The translations under genes were made by a program, and so were the position numbers. A stretch of 37,399 nucleotides of DNA, from positions 1 to 37,399 of IMG/VR virus record IMGVR_UViG_3300045988_077516. The stretch is one strand, 5' to 3'. The notes beneath the pieces were generated by a model, which worked only from the letters and a program-made list of their open reading frames with translations, ran no database searches and had not been told where the DNA came from. This DNA is from a virus. This document shows, one piece after another, positions 1 to 37,399 of this stretch. How positions within the stretch are numbered: the first letter of the stretch is position 1; each line of letters begins with the position of its first letter.

Positions 1-55
1 TGTGGTCAGACAGTCATAAGCCAGGAGAGCAGGCACACTGGTGCAGGGGCGGCAA
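1..55. repeat. Terminal direct repeat, identical to 37345-37399 (circular assembly overlap)
   Basis: TGTGGTCAGACAGTCATAAGCCAGGAGAGCAGGCACACTGGTGCAGGGGCGGCAA occurs at both ends. An ORF reads through the join in frame. Confidence 0.95.
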
Positions 56-254
56 CTTATATCCGACAGAAGAATGCCCATATTTCGAACAGTATGAAGG
101 ACAGAAAATAGAACAATGTTACCGTGCAATGATTTCCACGTTCCAGGATGGATACCGATCGTGTTCGATGATGGTGAATGGAACATGTGAGAAATGTCTG
201 AGAGATTTGAACAAAGCTATACAGGGAGGAAAAGAACATGGCGATATACCATAA
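3..254 (+). CDS. C-terminal part of the junction-spanning Cys-rich protein (5' partial in this linearisation)
   Basis: Hand translation in the frame starting at nt 3 is open to TAA at 252-254. This frame matches the ORF that starts at 37212. Confidence 0.65.
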   Translation, partial: WSDSHKPGEQAHWCRGGNLYPTEECPYFEQYEGQKIEQCYRAMISTFQDGYRSCSMMVNGTCEKCLRDLNKAIQGGKEHGDIP

Positions 255-621
255 AACGTTGCAGTACCACGAAGGTGAGAAACAGCCAGGGCTTCCAGTA
301 CTGAAAAATAATGAACAGCGGAGAGCATGGCTCAGAAAATACAAAGAATGGGGATTGTGGTACGAAGACGAGAATATTGGATGTAAATATTACAAGTACG
401 ATTTTGACAACGGGGCAAGATTGATCGCGGAAACATATATCATTCCGGGCAATGAACACATTCCGGAAAGAGAAAACTGTTATTTCCATCTGGTAGGAGG
501 TCCGGAGGCTGAAAAGAAAAATGGAGTTCCTAAGTGGAATGTAAGAGAAGCTTACAGCAAATATCCCAACAGTGAAATGGAACTGGCAGAATTTTTGAAA
601 TCATTACAGAAGGGGAAATAA
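238..621 (+). CDS. Hypothetical protein (127 aa)
   Basis: ORF with GGGAGGA upstream of the ATG. It overlaps the end of the previous gene, as expected in a phage operon. Confidence 0.6.
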   Translation: MAIYHKTLQYHEGEKQPGLPVLKNNEQRRAWLRKYKEWGLWYEDENIGCKYYKYDFDNGARLIAETYIIPGNEHIPERENCYFHLVGGPEAEKKNGVPKWNVREAYSKYPNSEMELAEFLKSLQKGK

Positions 622-624
622 AAA

Positions 625-813
625 ATGAATTACGACAGAACGTGTGACACATGCAGATACCATAGCGAGGATGGGGTATGCAGATGTACAAGAAGCGAAG
701 AATTCAGTGATGTAACAACAGAAACACATTGCTGTGACTGCTACCAGGCAAGAATGGAATATGACTGGAGAATGTCTGTGCTGGACAGGTTCATGAAAGG
801 GGCGGGAAGATGA
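625..813 (+). CDS. Small Cys-rich hypothetical protein (62 aa)
   Basis: ORF packed tightly after the previous gene. Contains CDTCRY...CRC...CCDC cysteine clusters. Confidence 0.5.
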   Translation: MNYDRTCDTCRYHSEDGVCRCTRSEEFSDVTTETHCCDCYQARMEYDWRMSVLDRFMKGAGR

Positions 814-816
814 GCG

Positions 817-1104
817 ATGAAAGCAGCAGAAAAAAATGTAAAACGTAAAGCACATTATGATCATCTGGAGCAGAGTGTTGATGCTGATGCAGCCAGAAGA
901 TTCCATGAACCAGCCGCAGTAAAGAGCAAGATGACAAAACTGGCATCAGTCAAAATTATAGAACATTACATAGAACACACCGATGATGAAGACGGTGAAA
1001 TCCTGGAAATAATAGCAAGGAAATGCATGAGGGGAGGCGATGCCGGTGGAGATGACAGAAAACGACAAGAAAAAGGAGTTCCTGCGAAGATACCGGGAAT
1101 GTGA
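817..1104 (+). CDS. Hypothetical protein (95 aa)
   Basis: ORF in the operon. Its 3' end overlaps the next gene by 65 nt, so the true end and coding status are uncertain. Confidence 0.4.
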   Translation: MKAAEKNVKRKAHYDHLEQSVDADAARRFHEPAAVKSKMTKLASVKIIEHYIEHTDDEDGEILEIIARKCMRGGDAGGDDRKRQEKGVPAKIPGM

Positions 1105-1462
1105 ACGCAGGGAGCAGGAGATCCTGGAAGAGATCCAGAGGCTCCGGATGGATCAGATGTTTCCATCCATGGTCAATGACGGGATGCCGAAAGGCAGCCA
1201 GCAGTCCGATCTGTCGGATTACATGGTACTGTTGGATGAGCAGATTGATCGGCTGAAACAGGAACGCCTGGAAAAAGCAAGGACACGTGAACAGATCGAC
1301 CTGGCAATCAGACGTATGAAGAACCCGGATGAGCAGAGGGTGCTGCGACTGCGGTATCTGTGGGGGCTGAATTGGAAAGAAATCGGAGAAAAAATGGGGT
1401 ATAACGAAAGACAGCCCCAGAGAATCCATGGGAGTGCGTTGAATAATTTCAAGATGTCGTAG
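1040..1462 (+). CDS. DUF1492/ArpU-like late transcription regulator (sigma-70 region-4-type HTH)
   Basis: C-terminal EQRVLRLRYLWGLNWKEIGEKMGYNERQPQRIHGSALNNF resembles sigma-70 region 4. GGGGAGG lies upstream of the ATG. The position just before the packaging genes is typical. Confidence 0.7.
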   Translation: MPVEMTENDKKKEFLRRYRECERREQEILEEIQRLRMDQMFPSMVNDGMPKGSQQSDLSDYMVLLDEQIDRLKQERLEKARTREQIDLAIRRMKNPDEQRVLRLRYLWGLNWKEIGEKMGYNERQPQRIHGSALNNFKMS

Positions 1463-1588
1463 AATGTCGCACTCCACCTGTGATATAGTGTAATCAGTTC
1501 AGTTTGGGAATGATGCTGACATGATTGGTTCTTTTCATTTACCTCCGTATATTGTATATCTGCCGGGTCTCAACAGCCCGGCAGCATT

Positions 1589-1662
1589 GGAACATAGCTC
1601 AGTCGGTGAGAGCAGCTGGCTTATACCAGTGTTGTCGAAGGTTCGAGTCCTTCTGTTCCGAT
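1589..1662 (+). tRNA. tRNA-like gene with an irregular anticodon arm (anticodon TAT/Ile if a 7-nt loop is forced; otherwise undetermined)
   Basis: Acceptor TGGAACA/TGTTCCG, D arm GCTC-AGTCGGTGA-GAGC and T arm GAAGG-TTCGAGT-CCTTC are canonical. The only good anticodon helix, GCTGG/CCAGT, leaves a 6-nt loop CTTATA. No encoded CCA. Confidence 0.7.
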
Positions 1663-1719
1663 TTCCCTGATGGGGACATATAAGAATCCTTTCTCAAAAG
1701 AATAATACTTTTCCGCAGG

Positions 1720-1750
1720 AAGACATCTGGCAGTGCCGGGTGTCTTTTTG
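1720..1750 (+). terminator. Rho-independent terminator downstream of the tRNA
   Basis: Hairpin AAGACATCTGGC-AGT-GCCGGGTGTCTT followed by TTTTG. Confidence 0.7.
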
Positions 1751-1791
1751 TGTACTCAAAAATAACAACAGAACAAAGGAAGGTGAGGTGA

Positions 1792-2253
1792 TTGGCAAAC
1801 AATGAAAACTTAGTGCCTTTTGACAAACGAAGCGAGAGCGAAGTGAGAGAATACGCCAGAAAAGGCGGCCAGGCATCTGGAAGGACAAGGCGGCGAAAAG
1901 CAGAGTTCCGGAAGACGTTGAACGCCCTGCTGACAGCGGAAATTGACAACCCGGAGTGGAAACCGTTCCTGGAGTCGATCGGCCTGGACTGTACACTTGA
2001 ATCTGCGATGCTGGCGGCTCAGATCCGGGAAGCGATGCAGGGCAACACCAAAGCCGCTTACTTCGTGGCTCAGTATGCAGGGCAGAACGGGGCGGCAGAG
2101 GAGGACATCCGCAACAAGGAAGCAGATACAGAGCTTAAGAAAGCGAGGAAACGGGCAGTCACAGGTGAGAATGAGACGGACGAGGCACTTGAGAAGCTGG
2201 ATGCGATACTGAAGGAGGTGCGTGACAATGCAGTTGAGCAAAATGCAGAATGA
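1792..2253 (+). CDS. terS: Terminase small subunit
   Basis: TTG start with AAGGAAGGTGAGGTG upstream. N-terminal NLVPFDKRSESEVREYARKGGQASGRTRRRK is typical of Firmicutes phage small terminases. It sits directly before terL. Confidence 0.75.
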   Translation: MANNENLVPFDKRSESEVREYARKGGQASGRTRRRKAEFRKTLNALLTAEIDNPEWKPFLESIGLDCTLESAMLAAQIREAMQGNTKAAYFVAQYAGQNGAAEEDIRNKEADTELKKARKRAVTGENETDEALEKLDAILKEVRDNAVEQNAE

Positions 2254-3553
2254 ATACATCGTGAACGCAACGCACCGCTGGAACATTAAATCCGGGGCAG
2301 TACGTTCCGGGAAGTCTTTTGTAGATACGGCTTTTGTCATTCCCTTCCGGATCCGTGAGAGGGCGGGAAAACCGGGGCTGAATGTGATCCTTGGCGTGTC
2401 GAAGGAATCCATCGAGCGAAACGTGCTCCAGCCGATGCGTGAGATCTATACCGATAAGCTGGTCGGAAACATCAACAACCGCAACATTGCAAGGGTATGC
2501 GGTGAGGATGTCTACTGCCTGGGGGCGGAGAAGGTCAGCCAGGTTGCCAAGATCCAGGGTGCAAGCATCAAATACTGCTACGGGGATGAGATCGCTAAGT
2601 GGAACAAAGAAGTGTTCCAGATGCTCAAATCACGACTCGATAAGCCTTGCAGCTGCTTTGACGGGTCATGCAACCCGGAGCATCCTACCCACTGGCTGAA
2701 AGAGTTCCTGGACACACCGGAGCTTGATATCTACCTGCAAAAGTACACGATCTTTGACAACCCGTACCTGGATCCGGCTTTTGTGGAACAGCTCTGCAGG
2801 GAATACGATGGCACGATCTACTACGACCGCCTGATCTTAGGACTCTGGAAGCGTGCAGACGGTTCGATCTACAAGAAGTTTGCAGACCACCCGGAAGCGT
2901 TCCGGTGCGGGATCGTAGAACATCCCGGAAGCAGCCCGGACTGCAAGGAGTTTCGGAAGCAGGACCTTGTATCCATCGAGATCGGTCTGGACTTCGGCGG
3001 CAACAAGTCCGGCCATGCGTTCGTGGCAAGAGGGTACACGGACAATTACCGGGATGTGATCGCCCTGAAATCCCGCCGGGTCATGGCAAAAGAGAAAGAC
3101 GACCCGATCGACAGCAACCGTCTGGATCAACTGTTCTGTGATTTCGTGCAGGATGTGATCGACCAGTATGCGGATGTTGTAAGACACTGGGATACCATCG
3201 AATACTGCAACGTAGAAACGGTCTTCTGGGACAATGCAGAAACCGTGCTGGGTAATTCCATCCGGAACGCGGTCGAGAAGCGTTTCCCGTGGATCAGCGT
3301 GAAACCGGCAAAGAAGAAACGTGTAAATGACCGTATCAATGCGACCGTCAGGCTTATGGGAGCCGGGCGGTTTTTTCTTACAGACGACTGCGATAGCCTG
3401 GAAACAGCATTTTCGGATGCGGTCTGGAACAGGGAGAAACAGGATGATGAGCGGCTGGACGATGGCAGCACGGACATAGACAGCCTGGATGCGTTCGAGT
3501 ACACCATAGAACGCGACCTGAAGGAACTCATCCAGGAGGTGGAGGATGTTTGA
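2228..3553 (+). CDS. terL: Terminase large subunit (PBSX-type)
   Basis: Walker A-like SGAVRSGKS near the N-terminus, about 440 aa. ATG 2228 lies 9 nt after AGGAGG; the alternative GTG at 2222 lies only 3 nt after it. Confidence 0.9.
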   Translation: MQLSKMQNEYIVNATHRWNIKSGAVRSGKSFVDTAFVIPFRIRERAGKPGLNVILGVSKESIERNVLQPMREIYTDKLVGNINNRNIARVCGEDVYCLGAEKVSQVAKIQGASIKYCYGDEIAKWNKEVFQMLKSRLDKPCSCFDGSCNPEHPTHWLKEFLDTPELDIYLQKYTIFDNPYLDPAFVEQLCREYDGTIYYDRLILGLWKRADGSIYKKFADHPEAFRCGIVEHPGSSPDCKEFRKQDLVSIEIGLDFGGNKSGHAFVARGYTDNYRDVIALKSRRVMAKEKDDPIDSNRLDQLFCDFVQDVIDQYADVVRHWDTIEYCNVETVFWDNAETVLGNSIRNAVEKRFPWISVKPAKKKRVNDRINATVRLMGAGRFFLTDDCDSLETAFSDAVWNREKQDDERLDDGSTDIDSLDAFEYTIERDLKELIQEVEDV

Positions 3554-4895
3554 TTTTGCAAAACGGATATGGAGAGAGGTGAGGAGATTGTTTGATTATA
3601 CGACACTGAAAACAGCCCTGGGGCGTGAACTGACGCTGTCACAGTCCATGGTCGAAGCCCTGGAAAGCTGGGGCGGCATGATGGACGGGAAGGCACCGTG
3701 GTGCGTGGACCCGGTGGTGTCGCTTCGGATTGAGTCCGGTATCTGCCGCGAATTTGCGGATGCGGTGCTGGTTGAGATGGAAAGCTCCATCCTGAACAAT
3801 GACCGGCTGGATGCGGCTTACCAGAGGGGGCTGTTAGACCTGAATGAGAACCTGCAGGACGGTCTTGGCTTCGGCTCTTTTATCCTGCGGCCGCTGGGGG
3901 CAGACAGGACCGAGTTCGTCACAGCTGATAAGTTCGTGCCGGTCCGCTTCGATGATTCCGGGAAACCGGTCGATGTTGCTTTTCTGACCGTTAATCGGGT
4001 GGGGGAATATGACTATTACACGAAAATGGAGCGTCATTACTTCACGAACGGAAACCTGACGATCGAAAACAAGTGCTACCATTCCCTTGACCGGAATCAC
4101 CTTGGTACACCATGCAGCCTGGATGCGGTGGACGAATGGGCAGACATCAACCAGGGTCCGGTGACCTATCCAGGAATGGACCGCATGGACTTCGGGTACT
4201 ACCGCAACCCACTCAAAAACCGGATTGACGGTTCATTCTGTGGGGTGTCAATCTTTGACGCTGCTGCCGACCTGATCCGCAAGGCAGACATCCAGGCGGC
4301 AAGGCTCGACTGGGAGTATGAATCCGGCGAGCGTGCCGTGCATGTGGATGAACGTGCACTGAAACGCGGAAGCAGGGGCACACGGATGGCACAGCTGAAC
4401 AAACGCCTGTACCGTGGCCTGAACATCGAGGACGGCAAAGACAAGGAACTGCTGCGGGAATATTCCCCGGCGATGCGGGACGCTTCCTACATTGCCGGCC
4501 TTGAGAAGTATTACCGGAACATTGAGTTCACAGTCGGGCTTGCCTACGGCGACCTGTCAGATGTTCAGGAGGTATCCAAGACAGCGACTGAGGTACGCGT
4601 CTCGAAAGCACGGAAATACAACCGTGTGACAGCGATCCAGGAGAACCTGAAAGAATGCCTGGAGGATTATGCCGCTGCCCTGGCGTTCTATAACAGCATG
4701 TACCATTCCGGTTATGAATTTGCCTGTAAGTTCAACGATTCCATCCTGACGGATGAAGATTCCGAAAGGCAGCAGGATCGCCAGGATGTTTCTATGGGTG
4801 TGATGTCTGCGGTTGAATACCGCATGAAGTGGTACAACGAGGATGAGGCGACAGCCAAGAAGAACCTGCCAGTGCAGAATAACGTGATGGAGTGA
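3546..4895 (+). CDS. Portal protein (SPP1 gp6-like)
   Basis: 449 aa, directly after terL with an overlapping start. GGAGGTGGAGG ribosome-binding site. Confidence 0.85.
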   Translation: MFDFAKRIWREVRRLFDYTTLKTALGRELTLSQSMVEALESWGGMMDGKAPWCVDPVVSLRIESGICREFADAVLVEMESSILNNDRLDAAYQRGLLDLNENLQDGLGFGSFILRPLGADRTEFVTADKFVPVRFDDSGKPVDVAFLTVNRVGEYDYYTKMERHYFTNGNLTIENKCYHSLDRNHLGTPCSLDAVDEWADINQGPVTYPGMDRMDFGYYRNPLKNRIDGSFCGVSIFDAAADLIRKADIQAARLDWEYESGERAVHVDERALKRGSRGTRMAQLNKRLYRGLNIEDGKDKELLREYSPAMRDASYIAGLEKYYRNIEFTVGLAYGDLSDVQEVSKTATEVRVSKARKYNRVTAIQENLKECLEDYAAALAFYNSMYHSGYEFACKFNDSILTDEDSERQQDRQDVSMGVMSAVEYRMKWYNEDEATAKKNLPVQNNVME

Positions 4896-4899
4896 TGCC

Positions 4900-6705
4900 A
4901 TGGCGAGCAAGAAGGAGAAACCGGATAAAGAACGGATGGGGCTGGTTGCGGAGAGGATCTGGCGGGATGCAGAGCTGCGTATCATGGAGGATGTTGTCCG
5001 CAGGATAAAAAAAGCCGGCGAGATCACATCAACGGCAGACTACCAGATCAACCGCCTGATCGAGATGGGCAGATCCCGGGAGGAAGTCGAGCGAATCATA
5101 AAAGAATCATTGGATGCAACCTGGCCGGAAATGTTTGAAATGTATGACAAGGTGGCTGAATGGGAATATGTCCGCAACCAGGAAGTCTATGAGCAGATCA
5201 CGGACGAGTTTATCGCACCTGAGGATAACGAGTGGCTCATACAGCTGACAGAAGCCATAAGGAAACAGACACAGGACACCATGGTGAACTTGTCCCAGAG
5301 CTGCGGATTTTCGGTCATGATGGGCGGCAGGCGTGTATTCACACCATTTGCCGAGTACTACCAGAAATACGTGGATACGGCCATACAGGACGTTGTGACA
5401 GGTGCCACGGATTACAACTCTGCCGTCCGCAAAGTCGTCACCCAGATGACGAACAGCGGGCTTCGGGTGGTGGATTACGCTTCCGGCCACACCAACCGGG
5501 CAGACGTAGCAGCCCGCAGAGCCGTCCTTACAGGCGTGAACCAGATCACGGCACAGATCAGTGAGCACAACGCAGAAAAACTCGGCACAGACCAGTTTGA
5601 AGTGTCCTGGCACCCATGTGCGAGGCCGGATCACCAGACATGGCAGGGCAAGGTGTTCAGCAAGGAAGAACTGCGGACGGTTTGCGGATATGGAAGCGTC
5701 ACAGGGTTGTGCGGTGCCAACTGTAGACATTCCTTTGACCCATTTATCCCTGGCATTTCCGAACGTCTCTATCCGGATGACTGGCTGGAAGAGCAGAACA
5801 AAAGGGAAGCCCAGACAAAAGAATGGAACGGTAAGCAGCTCAATGCCTACGAACAGACCCAGCAGCAGAGGAAGATGGAGACCGCCATGCGTGCCCAGCG
5901 TCAGAAGATTCGGCTGTTAGAAGAGGCAGGAGCTGACAAGGACGACATCATGCTGGAAAAAGCAAAGTACCAGGGACAGCTGAACGAGTATAAGCAGTTT
6001 AGTAAGAAAATGGGACTTGTGGAACAGCGTGAGAGAATCTATCAGGATGGACTGGGAAGAATTGCTCCCGTAAAAACAACTTACAAATTTCAAAATAAAG
6101 CAGAGACATCACAGATGTATCGCCCGATACAGCGGAGCCAAGAGAGTATAGACGTAAAAATCAAAGAGGACTTTGAAGTGAAAACGCGAAAAGTACTATC
6201 TTATTCGGGCGATGTATATATTTCTGACAATGCAACGATAAAACCAAGAGCGTTGCATCAAATTAACAAAAATACAGAAGAAGCAATAAAACAATGGGGG
6301 ATTCCATCAGACAGAAAACCTAAAATTGTGATTGTATCACCGGATGAGATGCCAACAGCGTATGGAAAATATGACGCAATTCAAAATACTGTTTTTTATA
6401 TTCCACAAATTGCAGATAAAAAGATTGTAGAAAATCAAGGTGATATCGAATATCATGAAATGTGGCATATGAAACAAGCTGAAAATTTCAGAAGTCAGAA
6501 GGGAAAAATTACTAAAGAAAACCATAGAGAGTACATACAAAGTGCTTGTAAGGATGCGAAGAAGGTAATTGACAAGGCTGGTATAAGCAAGTACAATGTG
6601 AATAAAGTAAGCGAATATGCAGAAAGGATGTATCGCTTAGGTCGCTATGATGAAGTTGAGGCAGAGTATATGACTACATATAGGAGAAAAAGACATGGTA
6701 ATTAG
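4900..6705 (+). CDS. Minor head protein (MuF / SPP1 gp7 / minor-capsid-2 type) fused to an AT-rich C-terminal domain with an HExxH motif
   Basis: The central region AARRAVLTGVNQ...WHPCARPDHQTWQGKVFS...CGANCRHSFDPF is the MuF-like core. The last ~215 aa contain YHEMWHMKQ. GC falls sharply from about nt 6060. Confidence 0.85.
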   Translation: MASKKEKPDKERMGLVAERIWRDAELRIMEDVVRRIKKAGEITSTADYQINRLIEMGRSREEVERIIKESLDATWPEMFEMYDKVAEWEYVRNQEVYEQITDEFIAPEDNEWLIQLTEAIRKQTQDTMVNLSQSCGFSVMMGGRRVFTPFAEYYQKYVDTAIQDVVTGATDYNSAVRKVVTQMTNSGLRVVDYASGHTNRADVAARRAVLTGVNQITAQISEHNAEKLGTDQFEVSWHPCARPDHQTWQGKVFSKEELRTVCGYGSVTGLCGANCRHSFDPFIPGISERLYPDDWLEEQNKREAQTKEWNGKQLNAYEQTQQQRKMETAMRAQRQKIRLLEEAGADKDDIMLEKAKYQGQLNEYKQFSKKMGLVEQRERIYQDGLGRIAPVKTTYKFQNKAETSQMYRPIQRSQESIDVKIKEDFEVKTRKVLSYSGDVYISDNATIKPRALHQINKNTEEAIKQWGIPSDRKPKIVIVSPDEMPTAYGKYDAIQNTVFYIPQIADKKIVENQGDIEYHEMWHMKQAENFRSQKGKITKENHREYIQSACKDAKKVIDKAGISKYNVNKVSEYAERMYRLGRYDEVEAEYMTTYRRKRHGN

Positions 6706-6853
6706 GGAATATCCAGAAGAAATAAGAAAGCTGATGGAAGTGTATGAACCATATGCTAATCGTATCTATGATGGGAAGCTTGAGAATGCTCCAACAAAAG
6801 TGATAGAAGCATTTGAAAAAGTAAAAAAGTGGGCATGGGAACAAGGACAGTAG
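6695..6853 (+). CDS. Small ORF (52 aa) overlapping the MuF stop; candidate cognate partner or immunity protein
   Basis: Hand translation gives MVIREYPEEIRKLMEVYEPYANRIYDGKLENAPTKVIEAFEKVKKWAWEQGQ. AGGAG lies 8 nt upstream of the ATG and a terminator follows directly. It is below the size cut-off of the supplied track. Confidence 0.5.
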   Translation: MVIREYPEEIRKLMEVYEPYANRIYDGKLENAPTKVIEAFEKVKKWAWEQGQ

Positions 6854-7713
6854 GTACCACCAGTCGAAAGACAGGTGGTATTTTTGTACCCATTTTTAAG
6901 GAGGTGAGAAACATAAAAAGCAAAACTTACGAAGAATTTGTCGAAAAATTCAAACCGAAGAAAACGACAGACGACTGCTATACACCGTCAGAAATATACG
7001 AAGCCATAAAGGACTGGGTTTGCAAACGTTACAATATCGATCCTGAGAACGTGATCCGCCCATTCTGGCCGGGCGGCGATTACGAAAAAGACGAGTACCC
7101 ACCGGGATGTGTGGTGGTGGACAACCCGCCTTTTTCCATCCTGAAAAATATATGTGAATTTTATCTGGAACGGGGCATCCCGTTCTTTTTGTTTGCCCCG
7201 TCACTCACGGCATTATCCGGCAAGACTACCTGGGACAGAATGAACCATATTGTGTGCGACTGCACGATCGAATACGAAAACGGTGCAACTGTGAAGACAT
7301 CGTTTATTACCAGTTTCGAACCGGAAACGGTAGCAGAGACATCACCGGAGCTGACAAAGCTGGTGAATGATACAACAGAAAAGCTGAGGCAGGAAAAGAC
7401 ACGGAAATTGTCAAAGTATGATTATCCGGATCATATCGTTACCGCTGCCATGATGCAGAAAATGGCACGCTACGGCGTGCATTTCAGGGTAAGGCGTGAA
7501 GAATGCCAGCATGTGCGAAGCCTGGACGCCCAAAGGGCCATGAAAAAAACGATTTACGGGGCAGGGCTTCTGCTGTCAGACCAGGCGGCAGCCAGGAAGC
7601 AGAACGCAGAAAAGCAGGCAGCAGAAAAGCAGGCAGAGGATACCATCTGTTATGAACTTTCAGAACGCGAGAGGGAACTGGTGGAAGAATTAAATAAATC
7701 AACACTGTATTAA
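6829..7713 (+). CDS. Orphan N6-adenine DNA methyltransferase-like protein (true start probably near 6904-6913)
   Basis: VVVDNPPFS is the (D/N)PP(F/Y) catalytic motif IV, and DDCYTPSEIY lies near the N-terminus. A strong AAGGAGG at 6898-6904 implies a start at GTG 6904 or ATA 6913. The ATG at 6829 has no ribosome-binding site and would span the terminator. Confidence 0.7.
   Translation: MGMGTRTVGTTSRKTGGIFVPIFKEVRNIKSKTYEEFVEKFKPKKTTDDCYTPSEIYEAIKDWVCKRYNIDPENVIRPFWPGGDYEKDEYPPGCVVVDNPPFSILKNICEFYLERGIPFFLFAPSLTALSGKTTWDRMNHIVCDCTIEYENGATVKTSFITSFEPETVAETSPELTKLVNDTTEKLRQEKTRKLSKYDYPDHIVTAAMMQKMARYGVHFRVRREECQHVRSLDAQRAMKKTIYGAGLLLSDQAAARKQNAEKQAAEKQAEDTICYELSERERELVEELNKSTLY
6855..6885 (+). 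terminator. Rho-independent terminator-like hairpin after the 52-aa ORF
   Basis: TACCACC - 12-nt loop - GGTGGTA followed by TTTTTG. Confidence 0.6.
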
Positions 7714-7731
7714 GAAAGCGAGGATGAAAAC

Positions 7732-8016
7732 ATGATTATTACAGGAATGGCACATTTTGAAAGCGTTTGTAAAAAGAAACTGGTTGATTGGTACAACGAG
7801 AATGGTTTTGCCGATACACCGGTAACGCCGCCAATTGACTTATCTAACGTATTCGTAGTATGGAGCTGCAAGACTTTACAGAATTACAAATGTCTTGTAT
7901 CTACTACGGTGAGCGGTGATGGTATCTATGCAGAGTATACATACAACGGTGATAAGCAGGAACTTTACGAAGATGTGTACAAGAAAGTGACAAATACATG
8001 CTATACGGAGGAATAA
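7732..8016 (+). CDS. Hypothetical protein (94 aa)
   Basis: ORF with GAGGA upstream, in an AT-rich region. I tentatively recall a small phage family with a VVWSCKTLQNYK...YNGDK pattern. Confidence 0.6.
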   Translation: MIITGMAHFESVCKKKLVDWYNENGFADTPVTPPIDLSNVFVVWSCKTLQNYKCLVSTTVSGDGIYAEYTYNGDKQELYEDVYKKVTNTCYTEE

Positions 8017-8019
8017 GTG

Positions 8020-8406
8020 ATGAAAAGAAAAATAGCAGCATTGCTGGTACTGATAGCAGTGAGTTGTTTTACAATGACTGGATGCACAGAAGCGGATCAG
8101 GTAAGTACAAATATCTCCAAGGAAGCTGATAACTTCAATGTAACGCGAAAACTTACCGTTCTGAATGCACGAACAGATACTATTTTGCTTGAACTGACCG
8201 GAACGTTTGCACTGAAAAATAATTCAGACAACGAACTGGAAGTAATTATTGAAACAGCAGAAGGGAAATATCAGAAAGATTATGTATATCTTAATAATTA
8301 CACCATGTATGTTGTTGAAGATATCTCAGGGGCTGAGGTAGATAAGTATCATTACGAGATTAACTTTCTTCCAGAGTTCGGACTTAAGGTTACACACGAT
8401 GACTGA
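8020..8406 (+). CDS. Secreted lipoprotein
   Basis: Signal peptide MKRKIAALLVLIAVSCFTMTG followed by Cys (lipobox-like MTGC). GGAGG lies 8 nt upstream of ATG 8020. Confidence 0.75.
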   Translation: MKRKIAALLVLIAVSCFTMTGCTEADQVSTNISKEADNFNVTRKLTVLNARTDTILLELTGTFALKNNSDNELEVIIETAEGKYQKDYVYLNNYTMYVVEDISGAEVDKYHYEINFLPEFGLKVTHDD

Positions 8407-8608
8407 ACACTACACAGTCACAAAAGACGCGGACAGGCTTGCACCGAACTGGCTGGCGAGCCGGATCAATTACAAGACAATCAAATTATTATACCGGGAC
8501 ATTGACGGACACGCAGAACTGAAGGGGGTGAAGATTGGCGATGAAGTGGCACAGATCGGCGACACGGTACAGTTCAACGGCAGACGGTTATCCGTAGAAA
8601 GGCGGTGA
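8399..8608 (+). CDS. Hypothetical protein (69 aa)
   Basis: Its ATG overlaps the end of the lipoprotein gene by 8 nt. Confidence 0.5.
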   Translation: MTEHYTVTKDADRLAPNWLASRINYKTIKLLYRDIDGHAELKGVKIGDEVAQIGDTVQFNGRRLSVERR

Positions 8609-8765
8609 TCCAGATATCTCCCTTTGAGGCATGGGGTTAGGTGTCTTATTTTTATGCCCTGCCATAAGGCGTAAAACTGGGCGATTACCCGGCCGGAGGT
8701 CTACCCGGCTATATCCCACACCGCTGAAAGAGCGGTCAATAAAACATTTCAGGAGGAACGAAGCA

Positions 8766-9329
8766 ATGAAAAATATCTATGAGATTCTGAAAGATTACGG
8801 TCTGGAGATCCCGGAAGAGAAAAAGGCAGACTTTGACAAGTCATGGAAGGAAAATTACCGCACCAAAAACGAGTACGACAAGGCAGTGAACCAGCGTGAC
8901 GAGTACAAGACTTCACTGGATACGGTAAACGAGAAGCTCAAGGAGTTTGACGGCGTGGATGTCGCAGACCTCAAAGGGCAGATCACAAAGCTCCAGGACG
9001 ATCTGAAAACGCAGAAAGAGACGTATGACGCAAAGGAAGCGGAACGTCTGTTTACGGATTCCGTCAAATCTGCAATCAAGGAAGCAGGAGGAAGAAACGC
9101 AAAGGCGGTCATGGCACTGCTTGACATGGATGCCCTGAGGGAATCCAAAGACCAGAGTGCAGACATCAAGAAAGCACTGGATGCTGCAAAAGAGTCTGAC
9201 GCTTATCTGTTTGGAACAGATGAACCTTTCAAGAATCCGGTCGGACCGTCCGGCGGAAACGGCGGGACGGACTCGGCGCTTGCTGCCATGAGGGCAGCGG
9301 CAGGATTACCACCTGCGGAAAGCAAATAG
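8766..9329 (+). CDS. Head scaffolding protein (GP20-like)
   Basis: AGGAGGA lies 7 nt upstream of ATG 8766. The protein is charged and coiled-coil-like (MKNIYEILKDYGLEIPEEKKADFDK...) and sits directly before the capsid gene. Confidence 0.75.
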   Translation: MKNIYEILKDYGLEIPEEKKADFDKSWKENYRTKNEYDKAVNQRDEYKTSLDTVNEKLKEFDGVDVADLKGQITKLQDDLKTQKETYDAKEAERLFTDSVKSAIKEAGGRNAKAVMALLDMDALRESKDQSADIKKALDAAKESDAYLFGTDEPFKNPVGPSGGNGGTDSALAAMRAAAGLPPAESK

Positions 9330-9346
9330 AAAAGGAGAGATGAAAC

Positions 9347-10351
9347 ATGGCAAACGCAATTGAATTAGCAAAAAATTATTTGGATATCATTGACGAGGTG
9401 TACAAAAGTGCATCTGTGACCGCAGATCTGACCAGTGATCCGAGCATGATGCGTGCCGGAGCAAATGTAAGCGAAATCTTATACCCACAGATCGAGGTCG
9501 GAGGACTGGGAAATTACGACCGCAATTCCGGTTATACTTCTGCGGCTGTATCACTGAAATGGGCAACCGCACGCTTCAATTATGACCGTGGTGCCAAACT
9601 GGAAGTAGATACGATGGACAACCAGGAGTCCATGAACCTGGCATTTACGAGAGCGGGAGCAGAGCTGCAGAGGACCAGGGTAGCACCGGAGGCAGATGCA
9701 TTTACTTTTGCGACCATCTGCGGATTTGACGGCATCACAAAGAAAGCGGAGAACCTGGCGGATGCAGAAGCATTCCTGAAAGCCCTGATCGAGGCAAAGA
9801 ACGTGATGGATGAGGACGAAGTGCCGGAAGAGGGCAGGATTCTGTATGCGACCCCGACGCTGATGAACGGGGTAATGGCACTGGACACAACGAAGTCCCG
9901 TGAGATCCTGAATGCATTCAACATCAAGAAGAAAGTGCCGCAGTCCAGATTCTATACCGCGATCCATCTGCTGGACGGAAAGAGCGAGGGCGAGGAAGCC
10001 GGCCATTACAAGAGAGGCACGGCAGTCTACGAAAAGACGAAGGATTCTTCGGTGGTATCCGGGAAAACCTACTACACACAGAGCGGCAGCAGCTATGAAG
10101 CAGTCAAAAGCCCGGCAGCGGGAAGCATTTCCACCTACTACGAAAAAATTTCGGAAGAAGGCAAGGACATCAACTTCATGATCATCCATAAACCGGCGAT
10201 CATCAAATTTGATAAGCACATCGCAAGCGACATCATCCCGGCAAGCCTGAACGCGAATGCAGACGGCGATATCCTGAAATACCGCAAGTATGGCCTGGTG
10301 GATTACTACCGCAACAAAGCGGCCGGCTTCTACGTGTCACACAAAGCCTGA
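9347..10351 (+). CDS. Major capsid protein
   Basis: 334 aa, strong AAAGGAGAG ribosome-binding site, positioned after the scaffold gene. Confidence 0.8.
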   Translation: MANAIELAKNYLDIIDEVYKSASVTADLTSDPSMMRAGANVSEILYPQIEVGGLGNYDRNSGYTSAAVSLKWATARFNYDRGAKLEVDTMDNQESMNLAFTRAGAELQRTRVAPEADAFTFATICGFDGITKKAENLADAEAFLKALIEAKNVMDEDEVPEEGRILYATPTLMNGVMALDTTKSREILNAFNIKKKVPQSRFYTAIHLLDGKSEGEEAGHYKRGTAVYEKTKDSSVVSGKTYYTQSGSSYEAVKSPAAGSISTYYEKISEEGKDINFMIIHKPAIIKFDKHIASDIIPASLNANADGDILKYRKYGLVDYYRNKAAGFYVSHKA

Positions 10352-10363
10352 GAGGACGGGCTT

Positions 10364-10753
10364 ATGACACAGTATACCGATTATACATTCTACAAAGAGC
10401 AGTATGGCGGTGAGCTGACGGAAGGACAGTTCCGCAGGGTGATCGTGCCGGTGTCGGCCCACATCCGGCGGATCACGTTCGACCGTGCAGACAGATCCAT
10501 GGAAGAAGTGCAGCATGCCGCCTGTGCGTGCTGTGACCTTCTGTACGCAGACCAGGCAGCAAAGGCAGAACACCAGGGCAGGGAGGTCGCATCAGAAAAC
10601 ACAGACGGCTATTCTGTTTCGTATGTACAGGAACAGGGCGGCAAAACCGCCCAGGAGATACTGGCGGGCAAGATCTACCAGACGGCGGCGTTGTACCTGG
10701 AACCGACCGGCCTGTTGAATATGGGGGTGTATGACGATGCTGACCAACACTGA
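10364..10753 (+). CDS. Head-tail connector/adaptor protein (putative)
   Basis: Position and size (129 aa) in the connector block. Confidence 0.6.
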   Translation: MTQYTDYTFYKEQYGGELTEGQFRRVIVPVSAHIRRITFDRADRSMEEVQHAACACCDLLYADQAAKAEHQGREVASENTDGYSVSYVQEQGGKTAQEILAGKIYQTAALYLEPTGLLNMGVYDDADQH

Positions 10754-11075
10754 CGCAACGCTCTACCACCGCAGTTACAATCCGGCAACCCGTCTGGATG
10801 AGTGGGGGAGTACGTACATCCCGGCACTCTGGTGGTACGAGGCAGAACAGTCCAGCGTCACCACGGAAGGCAGGAAGACCGCCGATACTTTCATGGTCCG
10901 CATCCCGGATATGACAGTCCAGATTGCGAAAGATGATTACCTGGTAAGAGGGCAGTGCAGCGTGCAGATGAAGACAGCGAAAGATCTGACCGGTACGGAG
11001 CATTTCAAAGTGTCGGCGGCAAACTACAACCGGTACGGAGGCAATCCGCACATCAAGGTGACAGGGGGTGCATGA
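10731..11075 (+). CDS. Head closure / minor capsid protein (putative)
   Basis: Position, with an overlapping start. Confidence 0.55.
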   Translation: MTMLTNTDATLYHRSYNPATRLDEWGSTYIPALWWYEAEQSSVTTEGRKTADTFMVRIPDMTVQIAKDDYLVRGQCSVQMKTAKDLTGTEHFKVSAANYNRYGGNPHIKVTGGA

Positions 11076-11464
11076 TGGCAGAGACCAGGAAAACGTTTCA
11101 GATCCGGCAGCCGCAGAACGTCCGCTACAGTGGTCATGGAAGCGGTGGAATGTTCACGGCAAGGATGGAATGGGATGCCTCCCTTGCGGCAAGGCTGAAT
11201 GGCAACCTTGCAGAAGCACAAAAGTATGTGGATACGACGTGCATAACCCGTATGAAACCGGAAACGCCGTTCCGAATCGGTGTACTGAGAGAGGCGGCAA
11301 AACGTGATACGGTCACCGGTTCCGGTCTGATCGTCCAGTCCACACCGTATGCCAGAAGGCAGTACTACGAACACAAAAAGCAGTCCAAATGGTTCGAACG
11401 CATGAAGAACCGGCACAAGGACAGCATCCAGAAGGAGGCGGGTAAAATTGCATGCGGAAAGTAG
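11072..11464 (+). CDS. Neck / tail-completion protein (putative)
   Basis: ATGA overlap with the previous stop. The YARRQYYEHKKQSKWFERM segment resembles minor capsid family proteins. The upstream part of track ORF 10955 only overlaps the previous gene. Confidence 0.55.
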   Translation: MMAETRKTFQIRQPQNVRYSGHGSGGMFTARMEWDASLAARLNGNLAEAQKYVDTTCITRMKPETPFRIGVLREAAKRDTVTGSGLIVQSTPYARRQYYEHKKQSKWFERMKNRHKDSIQKEAGKIACGK

Positions 11465-11879
11465 CATCATCGAGAGCATCCGCACATTCTTCCTGACCTG
11501 TCCGTTTTTACATGACGGCCGGGTCAACGTGGATTACCTGGGCGAGGAGATGAGTTACTCCATCGACCCGCTCCCGTGTGATCCGGTGGTCCAGAAATAT
11601 GTGGATGGCGGGAAAAAGAAGCAGTACCAGTTCGCCATCTGTTCCAAGGAAGTCTATGACGAGGACGCCAGGGTGAATATCGAGAACAGCGGCTTCTACC
11701 AGGGGCTTCAGGAGTGGCTGGAAGAGTCCTCGGACAATGGGGAACTTCCGGAACTGGCAAACGAAAAACAACATACAATAGCAATCGAAACCTTAAACAG
11801 CGGTTACCTGTACGATGCCGAAGCTAATCTTGCTACGTATCGTATCGAGTGCCGCTTAATTTATGAACAGGAGGCTTAA
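11448..11879 (+). CDS. Neck / tail-terminator protein (putative)
   Basis: Position directly before the tail tube gene. Confidence 0.5.
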   Translation: MHAESSIIESIRTFFLTCPFLHDGRVNVDYLGEEMSYSIDPLPCDPVVQKYVDGGKKKQYQFAICSKEVYDEDARVNIENSGFYQGLQEWLEESSDNGELPELANEKQHTIAIETLNSGYLYDAEANLATYRIECRLIYEQEA

Positions 11880-11882
11880 ATT

Positions 11883-12410
11883 ATGACAGGAAAAAATAAT
11901 AAAACGAAATTAGTCAAGAGAACCGGCAGGGTGTCCTTCTACGGCGTACCGGCCAACGATGGGGCAGAGCCAACAGAATTTACCCGTATGGAGAAGTTCA
12001 CGACACTTTCAGAGTCCAAGAACCCGACCACCTATGAACGCCAGTACGTGGACAAGGATTCCAGCGACAGCGACGTGACCGGTTACGGCACCTCATGGTC
12101 CTATAACTTCGACATGCACGAGAATAACCCGATCCTGATGGACATCGCATCCGTGCACGATGACGAGCTGACCGGGGAGACCAGGAACATCGTGGTCGTG
12201 GACTTCTTCGACAAGGGCGAAGCGACCAAAGAGGATGAATTCGTGGCAAGAAAACGTGAGTTCTCCATCCTCCCGGATGCATCCGGTGACGGAACCGATG
12301 CACTGCAGTATTCCGGGTCGTTCGGCGTGAAGTCCGAACCGGTCAAGGGCTATGCCAAGGTTGCGGCAGACGGCAAGAGCTGCACGTTCCTGGATACACC
12401 GACCGTCTGA
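11883..12410 (+). CDS. Major tail (tube) protein
   Basis: 175 aa, CAGGAGG ribosome-binding site, positioned before the chaperone and tape measure genes. Confidence 0.75.
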   Translation: MTGKNNKTKLVKRTGRVSFYGVPANDGAEPTEFTRMEKFTTLSESKNPTTYERQYVDKDSSDSDVTGYGTSWSYNFDMHENNPILMDIASVHDDELTGETRNIVVVDFFDKGEATKEDEFVARKREFSILPDASGDGTDALQYSGSFGVKSEPVKGYAKVAADGKSCTFLDTPTV

Positions 12411-12416
12411 TGATCC

Positions 12417-12983
12417 ATGAACCCATTGTATGAACCACTGCCGAAGAAAGTAGAGGTCGGGGGGATCCCCTACCCGGTCAAGACGGACTTCCGGGCAGTG
12501 CTGAAGCTGATCGGGGAAGTGAAGCAGGCAGGGGAGCCGGGCAGCCGGCTCTTCCTGATCCTGCGGTTATACAAAAAAGAGATTCCGCCGGACATCCAGG
12601 GGGCCGTCCAGGCAGTCACGGATTTCATTGCCGGCATCCGGTCAGCAGAAAAGGAAAAAGAGCGTGAAGGCAGTGGAAAGCAGACGTTCAGCTATGAGAA
12701 GGATGCATCGTATATCGTCAGCGATTTCCAGAACTATTACGGCATTGACCTTCTAGCCTGTAAATATCTGCACTGGCAGAAGTTCCAGATGCTGCTGGAA
12801 GGCCTGCCGGATGATTCCGGCACGAAAACCCGCATCGGTTACCGCTCGATTGATGCCGGAAAGATCAGGGACAGGCAGGAACGCCAGCGGATCCAGAAGA
12901 TCCAGCGGGCAATATCCCTGGAAGATGAGCGGGATGAGGAGCAGATCGGTGATCTGTTCGCGGCTGCGATGTGGGGAGACTGA
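12417..12983 (+). CDS. Tail assembly chaperone (Gp15-like)
   Basis: Position directly before the tape measure gene. The N-terminus LPKKVEVGGIPYPVKTDFRAVLKLI resembles Gp15-family proteins. Confidence 0.65.
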   Translation: MNPLYEPLPKKVEVGGIPYPVKTDFRAVLKLIGEVKQAGEPGSRLFLILRLYKKEIPPDIQGAVQAVTDFIAGIRSAEKEKEREGSGKQTFSYEKDASYIVSDFQNYYGIDLLACKYLHWQKFQMLLEGLPDDSGTKTRIGYRSIDAGKIRDRQERQRIQKIQRAISLEDERDEEQIGDLFAAAMWGD

Positions 12984-13001
12984 TAAGATGGGAGGCAGGA
13001 A

Positions 13002-16000
13002 ATGGCAGACGGAACATTAAGATTTGACACTGAGATTGACGAGAGTGGATTTCAGAAAGGCTTAAAGCGGATTGAGCAGGCGGCGAAAGGTGCAACACAG
13101 CAGACTGCCTCCGATGCACAGGACGCGGCAAAACAGGCAGAGCAGGCCGTTTCCCAGGCGGCAGATGAAGCAGGGAAAGACGCAGAAAAAGCGGCGAAGC
13201 AAGTAGTTAATACGCTGGAAGAGATACAGGATGCGGCAGAAGACGCGGCGGATGCGATTACAGATGCGGCAGAAGATGCCGGGCAGGATGCTGCAGAGTC
13301 CGTCCAGGACGCTGTGGATAATATTGTGGAATCTGTGGAAGAAGCAGGCGAGAGTGCAGCGGAAGCAGTAGAGGATGCCATGTCGGATGTTGCGGACAGC
13401 GTTTCGGATGCGGCAAAAGACGTCGGAGACAGTGCCTCTGACATAGGCGACAGCATCGGGGACGGGTTCGAGGAAGGGACAGACCAGGCAAGTACAGCCA
13501 TTGATGCCCTTGCACAGGCCCTGGTAGCTGCCGGGGTGACTGCATCCGTCAAGGCGATCACGGACGCACTCATGGGCTGCACGCAGGCAAGCATGGAGTT
13601 CGAAACGGCGATGGCCAAGGTCGGCACGATTGCAGATGAGTCGCAGAAGCCGCTCGGTGATATGAGGAACGAGATCCTGGCATTGTCCAGTGAAACCGGC
13701 AAGAGTGTCGGGGAACTGGCAGAAGCGACCTACCAGGCCATTTCAGCATCGGTAGCGACCGAGAGTGCAGTTGATTTTGTCGGCACAGCGAATAAGTTGG
13801 CTGTTGGTGGATTTTCCGACACCACGACCGCCGTGGACATCCTGACGACCGCCATCAATGCCTATGGCATGTCGGCGGATGATGCTTCGAAGATCTCAGA
13901 CGTTCTGATCACAACGCAGAACTTAGGAAAAACATCCGTTGCACAGTTAGGTGCCAGCATGGGCATGGTCATCCCACTGGCGGCGGCGTACAACATGAAC
14001 CTGGAAGACCTGGCAGCCAGCTACGCATTGCTGACCGCCAACGGTACGCAGACCGCACAGGCAACGACCTACGTCAAGGCGGCACTGGATGAGCTTGGAA
14101 GCACAAGTTCCGTTGTTGGATCAACGCTCAAGAAGCAGACCGGCAAGACTTTCGCGGAATTGATGGCAGAGGGCAATTCACTTGGAGATGTGCTGCAGGT
14201 ACTGGCCGACAGTGTGGACGGTGACACGACCGCGTTCAACAACATGTGGTCGAGTTCCGAGGCCGGTGTTGGTATGTTATCCATCCTGAACAGTGGAACA
14301 TCCAAATACAACAGTCTGGTGCAGTCCATGGAAGGAAGCACCGGGGCGGCTACAGCGGCGTTCGATAAGATGTCGGCAACCGGAGAATTTGCCCAGCAGC
14401 GTTTCCAGAACGCCATCGAGAACCTGAAGATAGCGATCGGTGATGAGCTTGCACCGGTGCTGATGGAACTCCAGCAGAGCGGGGCAGATGCGATGGAATG
14501 GGCAACGGAGTTCGTCAAGGAACACCCGGAAGTAGTGGCGGCAGTCACGGCACTGGCGGCAGCCCTTGCAGTACTGGCAGCAGCACTGGTCGGGTTGTTG
14601 GTCGTTCAACAGGTTACAACAGCATTTACGAAGTTTTCAGCGGCACTCCTTGCGAATCCAGTCGGTGCGGTGGCAGTAGCCCTTACAGCCCTTACAGCGG
14701 CAGCCGTGGCATTCGGGGCGGTCATGAAAGACCGGACATCGGAGTCAGTAAAGAACCGGAAGGCGATCGAACAGTGCAAAGATTCCTACGATGAGCTGAA
14801 AGACAGCATGGAAGAGCATGCGAAAGAGAGAAAAGAAAACATCAAAAGTGCGAAAACAGAAGCGGCTACCTACCAGAACCTTGCGGACAAACTCTACGAG
14901 CTGGCGGATAAAACAAATAAAACAGCCTCAGACAAAGCACAGATGAACACGATCGTCGACCAGCTCAACGGGGCCATGCCGGAGCTTGGACTTTCCATTG
15001 ATGAAACAACCGGGGCACTGAACAGGGAGAAATCCGCAGTGGATGCCGTGATCGATTCTATGAAGCAGCAGGCACTTGCAAATGCTTATCAGGAACAGGC
15101 AAACAAGGCGGCTTCTGATCTGGCAGAGGCACAGATCCAGCTGTCAGAAGCGGAAGAAGTGCTCAACGACCTGCGGTCACAGGCAGTAAAGAAGATTGAC
15201 GAACATAACGCTGCGGTACAGGACGGCACGGAATCCGTGCAGGAAATGGCGAGCAGTTACGCAGCAGCCGGTGAACCGGTTGACAAATATGCATTGCAGC
15301 TGAACGCCCTGAACGGCCAGATAAAAGAACAGGAAGAAGTCGTTGCCGGCTTACAGGGAACAACTTCGGAAGCAGACGAAAGATACAACAAAATAGCGGA
15401 GAAAGCTTACGAGTATAAAATCGCTGTTGAAGAATCAAACCAGGGCGTATCAGACTCCGCAACAGAAATGTCTGACGAGGTCAAACAAGCCTACGAGGAC
15501 ATGAAAACGTCCATCCAGAACAGTCTGGCGGGTGCAACGGATGCGTTCAAGAAGTTTTCCGGAGGCGAAGAGATCGACAAAGGCAAGATCATAGAGAATC
15601 TGGAAAGTCAGGCCAAAGGAGTAGAAGAGTGGGGACAAAACCTGAAAGCTCTTGCAGGTCGGGCAGGGGAGGGGATGACCAAAGAACTATATGATTACCT
15701 GGTCAAATTAGGACCCCAGAGTGCAAATCTGGTCAAATCCTTCATCCAGATGACAAGTGATGAATTACAAGATGCAGCAACGGCGTTTTCACAGGCTGGT
15801 GGTGAACTTTCAGAAGGCATTACGAGTGAACTGGCCACTGCATCTGCGAACTGGGAGAATGCAGGGCAGGAAATTGCCCAGAAGGCTGGCGAAGCCGGAG
15901 AGAAGAGCGGCAAAGAGCACACGGAAAAAGCAAAAAGCGGGATCGAATCCGGCCAGAAGGAAGTCACGGAGGCGGCCAAGAAAGGCGGAGAGGAAGCCGG

Positions 16001-17888
16001 AAAAGAGTCGCAGAAAGCAACCGCGGACGGAATCCAGCAGAATTCCGGGCAGGTGTCACAGGCGGCTGGGAATTCCATGAAAAAAGCAGCAGACACGGCA
16101 AGGACTTACCGAAGTTCTTTTGAAAGTGTTGGTCAGAGCATGTCAGAAGGTGTTGCAGTTGGAATCAACAGGGGATCACCTTTCATACAGAATGCGGTAA
16201 ACGGTGTTCTTCAATCAGCTGTAAACGAGGCAGAAAAAAAGATAAAAAAGAACAGCCCGTCTCATGTATGGCGTGATGAAATCGGACTTAGCATGGCCGA
16301 GGGTGTCGCAGTCGGAATTGAACGCGGTGAAAAAATAGTAAATGACAGTGTTGGATCTATGGCGGACTCATCACTGGAAACCGCAAAGGATACACTTGGC
16401 ATCCATTCCCCGTCCAAGGTTTTCAAGGACGAGATCGGTAAACACATCGTCGGAGGTGTGATCAAGGGCATTGAAGCCGAAGTCCCGAAGCTGAAAAAGA
16501 CCATGAAAAAGATGTCCGAGGAAGCTGTCAAGGCAGCCGGTGAAGTGGATGCGGCAAAGGGCGGTTATTCCGATGCGGCGTCTGCGATCATGGAATCCAT
16601 CACCAGCGGGCTTGACAAGCGTCAGGAACTCCTGGTTTCCAAGCTGGATAACAAGATTGACGGCTATGTGGATAAGGTTGTAAAAAAATACGAAAAACTG
16701 GCCGAAGACAAGAAAACAGAGGCGGGCAACACCACGGATGCAACGCAGAAGAAAAAGCTCCAGGAAGAAGCAAAAAAGTTCCGGAAGAACGCCAAAAAGA
16801 TCAAGAACTATGCCAACAAATACACATCAACGTTCATGGATGCCCTGAAAGAAGGGACAGAGAAAGCTTACAGTAAGATCGAAGACGACTTAGACAAGAA
16901 GCTGGATGAGATCGCAGACAAGTACCAGAAAGCTTACGACAAGATCATCTCATTTCGGGACGACATGAAAAAGAAGATGTCAGAGCCGGCCAATATGTAC
17001 GACCTGGACACCCAGCTGACACAAGTCGAGCGGTATCAGGAAGGTCTGAAAAAGCTCAAGGACAAGATACCGGAAAGCCTGATGGACCAGATCCTTGGCA
17101 TGGACCTGAACGAGGCAGACAACTTCGTGGAGCACCTGAATGCGATGTCGGAAGAGGAGCTGGAGGCGTACAAGAAGAAATGGGAACAGCTGCAGAGTTC
17201 GTCCGAAACCTTTTCGAAAGATTTCTTCGAACAGCGTCTGACAGATGTAAAAGCCGGATGGACGAAAGAAGTGGAAGAGGCAGCCAAAACCGCACAGGAA
17301 GCAGCCGAAGAAGCCGGAAAGAAGATCGCCAAGAGCCTGATCAAGAGTCTGAATGGCGAAAAAGAAACGCTGAAAAAATCCATGCAGGGCATTGCAAAGG
17401 ATATGATCGAAGCGTTTAAAAAAGCGTTTGGGCTTGGAAAAGACGGCAAAAAAGCAGAAGGCAGCAAAACGACAGCAGAGGCAAAGGGCACTGGAACTGC
17501 AGCTTCGGGCAAGACATCAGCAAAGAAAAAGAAAACGACTGCCAAAAACAAAAAGGAAGAAAAAGAATGGCAGGTATACCGGGAAACAAAAGAATATGAA
17601 AAAGCCAGGAAGAAAATCGAGCAGGGCACCCAGGCGGAAATGCAGGCAGTCATGGCAGAAGTGGAAAGGATGCAGAACACAATTGCAAGCCTGGAATCCA
17701 TGGGTGCAAGCCCGACGGTCAACGTGTCATCGCCACAGATCAGCCTGGCAAATAATCAGCCGGTGCAGTTACAGGCTGAGATCCATACCACGGTCGACCT
17801 GGATGGAAGGACGGTGGGCAAGGCGGTCACACCCTACGTCAATGAAAACATGAACACAATACGGAACCGGCAGAGGAGGGGAAGCTGA
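13002..17888 (+). CDS. Tail tape measure protein (1628 aa)
   Basis: Size, position, a TP901-type core (ETGKSVGELAEATYQAISAS...), hydrophobic segments (VVAAVTALAAALAVLAAALVGLLVV) and long coiled-coil regions. Confidence 0.92.
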   Translation: MADGTLRFDTEIDESGFQKGLKRIEQAAKGATQQTASDAQDAAKQAEQAVSQAADEAGKDAEKAAKQVVNTLEEIQDAAEDAADAITDAAEDAGQDAAESVQDAVDNIVESVEEAGESAAEAVEDAMSDVADSVSDAAKDVGDSASDIGDSIGDGFEEGTDQASTAIDALAQALVAAGVTASVKAITDALMGCTQASMEFETAMAKVGTIADESQKPLGDMRNEILALSSETGKSVGELAEATYQAISASVATESAVDFVGTANKLAVGGFSDTTTAVDILTTAINAYGMSADDASKISDVLITTQNLGKTSVAQLGASMGMVIPLAAAYNMNLEDLAASYALLTANGTQTAQATTYVKAALDELGSTSSVVGSTLKKQTGKTFAELMAEGNSLGDVLQVLADSVDGDTTAFNNMWSSSEAGVGMLSILNSGTSKYNSLVQSMEGSTGAATAAFDKMSATGEFAQQRFQNAIENLKIAIGDELAPVLMELQQSGADAMEWATEFVKEHPEVVAAVTALAAALAVLAAALVGLLVVQQVTTAFTKFSAALLANPVGAVAVALTALTAAAVAFGAVMKDRTSESVKNRKAIEQCKDSYDELKDSMEEHAKERKENIKSAKTEAATYQNLADKLYELADKTNKTASDKAQMNTIVDQLNGAMPELGLSIDETTGALNREKSAVDAVIDSMKQQALANAYQEQANKAASDLAEAQIQLSEAEEVLNDLRSQAVKKIDEHNAAVQDGTESVQEMASSYAAAGEPVDKYALQLNALNGQIKEQEEVVAGLQGTTSEADERYNKIAEKAYEYKIAVEESNQGVSDSATEMSDEVKQAYEDMKTSIQNSLAGATDAFKKFSGGEEIDKGKIIENLESQAKGVEEWGQNLKALAGRAGEGMTKELYDYLVKLGPQSANLVKSFIQMTSDELQDAATAFSQAGGELSEGITSELATASANWENAGQEIAQKAGEAGEKSGKEHTEKAKSGIESGQKEVTEAAKKGGEEAGKESQKATADGIQQNSGQVSQAAGNSMKKAADTARTYRSSFESVGQSMSEGVAVGINRGSPFIQNAVNGVLQSAVNEAEKKIKKNSPSHVWRDEIGLSMAEGVAVGIERGEKIVNDSVGSMADSSLETAKDTLGIHSPSKVFKDEIGKHIVGGVIKGIEAEVPKLKKTMKKMSEEAVKAAGEVDAAKGGYSDAASAIMESITSGLDKRQELLVSKLDNKIDGYVDKVVKKYEKLAEDKKTEAGNTTDATQKKKLQEEAKKFRKNAKKIKNYANKYTSTFMDALKEGTEKAYSKIEDDLDKKLDEIADKYQKAYDKIISFRDDMKKKMSEPANMYDLDTQLTQVERYQEGLKKLKDKIPESLMDQILGMDLNEADNFVEHLNAMSEEELEAYKKKWEQLQSSSETFSKDFFEQRLTDVKAGWTKEVEEAAKTAQEAAEEAGKKIAKSLIKSLNGEKETLKKSMQGIAKDMIEAFKKAFGLGKDGKKAEGSKTTAEAKGTGTAASGKTSAKKKKTTAKNKKEEKEWQVYRETKEYEKARKKIEQGTQAEMQAVMAEVERMQNTIASLESMGASPTVNVSSPQISLANNQPVQLQAEIHTTVDLDGRTVGKAVTPYVNENMNTIRNRQRRGS

Positions 17889-18574
17889 TGGATGTACAGA
17901 TCGGAAAGTATAAAATGGGCGATTTTGGGCTGAAACTGCTGGGTGTGGACCTTGGTACGCCGTCCGTCCGGAAAAGTACCGTGACCATCCCCGGTAGGAA
18001 CGGTGCACTGGACTTGACGGAAGCCATTACCGGTTTCCCAGTGTACGACAATGCAACACATAAGCTGACGTTCGACTTCAAAGACGGGACTTACAGCACC
18101 TGGCTGTCAAAAGCCAGTGACATCCGCGGGAAACTGCACGGCAGGCGGCTCCCGGTCATCTTCGGGGATGACGGCTATTATTACGATGCCAGGGTAAGCG
18201 TGGACAGCAGCAAGCTCAACCAGCATTACAGTCAGATCGTGGTCACACTGGATGCAGAGCCGTACAAGCTGGCACGGAAAACGTCACTGGATGACTGGGA
18301 ATGGGACAGATTCAATTTTGAAACGGATATCATCAGAGACTATAAAAACATCCCGGTACCGGGTGAAATCACGGTCGTAGGGGATGTGATGCCGACGGGG
18401 TGTGTTTTTGAAGCTTCGGCGGCGGTCACAGTGACATATGACGGAAAAAGCTACCAGATCCCAAAAGGGCACAGTACGGTGCCTGATATCCTGATCACAG
18501 AGGGCATCCATACCATGCAGTTTAAAGGGGATGGCGGCACGGTTTCCGTAGAATACAGAGGGGGCAGGTTCTAA
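17888..18574 (+). CDS. Distal tail protein (Dit)
   Basis: 228 aa, ATG overlapping the tape measure stop, canonical position. Confidence 0.7.
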   Translation: MDVQIGKYKMGDFGLKLLGVDLGTPSVRKSTVTIPGRNGALDLTEAITGFPVYDNATHKLTFDFKDGTYSTWLSKASDIRGKLHGRRLPVIFGDDGYYYDARVSVDSSKLNQHYSQIVVTLDAEPYKLARKTSLDDWEWDRFNFETDIIRDYKNIPVPGEITVVGDVMPTGCVFEASAAVTVTYDGKSYQIPKGHSTVPDILITEGIHTMQFKGDGGTVSVEYRGGRF

Positions 18575-19737
18575 TGTATAAGATCACGCTGGATGGTTCC
18601 TACCTGTACCATCCGTGGATAAGAGGCCGCTGCATTACGGAAGGGGCACTGACTCAGGAAGTCAACAAAAACGGCTCCTGTGATGTTTCGATCGTCCTGG
18701 ACCATCCGCTTGCGGCATCCGTCCTGCGGCGAAAGTCCATGCTGGAAGTAATCCGGTTCGGCCTGACGGGCAGTGAGAAGACGATCTACCGGGGCGTTGT
18801 GATGAACACCGTCGAAGACAGGGATCTTGAGATGGAGATCCAGACAGAAGGCGACCTAGTATTTTTTCAGGACAGCATCATCCGTCCATTCCACAAGACC
18901 GGCACGGATGTACCGGGAAAGACAACGCCAGGAAATTATTTCAAGTGGCTGGTTAAGAAGCACAACGAACAGGTGGATGATTTCAAGCAGTTCCTGATCG
19001 GTCAGGTGACTATTACCGGGGAAGCGGCAGATCGGGAGCGGAACGGTTACAGCACCACGAGGGACATAATGGATGAACTCGTCGCAGAAAGCGGCGGGTA
19101 TATCCGAACACGAACCGTCGGCGGTGTGCACTATATTGATTACCTGGCAGAATATGAACAGGCAGGCGGCCAGGATATCCGGCAGGGGCAGAACATAATT
19201 GATGTTACCAAGAACGTCAAGACGGATGATCTTGCAACGCGTCTGATCCCGCTCGGGTCATCGACATCAAACAACGAATGGCCGGTCACAATCGCAGGCG
19301 TGAACGATGGCAAGGACTACCTGGAAGACGCAGCAGCCGCCAAAGAATACGGCATCATCACGAAGACCGTGGAGTTTTCCGAAATACAGGACCCCACGAA
19401 GCTGAAAGAAGAAGGCGAAAAGGCATTTAAGAAGATCAACGGGGTAAATCTGGTGACAGAATTATCTGCAATCGACCTGTCGGATGCCGGTTATGATGTG
19501 GATATGCTGCGGATCGGTGAAAAGGTTTTTTGTGCAGCACCCACGTACAACATACAGCAGCAGCTGCAGATCACCAAGAAAGTGACAGACCTGTTAAAAC
19601 CGGCAAACAGCAAGGTCACGCTTGGCGGTACGGCATTAACATACACACAGCAACAGCTGCAGGCATGGCAGGGGCGTACGGGATATGCCACATCGGCGGC
19701 GATCACGAAGGCACAGATTGACAAGATCTGTATATAA
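18574..19737 (+). CDS. Tail-associated / baseplate hub protein (Tal-like)
   Basis: 387 aa, canonical position after Dit. Confidence 0.65.
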   Translation: MYKITLDGSYLYHPWIRGRCITEGALTQEVNKNGSCDVSIVLDHPLAASVLRRKSMLEVIRFGLTGSEKTIYRGVVMNTVEDRDLEMEIQTEGDLVFFQDSIIRPFHKTGTDVPGKTTPGNYFKWLVKKHNEQVDDFKQFLIGQVTITGEAADRERNGYSTTRDIMDELVAESGGYIRTRTVGGVHYIDYLAEYEQAGGQDIRQGQNIIDVTKNVKTDDLATRLIPLGSSTSNNEWPVTIAGVNDGKDYLEDAAAAKEYGIITKTVEFSEIQDPTKLKEEGEKAFKKINGVNLVTELSAIDLSDAGYDVDMLRIGEKVFCAAPTYNIQQQLQITKKVTDLLKPANSKVTLGGTALTYTQQQLQAWQGRTGYATSAAITKAQIDKICI

Positions 19738-19758
19738 AACAGGGAAGGAGGTGGTAAC

Positions 19759-20373
19759 GTGGCATCACTGGATGAAGAAGGGCTGACATACCTGTGGGAA
19801 AAGATCAAGTCCGCACTGTCTGGGAAAGTAGACAGGGTAAGCGGCAAAGGACTGTCTGCGAACGATTACACGACAACAGAGAAGAACAAACTGAAAGGAA
19901 TCGAAGCCGGTGCGAACAAATATGTGCATCCGATCCATACAGCAAAAACGAGCGGACTGTACAAAATAACAGTGGATGAAACCGGACACATATCAGGGGC
20001 AGTGCAGGCCACAAAAGAAGATATTGAAGACCTGGGGATATCCGGAGCAATGTCCCCAATAGTATCAAAAGCATTATTCCAGAGGATAGAGGCAGCAGGA
20101 AAATGGTATTACGGCAGCGACAGTAACCTGCAGAAATACAGTGAGATACGGCTGTGGGTTGAAATTGCTGACGGTTGGAAAGGCTGGGTGGTATTGACGG
20201 CAGACGATCCCGCCGAGACGGTCATCACGGTATACCTGACTGCTGCATATAACGCACGGATCCACCTGAAATGGGATACAGGTGCGAACGAAGTAGGCAT
20301 CTATGTAAGGAATATCGGGAGCGGCTGGAATGCCGCACAGGTATCTGTAGGGCGTATGGAATATATAAGGTAA
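19759..20373 (+). CDS. Tail fibre / baseplate-associated protein
   Basis: GTG start 5 nt after AAGGAGGTG. The N-terminal GKGLSANDYTTTEKNKLKGIEAGANKY motif is common in Firmicutes phage fibre proteins. Confidence 0.65.
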   Translation: MASLDEEGLTYLWEKIKSALSGKVDRVSGKGLSANDYTTTEKNKLKGIEAGANKYVHPIHTAKTSGLYKITVDETGHISGAVQATKEDIEDLGISGAMSPIVSKALFQRIEAAGKWYYGSDSNLQKYSEIRLWVEIADGWKGWVVLTADDPAETVITVYLTAAYNARIHLKWDTGANEVGIYVRNIGSGWNAAQVSVGRMEYIR

Positions 20374-20384
20374 GGAGTATGAGG

Positions 20385-22139
20385 ATGACAGATATAACAG
20401 AAATTTTAAAGAAAATTCTGACGTCAGTCTATGGAAAGGATATGCGTCAGGCCATCCATGATGGGATTAAGGCATGCAAGGATGCTGTGGACGCGGGACT
20501 GGGTGAGCTGAAGACGACAGATATAGTTTTTGAGACGGAAGAAGGTTATTATTGGGATGTGTTAACATGGAGCGTAAACGGACAGGCAAAAAGGAGTATC
20601 CATAAAAAACAGGTTGATGAAGAAATAAACACATATCTACAGAATGTTGTATTACCGGTTTCCCCGGGAGAAAAATATAGAATAGAATGTGCAAAATTTA
20701 AGCCGGGACAACCGGGTGCAAATGTCATCAACTATCCAATTATTGCAGTAGAACAGGCAGATCGCGAAAGTGCATCTGGATATTGCGGGTCAATGTCAAA
20801 GGCGACAGACGGGATAGCGATATATGACTATGTAGTTCCTGAGAATGCGAATTACCTTATTGTCAGCCATGTTCAGCAGCCTTCCAGTATGGATATAGTT
20901 TTTAGCATTACGCAATTATTCGACACAGCAAAAGAATATATCCAAAATATCGCAGGTGCACCAGAAGAATATCAGAAAAAGTTGGATAATGCGGTAAAAG
21001 AGTATGACAAGAAGCTGAATGATGCCTTGACAGAATATGATAACCGGCTGAGCATCGGAATCCAGACCCAGCAGACGGTGGACTTCCAGGCAGAACAGGG
21101 AAGCTACTGGTACGTGAATTCAAATAGGACAATAACAAAATACGGGCCAGACAGCCAGTATATGTTCTATGCAAGTACAGTAATTCCGGTAACTGAGGGC
21201 GAGGTGTACGAGGTACATTGTGCAAAATCTGCTGACAGTTATTATGTTCCGGGGCCAGTCATAGCTGTCAGCAATGCAACGAATTCGGAGGCAGATGGTG
21301 TTATCGCCATATTTGAAAATCCGACAGATGGAAGTAATCAGTATGTGCTTACGGTTCCGACAGGGGCGAAATTCCTGCTGATCAACCATGTAGTGAAATC
21401 TTATTCGGGAATCGATATGGAAATCTATAAAAGAAACAGCCTGGAAGATCTGGTAATGGGCACTGTTAAAGATATGTTTTCAGCCACCGCCGCCCACAAC
21501 ACAATCTACCGAGGGAAATATCTGGGTGATACAGTCACTGCCGAGCAGGCAGCAGCCATTGCAGACGGCAGCTTCGAAGACCTGTTCATCGGTGATTACT
21601 GGACGATGGGCGGTGTAAACTACCGGATCGCCGATTTTGATTACTGGTACCGCACCGGATTCCCAGAAGCGATCAGGGTGGAAAAACACCACGCAGTCAT
21701 CGTACCGGATACCGCCATTGCCACGGGACAGATGAACGGGGGCAATACCACATCGGGCGGCTACCGGGCTTCGCTTATGAAATCCAAAATGAACGATACC
21801 ACATCGGCACTGCCGCAGGGAATGCGTTCAAGGTTGCTGGTGCATAATGCATTGCTGGATGGTACGTGGACGGAGACATCCGTTGACCTGATGAACGAGA
21901 TCATGGTGTATGGGTGCTACATACTAGCTGACAACAGCAACAAGCAGACATCAGAGAACCGTCAGCTCAGCCTGTTCCGGATGAGTCCGCAGGCACGGTA
22001 TGCCGGTGATAATTACTGGCTCCGGAATTATGCCAACGCAACAGAGTTCACGCTGGTATCTTATTATGGGGACGCCAGCAAGGATGTGGCAACCAGCACC
22101 TACGGCATCCGGCCGGTATTTGCAATCACAGGGGACTAG
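20385..22139 (+). CDS. Receptor-binding / tail fibre protein with an internally duplicated domain
   Basis: ATG 20385 lies 7 nt after AAGGAG. The N-terminus ILTSVYGKDMRQAIHDGIKACKDAVD is fibre-like. There are two paralogous ~130-aa modules and a C-terminal NYWLRN...YGIRPVFAI motif. Confidence 0.75.
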   Translation: MTDITEILKKILTSVYGKDMRQAIHDGIKACKDAVDAGLGELKTTDIVFETEEGYYWDVLTWSVNGQAKRSIHKKQVDEEINTYLQNVVLPVSPGEKYRIECAKFKPGQPGANVINYPIIAVEQADRESASGYCGSMSKATDGIAIYDYVVPENANYLIVSHVQQPSSMDIVFSITQLFDTAKEYIQNIAGAPEEYQKKLDNAVKEYDKKLNDALTEYDNRLSIGIQTQQTVDFQAEQGSYWYVNSNRTITKYGPDSQYMFYASTVIPVTEGEVYEVHCAKSADSYYVPGPVIAVSNATNSEADGVIAIFENPTDGSNQYVLTVPTGAKFLLINHVVKSYSGIDMEIYKRNSLEDLVMGTVKDMFSATAAHNTIYRGKYLGDTVTAEQAAAIADGSFEDLFIGDYWTMGGVNYRIADFDYWYRTGFPEAIRVEKHHAVIVPDTAIATGQMNGGNTTSGGYRASLMKSKMNDTTSALPQGMRSRLLVHNALLDGTWTETSVDLMNEIMVYGCYILADNSNKQTSENRQLSLFRMSPQARYAGDNYWLRNYANATEFTLVSYYGDASKDVATSTYGIRPVFAITGD

Positions 22140-22228
22140 AAAAAGAAGAATCAAAATGGCATTACAGAAAAAAATCCAGAATTTGAAGGAGCAGAAAATA
22201 TTTGACGAAATATATTGAAATCAGAGCA

Positions 22229-22250
22229 GGACCGTAGAGGTCCATTTTTA
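22229..22250 (+). terminator. Weak rho-independent terminator after the tail genes
   Basis: GGACC-GTAGA-GGTCC followed by ATTTTTA. Confidence 0.5.
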
Positions 22251-22381
22251 TTGCAATTTTGTAACCATGAACGAAAAGAAGCCCTGTGTTGAGCGATGGC
22301 ATTGCCCACAAGACTTCTTAGATTGTTTCTTGGTTAGATATATATTAACACATCTGACCAAGAAAGGAAAGACTGACGAGG

Positions 22382-22810
22382 ATGAAAAAAGAAATGTTAT
22401 GTACAGGTATTGGAGCAGTCGGTGGGGCGATTGCTTCTTTTTTTGGCGGCTGGGATCAGGCATTGATGACGCTGATCATTTTTATGGCGATCGATTACAT
22501 CTCCGGTCTGATCGTTGCCGGGGTATTCCATAACAGCAAGAAGACGGAATCCGGAACACTGGAAAGCCGGACAGGCTGGAAAGGTCTGTGCAGGAAATGT
22601 ATGACGCTGCTGTTTGTTCTGGTGGCGTACCGGCTGGATCTGGCAATCGGTGTGGATTACATCCGTGATGCGGTGATCATCGGGTTTATTGCCAACGAAC
22701 TGATCAGCATCGTAGAGAATGCCGGACTGATGGGCATACCGCTGCCGGCAGTAATCGCCAATGCGATCGACATACTGACACAGAAAGCAGAGAAAAAAGG
22801 GGACGCATGA
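22382..22810 (+). CDS. Holin (phage_holin_4_1 / TcdE-like)
   Basis: Multiple hydrophobic helices plus AIDYISGLIVAGVF...GWKGLCRK...IANELISIVENAGLMGIPLP. It sits directly before the endolysin gene. ATG 22394 is an alternative start. Confidence 0.85.
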   Translation: MKKEMLCTGIGAVGGAIASFFGGWDQALMTLIIFMAIDYISGLIVAGVFHNSKKTESGTLESRTGWKGLCRKCMTLLFVLVAYRLDLAIGVDYIRDAVIIGFIANELISIVENAGLMGIPLPAVIANAIDILTQKAEKKGDA

Positions 22811-22838
22811 GCGTCCTCTGAGAAAGGCAGGTAAAACT

Positions 22839-23717
22839 ATGAGCTACAAAATCACAAACGCCATATCATCATCCAGAGTCCCGGCATGGGGAAATCAGAA
22901 AAAGTACATTGGAGTGCATTATCTGGGCGTGGTCGGCCAGGCACATGACCTGTCGTCCGATGGGTGTGGTGCACATTTCTACATCTACTGGGATGGCACC
23001 ATCTACCAGCGTTGCAGTCTGGATGCCGTGCCGTGGGCGGTTGGCACGGCTGGTTATTACAAACAGAAGCACCCGGAAGCCAACAACTATAACACGATCA
23101 GCATCGAGATGTGCTGCAAGTGTGACGGCAATGCCGCAAGTGCGAATGATCCAACATGGTATTTCACGCAGGAAACTCAGGAGGCGTGTGTTTGGCTGGT
23201 CAAGCAGCTGATGGGGCAGCTTGGAATCGCTGCAGACCATGTCCTTCGGCATTATGATATTGTCAACAAGGTATGCCCGGCACCGTATGTACACAATAAC
23301 AACTATAAAACCAGCTGGAGATGGGACGAGTTCAAGAAAAAAATTGCCGGATCAGGCGACATTCTCCCAGCCACCAGCAAACCATGGTACCGTGTCCGCA
23401 AGACCTGGAAGAATGAAAAAAGCCAGCTCGGGGCGTTCCATACACTGAAGAAGGCAAAGCAGTGTGCAAATCAGCACGCCGGTTATCATGTTTACAACGA
23501 TGCCGGTAAAAAGGTATATACATCAGCCAAACTCCCATACAATGTGCGGCCGAAAACCGCAAATGTTCCAATCAGGACAGGAGCGGCCAAAACATACAGT
23601 GCTGCCAGAACGTTTTTGCAGCCAGGTAAGTACGTGATCACCGAGGAAAAGAACGGATTCGGCAAGCTGAAAAGCGGTGCAGGATGGGTATACTTGAAGA
23701 AAGTGGAGAGGGTATAA
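22839..23717 (+). CDS. Endolysin: N-acetylmuramoyl-L-alanine amidase (Amidase_2/PGRP) with C-terminal wall-binding domains (SPOR-like plus SH3b-like)
   Basis: GVHYLG...HFYIYWDGTIYQ...NTISIEMC...LRHYDIVNKVCPAP, then WYRVRKTWKNEKSQLGAFHTLKKAK, then a GKYVITEEKNGFGKLKSGAGWVYL tail. Confidence 0.9.
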   Translation: MSYKITNAISSSRVPAWGNQKKYIGVHYLGVVGQAHDLSSDGCGAHFYIYWDGTIYQRCSLDAVPWAVGTAGYYKQKHPEANNYNTISIEMCCKCDGNAASANDPTWYFTQETQEACVWLVKQLMGQLGIAADHVLRHYDIVNKVCPAPYVHNNNYKTSWRWDEFKKKIAGSGDILPATSKPWYRVRKTWKNEKSQLGAFHTLKKAKQCANQHAGYHVYNDAGKKVYTSAKLPYNVRPKTANVPIRTGAAKTYSAARTFLQPGKYVITEEKNGFGKLKSGAGWVYLKKVERV

Positions 23718-23727
23718 GAAATTAAAA

Positions 23728-23752
23728 TTCGTGTTGCATTTCGTGTTGCATA
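23728..23752 (+). repeat. Left arm-type repeat: two tandem copies of TTCGTGTTGCAT (putative integrase arm-binding sites)
   Basis: The 25-mer TTCGTGTTGCATTTCGTGTTGCATA is identical to 23931-23955. Confidence 0.6.
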
Positions 23753-23804
23753 GTTTTATATTATTGTGAAAAACGTGTCTTTTAGTACAACTTACTTACA
23801 TATA

Positions 23805-23854
23805 AAATGCAGTGTTTTCAAGGCTTTACAGAAAAGCTGATAAACACTGCATTT
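23805..23854. repeat. Perfect 13-bp inverted repeat (AAATGCAGTGTTT / AAACACTGCATTT) with a 24-nt spacer inside attP
   Basis: Read directly from the sequence. Confidence 0.8.
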
Positions 23855-23867
23855 GTAAAAACTGTAT

Positions 23868-23898
23868 TTGCGGGGTTCGATTCCCCTCAGGTCCATCC
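23868..23898 (+). other. tRNA 3'-end fragment; putative attP core
   Basis: GCGGGGTTCGATTCCCCTCAGGTCCA contains a T-arm (GGGG-TTCGATT-CCCC) and a 3' acceptor strand. There is no matching 5' half upstream. It lies between the arm repeats, next to the integrase gene. Confidence 0.6.
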
Positions 23899-23904
23899 TG
23901 AAAA

Positions 23905-23932
23905 GCTCGATTTTATCGGGCTTTTTTCTTTT
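23905..23932. terminator. Bidirectional terminator-like hairpin spanning the integrase stop codon
   Basis: GCTCGAT-TTT-ATCGGGC is followed by TTTTTTCTTTT on the + strand and by TTTT on the - strand. Confidence 0.5.
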
Positions 23933-25142
23933 CGTGTTGCATTTCGTGTTGCATAAATGCTAAAAATTCTATTTTGCTCTGTTCAGAATCCTCTTTTTCG
24001 TACAGAAGAAGCCAGGCTTTATATTTCTTCTGGTCAATATCTACAGGATCATTTTCGAGTAAATTTTCAAAGTATCTGTCGATTGTATCATCTGCTTTGA
24101 TACGACCATCTGAAAAGGTATGTGTATAGATTTGTTTCATAACCTTGTCTGTTTTCCAGCCGCCACGTTCCATGGCATATTTATCCGGGATGTTCAGCAT
24201 ATGCATGATAGATGCATTTTCATGTCGCAGATCGTGAAATGTCATGTGCGGGAGATGATTCTTTTTCAGAAGCATTGACCACTTCATATAGATAGCATGA
24301 CCGCTTTGAGCGATGAGATAATCGTCTGGATCACCTTTTGGTATCAATTCCATTATGTATGGAGGGATGCGGTGTTTTCGCAGACGTTTGGCTGCTTTTC
24401 CAGATTCTTTCACAGAAGCCTCGCCATTAATGTCTACCACCACCCGGTCAATTCGCAGATAGCCGTCTTCAATGTCTTTATATTTGATTCCTCGAATTTC
24501 ACTCATGGAAAAACTCAACCACATGGCAAGTAAGCACGGGAGTTCAATATCTGTTCCTTTTATGATCTCCAGAATTGTTTGTGGTGGGATCAATTCTTTC
24601 ACCTTTTGGGGCACAGTTGGAAGCTTTACGCAATAAGATGCGTCTGGCATACAGGAATGGATGGCAGCGGAAATAAAGCCGTAGGTATTTTTTACTGTTT
24701 TTGGAGATATAGGCTTCGGGTTTTTCTTGTTTCTTTTTGACAGACGCTTGCAGTCGCGATTAACAGCATCTTGCAGATCATCAGATGTTATATCACGCAG
24801 TCGGGTGTCAAAAAGTGGTTTGTAAGAATCGTATTGATCTTTGCGGTAGCCCTGCATCGTAGTGCCGGATAATGCACTGTCAGATTTCTCAATATAACGC
24901 TCGATCGCTTCCGATAGTGTAATATTTATAGTGCTTTGCTTATCCTTACGTTTAGTGAGAAGAAACTGGTTAGCTGCCAATTCTGCTTCGTGCTTCCCTC
25001 TTTTGGTCGGATCATCGGAAGTGAAAGATTCATAGATCCGCTTATTTTTCCAGATTCCGGATTTTTCATCGAATATCTTTTCGGTATGGCTATATGCAAG
25101 ACACCGCCATGAACCTGACGGTAATTTTTTTGCTGTTGGCAT
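23913..25142 (-). CDS. int: Tyrosine integrase
   Basis: MPTAKKLPSGSWRC N-terminus, with AGGAGG 7 nt upstream of ATG 25142. The C-terminal catalytic region has FHDLRH and ...KQIYTH. The upstream extension to 25217 lacks a ribosome-binding site. Confidence 0.9.
   Translation of the reverse strand: MPTAKKLPSGSWRCLAYSHTEKIFDEKSGIWKNKRIYESFTSDDPTKRGKHEAELAANQFLLTKRKDKQSTINITLSEAIERYIEKSDSALSGTTMQGYRKDQYDSYKPLFDTRLRDITSDDLQDAVNRDCKRLSKRNKKNPKPISPKTVKNTYGFISAAIHSCMPDASYCVKLPTVPQKVKELIPPQTILEIIKGTDIELPCLLAMWLSFSMSEIRGIKYKDIEDGYLRIDRVVVDINGEASVKESGKAAKRLRKHRIPPYIMELIPKGDPDDYLIAQSGHAIYMKWSMLLKKNHLPHMTFHDLRHENASIMHMLNIPDKYAMERGGWKTDKVMKQIYTHTFSDGRIKADDTIDRYFENLLENDPVDIDQKKYKAWLLLYEKEDSEQSKIEFLAFMQHEMQHEKKKAR
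23931..23955 (+). repeat. Right arm-type repeat: two tandem copies of TTCGTGTTGCAT, embedded in the 3' end of the integrase CDS
   Basis: Identical 25-mer. On the - strand it encodes MQHEMQHE at the integrase C-terminus. Confidence 0.6.
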
Positions 25143-25317
25143 AATATCATCCTCCTGTTCGTAAAATGGGTATAAAAATACACCTATACAGGTGCTGGAG
25201 GATTGTGGTATAATCATCTTGCTTAAGGGTGATTGTACTGGTCCTCAGACCTGTATAGATTCACTGATCCGCTTCGGTGCTGGTAACACTGGGGCGGATT
25301 TTTTTGTTTAATTGTTT

Positions 25318-26265
25318 TTAGATACTATCAAAATAAGTTTTGATTTTTTCAATGCAATCGTTTTTACAATTTCCATACATACGCTCAAGACTTGCACAAG
25401 AAGAAATTAATTGTACTAAATCAGCTTGTATGAAATCGTGATTTTCTTCGAATAGGTTTTTTGTATAAGTTAATATTTCAGTAGCAGAATTCATGCAGCA
25501 TACAGACTCCATATATTCTTCTAACTGTAATTTGTAGTTAGAAAAAATATTGTCATTGCTGTTTTCAAGAATATCCTCTTGCTCGATATCCAGAAGACTA
25601 TTATTGTCGGAAGCTGTTATGACTGTGTTGTCGGATATGTATTTTTTAATAACTACCTTTGCATATTTAATCAACGGAAGTATATTAAGTTCCAAACTGC
25701 AAGGAACAGGTGTACTGATGGAAGTAGCAAAGTTTTGTGCAACATCAAAATGTGAAAAACCTGTGTAATGTACTGGGTGTAATTCATCGAAGATATCAAC
25801 AAGAAAGATATCAGCGAGAAGACCAGTAATATTTTCAGATGATTTTCCGAATAATGTTGCAGTAATTGTAGATTTTTCAGTATCTGGCAATATCGTCAAG
25901 GACGATACCCTAAATTCCAAATCAGGGTTATAATTGATAACATTTATTTTTACAGGAACGGCAGGTTCTTTCAAAGTGCTCTTTATTGTTACAGCAGTGC
26001 CGTTTGCGATTACGCCCATAATATCATGATCATCAGTGGCATAATCGATATCGAGTCCGATAATTGCATTGGCACCCATTTGATTTGCGTTGCTGATTAA
26101 AAGGTCGAGAGCATTTTTTTGAGCCGCTTCAAGTTTTTCAGAGTACGAAGATAAAAGAATAAAGTCAGAAAGAAACTTTGTATTTAAAGCGTATTCTCCT
26201 GAACAAAATCCTAAATAATCTGTAATTTCATAATTTTCAAAATTAAAACCGGATGTCAGTTTCAT
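25318..26265 (-). CDS. YbjQ/UPF0145 (DUF74)-like N-terminal domain fused to ~215 aa of unknown function
   Basis: FENYEITDYLGFCSGEYALNTKFLSDF...ALDLLISNANQMGANAIIGLDIDYA...ANGTAV matches the YbjQ pattern. The gene is very AT-rich, and its ATG overlaps the stop of the upstream gene (ATGA). Confidence 0.7.
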   Translation of the reverse strand: MKLTSGFNFENYEITDYLGFCSGEYALNTKFLSDFILLSSYSEKLEAAQKNALDLLISNANQMGANAIIGLDIDYATDDHDIMGVIANGTAVTIKSTLKEPAVPVKINVINYNPDLEFRVSSLTILPDTEKSTITATLFGKSSENITGLLADIFLVDIFDELHPVHYTGFSHFDVAQNFATSISTPVPCSLELNILPLIKYAKVVIKKYISDNTVITASDNNSLLDIEQEDILENSNDNIFSNYKLQLEEYMESVCCMNSATEILTYTKNLFEENHDFIQADLVQLISSCASLERMYGNCKNDCIEKIKTYFDSI

Positions 26266-26831
26266 GGCTTGCTCTCCTTTATCTTTTTTAAGTCGTAACG
26301 CGGACCTTTGCGAATATCCAAAGTGTAAGGGTCAGGCATTTCATAGTCACCCCAGCATGTACGAAGGATTTCTTTAGGCGGTGTGATTTTTGCAGGTTCC
26401 AGCAACAGGAATTCTTGCTGTGAGGGCTGACGTCCGGCTTTCTTTATCATACGTGTTAATCGTCCTTTCATGCCGGCTTTTGTGTCATCGACTGTTACAT
26501 TCATGGTTAATGCTTCTACACACACGGCAGCAGCGTTTTCGTAAAGCCCCTGTTTTTCATAAATCATAGCCAGACGTTTATAGGCAGGAACACACGGAGG
26601 AGAGTCTTGCTTATATTTTTCACTGATTTTCTTCCAGATTTTAAAAGCTTCAATATTATTTTTGCAATTTTGTATGAAAATTGAAGCACGTTCGCCCTCG
26701 TAGTCTTTCAAGTTATACATGACAGACCAGTCAGATTCTATTGCTTCCATACCTGAAAAATATTGTTCAGATATTTGACGATAATCTTCGTCTAACCAAT
26801 AGGGTTCTTGCATATCGTCGTAAAATTCCAT
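26262..26831 (-). CDS. TPR-like helical protein (189 aa), unknown function
   Basis: AYKRLAMIYEKQGLYENAAAVCVEAL is a TPR-like helix pair. AAAGGAGAAAAGAGG lies upstream of the ATG. The gene is translationally coupled to the YbjQ-fusion gene. Confidence 0.65.
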   Translation of the reverse strand: MEFYDDMQEPYWLDEDYRQISEQYFSGMEAIESDWSVMYNLKDYEGERASIFIQNCKNNIEAFKIWKKISEKYKQDSPPCVPAYKRLAMIYEKQGLYENAAAVCVEALTMNVTVDDTKAGMKGRLTRMIKKAGRQPSQQEFLLLEPAKITPPKEILRTCWGDYEMPDPYTLDIRKGPRYDLKKIKESKP

Positions 26832-26846
26832 AACCTCTTTTCTCCT

Positions 26847-26901
26847 TTGAATACTTTTTCTTTTTCCGGAGATAATAACACCATGAAAATATTATTATCT
26901 C
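26847..26901. promoter_or_regulatory. Divergent overlapping promoters plus a 10-bp inverted-repeat operator between the cassette and the XRE gene
   Basis: + strand: TTGAAT (26847-52), 18-nt spacer, GATAAT (26871-76). - strand: extended -10 TGtTATTAT (complement of 26872-80). Inverted repeat GAGATAATAA (26869-78) / TTATTATCTC (26892-901). Confidence 0.5.
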
Positions 26902-27080
26902 AATTCTTGGAACAGCACCACCTGTCGATCAGGCAGGCGGCAATTATGACCGGTGTTCCCCGGTCTACGATCGGTGACATAGTGACCGGTCAGGTATGCC
27001 CTACTCTGGCAACTATGGAACAGTTGGCAGCAGGGTTGAAAACCACAATTTCAGAGTTGTATGACTCAGAATATAAGTGA
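26883..27080 (+). CDS. Small XRE-family HTH regulator (65 aa), possibly leaderless
   Basis: LSIRQAAIMTGVPRSTIGDIVTG is a classic HTH. ATG 26883 lies 7 nt after the GATAAT box. The upstream part of track ORF 26808 overlaps the divergent gene. Confidence 0.75.
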   Translation: MKILLSQFLEQHHLSIRQAAIMTGVPRSTIGDIVTGQVCPTLATMEQLAAGLKTTISELYDSEYK

Positions 27081-27090
27081 TTTTCAAAAA

Positions 27091-27124
27091 GCGTCCGGGA
27101 TTCCGGACAACGCACAACTTTTTT
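27091..27124 (+). terminator. Terminator-like hairpin after the XRE gene
   Basis: GTCCGG-GATT-CCGGAC, with a TTTTTT run about 10 nt downstream. Confidence 0.4.
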
Positions 27125-27128
27125 CCTC

Positions 27129-27245
27129 CTGAAACGTTTGTTAAGATGAAAGGAAAATTTTACTAAAACAAATGTTCGAAAACAGTTGCATCACAAATAC
27201 TTCTGTGATAATATGAAATCAAGGAATTTCGAACAAATGTTTGAA
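27129..27245. promoter_or_regulatory. Three related 18-bp operator-like sites flanking a promoter
   Basis: CTGAAACGTTTGTTAAGA (27129-46, inverted), CTAAAACAAATGTTCGAA (27163-80) and the near-palindromic TTCGAACAAATGTTTGAA (27228-45). Confidence 0.45.
27186..27214 (+). promoter_or_regulatory. Sigma-70-type promoter with extended -10
   Basis: TTGCAT, 17-nt spacer, TGaTAATAT. Confidence 0.6.
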
Positions 27246-27269
27246 AAACGTGATCGGGAGGTACATAAG

Positions 27270-27389
27270 ATGGACTACAAAAACGAGATTATAAAACTGA
27301 TTAACAAACTGAATGCTTCTGATGAAACCTTTTTGAAACAGGTTTACATAATCATTAAGAAGCACTTTGACAGAAGAGAGGGACGTTAG
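27270..27389 (+). CDS. Small ORF (39 aa) convergent with the repressor gene
   Basis: GGGAGG lies 8 nt upstream of the ATG. Translation: MDYKNEIIKLINKLNASDETFLKQVYIIIKKHFDRREGR. The longer track ORF would begin inside the -35 box. Confidence 0.5.
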   Translation: MDYKNEIIKLINKLNASDETFLKQVYIIIKKHFDRREGR

Positions 27390-27404
27390 TCCCTTTTCTT
27401 TTTT
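27379..27404 (+). terminator. Rho-independent terminator at the tail-to-tail junction with the repressor gene
   Basis: AGGGAC-GTTA-GTCCCT followed by TTTCTTTTTTG. Confidence 0.65.
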
Positions 27405-27787
27405 GCCAAATTGTCAGCCAGTTTCTCAGCCGCTTCCATAAGTACCTTCTGTGATGCGGGAGATAGTTCGCTGTACGTTTTGACTATCTCCAAAATTATA
27501 CTGTAAAAAGCGTTGTCTTTTCCTTCTTCTAACAGATCTGAAACAATACCAGCTATTTCCTCATCTTCTGAGAGTTGCTGATACATCTCTCCATCACCTG
27601 TTTTCAGCCATTCTTCACTGACATTGAACTCACGGCATATCGCCCGACTCATTTGTTCCGTGAGATTTCTCTTTTCTTTTTCAATATTGGAGATTGCCAC
27701 TTTGGTCACTCCGAGCTTATTTCCGAATTGTTCCATTGTCATTTCTAAGCTTTTTCGGATTTCTTTGACACGCTCACCTTGCGTCAT
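27386..27787 (-). CDS. CI-like repressor (XRE HTH, no S24 peptidase domain)
   Basis: ERVKEIRKSLEMTMEQFGNKLGVTKVAISNIEKEKRNLT is an HTH. GGGAGG ribosome-binding site. It is divergent from the early operon. Confidence 0.85.
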   Translation of the reverse strand: MTQGERVKEIRKSLEMTMEQFGNKLGVTKVAISNIEKEKRNLTEQMSRAICREFNVSEEWLKTGDGEMYQQLSEDEEIAGIVSDLLEEGKDNAFYSIILEIVKTYSELSPASQKVLMEAAEKLADNLAKKKRD

Positions 27788-27821
27788 TCATTCGCCTCCC
27801 TTCATTGTATTTTCTGAAATA

Positions 27822-27850
27822 AGGATAACACTGTACGAGCAAAAAGTCAA
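27822..27850 (-). promoter_or_regulatory. Leftward repressor-maintenance-type promoter (weak -10)
   Basis: On the - strand: TTGACT, 17-nt spacer, TATCCT. Confidence 0.4.
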
Positions 27851-27858
27851 CAAAAAAA

Positions 27859-27873
27859 GTTAGCAAAGCTAAC
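27859..27873. promoter_or_regulatory. Palindromic operator candidate GTTAGCAAAGCTAAC
   Basis: Perfect 6-3-6 palindrome between the divergent promoters, 9 nt upstream of the rightward -35 box. Confidence 0.5.
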
Positions 27874-27882
27874 AAAAAGCAC

Positions 27883-27911
27883 TTGACAATGTTCTCGAAG
27901 ATTACTATAAT
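27883..27911 (+). promoter_or_regulatory. Rightward early promoter (consensus)
   Basis: TTGACA, 17-nt spacer, TATAAT. Confidence 0.75.
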
Positions 27912-27956
27912 GTAATCAACGATAACGAAGCAAGCAAAACACAGGAGGTAAATAAA

Positions 27957-28076
27957 ATGTACGAAACAGTAAAAGTTGTTAAGGGTTACGAAATCAAAAG
28001 AATGAAAGGAACACGCGGAGCCTATCACGTAAACGTGCGTGAGGGGCAAAGGGTTCAGAGAGTTTCATACTTTTAG
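27957..28076 (+). CDS. First early micro-ORF (39 aa, basic)
   Basis: AGGAGG lies 8 nt upstream of the ATG. Translation: MYETVKVVKGYEIKRMKGTRGAYHVNVREGQRVQRVSYF. Not in the supplied track. Confidence 0.5.
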   Translation: MYETVKVVKGYEIKRMKGTRGAYHVNVREGQRVQRVSYF

Positions 28077-28210
28077 AACCATCAAAGCAGCAACTGAATT
28101 TATTGAAACAACTTTATAAATAAAGCCGAAACGGGGCACAGTCCCCGTCCGATCACGATGGCAACGTGGTCGCCGATGATGGTAAGCCAATACAGAAAGG
28201 AGAGAATCGA

Positions 28211-28351
28211 ATGAGAGAAACGAAAAAGAAGCTGTTGCAGGAAACAGTTACGATTCTGAAAAAGCTGGACAAAGAAAGCCTGGCAATCATCAGAAGCAAC
28301 GCAGAGATCCTGAGAGCCAGAGACACTCTCGAAGAACAGAAAGCGGGGTAA
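28211..28351 (+). CDS. Small hypothetical protein (46 aa)
   Basis: AAAGGAGAG lies upstream of ATG 28211, which is the internal Met of track ORF 28166. Confidence 0.5.
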   Translation: MRETKKKLLQETVTILKKLDKESLAIIRSNAEILRARDTLEEQKAG

Positions 28352-28436
28352 GGAAATGTTGAAACCATTAGCAATCCTGTTGTTGTTCTGGATCGTGATT
28401 CTGACACTGGATGAATAAAAAAGTGAGGTGAGCAAA

Positions 28437-28712
28437 ATGGAAGAACTTAAAAAAATGCTTCTGGAAGTACTCCAGGAGTGTAAGCAGCCAGAATTCCCGC
28501 CTGAACCGGTACCCACAAGGGTAGCCGCAAAGGTTCTGGGAGTGGAACAGAGCACAGTGATTAATCGGATGGAGTCCGGTGAGCTGGATATCGGGCTGGT
28601 ATTCAGATCGAAGCCGACCAAAAGAGGGCAAACAAGTCGAAGAAGTACATACATCAGTCCCAAAAAGTTATACGAGCTGACCGGGTTCGTATGGAAAGGA
28701 GACAAGCAATGA
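28437..28712 (+). CDS. HTH DNA-binding protein (excisionase/Cro-like)
   Basis: RVAAKVLGVEQSTVINRMESGEL is an Xis/MerR-type HTH. GTGAGGTG lies upstream of ATG 28437. Confidence 0.6.
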   Translation: MEELKKMLLEVLQECKQPEFPPEPVPTRVAAKVLGVEQSTVINRMESGELDIGLVFRSKPTKRGQTSRRSTYISPKKLYELTGFVWKGDKQ

Positions 28713-28915
28713 AAAGAAGAGAAACAGAAGTAACAGAAGAAGCGGAAGAAACAACAGGAGCGGCTGTACTCGCCCCGATTTTAGCCACAGCGGCAGCAAT
28801 ATTTGCCTTCTGGTGGCTGGGAAAGTACAGCACGATTTGTGAACGCGATATTGTAGGAACAACAATTACCGTGTGGTGTGCGGTACTGATCCGTGTGCTG
28901 ATGTGGGCAGAGTAA
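28709..28915 (+). CDS. Small membrane protein (68 aa)
   Basis: ATGA overlap with the previous stop and an AAGGAG ribosome-binding site. Two hydrophobic segments (AAVLAPILATAAAIFAFWWL and ITVWCAVLIRVLMW). Confidence 0.6.
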   Translation: MKRRETEVTEEAEETTGAAVLAPILATAAAIFAFWWLGKYSTICERDIVGTTITVWCAVLIRVLMWAE

Positions 28916-28927
28916 GGAGGAAGCAGA

Positions 28928-29365
28928 ATGAGCAAGATTATCAAGGTTAGTATGGATATGGAAGTGACCGTGCATGATTTCCCACAGGGAACGATAAGAG
29001 AGCGGAACAGACAGCTCTGTGAGCTGATCGGAAACGGATGCGAGATGATTGAGCACGTCATGCCAAGACGACTGTATAACGAATTATGGCATACGAGAGA
29101 AGTTAAATGTGAAAACAGCAAGTGTGTGGCTATGCTGGTTGACGAAGAGTTTCTGTTCAAGAATGAACTTCAGTTTAACCCGATTGGCTGCTATCTGTAC
29201 GAAACCGACAAACACGGCTCCCCAATCATGGGAAACATTTTGTTTGTAGGTGATACATATACAGGCGATGGCATTACGTTTTCAGGGATTGAGGAAGAGA
29301 CATTCAACAAATTGTATCGTCAGCTGATGGAGTTGGCAGGAAGAAGTGTGGAGGAAGAGGAATGA
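28928..29365 (+). CDS. Hypothetical protein (145 aa; I tentatively recall the DUF3846-like family)
   Basis: ORF with a GGAGGAAG ribosome-binding site. Confidence 0.6.
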   Translation: MSKIIKVSMDMEVTVHDFPQGTIRERNRQLCELIGNGCEMIEHVMPRRLYNELWHTREVKCENSKCVAMLVDEEFLFKNELQFNPIGCYLYETDKHGSPIMGNILFVGDTYTGDGITFSGIEEETFNKLYRQLMELAGRSVEEEE

Positions 29366-29649
29366 CAGCAGAAGAGAGAAGAAAGCGTATTGATGCGTTA
29401 CTGGATAAGACATTGAAGATTCATGAACAGGGAAAACATCACGTCAAAATTTCTATTTCTAATATTAGTGGAAAGACAGTCGTTTTTGTACACGCAATGA
29501 AAAATGGTTATGTTCCCGGAAGAGATTACACTTTTTCGCAAATCATTGAATCATCTGACGACAGCATTGACTTCGGCGAAGCATTGATGTTTTATGATGC
29601 CGCTAAGTATCTGGACAGCCTGATTGAAGACGAGGAGGTATCAGAATGA
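29362..29649 (+). CDS. Hypothetical protein (95 aa)
   Basis: ATGA overlap with the previous gene. Confidence 0.6.
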   Translation: MTAEERRKRIDALLDKTLKIHEQGKHHVKISISNISGKTVVFVHAMKNGYVPGRDYTFSQIIESSDDSIDFGEALMFYDAAKYLDSLIEDEEVSE

Positions 29650-29858
29650 TTGGCGTGAGCGAAGGAAAAGATCTGGAAGCCAGAGCGTTCCTGGAGCTTG
29701 CCGGAATTGATTCGAGCAAGTACAGAATCTGGCACCATAATAGTATCTATGTGCATGCAATAAATGAAGAGACGAAAGAATCGGTGATCGTTGAGAAAGC
29801 GACACTCGAGGTAGTAAAAAGTCCCGGTGCTTTGGCGGGCGATCCGGGACACAAATAA
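29646..29858 (+). CDS. Hypothetical protein (70 aa)
   Basis: ATGA overlap with the previous gene. Confidence 0.55.
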   Translation: MIGVSEGKDLEARAFLELAGIDSSKYRIWHHNSIYVHAINEETKESVIVEKATLEVVKSPGALAGDPGHK

Positions 29859-29901
29859 AAAGACAACTACAGTATAGGGCAGAGAGACTGAAAATTCAAG
29901 T

Positions 29902-30555
29902 ATGAGCTATACAATCATTGAAAATGCTGACCATGCGGCGTGGCTGGAAAGCCGCACGCTTGGGATCGGCGGTTCGGATGCGGCTGCGATATTGGGATTG
30001 AACCCATACAAGAGCAACGTGGAATTATTTGATGAGAAGACCGGGAGACGGATGCCGAAGGACATATCTGATAAGCCGTATGTGAAATATGGAACGGAAG
30101 CAGAGCCGCTGATCCGCAGACTGTTTTCGTTGGACTTTCCGGAATATCAAGTCCTGTATCACGAGAACCGCATCCTGCGGAGTGTTGAATATCCATTCAT
30201 GCAGGCCTCGCTTGACGGCGAGCTGACCGACCAGGAAGGCAGAAAAGGTATCCTGGAGATCAAGACCACGAACATCATGAACAGTGCACAGTGGGGCAAG
30301 TGGGATGACCGCATACCGGATAACTATTATATTCAGGTGCTCCACTATCTGCTGGTGACAGGTTACCAGTTTGCAGTGCTGAGGGCACACATCCGGTCGG
30401 ACTGGGAAGGAGACAGGCGGACAGCCGTCCGCCACTATTTCATTGAACGTTCTGACGTTGAAGAAGACCTTGCGATGCTCTTGCAGGAAGAAAAGAAATT
30501 TTGGCAGCAGGTAACACACAACATAAGACCGGGCAGGATACTGCCGGAGATATGA
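29902..30555 (+). CDS. YqaJ-type recombination exonuclease
   Basis: WLESRTLGIGGSDAAAILGLNPYKS and LEIKTT motifs (PD-(D/E)xK family). It is paired with RecT. Confidence 0.85.
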   Translation: MSYTIIENADHAAWLESRTLGIGGSDAAAILGLNPYKSNVELFDEKTGRRMPKDISDKPYVKYGTEAEPLIRRLFSLDFPEYQVLYHENRILRSVEYPFMQASLDGELTDQEGRKGILEIKTTNIMNSAQWGKWDDRIPDNYYIQVLHYLLVTGYQFAVLRAHIRSDWEGDRRTAVRHYFIERSDVEEDLAMLLQEEKKFWQQVTHNIRPGRILPEI

Positions 30556-30567
30556 CAGGAGGTAAAC

Positions 30568-31473
30568 ATGGAATTAAGAATCACGACCAAGATGGAGCCG
30601 GGGACGCTCCCGGAGATCCAGTGGAACAGCAGCGAGTTGAAGGAAGAGATCCAGAAGAAGGCACAGGAATATGCATCCATTGCTTATACGGATTCCCAGA
30701 CCGCAGAGATGCGTAAGGACAGGGCAACCCTGAACAGACTGGTGAAGGCGTTCGAAGAAGAACGAAAGCAGGTAAAGAAATTTTATGCGGCACCTTATGA
30801 AAAATTTGAGGAACAGGTGAAGGAAGTGCTGGAACCGGTACGCAGTGCGGTCAAAGTGATCGATGATGGGCTGTACGAGATCGAGCAGAAGTACCGCAGT
30901 GAGAAAACAGAAAAGATGCGTGAATATTATGACCTGTATGTCGGAGATCTTCGCTCTGTCATCCCGTTCGAGAAAACGGTAAAAGAAAGCATGTATAAGA
31001 AATCCATCAAGGACAAGCATCTGGAAACCAGCTACAATTCACTTTTTAACTGTATGCGTGAAGAAATGGAAGCACTCGAAGAACTCCCGGAACGTTTCCG
31101 TAATAAGGCGATCCTGAAATATATGGAAAGTTACAGCCTTTCGGAAGCACTCAGAGAGGGAAAACGCCTGGAAGAAATGGAAAAAGCCCTGGAAGAGCGA
31201 AAGAGAAAAGCAGCCGAGGAGAAAGTCAAAAAAGAAGAGGCATCCAGAAAGGCAGTACAGCAGGAAGAAACATCCGCTACTGCGGAAAACAAAGAAGACA
31301 GCAAGGCAGAAGTACCGGAAACTACGGCAGAAACACAGGAAGCAGAGAATACTACAGAAGTACAGGAAGAAATCTGGACACTTGACTTCCGTGTACGCGG
31401 CACCAAGAAACAGATCATGGATCTGAGAGAATACCTGATCCGCAACAACATTCAGTTTGGAAAGGTGGAATAA
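30568..31473 (+). CDS. DUF1351-like protein of the recombination module
   Basis: About 300 aa, charged, lying between the exonuclease and RecT genes. The N-terminal pattern EIQWNSSELKEEIQKKAQEY...EMRKDRATLNRL fits DUF1351. Confidence 0.65.
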   Translation: MELRITTKMEPGTLPEIQWNSSELKEEIQKKAQEYASIAYTDSQTAEMRKDRATLNRLVKAFEEERKQVKKFYAAPYEKFEEQVKEVLEPVRSAVKVIDDGLYEIEQKYRSEKTEKMREYYDLYVGDLRSVIPFEKTVKESMYKKSIKDKHLETSYNSLFNCMREEMEALEELPERFRNKAILKYMESYSLSEALREGKRLEEMEKALEERKRKAAEEKVKKEEASRKAVQQEETSATAENKEDSKAEVPETTAETQEAENTTEVQEEIWTLDFRVRGTKKQIMDLREYLIRNNIQFGKVE

Positions 31474-31476
31474 AAC

Positions 31477-32430
31477 ATGGCAGTAGCAAACAGTCTTGCA
31501 AACAGACAGACAAGAAGCAGCATGGCAACGTATATGTCCCAGGAAGCAGTGAGGAAGCAGATCAACAGCGTGGTCGGCGGCAAGAATGCCACCAGATTCG
31601 TCTCCAGCATCGTTTCCGCAGTACAGACAACACCGGCTTTGCAGGAATGCACGAACCAGAGTATCCTGTCAGCTGCATTACTCGGTGAAGCACTGAACCT
31701 CTCACCATCCCCACAGCTCGGACAGTTCTATATGGTTCCGTTCAAGAACAATAAAAAAGGCTGCAAGGAAGCACAGTTCCAGCTTGGGTATAAGGGTTAT
31801 ATCCAGCTGGCAGTGCGTTCCGGATACTACAAACGCCTGAACGTCATGGCGATCAAAGAAGGGGAGCTTCTCCACTACGATCCCCTGAACGAAGAAATTG
31901 AAGTGAACCTGATCGAGGATGACATCATCCGTGACGAGACACCTACAGCCGGTTATTATGCCATGTTCGAGTATGAGAACGGATTCCGAAAGACAATGTA
32001 CTGGTCGAAGAAGAAGATGCTGGCACACGCCGAAAAGTATTCCCAGGCGTTTGGAGGGAATGGCGGGGCGAGATCGCTGGAACTCCTGGAAGCCGGGCAG
32101 ATCCCGGAAAAAGACCTCTGGAAATATTCTTCTTTCTGGTTCAAGGATTTTGACAGCATGGCATTGAAGACCATGCTCCGCCAGATCATCAGCAAATGGG
32201 GCATTATGAGCATCGACCTGCAGAACGCCCTGGACAAGGACATGGCAGTGATCCACGAGGACGGAAAAGCTGAGTATGTCGATTCCGTAAAAAAGGAAGA
32301 ACCGGTGGCAGAGCAGGAATACAGAGAAGTCCCGGAAGCAAAGACGGATGTACCGAAAGCAGCAGAACCACCAAAAGAGGCAGATGCTTCGGAACAGATG
32401 AGCATGGAAGATATGTTCTTCAATAATTAA
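31477..32430 (+). CDS. recT: RecT single-strand annealing protein
   Basis: QFQLGYKGYIQLAVRSGYYK and the surrounding pattern. Confidence 0.85.
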   Translation: MAVANSLANRQTRSSMATYMSQEAVRKQINSVVGGKNATRFVSSIVSAVQTTPALQECTNQSILSAALLGEALNLSPSPQLGQFYMVPFKNNKKGCKEAQFQLGYKGYIQLAVRSGYYKRLNVMAIKEGELLHYDPLNEEIEVNLIEDDIIRDETPTAGYYAMFEYENGFRKTMYWSKKKMLAHAEKYSQAFGGNGGARSLELLEAGQIPEKDLWKYSSFWFKDFDSMALKTMLRQIISKWGIMSIDLQNALDKDMAVIHEDGKAEYVDSVKKEEPVAEQEYREVPEAKTDVPKAAEPPKEADASEQMSMEDMFFNN

Positions 32431-32488
32431 AACAGACCATCCCGTTGACCTCACCGGAATGGCCGCTTACGTAAAAAGGAAGTAGAAA

Positions 32489-32947
32489 ATGTACAGCCAG
32501 AACAATAACGAAGAACCAAAGTTATTCACGTTCACCGTACCGGGCAAGCCGCAGGGCAAAGCCCGGGCGAGAACATTTCACAACAGCAAGAGCGGCAAAA
32601 TGAGCAGCGTAACACCTGAAAAGACGGTGCTGTACGAAAACCTGATCAAGACCTGTTTCCAACAGAAATACGGACAGAAACGGTTTTCGGATGATGCGTA
32701 TGTGGTTGCTAATATCTTGGCGTATTTTGAGCCGCCTAAGAGCATCTCGAAGAAGAAAAGGGCAGAGATGCTGGAAGGGAAGATCTGGCCGGCAAAGAAG
32801 CCGGACAGTGACAACATCGCAAAGGTTGTGCTGGATGCCCTGAACGGCATCGCATACCATGATGATACACAGATCATAAAACTGAGCGTCACAAAGGCGT
32901 ACAAAGAGGAAGCGTATTTAAGCGTTACGCTGATGGAACTTAAGTAA
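32489..32947 (+). CDS. rusA: RusA-type Holliday junction resolvase
   Basis: FTVPGKPQGKARAR ... KKPDSDNIAKVVLDALNGIAYHDDTQI. Confidence 0.85.
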   Translation: MYSQNNNEEPKLFTFTVPGKPQGKARARTFHNSKSGKMSSVTPEKTVLYENLIKTCFQQKYGQKRFSDDAYVVANILAYFEPPKSISKKKRAEMLEGKIWPAKKPDSDNIAKVVLDALNGIAYHDDTQIIKLSVTKAYKEEAYLSVTLMELK

Positions 32948-32963
32948 TATACAGGAAAGGCAG

Positions 32964-33845
32964 GTGTCCGGCATGGGGCGTGGTGCTCCTAACAAAAAAG
33001 GACTCAGTTACTTTCCGAAGATGATTGATTTTTACGAAGACGATAAGGTCTTCGATCTCCTGGACCGATATGGTCCACTGGGAGTGACTGTATATGACTG
33101 CATTCTGTGCATCGTATACAAGCAAGGTTACTACGCAGAGATCTCACTTGATAAGCTATCAAGAATGATCACAAGGATGATCGGCAACAAGTGGGTGAAG
33201 GGGCAAAAAGCTGTCGTGCAAGTGGTGCACTTCTGCTCTGAGATAGGTCTCATTGATGATGACCTCATGACGGAAAACATCATCACCTCTGTTGGGATTC
33301 AGCGTCGTTATTACGAGATAGCAGTAAAACGCATGAAGAGACAGCTCTATAGCGATAAGTATTGGCTCCTCAGAAACGGGGAAGAAGAGGAGCCTTTCTT
33401 AAATGCACCCAAAAATCGAATTACTTCGGAAGAAAATCGAATTACTTCGGAAGAAAATAAAAATAGTTCCGAAGAAAGTCCTATAGAAATAAAAGAAAAA
33501 AGAAATATAGATATAGATACGGCTCCGCCGGACATTACTTTCGATGATCCAGAACTTGAGAGAGCTTTTCAGGGATACCTGAGCAGTCAAGAAAAAAACG
33601 GCAGGGAGTTATCTGATTACCAGGTACGGTTGCTCAGAAAGAAGCTCGGAAGTCTTAGTGATGATATGGCAGAGCAGCTGATGATAGTGGAAGAAGCTAC
33701 AGTGCAAGGATGGAAGAGTTTTTACCCGGTCAAGAAGCAGCCAGCAGCCAAGAAGAAGGAAAAGAAAACCGTAAAGAATACATTCAATGCATTTCCGCAA
33801 AGGGACTATGATTTCGATGCACTGGAAAGAACATTGAACGAGTAA
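32964..33845 (+). CDS. Replisome organiser / replication initiation protein (DUF4373, Lin1244-like N-terminus)
   Basis: LSYFPKMIDFYEDDKVFDLLDRYGPLGVTVYDCILCIVYKQGYY. The start is either GTG 32964 or ATG 32973. Confidence 0.7.
   Translation: MSGMGRGAPNKKGLSYFPKMIDFYEDDKVFDLLDRYGPLGVTVYDCILCIVYKQGYYAEISLDKLSRMITRMIGNKWVKGQKAVVQVVHFCSEIGLIDDDLMTENIITSVGIQRRYYEIAVKRMKRQLYSDKYWLLRNGEEEEPFLNAPKNRITSEENRITSEENKNSSEESPIEIKEKRNIDIDTAPPDITFDDPELERAFQGYLSSQEKNGRELSDYQVRLLRKKLGSLSDDMAEQLMIVEEATVQGWKSFYPVKKQPAAKKKEKKTVKNTFNAFPQRDYDFDALERTLNE
33413..33475 (+). repeat. Tandem 21-bp iterons (two perfect copies and one degenerate copy) inside the replisome organiser gene; putative origin
   Basis: AAATCGAATTACTTCGGAAGA occurs at 33413-33433 and 33434-33454, with a degenerate copy at 33455-33475. 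An A/T-rich tract follows (33481-33520). Confidence 0.6.
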
Positions 33846-33854
33846 GGAGGCAAT

Positions 33855-34556
33855 ATGGAACAGTTGAAGATTTTTGAGAGCGAAGAATTTGGCAGTATCC
33901 GAACCGTGACGAGAGATGGAGAAGTCTGGTTCGTCGGGAAAGATGTGGCAGAAAAACTGGGGTACAAAAACACTGCTGATGCTATCGGGACACATGTAGA
34001 TAATGATGATAAGCTGTCATCGCAAATCGCGATGGCAGGTCAAATGAGAAACGTGGTGCTTATCAATGAATCTGGTATGTATGCTCTTATTTTTGGAAGC
34101 AAATTAGAAAGTGCACAGCGTTTCAAACGCTGGGTGACATCAGAAGTGCTGCCAGTGATCCGCAAGACAGGGAGCTATGAGATGGACGACTATTCGCCGG
34201 AGATGAAAGCAATCCTGATGCATGATAAGAAACTGGTGAAGATTGATAACCGCGTGACAGATCTGGAGAACCATATGACGATCGACTACGGGGAGCAGGT
34301 CGTTCTTGGCGATGAGGTCAACAAGGCAGTCCTGGACGCACTGGGCGGCAAGCACAGCAATGCCTACAACGAGATCGGCAAGAAAGTATTCGCGGAGTGC
34401 AACCGTGACCTGAAACACTATTTCCACGTCAACGCCCGCAACAACGTGCCGAAGAAACGCTACTATGAAGCCTTGGAATACATCCAAGAATGGAAGCCCT
34501 GCACAAATACACAGATCCAGATCCGTGACTGCAATGCACAGGTGTGTATGCCATGA
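33855..34556 (+). CDS. Bro-N domain antirepressor
   Basis: LKIFESEEFGSIRTVTRDGEVWFVGKDVAEKLGYKNTADAI is a Bro-N signature. AAGGAGG ribosome-binding site. Confidence 0.8.
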   Translation: MEQLKIFESEEFGSIRTVTRDGEVWFVGKDVAEKLGYKNTADAIGTHVDNDDKLSSQIAMAGQMRNVVLINESGMYALIFGSKLESAQRFKRWVTSEVLPVIRKTGSYEMDDYSPEMKAILMHDKKLVKIDNRVTDLENHMTIDYGEQVVLGDEVNKAVLDALGGKHSNAYNEIGKKVFAECNRDLKHYFHVNARNNVPKKRYYEALEYIQEWKPCTNTQIQIRDCNAQVCMP

Positions 34557-34744
34557 GCGGGGACGAGGTATTCACAATACAGGCAAGACGCTGCAAACGG
34601 TGCGGGAGACTGCTGACAAGTCAAGAGGCGGTAGAAAGAGGCTATGGCTGTCAGTGTGCCATAAAAGCGAAAAGAGAAGAAGAGGCACAGAAACCGATAC
34701 CGGGACAGCGGACGATATTCGATTATTTGGAGGATGCAGAATGA
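34553..34744 (+). CDS. Small zinc-ribbon-like protein (63 aa)
   Basis: ATGA overlap with the previous gene. RCKRCGRLLTSQEAVERGYGCQC motif. Confidence 0.55.
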   Translation: MSGDEVFTIQARRCKRCGRLLTSQEAVERGYGCQCAIKAKREEEAQKPIPGQRTIFDYLEDAE

Positions 34745-34923
34745 TTGTGACGAAATTGGACGTAGAGCAGATGTGCAGAGAATGTCCGATGTTTGAACCG
34801 GAAATAAAACACAGAAAAGCTTCTATACCAGGAAGCGTGAAATCACACCATATGCTGACGATCACGTGCAAAAATCAACTTTTTTGTCTGCTTATGTGGT
34901 GTTATCTGGAGGAGGAAAGCTGA
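34741..34923 (+). CDS. Small hypothetical protein (60 aa)
   Basis: ATGA overlap with the previous gene. It is the C-terminal portion of track ORF 34465. Confidence 0.45.
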   Translation: MIVTKLDVEQMCRECPMFEPEIKHRKASIPGSVKSHHMLTITCKNQLFCLLMWCYLEEES

Positions 34924-34924
34924 T

Positions 34925-35659
34925 ATGTACTATGGATTTGATGATTATTTTGAACCAGGTGAATTTGACGAGAAAATCGAAGAGTTAAAGAATGAGCTTA
35001 GGGAATCGGTGAAAAAAGAAATCAACGATGAAATCGAGAAACTGCGAAAAGAAAACAAAGAATTACAGGGGATCAAGAACAATTTTGAGTCTATCAAAAG
35101 GGACTTTGAAAGAAAAAAAGAAGAATGCGAAAGAGTAATGAAAGACGCTGAGTATCGTGCAAAACATGCAAGGCTGGCAGAACTGATGGAGCAGATGAAA
35201 CTTGTATTATGGTCAGTAACATGGGAAGCACGATACAAGAGAAAATGTAATAAATGTGATTGCTGGAGAAACGTTAAGGTGACGTTGCCGTCTGGAAACA
35301 CTGTTTCAGACACATGCATATGTGCAAAAACTGCACGTGTGTATCATCCAAAAGAAAATGTACTGTACGAAATAGCCGATAGAGGCCTTGATTTCCGTGT
35401 GTGGTATAAAGAAAGAGGAGACAAGGGGAAAGAATATTTTATAGCTGACACAATTGCTGTGATTCCGTCAAAAATCATAGATCGTAACAAAAATTTTGAA
35501 GAAATCAATAAAAAAGAGGTTTACGGAATATTTTTTACTTCTTTTGAAGAATGCCAGGAATTTTGCAGTTATCTGAATAAAAAAGAGGGAGTCGCGGGAT
35601 ATGACTACGACAGAGAAGGCAACCTGATTGCAGAAAGTACAGGTGAGGATAATGAATAA
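34925..35659 (+). CDS. Hypothetical protein: coiled-coil N-terminus plus a Cys cluster (244 aa)
   Basis: GGAGGAGG ribosome-binding site, AT-rich sequence, KCNKCDCW...DTCIC cluster. Confidence 0.65.
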   Translation: MYYGFDDYFEPGEFDEKIEELKNELRESVKKEINDEIEKLRKENKELQGIKNNFESIKRDFERKKEECERVMKDAEYRAKHARLAELMEQMKLVLWSVTWEARYKRKCNKCDCWRNVKVTLPSGNTVSDTCICAKTARVYHPKENVLYEIADRGLDFRVWYKERGDKGKEYFIADTIAVIPSKIIDRNKNFEEINKKEVYGIFFTSFEECQEFCSYLNKKEGVAGYDYDREGNLIAESTGEDNE

Positions 35660-36089
35660 AGTAATTTTAATGGGACGGTTGACCAGAGACCCGGAGATGC
35701 GTAATTCTAACGGAGAGAGCAACACGGCAATTGCACGCTATACGCTGGCAGTTGACAGACGCTACAAGCGTGAAGGCGAAGCGGGTGCTGATTTTATCAG
35801 CTGTGTGGCGTTTGGCCGCAGTGCAGAGTTTGCAGAGAAGTATTTCCGCCAGGGGTTGAAAGTAGTGATAATCGGCCGAATCCAGACCGGAAGCTATACC
35901 AACCGGGACGGCAACAAGGTCTATACAACAGACGTGGTGGTAGAAGAGCAGGAGTTTGCGGAAAGCAAAGCATCCTCACAGAGAAACCGGGAAGAGAGCA
36001 GCCAGGAACGACCGGAGCCGATGCCGGTGGATGAGAACGGATTTATGACACTTCCGGAAGATTTTGACGAAGAGCTGCCATTTGCATGA
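35652..36089 (+). CDS. ssb: Single-stranded DNA-binding protein
   Basis: MNKVILMGRLTRDPE... OB-fold pattern and an acidic tail DFDEELPFA. AGGTGAGG lies upstream of ATG 35652. Confidence 0.9.
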   Translation: MNKVILMGRLTRDPEMRNSNGESNTAIARYTLAVDRRYKREGEAGADFISCVAFGRSAEFAEKYFRQGLKVVIIGRIQTGSYTNRDGNKVYTTDVVVEEQEFAESKASSQRNREESSQERPEPMPVDENGFMTLPEDFDEELPFA

Positions 36090-36349
36090 TGGGAAAGCAA
36101 CAATGGACAGGAGGAAAACGAGATATGAATATCGGAAAGGCACAGGCCGTTTTTGAACAGATTAGAAGCGATAAATATAGTGAGACTGAAAAACTTCAGG
36201 CGATTTGGGGTGTACTGGAGATGCCGACACATAACGGAATCACAAAAGATGCAATCTTGGAGGCATTCCGGTGGTTATTTGAGCGTGCTGTGGAGGTAGA
36301 CGATGAAGTTTCAGAAACAGTATCTGCGGATGGCAGTAACGGCAGATGA
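36086..36349 (+). CDS. Hypothetical protein (87 aa)
   Basis: ATGA overlap with ssb. Confidence 0.55.
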   Translation: MMGKQQWTGGKRDMNIGKAQAVFEQIRSDKYSETEKLQAIWGVLEMPTHNGITKDAILEAFRWLFERAVEVDDEVSETVSADGSNGR

Positions 36350-36536
36350 GTATGAGTTGCCACTGATCGTTGAGGATACGGCAGCGGCATTAGCAAGGCG
36401 GCTGGGAGTCAGTGAGAATACCGTCAGAGCAGTGGAATACCGCGGAAAAAATGAAATGTACAGAAGAACGAGAAAAGGACCGATGCCGGGCTTTGGAGTC
36501 CGGTACAAGGTCCGGAAAGTGGAGGTGGATGGATGA
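36303..36536 (+). CDS. Hypothetical HTH-like protein (77 aa)
   Basis: GGAGG lies 7 nt upstream of the ATG. AAALARRLGVSENTVRAVEYRG segment. Confidence 0.55.
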   Translation: MKFQKQYLRMAVTADEYELPLIVEDTAAALARRLGVSENTVRAVEYRGKNEMYRRTRKGPMPGFGVRYKVRKVEVDG

Positions 36537-37210
36537 GAGACATACTGTTCCGAGCAAAATTAAAAGATACGAATTACTGGGTAGAGGGATCCTATTGCAG
36601 TATGAGAGGGACGACATACTGTTTCGAGGAAGATTATAAACGGCATCCTGTACCGTTGCATCATCTGATCGCAGTAGACGAAATGACAGACTGGGGTATG
36701 CCGAACAAATTGCGACTGTATGAGATCAACCCGGAAACATTGTGCCAGTATACAGGATTGTGTGATAAGAATGGCAAGAAGATCTGGGAAAATGATATTG
36801 TACAGTACGGGGAATATACAGCTGTTGTCAGATACGGAAAATATACAGCAGGATTTTATGTTGATTTTCCAGAAGAAACAAACTACAGAAAAGATCTGGG
36901 CTACTGGTATAAAAAAGTAAGTGTGATCGGCAATGTGCTTGAAGATACAAAAGGAAACCGTCTGGAATCCCATACGGTTAGCGAATCCGGATGGATCCCG
37001 GTGACGGAGAGACTGCCGGAAAATGATGATTATGTGCTGATGTCGTTTGAAAATTTTTCTCTTCCATTGGTTGGGAGATACGTGGGCGATGAAGAATTAG
37101 GTGGTGCATGGTATCTGGGGGATTGCTTCGACGAAGATACCTGTCTGGCAAATGACCTGTTCGTCAATGCCTGGATGCCGCTGCCGAAACCATACAGGGA
37201 GGATGAGTAG
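36533..37210 (+). CDS. YopX-domain protein with a DUF551-like C-terminus
   Basis: ILFRAK...YWVEGSY...LCQYTGLCDKNGKKIWENDIV is YopX-like. WIPVTERLPENDDYVLM is DUF551-like. Confidence 0.75.
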   Translation: MRDILFRAKLKDTNYWVEGSYCSMRGTTYCFEEDYKRHPVPLHHLIAVDEMTDWGMPNKLRLYEINPETLCQYTGLCDKNGKKIWENDIVQYGEYTAVVRYGKYTAGFYVDFPEETNYRKDLGYWYKKVSVIGNVLEDTKGNRLESHTVSESGWIPVTERLPENDDYVLMSFENFSLPLVGRYVGDEELGGAWYLGDCFDEDTCLANDLFVNAWMPLPKPYREDE

Positions 37211-37211
37211 A

Positions 37212-37399
37212 ATGGCGGCTTGCAGTGATTGCCTGTGTTATTACTGCCTCTACTACTGGTCGGAGCGATGTCCCTACGGAGGGTGTTATGACGATCATAG
37301 GGCACAGGCAGATCCATACACGGATCATTATCCGGAAAGGCATCTGTGGTCAGACAGTCATAAGCCAGGAGAGCAGGCACACTGGTGCAGGGGCGGCAA
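37212..37399 (+). CDS. N-terminal part of a Cys-rich hypothetical protein (128 aa in total) that continues at nt 56-254 once the duplicated 55 nt are removed
   Basis: ATG at 37212 directly follows the stop of the YopX gene. The frame is open to the window end and continues in frame at the window start. Translation begins MAACSDCLCYYCLYYWSERCPYGGC. Confidence 0.65.
   Translation, partial: MAACSDCLCYYCLYYWSERCPYGGCYDDHRAQADPYTDHYPERHLWSDSHKPGEQAHWCRGG
37345..37399. repeat. Terminal direct repeat, identical to 1-55
   Basis: Exact 55-nt match to the window start. Confidence 0.95.

Follow-up and report, generated by a model that had tools for sequence, protein, structure and literature searches.

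In alignments with related phages, the C-terminal part of a phage minor head protein and the small gene that follows it prove to have been exchanged by recombination as a single unit. Positions 6057-6885 of the window (the whole 37,399-nt stretch of viral DNA analysed here) probably represent a toxin/immunity-type cassette inserted in a variable C-terminal slot, encoding a virion-delivered zincin-like effector and its cognate inhibitor. We infer that the cassette adds a new, uncharacterised zincin-like effector and a candidate immunity protein to the already known class of MuF polymorphic toxins, the protease activity, toxicity and immunity of its products being deduced in the same way. A sequence-only reading had proposed a swapped-in metallopeptidase-like cassette on a MuF-type head protein, and the comparative data support it. 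The virus is a temperate Lachnospiraceae-type siphovirus of gut bacteria: the window encodes a tyrosine integrase and an HTH regulator, and relatives are found in Lachnospiraceae genomes. The features discussed below are listed in Table 1.

Table 1 Features of the head-protein locus and its C-terminal cassette (positions in the window).
Feature	Position	Strand	Basis or remark
Portal gene	3546-4895		phrog_533 match
Minor head protein ORF	4900..6705	+	601 aa; stop TAG 6703-6705; directly 3' of portal gene
MuF-type core (Phage_min_cap2, 'MuF2') and helical linker	4900..6056	+	PF06152, phrog_581, L106 identity
Exchanged cassette: AT-rich C-terminal module and small ORF	6057..6848	+	blastn breakpoints; GC
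Zincin-like folded domain (predicted)	6130..6702	+	aa ~411-601; AF2 model, 451-cluster family
HEMWH motif (H519, E520, H523)	6454..6468	+	predicted zinc ligands and catalytic base
Predicted sigma-70/sigma-A-type promoter	6569..6597	+	TTGACA 6569-6574, 17-nt spacer, TACAAT 6592-6597
DEVEAEY on last helix	6649..6669	+	E585 or E589 is candidate third zinc ligand
Shine-Dalgarno AGGAG of small ORF	6682..6686	+	read from sequence; 8 nt before ATG
52-aa ORF, candidate immunity/inhibitor protein	6695..6853	+	homologs 3' of domain; AF2 two-helix hairpin
Intrinsic-terminator-like hairpin and T-run	6855..6885	+	stem 6855-6880, T-run 6881-6885

The region 4900..6056 is the constant, capsid-targeting portion of the head protein. 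In a Pfam search PF06152 (Phage_min_cap2) covers aa 18-367 (E 1.5e-101), and a PHROG search matched the 601-aa ORF to phrog_581, a minor head protein. The protein belongs to the MuF superfamily (PF04233 or PF06152) by virtue of PF06152; the label 'MuF' given to it beforehand is right for the family but not for PF04233 (Phage_Mu_F) itself, the matching model being the one that Jamet et al. 2017 (PMC5576092) named 'MuF2'.

The boundaries of the cassette are sharp. Phage L106 is 97.5% identical to the window at the nucleotide level up to nt 6056, and blastn similarity is lost exactly over 6057..6848 in L106 and L107 (breakpoints against L106: 6056/6057 and 6848/6849), while in L126, L108 and L110 homology restarts at 6875. 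Both the last 216 aa of the head protein and the 52-aa ORF lie between these breakpoints. GC content is 53.1% over 4900-6056 versus 35.9% over 6057-6848, and at third codon positions 64.9% upstream versus 29.3% in the C-terminal part. The drop within one ORF on which the sequence-only reading was built (60% at 5401-5460, 25% at 6361-6420) is exact, and the switch that it placed near 6060 coincides with the homology breakpoint against the 97.5%-identical phage.

The slot is occupied by different tails in close relatives. Of 79 relatives found in IMG/VR with the N-terminal 380 aa, only four bear this tail, and their N-terminal part is 99-100% identical to that of the window; relatives with a 97-98% identical N-terminal part bear other tails. 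The 79 have at least 11 tail types between them, including the genuine polymorphic-toxin domains Toxin-deaminase (PF14424, E 1.6e-17) and Ntox50 (PF15542, E 1.2e-15), as well as DUF6883 and two further HExxH types; PF14424, PF15542 and PF21814 are among the Pfam models represented. The C-terminal extension is therewith polymorphic among close relatives, which share a pool of toxin domains. In phages 95-98% identical from portal through MuF core and scaffold to capsid, the place of this tail is taken by DUF6883, deaminase or Ntox50, and all three alternative cassettes inspected (L106, L126 and L110) have a small ORF of their own 3' of the tail. One sister cassette (L140) gives a weak ATLF-like match.

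The domain carried by the cassette belongs to a family of 451 clusters (at E<=1e-3) with PF04233 (30 members), PF06152 (17) or PF25310 (10) at the N-terminus; domain and small ORF co-occur behind these three MuF-type N-termini, in unrelated phage backbones. The extension of about 215 aa has its HExxH motif, HEMWH at aa 519-523, where it was originally seen, preceded by GKYDAIQNTVFYIP, and this is the sole HExxH within the 601-aa protein. The motif is no chance match, because 30/30 diverse family members keep its H, E and H. The 68 full-length members all have E520 and H523, and at least 90% of them have H519; across the family E585 is invariant and E589 at least 90% conserved. The HExxH and Glu ligand set is kept, invariant or nearly so, among members at ~30% identity. 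The domain has no sequence match in Pfam, NCBIfam or the PDB, the window protein matches no peptidase model in Pfam, NCBIfam or PADLOC-independent libraries, and a profile search against the PDB returned unrelated proteins only (E >= 0.02). Sporadic Pfam matches of family members are to Tox-MPTase3, DUF6782, YgjP and M78. A recurrent weak match to YjgF/RidA (Ribonuc_L-PSP, 2dyy; E 8e-4 to 0.1) involves the last helices only and was judged spurious. A weak PHROG match to phrog_193 ('head maturation protease', E 0.016) was also recorded. Megablast found no match among the deposited phage genomes of INPHARED, and tblastn found one weak match.

The ~190-aa domain is confidently predicted to have a zincin-like core (AlphaFold2 model, pLDDT 88.5, pTM 0.81), preceded by a low-confidence linker (aa 386-410). 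The model runs from a helix through three strands to the HExxH helix, followed by the insert helices and the Glu helix, with HEMWH on helix 135-154 and DEVEAEY on helix 203-219 (model numbering), that is, a predicted gluzincin-type layout with an HExxH helix and a candidate Glu ligand on a later helix. Helix, three strands, HExxH helix and Glu helix make up the core described for MPTases (PMC5512222). Zincins (anthrax LF, selecase, M1 peptidases, Wss1, LasB) make up nearly all of the top PDB matches in Foldseek, none of them significant (the top match, 1pwu_B, has E 0.12 and TMq 0.28; TMq <= 0.31 over the top zincin matches); viral SprT-, IrrE/ImmA- and M48-like proteins are also among the matches. 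The anticipated zincin fold is thereby supported in part: the model is confident and has the core topology, but the Foldseek matches do not reach significance. The best structural matches, minigluzincins (selecase, jannalysin) and anthrax lethal factor-type zincins, have the HExxH helix and the downstream ligand helix in common with the window domain and selecase attains a Foldseek probability of 0.8-0.9, but the TM of 0.25-0.3 over the query, E >= 0.12 and identity of 12-19% do not establish homology, and the window domain has no Pfam match to ATLF (PF07737).

Among toxin peptidases, Tox-MPTase3 (PF15639), Tox-MPTase1-5 and Wss1-like proteins resemble the window domain in their small alpha+beta zincin core and C-terminal toxin position, and the K...HExxH...[FY]DE pattern of the family is the published Tox-MPTase3 signature (PMC3482391). 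The best family-member score with the Tox-MPTase3 HMM is 25.1 bits (E 2.1e-5; Pfam gathering threshold 25 bits), reached by one of 10 members scanned, with two of 30 listed at a lenient E; neither the window domain nor any of three family consensus sequences matches the model. The description of Tox-MPTase3 is based on Alphaproteobacteria and Bacteroidetes, and assigns it T2SS/PVC delivery and no known immunity. An additional N-terminal beta-hairpin and, ahead of the Glu helix, a two-helix insert distinguish the window family. The Ct_MAD domain of Jamet et al. derives from Proteobacterial COG2369 tails, whereas the window family occurs in Clostridia.

The small ORF forms a family of 47 homolog clusters of ~52 aa with identity down to 58%. 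As first noted, AGGAG precedes its ATG and it overlaps the head-protein stop, by 11 nt; its homologs have similar purine-rich sites upstream. A homolog lies directly 3' of the domain in 98 of 102 loci, the rest being truncated, marginal or provided with divergent homologs, and one was found in every complete locus examined, across three N-terminal scaffolds. The 52-aa protein is predicted to be a two-helix hairpin (AF2, pLDDT 80, helices 8-23 and 34-49) with a conserved C-terminus, WAWEQGQ; Foldseek with this model was uninformative. Loci L008 and L072 contain orphan C-terminal toxin fragments, each with a different small-ORF variant. A programmed frameshift from the domain into the small ORF was ruled out (+1 frame, overlap or gap varying by locus, and a fusion in only one database protein, P0026), and a resemblance of the N-terminal half of the small protein to the domain strand region 'IVIVSPDEM..YGKYDA' is non-significant by hhalign (P 0.098). 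Physical linkage taken alone would also fit a chaperone or a regulator.

The small gene looks like an autonomous unit, because a predicted promoter before it and a terminator-like hairpin after it are both conserved; the conservation of the two is a new observation. The promoter lies inside the domain coding sequence, ~100 nt upstream of the small ORF, and its hexamers match at 11/12 positions. The synonymous sites of the -35 'xTT GAC' do not vary among 26 non-redundant family loci (first codon ATT/CTT/GTT in 26/26; Asp as GAC in 22/22, unlike elsewhere in the domain, where Asp is mostly GAT), and the Asn codon at the -10 is AAT in 24/25. The promoter codons are the sole non-Met/Trp codons with third-position conservation >=0.9. 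In the sister cassettes L106 and L110 no internal promoter rises above chance. The hairpin and T-run, also part of the sequence-only reading, were recovered with a folding energy of -22.4 kcal/mol (z = -6.0 vs shuffles); a simple terminator scan did not pick up the hairpin, probably because its stem has an internal mismatch. A comparable hairpin and T-run follows the small ORF in ~20/26 non-redundant loci, often with the same sequence and with compensatory stem changes, and also follows the alternative cassettes in L106 and L110; in the window the conserved right-hand junction of the slot also begins with it. Nuclease-colicin operons have a constitutive promoter for the immunity gene alone, located within the structural gene of the colicin. 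The order of toxin-embedded promoter, downstream immunity gene and terminator is shared, but the promoter in the window is deduced from conservation only, and the SOS-controlled plasmid operon of the colicins contrasts with the phage late head-gene operon of the window.

These features place the locus beside the MuF polymorphic toxins of temperate phages (Zhang et al. 2012, PMC3482391; Jamet et al. 2017, PMC5576092). As in these, a MuF-superfamily N-terminus (gene start 4900) comes right after the portal gene (end 4895), a variable, recombination-exchanged C-terminal domain is followed by a small ORF (<150 aa), and the setting is a temperate phage of gut Firmicutes. In the 2017 catalogue of MuF toxins, about 20% had a metallopeptidase domain (Jamet et al. 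2017, PMC5576092). The window domain differs in matching no Pfam or NCBIfam toxin model and its small partner falls outside any described immunity family. The swap point of the window lineage, too, is different, as it lies upstream of the ~65-aa pre-toxin linker common to most sister cassettes. Human-gut prophages are rich in MuF polymorphic toxins, and those studied experimentally, Apk2 and Bxa (PMC11699363), are a (p)ppApp-synthetase and an ADP-ribosyltransferase type, with no peptidase type characterised so far.

We propose that the head protein would be packaged near the portal in few copies and would leave the capsid with the DNA, by analogy with SPP1 gp7, delivering the putative Zn-metallopeptidase effector into the cytoplasm of the infected cell. 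The small protein would bind and block the peptidase; since its gene could be transcribed alone from the prophage, lysogens and virus-producing cells would be protected. Variants of domain and small protein may form cognate pairs, which would explain the arrays of orphan fragments and small ORFs.

Peptidase effectors are not necessarily lethal 'toxins'. The virion could instead deliver a peptidase that cleaves a host or resident-prophage protein (a defence component or a repressor), aiding infection or biasing the lysis-lysogeny decision, with the small protein as an inhibitor or chaperone in the producer cell until packaging. We regard this as rather unlikely, although architecture, delivery logic and the close coupling to a partner would be no different from those of a toxin, such roles for peptidases were proposed by Jamet et al. 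2017 (PMC5576092) and Iyer et al. 2017 (PMC5512222), and the viral Foldseek matches include IrrE/ImmA-like and SprT-like proteins, which cleave specific regulators or DNA-protein adducts. The orphan arrays and diversified variants are typical of toxin/immunity arms races, nuclease and deaminase toxins otherwise fill the slot, and a partner that appears to be independently transcribed would suit lysogen protection better than a packaging chaperone.

That the domain works in cis, in autoprocessing or release of the MuF protein or in head maturation, with the small ORF regulating the step, is very improbable. The phrog_193 match, the frequent role of MPTase domains of polyvalent and PVC proteins as releasing peptidases (PMC5512222, PMC3482391) and the lack of a separate recognised prohead protease between the portal and capsid genes speak for it. 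The domain cannot be required for head assembly, however, since 95-98% identical phages replace it with non-protease tails (DUF6883, deaminase or Ntox50), and a role as head maturation protease was dismissed on the same near-isogenic phages; the domain is moreover terminal, with nothing downstream to release, and the linked small-ORF family and orphan arrays would be left unexplained. A catalytically dead structural or binding HExxH module with an unrelated, hitchhiking moron gene would agree with the non-significant similarity to solved zincins and with a zincin assignment drawn from sequence and model, but is hardly credible given the invariant HExxH and Glu set among members with ~30% identity and a small ORF that no complete locus lacks, whichever of the three N-terminal scaffolds it has.

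Under the toxin/immunity interpretation, the locus is a compact, well-delimited test case for MuF polymorphic toxins, whose biological role and the need of a late head gene for an immunity partner are standing questions (PMC11699363). It offers an undescribed zincin-like candidate effector family (~450 clusters), an undescribed 52-aa partner family (Tox-MPTase toxins being so far without a known immunity protein), natural near-isogenic phages that differ in the cassette only, and sequence signals suggesting partner transcription independent of the late operon, which directly predicts immunity expression in lysogens. More tentatively, and possible rather than probable, the small gene may act as a self-contained immunity unit that is expressed from the prophage and accompanies each copy of an undescribed zincin toxin family. 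In that case lysogens would have constitutive protection from a protease that the capsids of related phages inject, the MuF cassettes of gut Lachnospiraceae would be a phage-borne kin-discrimination or superinfection system, and the conserved hairpin and junction would serve as a recombination landing site for cassette exchange.

The genome in the window is of the temperate siphovirus type (see the table), and its head protein matches Pfam PF06152 (Phage_min_cap2; residues 18-367, E 1.5e-101) as well as phrog_581 'minor head protein'. The sequence-only reading had called this protein a MuF protein; its best model is not PF04233, but the label is acceptable because Jamet et al. 2017 place PF06152 in the MuF superfamily as 'MuF2' (PMC5576092). 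The drop in GC reported inside the ORF is real: two 60-nt lines have exactly the quoted 60% and 25%, and GC amounts to 53.1% in 4900-6056 vs 35.9% in 6057-6848 (64.9% vs 29.3% at third positions). The AT-rich C-terminal part (hereafter, the domain) carries the announced zinc-peptidase motif, HEMWH (aa 519-523), the sole HExxH of the protein. Equally as described, a 52-aa ORF (6695..6853, plus strand; hereafter, the small ORF) starts 8 nt past an AGGAG, overlaps the last 11 nt of the head gene (TAG stop included) and is followed by a hairpin (6855-6880; -22.4 kcal/mol, z = -6.0) and a T-run.

Coordinates of features in the window and in two compared loci
Feature	Sequence	Coordinates	Strand	Remark
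Large terminase	window	2222-3553
Portal	window	3546-4895
Head gene	window	4900..6705	+	601 aa; immediately 3' of portal gene
YjgF/RidA-like stretch	window	6499-6690		domain aa ~127-190; judged spurious
Putative promoter	window	6569-6597		TTGACA-17-TACAAT, 11/12; promoter scan; within domain coding sequence, ~100 nt 5' of small ORF
Scaffold	window	8631-9329
Amidase endolysin	window	22839-23717
Tyrosine integrase	window	23913-25217	-
HTH regulator	window	27386-27787	-
Orphan array	L008	1169-1770		C-terminal fragments of the domain, each followed by a distinct small-ORF variant
Orphan array	L072	4331-5329		C-terminal fragments of the domain, each followed by a distinct small-ORF variant

The domain and the small ORF constitute an exchanged cassette. 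Of 79 IMG/VR loci with a relative of the head protein's N-terminal 380 aa, only four have the tail of the window, and these are 99-100% identical to it in the N-terminal part. Three others (L106, L107 and L126), 97-98% identical in that part, have other tails and lack the small ORF. The DNA of L106 is 97.5% identical to the window over 903-6056, homology is absent over 6057-6848 and it returns over 6849-7735; in L126, L108 and L110 similarity is back from 6875. The replaced interval thus agrees with the compositional change noticed near nt 6060 and holds both elements suspected of being swapped together.

Clustering of the relatives' tails gave at least 11 types, including matches to DUF6883 (E 4e-16), Toxin-deaminase PF14424 (E 1.6e-17) and Ntox50 PF15542 (E 1.2e-15), an ATLF-like zincin with a sub-threshold Pfam match (locus L140) and another HExxH tail without any Pfam model (locus L157). 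In all three alternative cassettes inspected, a small ORF directly follows the tail (55 aa in L106, 83 aa in L126, 128 aa in L110), with a terminator-like hairpin 3' of it also in L106 and L110. Swapping of tails, each with a small ORF of its own, is what defines a polymorphic toxin locus. A pre-toxin linker of ~65 aa (…MKYNDPEKW), common to most sister tails, is absent from the head protein of the window because the junction falls right after YQDGLG. The right junction (window 6849-6907, L106 5899-5957, L110 ~6250-6290) is conserved and common to different cassettes; it consists of the T-run or 3' arm of a terminator and then TTTTTGTACCCATTTTTAAGGAGG, and may be a homologous recombination site for cassette exchange. 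The L157 (HEMAH…ECLAEAF) and L140 (HEMGH…REFFAECF, weakly ATLF/M90-like) tails occupy the same MuF2 slot as the domain, therefore at least three unrelated-looking zincin-type modules circulate in one MuF2 lineage.

With the C-terminal 221 aa as query, a word-indexed search returned 56 homolog clusters; a profile search of a representative library of 1.84 billion proteins gave 451 at E <= 1e-3 (324 at E <= 1e-10), nearly all of them 450-620 aa long with the domain at the C-terminus. Among 68 full-length members, the N-termini are PF04233 Phage_Mu_F (30), PF06152 (17) and PF25310 VG15 (10); no Pfam model covers their C-terminal part. E520, H523 and E585, residues of catalytic type, are invariant in these 68 members and H519 and E589 are at least 90% conserved; in 30 maximally diverse domains, the motif residues H, E and H do not vary either. 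Two subgroups exist, HEMWHxKQA…DEVEAEY and HELxHWxDA…DEVYTEYR. The hosts of the relatives are human-gut Clostridia (Agathobaculum, Lachnospira eligens, Lachnoanaerobaculum, Faecalibacterium, Hominisplanchenecus, Blautia and Dorea being named).

The AlphaFold2 model of the domain, built from a 26-sequence alignment (pLDDT 88.5, pTM 0.81), comprises, after a disordered linker, a beta-hairpin, a helix, three strands, the HExxH helix, two insert helices and the DEVEAEY helix. As modelled, it has the zincin core known from MPTases, namely a three-stranded sheet together with an N-terminal helix, one helix carrying HExxH and another carrying the Glu (PMC5512222). As to the zincin fold proposed beforehand, the top Foldseek matches in the PDB are nearly all zincins (anthrax LF, selecase and jannalysin at prob 0.7-0.9; IRAP/ERAP/LTA4H, M61, YbeY, Wss1, LasB and ADAM), but none is significant, the best E being 0.12. 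Against BFVD, one family member was retrieved (E 1e-14), followed by weak matches to polyvalent-protein peptidases and to SprT-, IrrE- and M48-like proteins. When 30 members were scanned against Pfam at lenient thresholds, scattered matches appeared to DUF6782 (three members), YgjP, M90 and M78, and to Tox-MPTase3 in two members (best E 2.1e-5). One member reaches 25.1 bits on Tox-MPTase3 against a cutoff of 25; neither the window domain nor the family consensus sequences match that model. The K…HExxH…[FY]DE pattern of the family is the published Tox-MPTase3 signature (PMC3482391). We conclude that the domain represents an unclassified zincin-like family, assigned to no named family and possibly a distant relative of Tox-MPTase3. 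A recurrent, weak match to YjgF/RidA (Ribonuc_L-PSP, PDB 2dyy; E 8e-4 to 0.1) involves the last helices only and was rejected.

The small ORF has 47 homolog clusters, almost all of 47-57 aa, with identities down to 58% and with Pro7, Ile10, Pro33, Ala39, Lys44, Trp48 and the C-terminal Gln invariant; AF2 predicts a two-helix hairpin (pLDDT 80). It is an obligate partner of the domain: across 102 loci from GTDB genomes, IMG/VR and metagenome contigs, found via either element, a homolog lies directly 3' of the domain in 98, and the four exceptions comprise one marginal domain match, one truncated locus and two loci with a divergent, sub-threshold 53-aa homolog (one of the two, L063, was inspected). 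The pair also occurs behind MuF1 genes, in phages whose terminases, portals and capsids differ. How far domain and small ORF overlap or lie apart changes from locus to locus, as fits translational coupling rather than a conserved frameshift. One locus, L008, contains the full domain and small ORF, then a 78-aa fragment starting from MWHMKQ and a second, different small ORF; another, L072, has a 59-aa domain fragment and two further small ORFs. Polymorphic toxin/immunity systems typically show displaced toxin tips that have kept their immunity genes, and these modules argue for cognate specificity. Since the M of HEMWH is precisely where one orphan fragment begins, the HEMWHMKQA stretch, whose codons are nearly invariant, may be a hotspot of internal recombination. 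Domain and small ORF are naturally fused in frame in a single case (P0026, a 324-aa database protein on a 1.1-kb Logan contig), either a genuine but rare fusion or the result of an assembly indel.

The putative promoter was followed through 26 family loci that were aligned by codon and share less than 90% DNA identity. At the -35 the Asp codon is GAC in 22/22, and at the three other positions where the domain has a conserved Asp, GAT is commoner (14:8, 18:6 and 23:3); the preceding codon is ATT, CTT or GTT in 26/26, with the amino acid varying I/L/V. The -10 Asn codon is AAT in 24/25, giving (T/G)A(T/C)AAT. Only these -35/-10 codons, among all non-Met/Trp codons of the domain, have a third-position conservation of at least 0.9; the pair, with its fixed 17-nt spacing, is under nucleotide-level selection. 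A hairpin and T-run directly follow the small ORF in about 20 of the 26 loci, often with the same sequence (TACCACCAGTC…GGTGGTATTTTT) and compensatory stem changes. Putative promoter, RBS, 52-aa ORF and terminator together make up a moron-like unit, which could be expressed from the prophage. Colicin immunity genes are driven by a promoter of their own within the colicin gene, and the small ORF, judged from sequence, would likewise have one in the coding sequence of the domain.

We propose that the locus probably encodes a MuF polymorphic toxin, a capsid-delivered zincin-like peptidase with a cognate 52-aa inhibitor or immunity protein. By analogy with SPP1 gp7, the head protein would be packaged in the capsid and ejected into the infected cell, carrying the peptidase; the domain would be proteolytic and toxic, and the 52-aa protein, which may be made with the late operon and also on its own in lysogens, would neutralise it. 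It is distinctly less likely, while still a serious alternative, that the domain is a non-lethal host-takeover or anti-defence protease and the small protein its inhibitor in the producer cell. A cis-processing or maturation peptidase is improbable because near-isogenic phages have a deaminase, Ntox50 or DUF6883 in its place, and an inactive module with a hitchhiking small gene is the least credible of all. MuF toxins have been described (Zhang et al. 2012, PMC3482391; Jamet et al. 2017, PMC5576092), about 20% of those catalogued having metallopeptidase domains (PMC5576092); only Apk2 and Bxa have been characterised so far (PMC11699363), and no immunity protein is listed for Tox-MPTase1-5 (PMC3482391). 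New here are two families without a model, one of putative zincin-like toxins and one of their partners, together with evidence for what may be a dedicated internal promoter of the small ORF.

Downstream, the gene at 6829-7713 is conserved among relatives and matches phrog_21498 (E 1.8e-90), with no function assigned. Where it starts is ambiguous: GTG 6829 and ATG 6835 fall within the small ORF and 5' of the terminator hairpin, whereas GTG 6904 forms part of the AAGGAGGTG Shine-Dalgarno, which is followed after 7 nt by an in-frame ATA at 6913. A second mosaic cassette of low GC (38%) occupies 7736-8398, where L106 and L107 homology is absent, to return at 8399; its genes (7732-8016 and 8017-8406) code for a DUF6275 protein and for a Phage_VG64 protein that bears a lipoprotein-like signal (MMKRKIAALLVLIAVSCFTMTGC). 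This gene pair recurs 3' of the MuF-zincin cassette in an unrelated phage, L001.

Follow-up and report, generated by a model that had tools for sequence, protein, structure and literature searches.

A mosaic accessory slot between the integrase and CI repressor genes of a gut-bacterial prophage carries a divergent XRE regulator and YbjQ-fusion gene

Genes of the integrase-repressor interval

The window (the whole 37,399-nt stretch of viral DNA analysed) belongs to a gut-bacterial prophage in which the interval between the integrase and CI genes is a swap-in slot for accessory genes. The interval is bounded by a gene for a tyrosine integrase (positions 23913 to 25142, minus strand; Pfam Phage_integrase; 409 amino acids from the ATG at 25142) and a gene for a CI-like repressor of 133 amino acids (27386 to 27787, minus strand). 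The latter matched HTH_19 and HTH_3 and, according to Pfam, comprises only an HTH and a helical tail, with no peptidase domain. Between them, a YbjQ-fusion gene encoding 315 amino acids (25318 to 26265, minus strand) forms the constant payload of the slot, and a TPR-like open reading frame (ORF) of 189 amino acids (26262 to 26831, minus strand) is a chimeric passenger insert. A 65-amino-acid XRE-family HTH gene (26883 to 27080, plus strand; Pfam HTH_3, 1.1e−9) is divergent from both. A preliminary description of the locus had reported that the two minus-strand genes share an ATGA at 26262 to 26265 and that a small XRE HTH gene lies 51 bp away; both features are present. The XRE gene starts at the ATG at 26883, 51 bp from the start of the 189-aa ORF, and its length is that called in relatives. 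A 90-aa XRE ORF with a TTG start, given in the ORF listing, was rejected as an over-extension; the genes of relatives match 65 amino acids.

By gene, GC content was 32.9% for the YbjQ fusion, 40.4% for the TPR-like ORF, 46.0% for XRE, and 41% for the integrase and CI genes; it was 50.3% in positions 1 to 22000 of the window and 47.8% over its full length. The GC values counted by hand in the preliminary description for the 60-nt lines at 25321, 25681, 5401, and 13261 were exact (23.3%, 38.3%, 60.0%, and 61.7%, respectively) and represent extremes. Low GC had been read there as a sign of horizontal acquisition. Compared with their flanks, 32 of 35 YbjQ-fusion loci were GC-poor, syntenic chromosomal ones included; low GC is therefore a trait of the whole family and no proof of recent acquisition, and this reading was rejected.

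Slot states and insert junctions

Accessory loci of the integrase-repressor interval include rexAB and sieB in lambda and old/tin/fun in P2, and close relatives show that the interval is a variable accessory-gene region here. Among 24 near-identical prophage loci, one of them the window, the position between the XRE and YbjQ-fusion genes was empty in 13, occupied by the TPR-like ORF in 5, and occupied by an unrelated 427-aa lipoprotein gene in 6, with XRE-to-YbjQ spacings of 50, 617, and 1356 bp, respectively. The XRE gene was present in all 22 loci for which upstream DNA was available. BLASTN analyses identified the window flanks 27283 to 26841 and 26289 to 25135 as contiguous in L005-type phages. 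When the window was compared with loci L005, L099, L109, and L018, the left insert junction fell at an upstream copy of the Shine-Dalgarno sequence AAAGGAG (26842 to 26848, minus strand) and the right junction at a downstream copy (26274 to 26280, minus strand); the boundaries of the insert coincide exactly with this sequence. The downstream AAAGGAG is followed by AGCAAGCC and the ATG of the YbjQ gene, an exact match to insert-free relatives.

The L018 integrase gene is 99% identical in DNA to that of the window (BLASTN). Where the window has the XRE-TPR-YbjQ unit, L018, which is integrated at a tmRNA gene, carries genes for an ImmA-like protein, P0138, and a 273-aa lipoprotein. Presence/absence polymorphism of the unit among related phages was seen both in L018 and in the three slot states. 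Elements with the XRE and YbjQ-fusion pair have integrases of at least three types and CI proteins of several types. L019, an element carried by Hominisplanchenecus faecis CLA-AA-H246, has a serine recombinase; it keeps XRE, and its YbjQ fusion is 56% identical. A megablast search of the region against isolate phages returned no match.

The TPR-like helix pair noted previously was recovered weakly, as a single TPR_1 motif on residues 82 to 111 (E value, 3.9e−5; 23.7 bits, under the Pfam cut-off of 27.8). The AF2 model of the 189-aa ORF is an all-helical repeat with pLDDT of >90 over residues 10 to 145, and its best PDB matches were weak ones to three-TPR domains (E values, 0.06 to 0.3). Family alignment A3 defined a core of residues 1 to 147 (26391 to 26831, minus strand). 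All 11 homologues in this alignment start with MGF or MFL, carry ∼25 extra N-terminal residues, and finish in LLD/N. The 189-aa ORF lacks the family N terminus, and its final ∼40 residues derive from a gene unrelated to it: residues 153 to 186 are identical at 33 of 34 positions to residues 283 to 316 of P0138, a 319-aa gene product unrelated to the TPR-like family. At the DNA level, a 102-nt segment (26274 to 26375, minus strand) matches the 3′ end of the P0138 gene at 97% identity (L018, positions 5290 to 5391; BLASTN), and it supplies both the ORF tail, which is disordered in the AF2 model (pLDDT of <50), and the downstream AAAGGAG. The TPR-like ORF is thus a chimera, a later insert with a shortened N terminus and a borrowed C-terminal tail. 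A 162-aa gene of L018, considered as a TPR-like relative from which the chimera could have arisen by simple deletion, was rejected; it looks ImmA-like.

These features bear on the earlier suggestion of a single three-gene defence cassette, in which XRE, the TPR-like protein, and the YbjQ fusion would be one co-evolved, self-regulated defence or exclusion system with cooperating minus-strand proteins. The ATGA overlap and common orientation of the two genes, their position between integrase and CI, the frequency of the chimeric arrangement (5 of 24 loci; P0121, 113 member sequences), and the fact that four of the five nucleotide differences among TPR-like ORF alleles are synonymous are all consistent with such a system. 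However, the TPR-like ORF is missing from 19 of the 24 close relatives and altered at both ends, and the two genes have different histories, TPR-like ORF alleles being 98.9 to 99.8% identical whereas a dS of 0.17 separates the YbjQ alleles next to them. The ATGA overlap is a by-product of the recombination that joined the insert at the ribosome-binding site AAAGGAG and is no evidence of coupling. Nor do homologues of the two genes co-occur in other TPR-like contexts, an outcome that the preliminary description had itself named as refuting its reading: elsewhere, TPR-like homologues lie in prophage lysogeny modules, none of the four such contexts adjoins a YbjQ gene, and no match to the TPR-like ORF was found in 34 other non-redundant YbjQ-fusion loci. 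A tblastn search of phages and plasmids with the TPR-like ORF also gave no match, and PADLOC (PADLOC-DB v2.0) returned none at an E value of ≤1 for either the 315-aa or the 189-aa protein. We regard a single three-gene system as highly improbable.

The YbjQ-fusion protein and its family

The YbjQ/UPF0145 pattern recognized by eye in the N-terminal ∼100 residues was confirmed by Pfam (YbjQ_1, residues 1 to 94; E value, 1.8e−15; 57.8 bits versus a cut-off of 23) and by structure comparison. Pfam and Foldseek together place the YbjQ domain at residues 1 to 96 (25978 to 26265, minus strand). In the AF2 model of the fusion (pLDDT of 84), it is followed by a beta-sandwich at residues 105 to 217 (25615 to 25953, minus strand) and a four-helix C-terminal domain at residues 240 to 314 (25324 to 25548, minus strand), the latter with the motif E294-R-x-Y297-G298-N299-x-K301 in conserved alignment columns. 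Foldseek searches with the full model identified 1y2i and 1vr4 (E values, 2.5e−9 to 2e−7), with 1y2i as the best match (2.5e−9) and 1vr4_B giving a target-normalized TM-score of 0.95 and an rmsd of 0.9. The profile of family alignment A1 matched 2gtc, 1y2i, and 1vr4 at 1e−25 to 1e−26. In the PDB, these YbjQ pentamer structures explained the model over its YbjQ part only. The structural check proposed in the preliminary description was informative for that part and gave no informative match for the residues beyond it: all beta-sandwich matches were generic Ig-like ones with E values of >0.03, and the four-helix domain had none. A BFVD search found one full-length phage homologue, itself uncharacterized, and a profile of the helical domain by itself retrieved fragments of the YbjQ-fusion family and no other architecture.

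No catalytic, nucleotide-binding, or membrane features could be detected in the YbjQ fusion. This agrees with earlier reading by eye, as Pfam, PADLOC, and NCBIfam held no nuclease, ATPase, TIR, or sirtuin signature and a hydrophobic N terminus was absent. The gene is kept under purifying selection, with a dN/dS of ∼0.16 in each of its three domains; of 12 alleles, all 12 were intact. Solved YbjQ structures contain five chains per entry, and by extrapolation from these single-domain proteins the fusion may be oligomeric, possibly pentameric.

The YbjQ-fusion homologues (n = 154) were 310 to 405 amino acids long. Long forms (355 to 405 amino acids) carry a Zn-ribbon, belong to Lachnospiraceae/Clostridia, and lie mostly among housekeeping genes; they are conserved and syntenic in Lachnospiraceae and chromosomal, with no phage nearby. 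The tree sets short forms lacking the Zn-ribbon apart from the long forms. Among these short forms, 8 of 16 lineages were on mobile elements and 2 more beside BREX or Wadjet. The window's YbjQ fusion falls in this Zn-ribbon-less clade, which is mobile between prophages and genomic islands and appears to be derived from the longer Lachnospiraceae/Clostridia family. Across 34 non-redundant loci (a small sample, given as raw counts with no background rate), the defence genes within 4 kb were BREX (L027), Wadjet JetA (L020), type I restriction-modification (L047), an AbiL/AriA-like ATPase (L040), and one DRT reverse transcriptase. The remaining neighbours were mostly housekeeping genes. The mainly housekeeping surroundings of the wider family do not support the defence role proposed in the preliminary description. 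Since many family members occupy ordinary chromosomal neighbourhoods, a phage-carried cellular housekeeping role is equally compatible with these data. A tblastn search of phages and plasmids with the YbjQ fusion detected single-domain YbjQ genes only.

This distribution also allows for mimicry of a host protein, whereby the Zn-ribbon-less phage copy would co-assemble or compete through its YbjQ domain with the host long form and alter the function of that protein for the benefit of the phage or lysogen. The nesting of short forms as a derived clade, the conservation and synteny of long forms in Lachnospiraceae, and the oligomerization of YbjQ domains would fit such a role. Some short forms are, however, the sole detectable copy on non-phage chromosomal contigs, and we consider mimicry quite unlikely.

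Gene order in other lysogeny modules raises a further alternative, in which the YbjQ fusion, the TPR-like protein, or both would act as a sensor, anti-repressor, or CI modulator in lysis-lysogeny control, in the position of an ImmA-type protease. The CI-like repressor has no self-cleaving peptidase domain, and neither the ORF listing nor Pfam revealed a Peptidase_M78 gene between integrase and CI. The order CI, YbjQ fusion, integrase recurs in L024 and L113, and CI, YbjQ fusion, ImmA-like protein in L028; all five TPR-like contexts are lysogeny modules, and in L127 an HTH_3 repressor gene and a Peptidase_M78 gene flank the TPR-like gene. Yet the same XRE and YbjQ module is shared by phages with unrelated CI proteins (133, 140, 168, and 123 amino acids), which argues against a repressor-specific partner. 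The module also carries its own regulator, and its long-form relatives have chromosomal, phage-free surroundings. A role in lysogeny control is accordingly judged unlikely.

Predicted regulation, proposed role, and known systems

A perfect 10-bp inverted repeat (GAGATAATAA-13 nt-TTATTATCTC; 26869 to 26901) spans the XRE start codon, and each arm contains one GATAAT −10-like hexamer, one per strand. The repeat is identical in L005, and L019 has ATAATAG-13-CTATTAT at the same position, so that the geometry is kept. This 10-13-10 arrangement is a candidate XRE operator over face-to-face promoters; given that it covers both −10 boxes, XRE binding would set the expression of both divergent genes. 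A promoter scan identified TTGAAT-18-GATAAT (26847 to 26876, plus strand; 9 of 12 matches), and from its spacing the XRE mRNA probably starts at or next to its own ATG and would be leaderless. A putative cargo promoter, recognized by eye from its extended −10 TGAGATAAT, failed the scan criteria. Downstream of XRE, a hairpin at 27092 to 27109 has T-runs on both strands (the minus strand from the terminator scan, the plus-strand T-run from the sequence) and is likely a bidirectional terminator, at which XRE transcription would stop and which would insulate the unit from transcription of CI. A second hairpin with a 14-bp stem (25266 to 25300) lies between the YbjQ stop codon and the integrase gene. 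As its T-run is confined to the plus strand, it probably terminates the cargo transcript only weakly, and readthrough into the integrase gene may occur. The unit is bracketed by terminator-like hairpins; these and its promoter-like sites are at consensus level only. An Rfam scan of the unit identified no RNA element. In keeping with the proposed self-regulation, the unit has its own small XRE gene, promoter-like sites, and terminator-like flanks; the notion of one cassette is not supported. Position and orientation suggest that the unit could be expressed in the lysogen.

A toxin-antitoxin or abortive infection pair is another alternative, with a YbjQ fusion that would be toxic once released and XRE as its antitoxin or repressor. 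XRE resembles HigA-type antitoxins weakly (NCBIfam, 7.8e−5, below cut-off), and the two genes are tightly paired in prophages. They are divergent, however, rather than a co-directional bicistronic operon; Pfam, PADLOC, Foldseek, and NCBIfam showed no toxin-like domain, and dozens of chromosomal YbjQ-fusion homologues stand alone with no HTH partner. A toxin-antitoxin pair seems very unlikely.

On balance, we lean towards a mosaic accessory slot in which an XRE-controlled lysogen unit encodes a non-enzymatic, oligomeric binding protein. The conserved unit would consist of two genes, the 65-aa XRE regulator, acting at the inverted repeat, and the divergent 315-aa YbjQ fusion. Recombination at AAAGGAG would place extra cargo downstream of the promoter and ahead of the YbjQ gene, namely, the TPR-like ORF here and the 427-aa lipoprotein gene or nothing in sister phages. 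In the lysogen, the YbjQ fusion would most likely be a multivalent, non-enzymatic binder, sequestering or blocking a target of phage or host origin; the benefit may be that other phages are excluded or that host physiology is modulated. A defence role for the XRE and YbjQ-fusion pair is possible, though less likely than not. The fuller version is a little more doubtful still, namely, that the short Zn-ribbon-less fusion is a new single-protein, non-enzymatic anti-phage or superinfection-exclusion factor acting by multivalent binding, controlled by XRE from leaderless, face-to-face promoters, mobilized from the Lachnospiraceae family by temperate phages and defence islands, and with a 5′ untranslated region that docks further cargo.

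If the pair protects lysogens, this would be the first function for a YbjQ-domain protein, and prophage-borne immunity in gut Lachnospiraceae would gain a type that is non-enzymatic and oligomeric; to our knowledge, few defence genes have been tested in these abundant human-gut bacteria. The locus also shows gene stacking in a prophage, where recombination at a ribosome-binding site leaves chimeric ORFs and accidental stop/start overlaps, and it cautions that ATGA overlaps are no proof of functional coupling.

In its N-terminal 96 residues, the payload resembles YbjQ/UPF0145/DUF74 proteins (PF01906; 1vr4, 1y2i, 2gtc, and 3qkb) in both sequence and fold. Classical YbjQ proteins consist of the domain alone (∼100 to 130 amino acids), whereas the 315-aa protein adds the beta-sandwich and four-helix domain; it is a fusion containing a YbjQ domain and not a classical member. 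The heavy-metal-binding label of YbjQ is a prediction. Literature searches on YbjQ/UPF0145/DUF74 and DUF4236 found no functional study, and PADLOC, PHROGs, NCBIfam, Pfam, and the PDB gave no function for the proteins of the unit. ImmR-ImmA-integrase lysogeny operons occur in Firmicutes elements of the ICEBs1 type. As in these, an HTH repressor gene and a recombinase gene enclose accessory genes, and TPR-like homologues are found beside Peptidase_M78 genes; unlike them, the interval contains no visible ImmA-type protease gene, and the YbjQ unit comes with its own divergent XRE and with a predicted terminator towards CI. C-protein control of restriction-modification and CapH of CBASS share with the unit a small HTH gene divergent from its payload and a symmetric site that overlies the promoter region. 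The XRE likeness is at the generic HTH level only (PADLOC; weak capH/control-protein similarity, E values of 0.002 to 0.04), and the payload, in contrast to theirs, is no restriction, CBASS, or other known defence gene.

Morons are defined as independently transcribed units that horizontal transfer has disseminated among phages (PMC3594210), and prophage accessory loci of the integrase-repressor interval come under this concept (PMC3594210, PMC7067206). Like such loci, the unit adjoins the attachment site and the immunity gene, differs in composition from the structural genes, has its own promoter-like and terminator-like signals, is polymorphic for presence or absence among otherwise related phages, and is spread over phages with different integrases and repressors. 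In contrast, its proteins are unrelated to any characterized moron product, and a specific feature here is that further cargo has entered precisely at the resident gene's ribosome-binding site.

Gene content of the integrase-repressor interval

The region from 25318 to 27080 lies between genes for a tyrosine integrase and a CI-like repressor. ORF mapping agreed with the preliminary description of two − strand genes encoding proteins of 315 aa (the YbjQ fusion; 25318 to 26265) and 189 aa (the TPR-like ORF; 26262 to 26831), overlapping at an ATGA (26262 to 26265). The divergent + strand XRE-type helix-turn-helix gene was assigned a start at ATG 26883, giving 65 aa, the same length as genes called in relatives, and leaving the described 51-bp gap to the 189-aa gene. 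The YbjQ pattern noted at the N terminus of the 315-aa protein corresponded to Pfam YbjQ_1 (residues 1 to 94, over cut-off; E value, 1.8e−15), and the single TPR-like helix pair noted in the 189-aa protein to one sub-threshold Pfam TPR motif (residues 82 to 111). PADLOC, PHROGs and NCBIfam added nothing to the Pfam domain assignments. The four GC values counted earlier by hand were exact but represent extremes, with the window's structural half averaging 50% rather than 60%; composition counts gave 32.9% for the YbjQ gene, 40.4% for the 189-aa ORF and 41% for integrase and CI.

Homology between the window and the prophage of the related locus L018 stops at L018:7673, within a tmRNA gene (ARAGORN; tag AEDNYALAA; L018:7650 to 7995), and Rfam returned a weak match to a tmRNA 3′ end at window positions 23872 to 23886; ssrA is thus the integration site of this phage type. 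A probable attP core spans 23872 to 23895. L005-type relatives have a different integrase and adjoin a TRAM/tRNA-U5-methyltransferase gene. At 1587 to 1662 (+ strand), ARAGORN also called a tRNA-like gene whose anticodon is abnormal, having two bases (ta).

A mosaic slot between the XRE and YbjQ-fusion genes

Window segments 27283 to 26841 (XRE side) and 26289 to 25135 (YbjQ gene to integrase start) are contiguous in prophages L005 to L013 at 90 to 96% identity, which identifies the 189-aa gene as an insertion in comparison with these prophages. XRE-to-YbjQ spacing was compared in 24 close relatives, the window counted among them. It was 50 bp in 13 loci, where the slot was empty, 617 bp in the five carrying the 189-aa ORF, and 1,356 bp in the six carrying an unrelated 427-aa lipoprotein gene; XRE was found in every close relative with upstream DNA. 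The predicted lipoprotein (L104, L105 and L109 to L112; e.g., L109:4697 to 5980) carries the signal MKKKVLILLCVFSCCNLVGC, and an NCBIfam search gave no family match.

With a slash marking each junction, insert-free phages read ...GTATTCAAAGGAG/AGCAAGCC-ATG(YbjQ), and the window reads ...GTATTCAAAGGAG/AAAAGAGGTT-ATG(189 aa)...GATAAAGGAG/AGCAAGCC-ATGA. On sequence comparison the junctions of the insert are exact at a duplicated AAAGGAG (26842 to 26848 and 26274 to 26280), so that cargo was inserted at the Shine-Dalgarno sequence. The final 102 nt of the 189-aa ORF shared 97% identity with the 3′ end of P0138, an unrelated 319-aa gene in L018 (33 of 34 residues identical in the encoded tail). Because a P0138-like 3′ end was joined to the YbjQ leader, the ATGA overlap is a by-product. 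The L018 integrase is 99% identical to that of the window, yet the cargo is very different. Its CI-integrase interval (L018:3924 to 6221) holds an ImmA-like 162-aa protein, P0138 and a 273-aa cysteine-rich secreted protein, the gene for the last being joined by an ATGA overlap.

All 11 aligned homologues of the 189-aa protein extend ∼25 residues further at the N terminus, starting MGF... or MFL..., and terminate in ...LLD/N. This N terminus is missing from the window protein, which has a foreign C-terminal tail. AlphaFold2 predicted a disordered tail and a confident helical-repeat core, for which the best PDB matches were generic three-TPR domains, only at E values of ≥0.06. An exhaustive profile search identified 625 representatives (E value, ≤1e−10), which were either standalone or C-terminal domains following a DUF4236 or TerB_N start (P0157, P0168, P0203 and P0225). 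Four independent contexts were all prophage lysogeny modules. The gene adjoined an integrase in L014, was flanked by an HTH_3 repressor and a Peptidase_M78 (ImmA-like) gene in L127 (3414 to 4678), and followed CI directly before T5orf172 in L016 (4114 to 7469; then SLATT and ThsB-TIR genes) and L128 (1047 to 3206; then a serine recombinase).

The preliminary description had joined all three genes in one defence or exclusion cassette, to be judged by whether the TPR-like and YbjQ genes co-occur elsewhere. None of these four contexts contained a YbjQ gene, which refutes the single cassette. What had been observed was confirmed, and its interpretation was supported only in part. Across loci the chimeric 189-aa allele is 98.9 to 99.8% identical, whereas the YbjQ alleles beside it differ by a dS of 0.17, showing that the histories of the two genes are distinct. 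The interval is a slot for prophage accessory genes in which XRE and the YbjQ fusion form the stable unit and the TPR-like ORF is a rearranged passenger with mobility of its own.

The YbjQ-fusion protein and its family

The YbjQ fusion had 154 cluster-level homologues (310 to 405 aa), alignable end to end. Its AlphaFold2 model (pLDDT, 84) comprised a YbjQ domain (residues 1 to 96), a beta-sandwich (105 to 217) and, after a disordered linker, a four-helix domain (240 to 314), in which E263, E294, Y297, G298, N299 and K301 were near-invariant among aligned homologues. Solved-structure matches (1y2i, 1vr4 and 3qkb; five chains per deposited entry) were confined to the YbjQ part. Neither the beta-sandwich nor the helical domain had a significant match among solved structures, and a profile search placed the helical domain in no architecture other than this family. 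BFVD contained one full-length, uncharacterised phage homologue; isolate phage and plasmid records contained none with the full architecture, and the literature searched on YbjQ proteins assigned no function. All 12 alleles examined were intact, and dN/dS was ∼0.16 in each domain. As no catalytic or membrane feature was detectable, the protein would most plausibly work through multivalent binding, as an oligomeric scaffold.

A distance tree separated long from short forms. Long forms (355 to 405 aa; L033, L055, L058 and others, e.g., L055:5980 to 7083) carry a RanBP2-like zinc ribbon (WxCxCG...N...CxxC) between the beta-sandwich and helical domain and lie mostly among housekeeping genes, following thyA-folA syntenically in Wujia-type genomes. 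Short forms (313 to 345 aa) lack the ribbon. That the phage protein mimics the host long form is quite unlikely. In 32 of 35 loci, with both forms and syntenic chromosomal copies represented, the GC content of the YbjQ-fusion gene was 6 to 10 points lower than that of the flanking DNA, which makes low GC a trait of the family.

Eight of 16 short-form lineages were in prophages or beside recombinases. BREX PglZ and BrxL lay directly upstream in lineage L027 (702 to 5944), and a divergent Wadjet JetA adjoined in L020 (4298 to 5899); other neighbors within 4 kb were mostly housekeeping genes (34 nonredundant loci). For the XRE/YbjQ unit, a role in defence or exclusion is a possibility, though a rather doubtful one. 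Family members also lay beside type I restriction-modification (L047:8153 to 11520) and an AbiL/AriA-like ATPase pair (L040:2191 to 4962), and one DRT-type reverse transcriptase match was seen.

Putative regulatory signals and placement of the XRE/YbjQ unit

The XRE and YbjQ-fusion genes were found together alongside no fewer than three types of integrase, several types of CI and differing replication modules; in L019 (Hominisplanchenecus faecis) the pair lies beside a serine recombinase, with a YbjQ fusion 56% identical. Participation of the unit in the lysogeny switch is unlikely, and that the pair is a toxin-antitoxin system is very improbable. A perfect 10-bp inverted repeat, GAGATAATAA-13-TTATTATCTC (26869 to 26901), extends across the start codon of XRE. 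L005 has an identical repeat, and L019 has ATAATAG-13-CTATTAT in the same place. From the GATAAT in both arms, a promoter-like XRE site (TTGAAT-18-GATAAT; promoter scan) and an extended −10 read by eye on the opposite strand (TGAGATAAT), we infer that two putative promoters face each other, that the XRE mRNA is leaderless and that a candidate operator covers both promoters. One hairpin follows the YbjQ stop (25266 to 25300), and another, bidirectional and terminator-like (27092 to 27109), separates the unit from CI.

Beyond this hairpin, a 39-aa micro-ORF (MDYKNEIIKLINKLN...; 27270 to 27389, + strand) converges on the CI stop codon and may be a small regulator or antisense unit for CI. Upstream of it, TTGCAT-17-TAATAT was read by eye, under the scan threshold. 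Genes of 32 to 36 aa are called at this position in L005 to L013, and L019 has a 53-aa analogue. A perfect consensus promoter (TTGACA-17-TATAAT; 27883 to 27911, + strand) stands back to back with a promoter-like site for CI (27850 to 27822, − strand), and this pair is probably the phage immunity switch.

Location, regulator, selection and mobility fit the YbjQ fusion being a gene of benefit to the lysogen. The locus may point to a function of YbjQ-domain proteins and clearly exemplifies the stacking of cargo at a ribosome-binding site; it belongs with a known class, the prophage accessory genes of the integrase-repressor interval.
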